Part shown: positions 1-32,000 of the stretch, piece after piece | Layout: each line of letters begins with the position of its first letter | How positions within the stretch are numbered: the first letter of the stretch is position 1 | Assembly: GCA_019636055.1 (NCBI GenBank) | Contig: JAHBYH010000001.1 | Coordinates: forward strand, 446,944-478,943 | Source: Candidatus Paracaedibacteraceae bacterium | GTDB taxonomy: Bacteria; Pseudomonadota; Alphaproteobacteria; Paracaedibacterales; Paracaedibacteraceae | DNA: 32,000 nt | Direction of reading: 5' to 3' | The notes under the pieces: model-generated | Told to the model about the DNA's origin: nothing | What the model saw: only the letters and a program-made list of their open reading frames with translations | The model's database searches: none | Translations under genes and position numbers: made by a program

Positions 1-566
1 TTACGCATAATATCATATACGTTTGCACCGTTGTGAGGCAAAACATCAAACTTTTCTAAGTTTGCTGCTGCACGAACAACTGGATTTTCGGAATTCGGAA
101 TTGAATCAATCAAAAGCGCACTTGGCGTATTCAATGTTGAAATAACCTTAAGTAAATCTTTTGTTTTACCTGATTCAACTTTAAAAGTATCGACAACAAG
201 CAGTTCACCAGCTTGAGCTTTTGCACTCAAAGCAATTTTCAGACCCAATTTACGGACCTTCTTTGGCAGTGAGTAAGCATGCGAGCGAACAACAGGACCG
301 AATGCAACGCAACCACCCCGGAATTGAACTTGGCGTTTACTTCCGTGACGGGCATTACCAGTCCCCTTTTGACGATAAATCTTTTTGGTTGATCCCTTGA
401 CATCCCCGACTTCTTTAGTCTTATGGTTACCAGAGCGACGCTTAGAAAGCTGCCATTCGATAACACGGGAGAGAATATCAACACGTGGCTGCAATCCAAA
501 AATTTCTGGATTCAGCTCAATATTTCCGGCTTTTTTAGCCTCAATATTTACGACATCAATTTTCAT
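1..566 (-). CDS. rplD: 50S ribosomal protein L4 (3'-truncated by the window edge)
   Basis: Manual minus-strand translation from the ATG at 564-566 gives MKIDVVNIEAKKAGNIELNPEIFGLQPRVDILSRVIEWQLSKRRSGNHKTKEVGDVKGSTKKIYRQKGTGNARHGSKRQVQFRGGCVAFGP..., a typical L4. It sits directly downstream of rplC, as in S10 operons. The ORF runs off position 1, so it is absent from the ORF track. Confidence 0.9.
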   Translation of the reverse strand, partial: MKIDVVNIEAKKAGNIELNPEIFGLQPRVDILSRVIEWQLSKRRSGNHKTKEVGDVKGSTKKIYRQKGTGNARHGSKRQVQFRGGCVAFGPVVRSHAYSLPKKVRKLGLKIALSAKAQAGELLVVDTFKVESGKTKDLLKVISTLNTPSALLIDSIPNSENPVVRAAANLEKFDVLPHNGANVYDIMR

Positions 567-597
567 TTTTTAAACCTATTCTCTATGTGCTCTACTT

Positions 598-1239
598 TTA
601 AGCAGGCTTTTTAATTGCGTCACGGACGTAGACGACTCCACCTTGGGAACCGGGTACGCTACCACGGATAAAGATCAGGTTCTTTTCAGCATCAACACCA
701 TAAACGGACAAATTCATCTTTGTCACGCGACGTGCACCCATGTGTCCAGCCATCTTTTTATTTTTAAAGACTTTCCCTGGGTCTTGACGGTTACCTGTAG
801 AACCATGGCTACGGTGAGAAACTGACACACCATGAGAGGCGCGCAAACCACCGAAGTTATGGCGCTTCATTGCACCAGCAAATCCTTTACCGACAGAAGT
901 ACCGGTAACGTCAACGAATTGACCTTCTCTGAAGTGATCTGCTTTTATTTCAAAACCTTGATCCAAAAGATTTTCTGCAGAGACGCGGAATTCTTTTAGG
1001 TGAACGCGCGGTTCAATTTCTTTCTTAGAAAAGAATTCACGCATTGGTTTTGTTACATTGTTAATTTTGGCTTTTTTAGCGCCAACTTGGATGGCATCAT
1101 AACCATCCTTGGAATCTGCTGTTTTTTTGCCAACGACAACATTGTCGCTGACCTGGAGAACCGTGACTGGAACTAAAGTACCGTCAGCGGCAAAAAACTG
1201 CGTCATACCCACTTTTTCAGCGATAAGTCCAGTTCTCAT
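598..1239 (-). CDS. rplC: 50S ribosomal protein L3
   Basis: 213-aa [19 protein letters not shown]...[52 protein letters not shown]. Canonical L3 motifs and S10-operon position. Confidence 0.97.
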
Positions 1240-1253
1240 TAGTCAAACCTTTA

Positions 1254-1562
1254 TTAGAGTTTAATTTCAACATCAACACCAGCAGCCAAGTCTAGCTTCA
1301 TCAAAGCATCAACTGTCTGTGGCAACCAGTCAACAATATCAATCAGACGCTTGTGTGTCCTGATTTCAAATTGCTCACGAGATTTTTTGTCAATATGTGG
1401 GGAACGGTTTACAGTAAAACGTTCGATTTGTGTTGGCAACGGAATCGGACCGCGCACTTTCGCGCCTGTACGTTTTGCTGTACCAACAATTTCCTTAACT
1501 GACATGTCTAACAGTCTATGATCATAGGCTTTTAGACGAATTCTTATGCTCTGGCCTTCCAT
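1254..1562 (-). CDS. rpsJ: 30S ribosomal protein S10
   Basis: 102-aa [17 protein letters not shown]...RGPIPLPT...[28 protein letters not shown]. Canonical S10. Confidence 0.97.
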
Positions 1563-1590
1563 ATAAATAGCTCACTTTTCTAATATTTGC

Positions 1591-1613
1591 AAGGAGAGAA
1601 TGAATCTCTCCTT
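1591..1613 (-). other. 9-bp stem hairpin in the tuf-rpsJ spacer (S10-operon leader, processing site or weak attenuator)
   Basis: aaggagaga-atgaa-tctctcctt is a perfect inverted repeat. On the transcribed minus strand no U-tract follows it (GCAAAUAUU), so it is not a canonical terminator. Confidence 0.3.
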
Positions 1614-1620
1614 ATTTTTC

Positions 1621-2813
1621 AATTATTTTACGATCTTAGAAACAACACCGGCACCAACTGTGCGGCCACCTTCACGAATCGCGAAACGTAGACCTTCGTC
1701 CATCGCGATCGGGGCAATGAGCTCAACGTCCATGCGAATGTTGTCACCAGGCATAACCATTTCAACGCCTGCTGGCAATTGAACTGTTCCAGTTACGTCG
1801 GTTGTACGGAAATAGAATTGTGGGCGATAGTTCGTAAAGAACGGAGTATGGCGACCACCTTCTTCTTTTGTCAAGATGTATGCTTCGGCTTCGAAGTTTG
1901 TGTGTGGTGTAATTGTACCAGGCGCTGCCAAAACTTGACCGCGTTCAACATCTTCACGCTTTGTACCACGCAATAGAACACCAACGTTATCACCAGCTTC
2001 ACCTTGATCCAATAGCTTACGGAACATTTCAACACCTGTACAGGTTGTCTTAACTGTGTCCTTCAGACCAACGATTTCGATTTCCTCACCAACCTTAACA
2101 ACACCGCGTTCTACACGACCTGTCACAACGGTACCACGACCGGAAATTGAGAATACGTCTTCGATTGGCATCAAGAACGGACGATCTTTTGGACGTTCAG
2201 GTTGCGGAATGTAACGATCGACTTCTGCCATCAATTTAAGAATCGCATCGCGACCGATTTCTGGTTGCTTGTCTTCCAAGGCGCATAGAGCTGAACCACG
2301 AACAACAGGAATGTCATCACCCGGAAAATCATAAGAAGAGAGCAATTCACGAACTTCAAGCTCAACAAGATCAAGAAGCTCAGCATCATCAACCATGTCA
2401 ACTTTGTTCATAAAGACAACAAGAGCAGGAACACCAACCTGACGTGCCAAAAGGATGTGTTCACGTGTTTGTGGCATCGGGCCATCAGCAGAAGAAACAA
2501 CCAAGATTGCTCCGTCCATCTGTGCCGCACCGGTGATCATGTTCTTAACATAGTCAGCGTGTCCTGGGCAGTCAACGTGGGCATAGTGGCGGTTTGTTGT
2601 TTCGTATTCAACGTGCGCGGTAGAAATTGTAATACCGCGAGCGCGCTCTTCAGGAGCCTTGTCGATTTGATCGTACGCTGTGAATGTTGCTCCGCCTGTT
2701 TCTGCGAGAACTTTTGTGATTGCCGCTGTCAATGAGGTTTTACCATGGTCAACGTGACCAATGGTTCCGATATTGCAGTGCGGCTTATTTCTTTCGAACT
2801 TTGCTTTAGTCAT
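1621..2813 (-). repeat. About 1.19 kb direct repeat, member 1 (tuf paralog pair)
   Basis: Aligns at a constant offset of +16462 with 18083-19275. The only differences I found by eye are at 2748, 2805 and 2808. Flanking sequence diverges immediately outside these limits. Confidence 0.85.
1623..2813 (-). CDS. tuf: Elongation factor Tu, copy 1 (str-operon copy)
   Basis: 396-aa ORF with [13 protein letters not shown] and NKVD GTPase motifs. It follows fusA. The protein is identical to the ORF at 18085-19275. Confidence 0.98.
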
Positions 2814-2844
2814 TTTATAATCCTTTTAAGTCTGGCAAAAGCTA

Positions 2845-4920
2845 TTAACTAGCTTTTGCAACAATTTCATCTGCTACGTGTTGAGGAACCTGTTCATAAT
2901 GATCAAATTGCATTGTGAACTGGGCACGTCCTTGGCTCATAGAGCGCAACGTATTAACATAACCGAACATGCTTGCCAATGGCACCATCGCATTAACAAC
3001 ACGAGCATTTGCTCGTTGATCCATGCTAGAAATTTGACCACGGCGGCTGTTCAAGTCACCAATAATGTCACCCATATATTCTTCTGGGGTTACGACTTCA
3101 ACCTTCATAATCGGCTCAAGAAGACGTGGGGCACATTTACCAATACCTTCACGGAATGCTGCACGGGCAGCGATTTCGAAGGCAAGAGCGCTAGAGTCAA
3201 CATCGTGATAAGCACCATCAATCAATGTTGCCTTGAAGTCAATCAATGGGAATCCAGCGACGACACCGTTATCCATAGCGGAAACAAGACCTTTTTGAAC
3301 GCCTGGGATGTATTCTTTAGGAACAGATCCACCAACGATCTTATTTTCAAACACGAAACCGCTACCAGCTTCTAGTGGTTCAAAAACGATCTTAACGCGA
3401 CCAAACTGACCAGAACCACCAGATTGCTTTTTATGGGTATAGTCAACTTCAGCCAAACGAGTAATCGTTTCACGGTAGGCAACTTGAGGCGCGCCAACGT
3501 TAGCTTCCACTTTAAATTCACGACGCATACGGTCAACGATGATTTCCAAGTGAAGTTCACCCATTCCCTTAATAACTGTCTGACCACTTTCGATGTCAGA
3601 TGTTACGCGGAACGATGGATCTTCTGCAGCCAAACGAGACAAAGCAAGCCCCATTTTTTCTTGGTCAGCCTTTGTTTTTGGCTCAACAGCAACTTCGATA
3701 ACGGGTTCTGGAAATTCCATACGTTCCAAAATAACTGGCTTGGATTGATCGCAAAGGGTATCACCTGTTGTTGTCGCTTTAAGACCACAAACAGCAACGA
3801 TATCACCAGCAAAAGCTTCTTTAATATCTTCACGAGTATTTGCGTGCATCAAAAGCATACGACCAACGCGTTCCTTTTCATCCTTAACGGAGTTATAGAT
3901 GTAAGTACCCGTTTCAAGTTTACCAGAGTAGATACGAACGAAGGTCAAAGAACCAACGAACGGGTCTGTCATAATCTTGAATGCTAATGCTGAAAATGGA
4001 TCTGTATCTGCGATCTTGCGAACCATTTCGGTTTCACCATCAACGGACGTTCCTTTAACTTCAACCAAGTCATCAGGAGACGGAAGATAATCAACAACCG
4101 CATCCAACAACGGTTGAACACCCTTGTTCTTAAAAGCACTTCCGCATAGAACTGGAACAAACAAGCTCTTCAAAACACCCTGACGAATGGCACGCTTAAT
4201 TTCTTCGACAGAAATCTCTTCACCATTTAGGTACTTTTCCATCAAAGCGTCATCAGCTTCAACTGCTGTTTCTACGAGTTTTGCATGATATTCGTCTGCT
4301 TGATCCTTAAGATCTGCAGGGATCTCAACAACATCGAACTTTGCTCCCAAAGAGTCATCACGCCAGACGATTGCATTCATGTTGACAAGATCAACAACAC
4401 CAACGAAATCAGCTTCGGCACCGATGGGTAAATACAAAACCAATGGGCGCGCACCCAAGCGGTCAACAATCATGTCAACGCAACGGAAGAAATTTGCACC
4501 CATGCGGTCTAGCTTGTTAACAAAGCAAATACGTGGAACACCGTACTTGTCGGCTTGACGCCAGACGGTTTCAGACTGCGGTTCAACACCAGCAACACCG
4601 TCAAAAACAGTTACAGCACCGTCAAGAACGCGCAAAGAGCGTTCAACTTCGATGGTAAAGTCAACGTGGCCAGGGGTGTCGATAATATTAATGCGGTGAT
4701 CGTTCCAAAAGCAGGTCGTCGCAGCAGAGGTAATTGTAATACCACGCTCTTGTTCCTGCTCCATCCAGTCCATGACGGCTGTACCTTCATGAACTTCACC
4801 AATTTTATAGGATTTACCTGTGTAATATAGGATACGCTCGGTCGTTGTTGTTTTACCGGCGTCAATGTGAGCCATAATACCAATGTTACGGTATTTTGCT
4901 AGAGGATGGGTTCTTGCCAT
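2845..4920 (-). CDS. fusA: Elongation factor G
   Basis: 691-aa [38 protein letters not shown]...DTPGHVDF...NKLDR. Sits between rpsG and tuf. Confidence 0.98.
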
Positions 4921-4935
4921 TCAATACTCTCCCAA

Positions 4936-5418
<483 letters not shown>

Positions 5419-5427
5419 TTAATCTTC

Positions 5428-5799
5428 TTACTTTGGACGCTTTGCACCGTATTTGGAACGTGCTTGCTTACGATCTTTAACACCTTGGGTATCCAATGTA
5501 CCACGAACAATGTGATAGCGGACACCAGGCAAGTCTTTTACACGACCACCACGGATCATAACAACAGAGTGCTCTTGCAGGTTGTGACCTTCACCAGGAA
5601 TGTATCCTGTTACTTCAAATCCATTTGTCAGACGAATACGGGCTACCTTACGAAGCGCCGAGTTAGGCTTTTTTGGAGTTGTTGTAAATACACGAGTACA
5701 AACACCACGCTTTTGAGGGCATGCCTCAAGAGCAGGAACTTTATTTCTCGAAACTTTCGGAGCACGTGGCTTCCGAATAAGTTGGTTAATTGTAGGCAT
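5428..5799 (-). CDS. rpsL: 30S ribosomal protein S12
   Basis: The ORF-track ORF 5428-5838 carries a 13-aa N-terminal extension. The conserved start [12 protein letters not shown] is the ATG at 5797-5799, preceded by AAGGGGA. The sequence [19 protein letters not shown] is canonical S12. Confidence 0.95.
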
Positions 5800-5954
5800 G
5801 AGCCTATCCCCTTTTCTTTTACCTATATTACTATTCACACTAATAAGCTTGCCTGCGCAAGGTAACCAGTGCTGTCATCAATAACTATATTGTGCTAAAT
5901 AAACAGCAAAATACAGGAACATACTGATGCCCAATAATGACACTAGTTTATTGC

Positions 5955-5983
5955 ATAATAAGCACGCTTTGCAAATATGTCAA
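5955..5983 (-). promoter_or_regulatory. Putative sigma70-type promoter of the rpsL-rpsG-fusA-tuf (str) operon
   Basis: On the minus strand, TTGACA (5978-5983) is followed by a 17-nt spacer and then TATTAT (5955-5960), about 150 nt upstream of rpsL. The -35 element lies inside a perfect 13-bp inverted repeat (5973-6002). Confidence 0.5.
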
Positions 5984-6031
5984 CGACTTCGTTGACATAT
6001 TTGAATTTAATTTCATGATTGGCATTATAGA

Positions 6032-6148
6032 AACTCTCAGAAAGGAGTAATACGGTTAATTCAAGGAAGAGGCTGCGCAAGCGTACATAAAAGCACGCGT
6101 GCAAAGCAGATATCTGTAGAATTAGCCGCAGGACCTTTTCTGAAAGTT
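6032..6148. repeat. Palindromic MITE/RPE-like repeat element, copy A
   Basis: Terminal inverted repeats are AACTCTCAGAAAGG and CCTTTTCTGAAAGTT. The interior folds into a long imperfect hairpin. By eye it is collinear with 26155-26276 at roughly three-quarters identity, sharing for example GAGGCTGCG[C/T]AAGCGTACATA and TGC(G)CAAAGC. It ends 4 nt from the rpoC stop codon. Confidence 0.75.
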
Positions 6149-6152
6149 GCCA

Positions 6153-10328
<4,176 letters not shown>

Positions 10329-10335
10329 CTAATTT

Positions 10336-13300
10336 CTATTGCTCAAAGGACATATTTAGACCAAGAGAACGAAGCTCCTTGACCAAAACGTTGAATGATT
10401 CAGGAATACCAGCTTCCATGTTATCATCGCCACGAACGATCGCTTCGTAAACCTTAGTACGGCCAGATACGTCGTCTGACTTCACGGTCAACATTTCTTG
10501 CAAGGTATAGGCGGCACCATAAGCTTCCAAAGCCCAAACTTCCATTTCACCAAAACGTTGTCCACCAAACTGCGCCTTACCACCCAACGGTTGTTGTGTG
10601 ACCAAGCTGTACGGCCCGATAGAACGAGCGTGAATCTTGTCATCAACCAAGTGGTGCAACTTAAGCATATAGATGTAACCAACAGTTGTTGGACGATCAA
10701 AACGCTCACCGGTACGACCATCAACAAGGTACTGCTGACCATTGCTTGGAATACCACTCGTATTCAGGGCACTGACGATATCATCTTCAGAAGCACCGTC
10801 GAACACTGGTGTTGCAATTGGAACACCTTTCTTCAGGTGGCGGCCAAGTTCTAGAACTTGTTCATCAGACATGGTATCGATATCTTTTGTATCCAGCTTA
10901 TCTGTATAGACTTTCTTTAGCTCAGCCTTAAGATCAGCAACCTTACCTGCATTTTGTTGAATTTTTTCAACAGCAGAGGCAATTTGCTTACTAAGGCCAG
11001 CGGCAGCTGCACCCATGTGCGTTTCCAAAATCTGACCAACGTTCATACGTGACGGAAGACCAAGCGGGTTCAAAATGATATCAAGAACGGTGCCATCTTC
11101 CAAGTGAGGCATATCTTCAAGCGGTACGATACGGGAAACAACACCCTTGTTACCGTGACGGCCAGCCATCTTGTCACCCGGTTGAATCTTACGCTTAACA
11201 GCGATAAAGACCTTGACCATCTTCAGAACACCTGGTGAAAGTTCATCACCCGCGCGGAGTTTCTCAACTTTGCCTTCGAACCATTCTTGAAGTTTAGCAA
11301 ATCCTTCATCCAAGTGACGCTTCATGGCTTCAACTTTGGACATCACATCATCGTTATCAACAGTTAGTTGCTTCCATTGATGCTGAGGAATTTCTGTTAA
11401 GATAGCTTCGTTAACCACAACACCTGTTTTGATCCCTTTAGGGGCAGATGTCAGTTTATGACCAGCAAGCATTTCTTCAAGGTTTTTATAGAAGTTGCGT
11501 TCCAAAATTGCTTTTTCAGCATCACGGTCTTTTGCCAGACGTTCAATTTCTTGGCGTTCAATCGTCAGTGCACGTTCGTCTTTATCAACACCACGACGTG
11601 AGAACACGCGAACGTCAACGATGGTACCAGAAATTCCAGGTGGAACACGCAAAGACGTATCACGAACATCAGACGCTTTTTCACCAAAGATCGCACGAAG
11701 CAATTTTTCTTCCGGTGTCATCGGGGACTCACCCTTTGGTGTCACTTTACCAACAAGAATGTCGCCCGCTTTGACTTCAGCTCCGATATAGATAATACCA
11801 GCTTCGTCAAGGTTACGAAGTGCTTCTTCACCCACGTTTGGAATATCGCGTGTGATTTCTTCGTTCCCCAATTTGGTATCACGAGACATTACTTCGAATT
11901 CTTCGATGTGGATAGATGTAAAGACGTCATCCTGAGCAATCCGTTCGGACAAGATAATAGAGTCTTCGAAGTTATACCCTTGCCAAGACATAAATCCAAC
12001 AAGAACGTTGCGACCCAAAGCGAGTTCACCAAGTTCGGTTGCAGGGCCATCCGCAATCACGTCACCTTTTTTAACCAAGTCACCCTTTTGAACAAGTGGC
12101 TTTTGGTTAATACAAGTGCTCATGTTTGAGCGTTGGAATTTATGCAAGTTGTAAATATCAACACCAACAGAATCATCGCCTTCTTGACGATCTGTTGCAC
12201 GAACAACAACACGGCGGCCATCAACACTGTCAACGATACCTGTGCGACGCGCAAGAACACACGCACCAGAGTCTTGTGCAACGGTTGCTTCCATACCTGT
12301 ACCAACAAGTGGCGCTTCACTACGCAACAATGGAACTGCCTGACGTTGCATGTTTGATCCCATCAATGCACGGTTCGCGTCGTCGTTTTCCAAGAACGGA
12401 ATCAAAGAAGCCGCAACAGAAACCAACTGCTTAGGTGAAACGTCACATAATGTAATATCATCCTTAGGCAAAATAACGAATTCACCCTGCTGACGGCAGG
12501 TAACCAAATCGTCAACAATGCTACCGTCTTTTGCCAAAGCAATATTCGCCTGCGCAATAATATGCTTAGATTCTTCCATAGCTGTTAGGTACACAATTTC
12601 ATTGGTAACTTTACCATCTTTAACCTTACGATACGGACTTTCAATAAAGCCGTACTGGTTAACACGGGCGTATGTTGCAAGTGAGTTAATCAAACCAATG
12701 TTTTGTCCTTCAGGTGTTTCAATCGGGCAAATACGACCATAGTGAGTTGGGTGAACGTCTCGGACTTCGAATCCAGCACGATCACGGGTCAAACCACCAG
12801 GCCCCAAGGCTGACAAACGACGCTTGTGTGTAATTTCAGACAATGGGTTTGTTTGATCCATAAATTGAGACAATTGAGATGACCCAAAGAACTCACGAAC
12901 AACCGCCGCTGCCGGCTTCGCATTAATGAGATCATGCGGCATAACTGTGTCGATTTCGACAGAGCTCATGCGTTCTTTGATTGCACGTTCCATACGGCTA
13001 AGGCCAACACGGTATTGGTTTTCCAACAATTCACCAACAGCACGAACACGGCGGTTACCTAAGTTATCGATATCATCAACTTCACCGCGACCATCTTTAA
13101 GTTCCAAAAGCATCTTAAGGATCGCAACAATGTCTTCTTTACGGATTGTACGAATGGTATCTGGACACTTCACATCAATACGGGAGTTCATCTTGACACG
13201 ACCAACAGCGGACAGATCATATTTATCTGCTTCGAAGAACAGGCCGCTGAATAAGGATTCTGCACCTTCCAAGGTCGGTGGTTCACCCGGACGCATAACG

Positions 13301-14505
13301 CGATAAATTTCGAACAATGCTTCTTCACGATTGTTAATTTTATCTGCGTTCAAAGAGTTAACCAAATAAGCACCAACATTCACGTGATCGATTGAGAGAA
13401 CCGGAATTTCTTTAAGATTTGCATTTGTTTCCAAAGCTGCAATTGTCTTAAGTGTTAGCTCGTCCCCTGCTTCTGCATAAATTTCACCGGTTGTTTCATT
13501 GATGAATTCTTTTGCCAGATATAAACCTTCAAGATTTTCAGTGGCGACAAGAATATCTTTTAAACCATCAGCAGCAAGTTTCTTTGCCATGCGAGGCGTA
13601 ATCTTTGTACCGGCTTCGGCAACAACAGCTCCTGTGGCAGCATCAACCAAATCAGATGTTAACTTAACACCGCGCCAATTTTCTGCAACATACGCTGTCT
13701 TCCAGCCTTTTTTGTGTTTTGTATACGTGACTGTTGCATAGAAGGAGTTCAAAATTTCTTCGCGTGACATCCCTGTAATTTGGCTTGCAGGCAATGCTTC
13801 ACCTTTTTCACCTGCTTTTGCACGCAAGACAGCTGTTTCAGCCGAATCAAGCGCCATCAAGAATGCAGTAATCGGAAGTTTGCGTCGGCGGTCAATACGA
13901 ACATGAACCAAGTCTTTTGGATCAAATTCAAAGTCCAACCATGAACCACGATATGGCACAACACGAGCAGCAAACAAATACTTACCGGAAGAATGACTTT
14001 TACCTTTGTCATGATCAAAAAACACGCCAGGACTACGGTGCATTTGAGACACGATAACACGCTCAACACCATTGATGATGAACGTTCCATTGTCTGTCAT
14101 AAGAGGCATATCCCCCATATAGACTTCTTGTTCTTTGATGTCGCGAATTGATTTTGCACCCGTATCTTCGTCGATATCCCAAACGACTAAGCGTAGAGTC
14201 AATTTCAGAGGGGCAGCAAAAGTCAAACCACGCTGACGGCATTCTTCTTCGTCATACTTAGGCTTGTCAAAGTCGTACTTAAAATATTCCAATTGTGATT
14301 TACCTGAGAAATCGGTGATTGGAAACGTTGATTTAAATACTTCATGAAGACCAATATCTTCACGCTTATTATAAGTCGTGGATTGTTGCAAAAATTTGTC
14401 ATAGGATGACTTTTGCAATTCAATCAGGTTTGGCATTTTGGCTTCGTCGGAGATACGACCAAAGTTTTTACGAAATCTCTTCATTCCGGTAAAAGATCTT
14501 ACCAT
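10336..14505 (-). CDS. rpoB: DNA-directed RNA polymerase subunit beta
   Basis: The ORF-track ORF starts at a TTG at 14523. The ATG at 14503-14505 ([16 protein letters not shown]) is preceded by AGAGGGA with a 5-nt spacer and matches the conserved RpoB N-terminus. Confidence 0.96.
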
Positions 14506-14632
14506 TGATTCCCTCTTTAACAAGTCTATTAAAAATTAGTTGTCTTTTGTTTCATGTCATTTAGTAAACTCAGTTGCCCTTGATACAGTTAATTTGTAGC
14601 AACGTCAAATGAATAAACTATAGAAACGACCA

Positions 14633-14704
14633 AACAACTCTTTGATGAAGATCTGCTCTTCATTAAAGAGTTGTTCGAAGGTTGAGAGGAGTTTCCCCCT
14701 CTCA
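14633..14704 (-). promoter_or_regulatory. rplL-rpoB intergenic hairpins (candidate attenuator or RNase III processing site)
   Basis: Two minus-strand hairpins follow the rplL stop. UGAGAGGGG-GAAA-CUCCUCUCA (14683-14704) has 9 bp including one G.U and a GNRA loop. AACAACTCTTTAATGAAGA-gcaga-TCTTCATCAAAGAGTTGTT (14633-14675) has 19 positions with one mismatch. Neither has a long U-tract. Confidence 0.5.
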
Positions 14705-14721
14705 CTGCATTCAGCAAACGC

Positions 14722-15096
14722 TTATTTAACGTCAACTTTTGCACCAGCTTCTTCAAGCTGCTTTTTAAGCTTGTCAGCTTCGTCCTTGCTAACGCCTGTT
14801 TTAACTGGCTTTGGAGCAGCTTCAACAAGGTCCTTAGCTTCTTTAAGACCAAGACCTGTAACTTCGCGAACAACTTTAATTACGTTGATCTTGTTTGCAC
14901 CAGCATCAGCCAATACAACGTCGAATTCTGTCTTAGCTTCTGCAGCTTCAGCAGCCATACCAGCAACTGCAGCAACCGCTACAGGAGCTGCAGCTGTTAC
15001 GCCCCAGTGTTCCTCAAGCTTTTTGGACAATTCAGCAGCTTCCAAAACTGTTAGTTTGGACAACTCTTCTACGATTTTATCTAGATTAGCAGACAT
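14722..15096 (-). CDS. rplL: 50S ribosomal protein L7/L12
   Basis: 124-aa ORF with an Ala-rich hinge and a C-terminal domain reading [24 protein letters not shown]. Confidence 0.97.
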
Positions 15097-15131
15097 TTAT
15101 ATCTCCTTCTGTCTTTTATCTTTTATCAAGG

Positions 15132-15644
15132 TTATTGATTGCTGCCACGGGCATTCAATACGCGTGCCACGCGGGTAGCAGGTTCTTTCGCCAATAGGGC
15201 AATACGGGTTGCTGGGGTATTAATAACAGCAAGAATCTTGGAGCGTAGCTCGTCAAGAGATGGCAATTTAGCCAATGCGTCAACACCTTTTGCATCCAGA
15301 ACTTGTCCATCCAGGTAGCCACCAACAAGTTTCAAGCGATCGTTTTTATTTGCGAACTTCGCTGCAACTTTTGCCGGAGCAATTGCATCATCGGTAGAAA
15401 ACGCCAACGCTGTTGGGCCTTCTAACAAAGATGACATCCCTTCTAGAGGTGTTCCTTGTACTGCAATCTTAGCGAGAGTGTTTTTCAAAACCTTGAACTC
15501 TGTACCAGCACCACGCATTTGACGACGTAGATCAGACACCTCGGATACTGTCAACCCTGTTTGATGGGTTACGACAACACACTTGGCGTTCATCAACTTT
15601 TCGCGCATTTGCGATACTAGCTGTTCTTTTTCTGAACGGTTCAT
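15132..15644 (-). CDS. rplJ: 50S ribosomal protein L10
   Basis: 170-aa ORF MNRSEKEQLVSQMREKL... located upstream of rplL. Confidence 0.95.
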   Translation of the reverse strand: MNRSEKEQLVSQMREKLMNAKCVVVTHQTGLTVSEVSDLRRQMRGAGTEFKVLKNTLAKIAVQGTPLEGMSSLLEGPTALAFSTDDAIAPAKVAAKFANKNDRLKLVGGYLDGQVLDAKGVDALAKLPSLDELRSKILAVINTPATRIALLAKEPATRVARVLNARGSNQ

Positions 15645-15847
15645 GTTTTACACTCCTAACAGTTTATATTCCCTAGTTTCCCAGAGTTTATACCGGTTTT
15701 ATCCGGTTATCTGTCCCAGAAGGAGTCAAATCCCTCTGTCTCTTACAGGCGGTTTCCCATTATCCCGAATGGGACCTATAGTCTTGGACAGCTGCAAAGG
15801 TTTCCCTTTGCATCTATCTACAGGGAGAAATTAATCTCCCTCCAGAA
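15645..15847 (-). promoter_or_regulatory. Structured rplJ 5' leader (candidate L10 autoregulatory leader and/or PL10 promoter region)
   Basis: A 203-nt untranslated spacer between rplA and rplJ contains several hairpins on the minus strand, for example GGGAGA-N6-TCTCCC and GCAAAGG-GAAA-CCTTTGC. The assignment rests on position, by analogy with known L10 leaders. It was not verified against a covariance model. Confidence 0.4.
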
Positions 15848-22613: not shown

Positions 22614-25415
22614 ATGACTAACGATCTCAAAAAAAATATCCTTGATATGTGGACGGCTCTTGAAGTTCTCTCACCTCAAGCGTTTTTACGCCCGGAAGAC
22701 CTTGCTCTAGGAGACAAAAAACAAGCCCTTCAGATAACAAAAGAAGCTCTACCATGGGAGCCTCGCTATCAAAGCACAATCGATAATCATGCCCCTTTTT
22801 TTCAAGTGGTTCTTGGAACTATCAACCTTCCCCATGCCATGTCAGCTTTGCACAAAGTCTATACAGATTCAAATCCTGAACGTCGCCCAGTTCGCGGTCA
22901 TGCCATCATAGCAACATTGACCCTCGATCAAACAGGACGTCTGATTGATGAAGATCCTATTTATATCTCTAGCTTTGCTTGGGCGCTTCCTATGGCCCTC
23001 AAAGGAAAACTTGATAAGCTAGGCGACTGGACAACAGTCGAAGCAGCCCTCAAAGCAAAAATCTATGCTGCCCTTGATAAAAATCAAGATCAAGATGAAA
23101 CACCCCCAACAGAGCCCCACCAACTCTATGTAACGCACCAAGACATTCAAAATACATATGCGGTTTTACTTGAGTCACTCCGCCTGTCATCAGACATGAC
23201 GCAAGCGCCTTATTTCACAGTTAAGTCCCTACAGTATGTGCGCCCACCACTGCCTAATGGCAAAACTTTTCAGCCAGATTCCCCTGAACCTCTTTTATTA
23301 AATTCATTCTATATGGATGATTTGCAGCTAGCAAAAGAACTCATAACAGATGAAAACCTCCCAAAATTGGCAGAGACATACCTTTCTCAGTCCCCCATAA
23401 AACAGAGGTGTCTCTTAAGCAGTCCAGCAGCTCTTGTGAACTCATTAGCTCCTACCTATATTCCCCCAGGCGCTTGGCCTCATCCGGGCGGACACACCTT
23501 AAACTTATTACAGCAAGCAGCTGTGAATATGGCCCTAGACTTGAAAGATAACCCCGGACTGTTATCAGTAAATGGCCCGCCGGGGACCGGCAAGACAACA
23601 CTGTTAAGGGATATTATCGCAGCCATCATCACGGAACGTGCTCGTGTCATGTGTGATTTTGATACCCCAGCCGATGCCTTTATCGAGACGTCATTTGAGA
23701 AAACCGTAACAGGAACATCCTATAGCCCCTTTAAACTAGACCAACGGCTTAAAGGTTTTGAAATCCTCGTAACATCATCCAACAATAAAGCCGTTGAAAA
23801 CATAACGGCAGAACTTCCCGCTAGAACAGCCATAGACACATTCAGCACAGCATCATACTTCAAATCATTTGCAGATACGACATTAGAAAAAGACACATGG
23901 GGATTGATAGCCATTCCTTTGGGCAATCGCAACAACCGTTATCAGTTTCGGCGCAATTTCTGGGCGGACAAAAAGACAGGATTTCGCAACTATCTCTATA
24001 CCGTTCGTGGATTCCGTAAAAAGGGGGCCGATGTTACTGACCATTTTCCGGATGAGTCCTATCCCATTGGTAAAAAGAATGCCCAAGCAAAATGGGATAA
24101 AGCACGGCAAACTTTTCTAAAATCATTAGGTCAAGTCGATGAGGCGCTTCAAGAATTACAAACGCTATGTGAACTTGTTAATCAAGACCCTGTTCAACAT
24201 GCCAAACAAATTGAACCTCTCTTAAAAAAATATTCCGGTCAACAGATAACGCTAGAGTACCTCAAGAACTCTCAGGAGAAAATCCACCTTACCACACCCT
24301 GGGTTGATAAGAGTTTAGCGCGCAAACGCACATGCGTTTTTGAGCATGCCATGGCCGTTCACAAAGCCTTTATCGATGCCGCACCGGAAGCTATGTTGAA
24401 TAACATTGGCATTCTGTTCAGTGATTTCGGATCATCGTCCCTTGGCTCAGAAGCCGCTGACAAGCTCATCCCTGATTTGTGGTCAACCTTGTTCTTACTC
24501 ATTCCGGTTATCTCAACGACCTTTGCCTCTTTGTCTCGTATGTTCCCTCGTATTGACTCTCCCTGCATCGGATGGTTACTTATTGATGAGGCAGGGCAAT
24601 CTCTTCCACAAGCGGCTGTGGGTGCCTTAATGCGCAGCCATCGAGCCATCGTTGTAGGCGACCCCCTACAGATTGAACCCGTCATGCCTCTGCCTGACAC
24701 ATTGACCTCTGCCATCTGCAAACGCTTTAACGTGGACGATCAACAATATGCCCCTCCTTTTGCATCTGCTCAAAGTTTGGCTGACAAGATCTCGCCTATC
24801 GGGTCAACATTAGGGGAGTCAAAACGCAAAGTCGGACTTCCGCTATTAGTGCATCGACGCTGCAGCAACCCCATGTTCGATATATCCAACCGCGTGGCCT
24901 ATGGCAACTTGATGGTACAGGCAAAAACGCCATCTGTATCACGACTTAAAACCATTATTGGTGAATCGCGTTGGATTCATGTTGAAAGTGAGTGGGATGA
25001 AAAATGGGCCCCCTTAGAAGGGGAAGTCGTTCTCAAAATTTTATATCATTTACGCCAAAATCACTGCGCACCCGACCTGTACGTCGTCACCCCATTTACT
25101 ATGGTTCAAAACAAAATCCGAGAACGATTGCACACCAGTGGCATTTTAAATGGGTGGGTTGAAAACCCTCGGCGGTGGCTTTATGATCATGTAGGAACAG
25201 TTCATACAGTCCAAGGTCGCGAAGCAGAAGCCATCGTCTTTGTCTTGGGCGCCCAAGATCCAGAGCAAGCAAGAGCCCGCCTTTGGGCCGGGCAAAATCC
25301 CAACCTTGTTAACGTTGCTGTGACTCGCGCCAAAGAAGCACTCTATGTTGTCGGCAACCGTCATCTATGGAAAGAGTGTGGCTATTTCAAAGCACTTGAT
25401 GAAGTAATGAGGTAA
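22614..25415 (+). CDS. Superfamily 1 helicase, Upf1/DNA2/NAM7-like (AAA_11/AAA_12-type), with an uncharacterised N-terminal region of about 300 aa
   Basis: 933 aa. Motifs: I VNGPPGTGKTTLL; Ia ILVTSSNNKAVENI; II LLIDEAGQ; III VVGDPLQIEPV; IV-like LLVHRRCSNPMF; V VGTVHTVQGREAEAIVFVLG; VI NVAVTRAKEALYVVGN. I recognised no nuclease, PLD or methylase motif. No obvious SD precedes the start. Confidence 0.85.
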   Translation: MTNDLKKNILDMWTALEVLSPQAFLRPEDLALGDKKQALQITKEALPWEPRYQSTIDNHAPFFQVVLGTINLPHAMSALHKVYTDSNPERRPVRGHAIIATLTLDQTGRLIDEDPIYISSFAWALPMALKGKLDKLGDWTTVEAALKAKIYAALDKNQDQDETPPTEPHQLYVTHQDIQNTYAVLLESLRLSSDMTQAPYFTVKSLQYVRPPLPNGKTFQPDSPEPLLLNSFYMDDLQLAKELITDENLPKLAETYLSQSPIKQRCLLSSPAALVNSLAPTYIPPGAWPHPGGHTLNLLQQAAVNMALDLKDNPGLLSVNGPPGTGKTTLLRDIIAAIITERARVMCDFDTPADAFIETSFEKTVTGTSYSPFKLDQRLKGFEILVTSSNNKAVENITAELPARTAIDTFSTASYFKSFADTTLEKDTWGLIAIPLGNRNNRYQFRRNFWADKKTGFRNYLYTVRGFRKKGADVTDHFPDESYPIGKKNAQAKWDKARQTFLKSLGQVDEALQELQTLCELVNQDPVQHAKQIEPLLKKYSGQQITLEYLKNSQEKIHLTTPWVDKSLARKRTCVFEHAMAVHKAFIDAAPEAMLNNIGILFSDFGSSSLGSEAADKLIPDLWSTLFLLIPVISTTFASLSRMFPRIDSPCIGWLLIDEAGQSLPQAAVGALMRSHRAIVVGDPLQIEPVMPLPDTLTSAICKRFNVDDQQYAPPFASAQSLADKISPIGSTLGESKRKVGLPLLVHRRCSNPMFDISNRVAYGNLMVQAKTPSVSRLKTIIGESRWIHVESEWDEKWAPLEGEVVLKILYHLRQNHCAPDLYVVTPFTMVQNKIRERLHTSGILNGWVENPRRWLYDHVGTVHTVQGREAEAIVFVLGAQDPEQARARLWAGQNPNLVNVAVTRAKEALYVVGNRHLWKECGYFKALDEVMR

Positions 25416-25421
25416 CATATA

Positions 25422-26072
25422 TTATGCAACCTCTGCCCCATTAGGCTTAAACTTCCGAGGTTTACGCACAGGCTTACCTTGGTCAAAGGTTGCAATTTCA
25501 GCAATCACACCATTTGGAAAATATTTGATCGTATCCCCTTGCAATTTATCATCTTTATATTTCTCATGGATAGCAACCGCTCCGGTATCAGGGAAATAGC
25601 TAAATGAATCTCCTTGCAACAAATCAACTTGATAAAATGATTTTTTAGTCATCGTCCCATTGGGGGCATAAACCTTCATATCTCCATGTTTCTTACCAGC
25701 CTTCATTTGAGTTGTTGCATTTACATCTTTACCATTCGGATAATAGATTGTTGTTGTACCATCTTGTAGGCCATCAACATAATTAGACTCCACAAAAATG
25801 GCGCCCTTTTTATACATTTTAGAAGAGCCTTCTAAAACCCCCATCTTGTAAGTTTGCTCTAATTCGATGTGCCCGTCACCATCATAAGCTTTATAAGGCC
25901 CATCAAGTTTAGCTGACTTAAAATTCATGTCTTTTTCAACTTTACCGTCGGGATAAAAAGTTTGGCAGGCTCCCTCGAGTTTTCCGTCCTTAAGGGTTGA
26001 GCGTTTAATAAGAAAGCCTTTTTTCTCGTCGTGTTTTTCTATTATACCATCTTTCGGTTTTGCTTCTGTCAT
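25422..26072 (-). CDS. MORN-variant (MORN_2 / YwqK-family 'antitoxin/immunity'-type) repeat protein
   Basis: 216 aa made of repeats of about 23 aa of the form Y-(Y/F)-P-(N/D)-G-x-(h)-x...-G-x-L-x-G. Examples are TFYPDGKVEKDMNFKSAKLDGPYKAY, IYYPNGKDV...GKKHGDMKVYAPNG and IKYFPNGVIAEIATF. No signal peptide. Confidence 0.75.
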   Translation of the reverse strand: MTEAKPKDGIIEKHDEKKGFLIKRSTLKDGKLEGACQTFYPDGKVEKDMNFKSAKLDGPYKAYDGDGHIELEQTYKMGVLEGSSKMYKKGAIFVESNYVDGLQDGTTTIYYPNGKDVNATTQMKAGKKHGDMKVYAPNGTMTKKSFYQVDLLQGDSFSYFPDTGAVAIHEKYKDDKLQGDTIKYFPNGVIAEIATFDQGKPVRKPRKFKPNGAEVA

Positions 26073-26154
26073 AAAATATTCCTAATTATGATGCTTTGTG
26101 TTCCCCCTCAAGGAGAAAGGTGAAAATATATGAGGTCTAGTCGTTAGTTCCCCA

Positions 26155-26276
26155 GCAAATCTCAGAAATAAGTAATGCGGATGAATTTACGAACGAGGCT
26201 GCGTAAGCGTACATATAGTACGTGCGCAAAGCCGAAGTTTCGTAAAATTCGCCGTAGGACTATTTCTGAGATTTGC
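26155..26276. repeat. Palindromic MITE/RPE-like repeat element, copy B
   Basis: Terminal inverted repeats are GCAAATCTCAGAAATA and TATTTCTGAGATTTGC, with a central CGTAC-ATATA-GTACG. It is collinear with copy A (6032-6148) and ends 2 nt from the vgrG stop codon. Confidence 0.75.
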
Positions 26277-26278
26277 GC

Positions 26279-28573
26279 TTAGTTGATCTGAACCATACTC
26301 CCCTTAACCTGTGTCAACGTACTTGAACTACCGATCTTAACTTTACCATTTCCTGTGACTTCCATATCAGGACCACCGTCAAATTTACCTTTTGTTTGCC
26401 CCGTTAATTTAACTTCATTCCCGTCTCCTGTAAAATCACCCGTTGCATCAATTTTTGTATCTCCTGTCGATTGAAGCTTAATATCGCCATCAGCTGTCAA
26501 TTTCATATCCCCGCCAGCCTTTAACTCTAGGTCATCATCTGTTGATATAGAAAGAGCACCTGTTACTTTAATAGTCAAAGCCCCTGAAACTGTTAATTCA
26601 TAGTCTCCTGTAACCGTATGCGAAAAGTTAGCACTATTTTCATGAGATTCAGCTTCAACAACAGTAATATTACGCTTTCCAACAACATTTAATGTTTGGT
26701 CTCCCTGATCTAATTTAGTGGTCATACTCCCTTGAGTTAAGGTGATTTCCATATCCCCCTTAGTCAGAGTTATTGACTTATTGCCTTCATCCAACTGAGT
26801 AACCATATTTCCTTTAGTTATTTCAATTGTATTATCACCCTTCGTCATCTTAAGCGTATGGTCACCTTGTTTATCACCCTCTGCTTTAAGCTCAACAAGA
26901 CGGCAACCCTTATTTAAAGTCAACGTGTCACTACCAATCCCTTTACCGGATTCTTTATCCTTTTTAGCAGTCTCGCCATGTAAAGTCACCGTACGATCAC
27001 CCACCATAATGTCTGACGTATCATCGCCATCATTAATCTTAAGAGTTCGATTATCTTCAACAACCGTATTCATGTCTTTTTGGGCATGAATATAAATTTC
27101 CTCTTCGTCTTTCTTATCCTCGAACCGGAACTCATTATTACCGCCGCCACCTTTGGTTGTATTAGATAGGATCGTACTCTTTGTTGGCTCGTCTTTAGCA
27201 TAAGGCGGCATATTATCACTATTATAGACGCAGCCCGTTACCAACGGGCGGTCTGGGTCTCCTTCAAGAAAGGTAACAACCACTTCCATACCAATTCGCG
27301 GTGTCCATAATCCCCCCCAACCACTGCCAGCCCAAAGTTGTGCAACGCGAATCCAGCAAGAGCTTTTTTCATCGTCACTGCCCTTTTGATCCCAGTGAAA
27401 TTTAACTTTAATACGCCCATACTCATCACACCAAATTTCCTCACCTGACTTCCCTGTAACTCTGGCCGTCTGGGTTGAGGCAATCGTCGGTTTGGGCGTA
27501 ATAATTGGCGCTCTAAAAGGAACATCTGCCGGAAATGCTTCAAATGTATTGGAGTAAAGACGCTCCTCCCCTGTTGCGAGTAAATTTATTTCATGGGTAA
27601 CCTTATAAACAATATAGTCCTTATTCAAATCATCCCGAGGATGGTTTGTAACCGTAAATGTTTTCATCGGCGCTAATAACGGTGCGGAAGACTGCCCGGA
27701 TATCATTTCTTTGCGCCACTCTAATTCTTGAATCCGATTTGTTGAGTAACCATCACCCGTTCCCCCGTCAGGATAATATCCGGGGAATCGATAAACCTCT
27801 AAGCCTTCACCTTCTCCTGAGGCATTGCTCAGCAATTTCGTCGACGCCGTCTCAAAGTTATAATCTGCTGTTTGAAATTTTTTACTGACGACTTGTTTAG
27901 CATAACGCAAAAATTGAATTTCATCATACCAAGGATCACGGTCACTAAAAGGCGTCATTGGCAATGCAGAATAAGCAGTCTCAGCTGTTGATGAATCATC
28001 ACAAATAACCATTTCTTCACCACTGGCAGAATGGTCAAAGTAATAGGAAATACCTTCTGCCTCAAAGAGACGAGAAATGAAATCGAAATAACTTTCTCTG
28101 TACTGGACACAATATTCATATGGCGATTGCCCACAGGACGAGGTTTGATCTTTTTTCTTTGTAACCCCATATTGTCCCAAAAGATCATTAACAATATCCA
28201 TAGCAGATTTTTCTTGAAAGATTTGATGATCTTGGCTGAATTTTAATACCCAAAATTTTGGGTATAACGTTGCATAGTACTTTGTTAATTCAACATTATT
28301 TCCCGCATTATCAATATCGACGGTAAAGCCTTGCGAGACCTCACCAACAATCCCTGCAAAATACCGCGTTTCTGAGCCATATTTGAATGCAACTTTAATT
28401 TCTTTACCAACAAGATCATCAAGAGCTAAATCAAGTTTTTTGGAGTGCATCTCGAGATGGATTTCAAACGGCATCGAAATGCCCTCAACACATCTTAACT
28501 TATCAATAATCAGCGTATCCGGACCTAATGGTGTCGTGACTGTTAAGTTAAGATCAGAGTGCTTGATATACAT
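26279..28573 (-). CDS. vgrG: Type VI secretion system spike protein VgrG (no C-terminal effector domain)
   Basis: It has a gp27-like N-terminal part, a gp5 OB-fold hallmark (VVVTFLEGDPDRPLVTGCVYN) and a C-terminal beta-helix of short repeats (TLTKGDMEITLTQGSMTTKLDQGDQTL...). The ORF track starts at 28594. The ATG at 28573 (MYIKHSDLNLTVTTPLGPDTLII, preceded by GGGGGA) fits conserved VgrG N-termini better. Confidence 0.88.
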   Translation of the reverse strand: MYIKHSDLNLTVTTPLGPDTLIIDKLRCVEGISMPFEIHLEMHSKKLDLALDDLVGKEIKVAFKYGSETRYFAGIVGEVSQGFTVDIDNAGNNVELTKYYATLYPKFWVLKFSQDHQIFQEKSAMDIVNDLLGQYGVTKKKDQTSSCGQSPYEYCVQYRESYFDFISRLFEAEGISYYFDHSASGEEMVICDDSSTAETAYSALPMTPFSDRDPWYDEIQFLRYAKQVVSKKFQTADYNFETASTKLLSNASGEGEGLEVYRFPGYYPDGGTGDGYSTNRIQELEWRKEMISGQSSAPLLAPMKTFTVTNHPRDDLNKDYIVYKVTHEINLLATGEERLYSNTFEAFPADVPFRAPIITPKPTIASTQTARVTGKSGEEIWCDEYGRIKVKFHWDQKGSDDEKSSCWIRVAQLWAGSGWGGLWTPRIGMEVVVTFLEGDPDRPLVTGCVYNSDNMPPYAKDEPTKSTILSNTTKGGGGNNEFRFEDKKDEEEIYIHAQKDMNTVVEDNRTLKINDGDDTSDIMVGDRTVTLHGETAKKDKESGKGIGSDTLTLNKGCRLVELKAEGDKQGDHTLKMTKGDNTIEITKGNMVTQLDEGNKSITLTKGDMEITLTQGSMTTKLDQGDQTLNVVGKRNITVVEAESHENSANFSHTVTGDYELTVSGALTIKVTGALSISTDDDLELKAGGDMKLTADGDIKLQSTGDTKIDATGDFTGDGNEVKLTGQTKGKFDGGPDMEVTGNGKVKIGSSSTLTQVKGSMVQIN

Positions 28574-28796
28574 ATTTCCCCCTATTGACCTCATTTATTT
28601 TCACTCGATACACACAAATACTCAATAAAAATATCGACAAATTATGTAAAAATGTGTGCCATTAGCGTCACACTTGATTTTAAAATAATTTTAGATAGAT
28701 TGTTTTGATTGAGTCTGATAAACCAATAAAACTATTCTGTGATTGTGAAACGTTGAGGGAAAAAGTCCCCAACCTAATTTTTTAGGAGAGAGTAAA

Positions 28797-29423
28797 ATGA
28801 AAAAATTTGCTTTAGCACTTATTGCAGCAACAGCAATTTCCGGTGCAAATGCTGAAATCGGAAGTGGTCTATATCTTGGTGCCAATGCTGCAATGGCATT
28901 CTTGTCAAGTGATGTAACCATCACAGATGGAACAAACACAAACAAAATCGACATGGGTCGTAACCGCGCTGGTGTTGGTATGTATCTCGGTTATGGGATT
29001 GCATCTGGCTGCATGTACTATGCCGGTGAAATGGGGTATCAATTTGAAAACTCAAGCTTCCGCTTTAACACAGCATCACCAGCTGTCAGTGGTAAGTTCA
29101 AAATTGACCATTCCTTCAACTTAGCCTTCCGCGTTGGCTACAAGTTTACTCCCGCAACAGTAGGATATATCCGCTTAGGCGCTGACTGGAACCGCATGAA
29201 ATTGAGCGCGAATGTTGCTCGTCTATCCGACTCAAAATCACGCTTTAGCTTTGTTCCAGGTCTTGGTGTTGAAACATCAATCGCACGCAACTGGGTTGGT
29301 CGCATGGAATGGACCTATGACTTAGGTCGTACATTTAAGCGCGCAGTTCCTGCAAGCGTTACATTTGACGCAGACCGCGTTCACACACAATCTGTTCGTT
29401 TAGGTCTTGCATACAAGTTCTAA
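28797..29423 (+). CDS. Small outer-membrane beta-barrel protein (OmpA-like 8-strand / Omp25-Omp31 / OmpW-type family)
   Basis: 208 aa. The signal peptide is MKKFALALIAATAISGANA|E. The sequence shows an alternating amphipathic pattern with aromatic girdle residues and ends in the C-terminal beta-signal RLGLAYKF. A strong SD AGGAGAG lies upstream. Confidence 0.8.
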   Translation: MKKFALALIAATAISGANAEIGSGLYLGANAAMAFLSSDVTITDGTNTNKIDMGRNRAGVGMYLGYGIASGCMYYAGEMGYQFENSSFRFNTASPAVSGKFKIDHSFNLAFRVGYKFTPATVGYIRLGADWNRMKLSANVARLSDSKSRFSFVPGLGVETSIARNWVGRMEWTYDLGRTFKRAVPASVTFDADRVHTQSVRLGLAYKF

Positions 29424-29440
29424 TCTGAATCAGTTTCGAG

Positions 29441-29468
29441 AAAAACCTCCCGACTGGGAGGTTTTTTT
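29441..29468. terminator. Bidirectional Rho-independent terminator between convergent genes
   Basis: AAAAACCTCCC-GACT-GGGAGGTTTTTTT is a GC-rich stem flanked by an A-tract and a T-tract. It can therefore terminate both the OMP gene (+) and the Cys-rich ORF (-). Confidence 0.85.
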
Positions 29469-29676
29469 ATTCTGGAGCAGTCTCCTCATCATCATAATCA
29501 ACTGGACATTCACCCTGACATTTATTTTTTTGACGTAGGCACCCTAATTCCTCGCTTAAACTATCACTTCTATCTTTACAAACAAAATAATGCGCCTGAC
29601 ATGTAACACAACATTCCAAAGGCTTATCAACAGGACAGACATTAACGATCGACACAGCAAAAATAAATGGTAGCAT
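29467..29676 (-). CDS. Small secreted cysteine-rich protein, hypothetical
   Basis: 69-71 aa: (MQ)MLPFIFAVSIVNVCPVDKPLECCVTCQAHYFVCKDRSDSLSEELGCLRQKNKCQGECPVDYDDEETAPE. It has a hydrophobic N-terminus, 8 Cys and an acidic tail. The AGGAG SD is 7 nt from the ATG at 29676 but only 1 nt from the ATG at 29682. Confidence 0.5.
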   Translation of the reverse strand: MLPFIFAVSIVNVCPVDKPLECCVTCQAHYFVCKDRSDSLSEELGCLRQKNKCQGECPVDYDDEETAPE

Positions 29677-29746
29677 TTGCATACTCCTAGACTTAAGAAA
29701 ACAAATATGTCAAAAATAAAAAAAGTCTATATAGATAACGGAAAAA

Positions 29747-30082
29747 ATGATGACAACAAAAATATCAATTCTATACACAACAGTAACGTCATTAAACGTG
29801 GCTGAACCCATTGCAGCAAAATCAATTGAAGATAAACTAGCAACTTGTGTGAATATTATCCCGGGGTGTATGTCCATTTATGCCAAGGATGGCAAAATCA
29901 TGAAGGGGACGGAATGTTATCTTATCTTTAAAACAACCACTGATAAAATAAACCTTTTAAAAGAGTGGTTGAAAGACAACCACCCCTATGATCTACCGGC
30001 CATTCTTGAATGGGACGCAACATCATCGCCTGAATTTGTAGAATACATTGAGTCAGCCGTCCGCAATTTCGGACCAAATTAA
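29747..30082 (+). CDS. cutA: Divalent-cation tolerance protein CutA
   Basis: 111 aa: ILYTTVTSLNVAEPIAAKSIEDKLATCVNIIPGCMSIYAKDGKIMKGTECYLIFKTTTDKINLLKEWLKDNHPYDLPAILEW. This matches the CutA1 pattern (YTT...A..IA..L....LAACVNI.P...SIY.W.G.....E..L..KT.......L...I...HPY..P.I). Confidence 0.8.
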   Translation: MMTTKISILYTTVTSLNVAEPIAAKSIEDKLATCVNIIPGCMSIYAKDGKIMKGTECYLIFKTTTDKINLLKEWLKDNHPYDLPAILEWDATSSPEFVEYIESAVRNFGPN

Positions 30083-30085
30083 AAA

Positions 30086-31216
30086 ATGCAGATGACTATC
30101 CTTTTCGTATTACTCCAGGTTTTATCACGAGCATCAGCAATTGAGCCTCCTCAACCACCACAGTCCCCAAGCCCCAAAATTTTATTTGAGTCACTCGTCA
30201 TGGGCGATGATCAACAAACCGCTGACGGACGTCTGTGGTCTTTAATTTGCGGGACACTGGGTGATGCACGCGGAACATCATTTTCAACAAGCATGCTACC
30301 GGATTTTCCACCGCAATTTATTTCAACAGATTTGGCAATAAAGAGCCCATTCCCATTAGATTTTACCCCTTATATCGGCCGATATATTTGTTTTTATAAA
30401 ATCACCGGTGATCAAAGCACTGGCTATTTTGCCATAACAACACACGGAAATAGTTTCTATAAGACCCCCTTATCAACAATGAGGTTTAGCGCTGAATTTA
30501 ATGCATATCATTGGCCTGATACAGTTAAAAAGGTAAGTTTTTTCTATAACCTGCAGCACATCGGAACCCTTAAGAAAGATACCCCGAACATCGACGGTCG
30601 CCATAGCTTGAATGAGTCTTTTCCAAACCCGGAAAGCCATTATATTGATCCTGAGAGAATCACATTTACAATTCATTACGACGATAAAAGCAAATCTGAA
30701 GGGCACACATTAAACCCGGCAAATTGCACCCCTAGATTTAAACAGAATCTATCAGACGCAGGCCCATTAACACAAGTTCCCCACGCAATTCGCTTTATCC
30801 TTAATTTCAACCAATCATCCAACCTAAACGTTTCTTACCGCGGACATTTTGCTCTTAAACAATCGATAACAACCCCGTCTAGGTCCATTTTTGAATACGC
30901 ACAACCAGACACTCCCGAAAATGATGAGGGCATACTAGACAGTTTACATACAACGACTGATCACACCTATGTTTTTGATACAGCTCAAGCACAAAAAAGT
31001 GACAATTACCCAACATACCTTGATTTAGCCCGAGATTATATGAAGCAAGCCTCAAGAAAATATAATATCCCCGTCCATATACCAACAGCCCTTAGGACAT
31101 TAAGATCAAAAGGACTGATTCCGGCAAGCTCTTATCTTGGCCTCATTTTACTTGACCTACAAAAAGAGCTGAACCAACCCCCAGAAAATGTATACTATCC
31201 TGCGCCGTTAACTTGA
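30086..31216 (+). CDS. Hypothetical secreted protein (ORFan)
   Basis: 376 aa. A signal-peptide-like N-terminus (MQMTILFVLLQVLSRASA|IE) is followed by the Pro-rich PPQPPQSPSPK. I recognised no domain. It starts 3 nt after the cutA stop. Confidence 0.6.
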   Translation: MQMTILFVLLQVLSRASAIEPPQPPQSPSPKILFESLVMGDDQQTADGRLWSLICGTLGDARGTSFSTSMLPDFPPQFISTDLAIKSPFPLDFTPYIGRYICFYKITGDQSTGYFAITTHGNSFYKTPLSTMRFSAEFNAYHWPDTVKKVSFFYNLQHIGTLKKDTPNIDGRHSLNESFPNPESHYIDPERITFTIHYDDKSKSEGHTLNPANCTPRFKQNLSDAGPLTQVPHAIRFILNFNQSSNLNVSYRGHFALKQSITTPSRSIFEYAQPDTPENDEGILDSLHTTTDHTYVFDTAQAQKSDNYPTYLDLARDYMKQASRKYNIPVHIPTALRTLRSKGLIPASSYLGLILLDLQKELNQPPENVYYPAPLT

Positions 31217-31274
31217 TTTTAACTTTTTAAACTATATGTATTATTGCGGAACCATAAATATGATGGAGGCAATA

Positions 31275-32000: not shown

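Follow-up and report, generated by a model that had tools for sequence, protein, structure and literature searches.

The structured segment between rpoC and the str-operon promoter is very probably one copy of a family of palindromic, non-coding, and non-autonomous MITEs of ~131 bp, and its presence at rpoC is lineage-specific. The odd sequence at this gene junction, which ranks among the most conserved in bacteria, would thus be explained as a lineage-specific mobile-element insertion. The family is an ordinary kind of selfish DNA but appears to be new to description; no description of it was found by full-text search, and nothing matching it occurred in a review of MITEs (PMC10969869). The window, i.e., the whole 32,000-nucleotide stretch of DNA that was analysed, belongs to a genome of 1.73 Mb (G000) with 41.7% G+C, which is assembled in five contigs and is 99.99% complete. 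The rpoC of G000 grouped with Alphaproteobacteria, and its best named matches were only ~70% identical. The genomes compared most closely with it are three members of the same genus (G001, G002, and G003) and the closest relative, G004, which showed 78-85% nucleotide identity in flanking genes.

The minus strand of the window contained rpoB and rpoC, followed by rpsL, rpsG, fusA, and tuf. The segment after rpoC (copy A) is located ~40 nt upstream of the TTGACA-17-TATTAT str promoter (5983-5955), and a second copy (copy B) is present in the same window. The features referred to below are as follows:

5428-5799, minus strand: rpsL, which opens the str operon (Pfam Ribosom_S12_S23), starting at the conserved ATG
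5955-5983, minus strand: str-operon (rpsL) promoter TTGACA-17-TATTAT, 11/12 matches, conserved in G001-G003 and G006
6008-6024, plus strand: AATTTCATGATTGGCA, a stub resembling the right end of another copy, most of which is deleted, at the site in G000 only
6025-6027, plus strand: TTA, the left copy of the 3-bp target duplication according to the family consensus and the empty site, reading TAA on the rpoC-sense strand
6028-6152, plus strand: body of copy A of the probable MITE, a 125-nt imperfect palindrome with the ends TAGAAACTCTCAGAAAGG... and ...CCTTTTCTGAAAGTTGCCA
6153-6155, minus strand: rpoC stop codon TAG, occupying the right target-duplication position, where relatives carry TAA
6153-10313, minus strand: rpoC, the gene 5' of copy A, an open reading frame with Pfam RNA_pol_Rpb1 domains 1-5
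10336-14523, minus strand: rpoB, from the list of open reading frames
26150-26281, plus strand: copy B of the probable MITE, the top match to the family model R1 (139.1 bits)

The covariance model R1, which was built from an alignment of the 13 full-length copies in G000, placed copy A at 6025-6155 (131 nt, 120.3 bits), with its plus strand in the model orientation and therefore antisense to rpoC. The copy is flanked by TTA (6025-6027) and CTA (6153-6155), and the latter is the TAG stop codon of rpoC. The sequence-only reading had described a segment at 6032-6148 with a second copy at 26155-26276; both sequences matched their description and lie on the plus strand in the same orientation. It was correct in placing the segment directly after rpoC, whereas the start that it gave, 4 nt after the TAG, has to be moved, as the unit abuts the stop codon. 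The identity of roughly three-quarters estimated by eye agrees with the alignments of copy A and copy B, which gave 76.5% over 119 nt (BLASTN within the genome, E = 6.5e-18) and a mean column identity of 83% across the region common to both (MAFFT). The final 3 nt of copy B (26279-26281, TTA) form the TAA stop codon of a minus-strand vgrG-like gene (Pfam Phage_GPD/Gp5). The extensive self-complementarity reported for both copies was also evident from predicted RNA folding. The rpoC-sense strand of copy A reached -50.1 kcal/mol, compared with -28.3 +/- 3.4 for shuffled sequences (z = -6.5; 0/200 were as good), and copy B reached -49.7 kcal/mol (z = -5.8). No terminator-like site and no U-tract were detected within either copy, the predicted stem being followed by UUUCUAUAAU with no run of U, and no shared internal promoter or terminator was detected.

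The stub at 6008-6024 is joined to copy A through 3 shared nucleotides, which results in a junction of the type right end - 3 bp - left end. The same arrangement of a right-end stub and 3 nt was found beside a family copy in G194 (locus L208). Such a junction would fit a tandem insertion into a regenerated target, or a circle or dimer junction.

The earlier claim of a dispersed repeat depended on the existence of further copies in the genome, and iterated nhmmer recovered 19 loci in G000, of which 13 were full-length (~131 bp); R1 gave 17 matches in the same genome. Together with the empty sites in relatives and the 3-bp target duplication described below, this bears out the claim that the segment is a dispersed non-autonomous repeat and not a locus-specific sequence. 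The consensus of the 13 full-length copies was TTA TACCAATTATCAGAAATAAGTAATACGGATGAATTCAAGGACGAGGCTGCGCAAGCGTACATA.AGTA.GTGCGCAAAGCCGATGTTCCGCAGAATTCGCCGTAGGAC.TATTTCT.ATAATTG.TA TTA, and the mean pairwise identity of family copies was 69% (range 60-80%). Each unit is bounded by the terminal inverted repeats TACCAA...TTGGTA and contains two conserved parts, an inner box (TCAGAAATAAGT) and a central core (GAGGCTGCG-AAGCGTAC...GTACGTGCGCAAAGCC); arm-to-arm alignments and the consensus extended the terminal inverted repeats to TACCAATTATCAGAAATAAGT... / ...ACTTATTTCTGATAATTGGTA. All 19 copies in G000 were intergenic. The segment had been judged to lack coding capacity, and indeed no frame was consistently open across 27 copies and no peptide was conserved. 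In Rfam, nothing in the window reached the gathering threshold, and nothing credible appeared at E <= 10 over copy A or copy B.

Full-length members of the family were also present in other genomes of the same order, namely G004 (one), G001 (three), G031 (two), and G013 (one), as well as in two genomes of the class that belong to other families, G194 (at least five) and G186 (four). On the other hand, neither G002 and G003 nor the remaining 148 sampled genera of the class contained a family match. This patchy occurrence in six other alphaproteobacterial genomes, including those of unrelated families, points to horizontal spread. A plasmid search gave no match. A search of metagenomes returned no matches with a strict pattern and eight with a looser pattern, none of which were family members according to the model. 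The family provides comparison markers for small, probably host-associated alphaproteobacterial genomes.

Beyond the 19 loci, G000 harbored derivatives that consist of the terminal inverted repeats only or are internally deleted, in the form of 40-55-nt mini-hairpins or solo ends (C2:40599, C1:505916, C2:317965, C2:379215, and C1:659636). One copy (C1:649131-649263, L101) is immediately adjacent to the 3' end of rnpB, which encodes the RNase P RNA, and the orthologous region of G004 contained a different, duplicated insert. Another (C1:226358-226488, L105) is located within the groES-groEL operon, after the groES TAA and ahead of the groEL ribosome-binding site, where G004 has a 21-nt spacer only. 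G194 contained a second palindromic MITE family of 103 nt (L212-L219; examples are L214, ~2900-3010, L215, L216, and L219) that shares the TACCAA...TTGGTA ends and is likewise flanked by 3-bp duplications. Eight copies of this sister family were examined, and in four of them a tRNA gene begins 5-15 nt downstream of the end of the copy.

The rpoC-rpsL junction of all three congeners lacks the element and reads ...GCG TAA ATATAGCAACAAGTCG TTGACA -17- TATTAT..., with 16 nt between the rpoC TAA and the -35 box. The corresponding junction of G000 reads ...ATG TAG [element] TAA TGCCAATCATGAAATTAAATTC AAATATGTCAACGAAGTCG TTGACA..., so that one stop-like triplet in the empty site corresponds to two in the occupied site. 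Neither the str promoter nor the length of the RpoC C-terminus was changed by copy A; RpoC ends in ...SSNYM* in G000 and in ...TSTYA* in relatives, with the same length despite the insertion. In G004, the flanks from rpsL, rpsG, and rpoC found no match in the assembly (97% complete), from which the rpoBC-str region is missing or withheld. The same genome contained short, element-free sites orthologous to copy B, to the groES-groEL copy, and to the copies at C1_259505, C4_60344, C1_234538, C1_374674, and C2_146629. Its single family copy has a TAA stop codon on one side and an intrinsic terminator on the other, and the orthologous site in G000 is empty. Because the congener sites are empty and G004 lacks most of the copies of G000 while having one of its own (19 loci in G000 vs. 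one in G004, three in G001, and none in G002 and G003), copy A is an insertion and not a locus-specific signal. The sites of C2_282250 and C1_582206 in G004 held apparent decayed remnants of the element, which suggests that some insertions predate the split between G000 and G004. It was also considered whether the outer stem is copied from the target, as some empty sites resemble element ends (C2_282250 and C1_259505); decayed remnants of the element or chance provide a better explanation of these resemblances.

The str promoter region of G000 has a palindrome of its own. This is a perfect palindrome with 14-bp arms (5972-6003) that contains the -35 hexamer, and TTGACA is thus also present on the plus strand, where TTGACA-16-CATGAT (5992-6019) forms a weak promoter-like site directed into copy A. 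In the congeners, the arms of this palindrome match less well.

The family consensus can be written as TTA TACCAA...TTGGTA TTA, in which TACCAA...TTGGTA is a perfect palindrome and the flanking TTA is a direct, not an inverted, repeat. Perfect 3-bp direct repeats (TTA, TCA, or TAA) were found at nine of the ~26 full copies, i.e., at three of the 13 in G000 and at six more in G001, G186, and G013. The presence of TCA/TCA pairs rules out a simple extension of the inverted repeat. The 103-nt sister family in G194 has the structure TACCAA-NNN-CCA...TGG-NNN-TTGGTA, and five of its eight copies had perfect repeats (TTA, TAA, ATA, TTA, and TCA). One TAA in the empty site was matched by two T-A-R triplets in the occupied site at rpoC, at C4_60344, at groES, and at the G004 copy. 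Many older copies showed a degenerate duplication, and several had no clean one, including the left side of copy B.

The terminal triplet was the stop codon of the upstream gene in seven copies, four of which are in G000 (rpoC, vgrG, groES, and one more) and one each in G004, G001, and G194. This follows from the T-N-A target, as an insertion into a TAA rebuilds the stop codon. The preference for sites immediately 3' of stop codons that the sequence-only reading had raised was therefore seen, but it did not amount to an enrichment. Four such copies were observed in G000 and 3.4 were expected from the T-N-A sites of reconstructed pre-insertion intergenic regions, and special targeting of stop codons was rejected. 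Compact intergenic regions, together with selection against insertions into genes or promoters, are enough to account for this frequency.

The family shows the usual features of MITEs, i.e., non-coding units of less than ~300 bp, terminal inverted repeats, a target duplication, and dispersed copies with presence/absence polymorphism; the one feature that it lacks is a related autonomous IS with matching ends. Many described MITE families likewise have no known partner, and membership is not excluded by this lack. None of the genomes examined yielded an autonomous partner that ends in TACCAA. Searches of G000 for Y1_Tnp (PF01797), rve, DDE_Tnp_1, and DDE_Tnp_1_2 gave no matches, and PF01797 was found in six of 14 control genomes by the same search; rve was also absent from G194 and G186. 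The sole recognisable IS or transposase type in G000 according to self-BLAST was of the IS630 family, which has unrelated ends and a TA duplication. It is represented by two 99.9%-identical copies of 913 bp (C1:695366-696278 and C3:93011-93924) and a partial third copy (C1:245080-245606). This IS contains two frames (HTH plus DDE) and is bounded by inverted repeats of 30 bp (TATAGTCAAAACAAAATAAA...). IS5-type elements in G001, G186, and G194 were considered as partners and rejected, as they have other ends and a TACCAA close to one of them is coding sequence. Because no matching transposase or autonomous element was found, the copies in G000 are probably immobile relics. A 3-bp target duplication is typical of DDE cut-and-paste or copy-and-paste transposition and not of single-strand transposition.

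Of the labels that the sequence-only reading had offered, MITE holds, whereas the REP-type label does not, as the length of the unit exceeds that of REPs, its target is duplicated, and G000 has no Y1/RAYT transposase. The label RPE-like fits only loosely, since no in-frame coding insertions were seen. In RPE (Rickettsia palindromic elements), insertions are in frame within protein genes and carry a conserved peptide (PMC10969869). Both RPE and the present family are palindromic, measure 100-150 bp, and occur in small alphaproteobacterial genomes, but all 19 copies in G000 are intergenic and have no conserved frame, and the family is set apart from RPE by description. CIR, also from alphaproteobacteria, is a repeat that occurs strictly between genes and contains an inverted repeat (PMC10969869). 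It is defined by conserved GANTC methylation sites, whereas GANTC (..GGATTC..) is present in some copies of the family only; the two were compared by description, and a class-wide search with the family model gave no further carriers. In its primary paper, CIR is reportedly ~110-120 bp long.

Similar elements are known from other classes. ERIC (enterobacterial repetitive intergenic consensus) sequences are imperfect palindromes of ~127 bp that are intergenic, often in transcribed 3' regions, and number tens per genome; occupied and empty sites between relatives and orientation-dependent effects on upstream mRNAs have been reported (PMC10969869). The present family resembles ERIC in length, palindromic structure, intergenic sites, copy number, and presence/absence, but it shares no sequence similarity with ERIC, occurs in a different host class, and has TACCAA...TTGGTA ends and a 3-bp T-N-A duplication. 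The Correia elements (CREE/NEMIS) of Neisseria are MITEs of 100-150 bp with long terminal inverted repeats and a TA-containing duplication, which are co-transcribed with neighbouring genes and form hairpins that are cleaved by RNase III (PMC10969869). In contrast, the present family has a 3-bp and not a TA duplication, a far lower copy number, an unrelated sequence, and no detectable promoters or IHF site. QMITE2 of Coxiella burnetii is a MITE of an intracellular bacterium that is mainly located in the 3' untranslated regions of ORFs (PMC10969869; see also PMC5896051). It differs from the present family, with which it was compared by description, in its reported 7-9-bp direct repeats and its gammaproteobacterial host, and no sequence relation between the two is expected. 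An identity with the Coxiella QMITE was dropped because rpoC shows that the genome is alphaproteobacterial.

Three regularities of the family, i.e., covariation, strand asymmetry, and orientation bias, are beyond what a plain dead MITE predicts. Among the 13 full-length G000 copies, 89.6% of cells were paired, compared with 82.3 +/- 0.8% in shuffles and ~40% with slid partners, and 19 of the 37 pairs contained double changes, compared with 9.0 +/- 2.0 in shuffles. Across 27 copies from seven genomes, many paired positions had three or four Watson-Crick pair types. The outermost helix just inside TACCAA was the most variable part, yet it was complementary within each copy; positions 7-10 of the inverted repeat varied between copies, and seven of the eight outer-helix pairs showed double changes. 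With regard to strands, paired positions in the model orientation included 103 G-U and 30 A-C combinations (81 and 30 after removal of one fixed U-G pair). The model strand was more stable than its complement in 23 of the 27 copies (mean -43.2 vs. -36.3 kcal/mol), copy A being one of the four exceptions. In co-directional intergenic regions, 10 of 12 copies in G000 and four of six elsewhere had their model strand antisense to the gene upstream (14:4, two-sided binomial p ~0.03), and all seven stop-abutting copies had the same end toward the stop codon (p ~0.016). An orientation set by replication was rejected, as the ratio with respect to GC skew was 12:6 and two copies beside lagging-strand genes follow transcription. 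These statistics are to be taken as leads, as the numbers are small and the copies share ancestry, which inflates the strand statistics in particular. The regularities could arise if mRNAs that carry the hairpin in its more stable orientation are selected against, if the RNA has a role for the host, if the arms of palindromes correct each other, or if mobilisation includes a strand-specific step. They offer a small test case for whether such fossil palindromes are selected as RNA, as DNA, or by way of arm-to-arm correction.

The MITE reading has to be weighed against several explanations, some of which are compatible with it. Against it stand the failure to find an autonomous TACCAA-ended partner, with the transposase family judged from the length of the duplication alone, and the copies that lack a clean duplication. 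Extreme termini are usually the best-conserved part of MITEs, and variation at inverted-repeat positions 7-10 with complementarity retained is unexpected for a plain dead MITE; likewise, 89.6% pairing at only 69% identity and a stability bias in 23 of 27 copies hint at a constraint on a single-stranded form. One explanation, compatible with an origin as a MITE, is that the host exploits the hairpin as an RNA module, in which it is selected as a 3' stem, an RNase III/E site, or an insulator between rpoBC and the str operon. The very stable predicted hairpins of copies A and B, the strong compensatory covariation, and the non-random orientation (14:4, and 7/7 at stop codons) agree with such a role; moreover, the groES-groEL copy and the G004 copy between a stop codon and a terminator should be transcribed, and ERIC and Correia provide precedents (PMC10969869). 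However, the better-folding strand that bears G-U pairs is usually antisense to the upstream gene, so that the sense mRNA would carry the less stable of the two hairpins, the element is missing from relatives at rpoC, at groES, and elsewhere, there is no U-tract, and covariation could stem from diverged source copies and not from selection after insertion. Selection of the hairpin by the host is rather unlikely. A strand-specific single-stranded form, in which the model strand is constrained as an antisense small RNA or as a hairpin for mobilisation of single-stranded DNA, is improbable. It draws on the excess of G-U over A-C (103 vs. 30), the higher stability of the model strand, and the promoter-like plus-strand site that is directed into copy A, but G000 has no Y1/HUH transposase, the 3-bp duplication is typical of DDE enzymes, and no shared internal promoter or terminator was detected. 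In addition, the orientation was 12:6 relative to replication with both informative copies following transcription, and shared ancestry weighs on the strand statistics.

A broader possibility is that the hairpin is under continuing single-strand constraint, usually on the strand antisense to the upstream gene, through Y1-free, strand-specific, and hairpin-dependent movement or through element-borne RNAs. This is doubtful. In the latter case, several unrelated alphaproteobacteria with small genomes would have antisense or structural RNAs at stop codons and operon junctions (rpoC-rpsL, groES-groEL, and the 3' end of rnpB). If the possibility is true, the 7/7 orientation at stop codons would mean function and not chance. 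A REP/REPIN-type element moved by a RAYT (Y1) transposase is very improbable. The family does consist of extragenic palindromes that form a long hairpin, one arm of which has a conserved GTAG (..CCGTAGGAC..), but Y1_Tnp was absent from the nearly complete genome in a search that was positive in six control genomes, and a single 131-bp palindrome with terminal inverted repeats and target duplications is not a doublet of 20-40-nt REP units. A locus-specific regulator of the rpoBC/str junction, such as a terminator, attenuator, or operator, is hardly credible, even though copy A lies between two essential operons and a separate perfect palindrome nearby embeds the -35 box; the 19 dispersed copies, the absence of the element in three congeners with a conserved promoter, and the lack of terminator features all speak against it.

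The MITE reading suggests the following course of events. The empty sites indicate that copy A entered the TAA stop codon of rpoC in the G000 lineage only. The duplication regenerated the stop codon, which left rpoC unchanged, and the downstream str promoter remained intact; a T-N-A duplication that rebuilds the stop while the promoter is kept thus provides a route to a harmless insertion. The element may have been mobilised in trans by a DDE-type transposase making 3-bp duplications, to judge from the duplication length. This transposase would no longer be encoded in G000, and the 19 copies would be fossils of an old burst. At present, a polymerase leaving rpoC would transcribe a 125-nt hairpin on its way to the str promoter region, and the junction in the congeners would leave no room for a terminator. 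A direct role of copy A as a terminator or promoter is unlikely because it lacks a U-tract, and neither terminator-like features nor shared promoter-like ones were detected. The hairpin could possibly act at most as a processing site or as a structure that protects the 3' end, as is documented for ERIC and Correia elements (PMC10969869), and the effect of copy A at this locus is probably near neutral.

Two further observations concern the same region. The rpsL 5' leader contained a second insert of ~63 nt that is specific to G000 (5878-5940), located between the -10 box and the conserved leader. No other copy of it was found in G000, and its promoter-proximal end (TCATTATTGGGCA TCA, minus strand) resembles the right end of the family. 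The window also contained two tuf genes (1623-2813 and 18085-19275), which were 99.7% identical over 1193 nt in self-BLAST.
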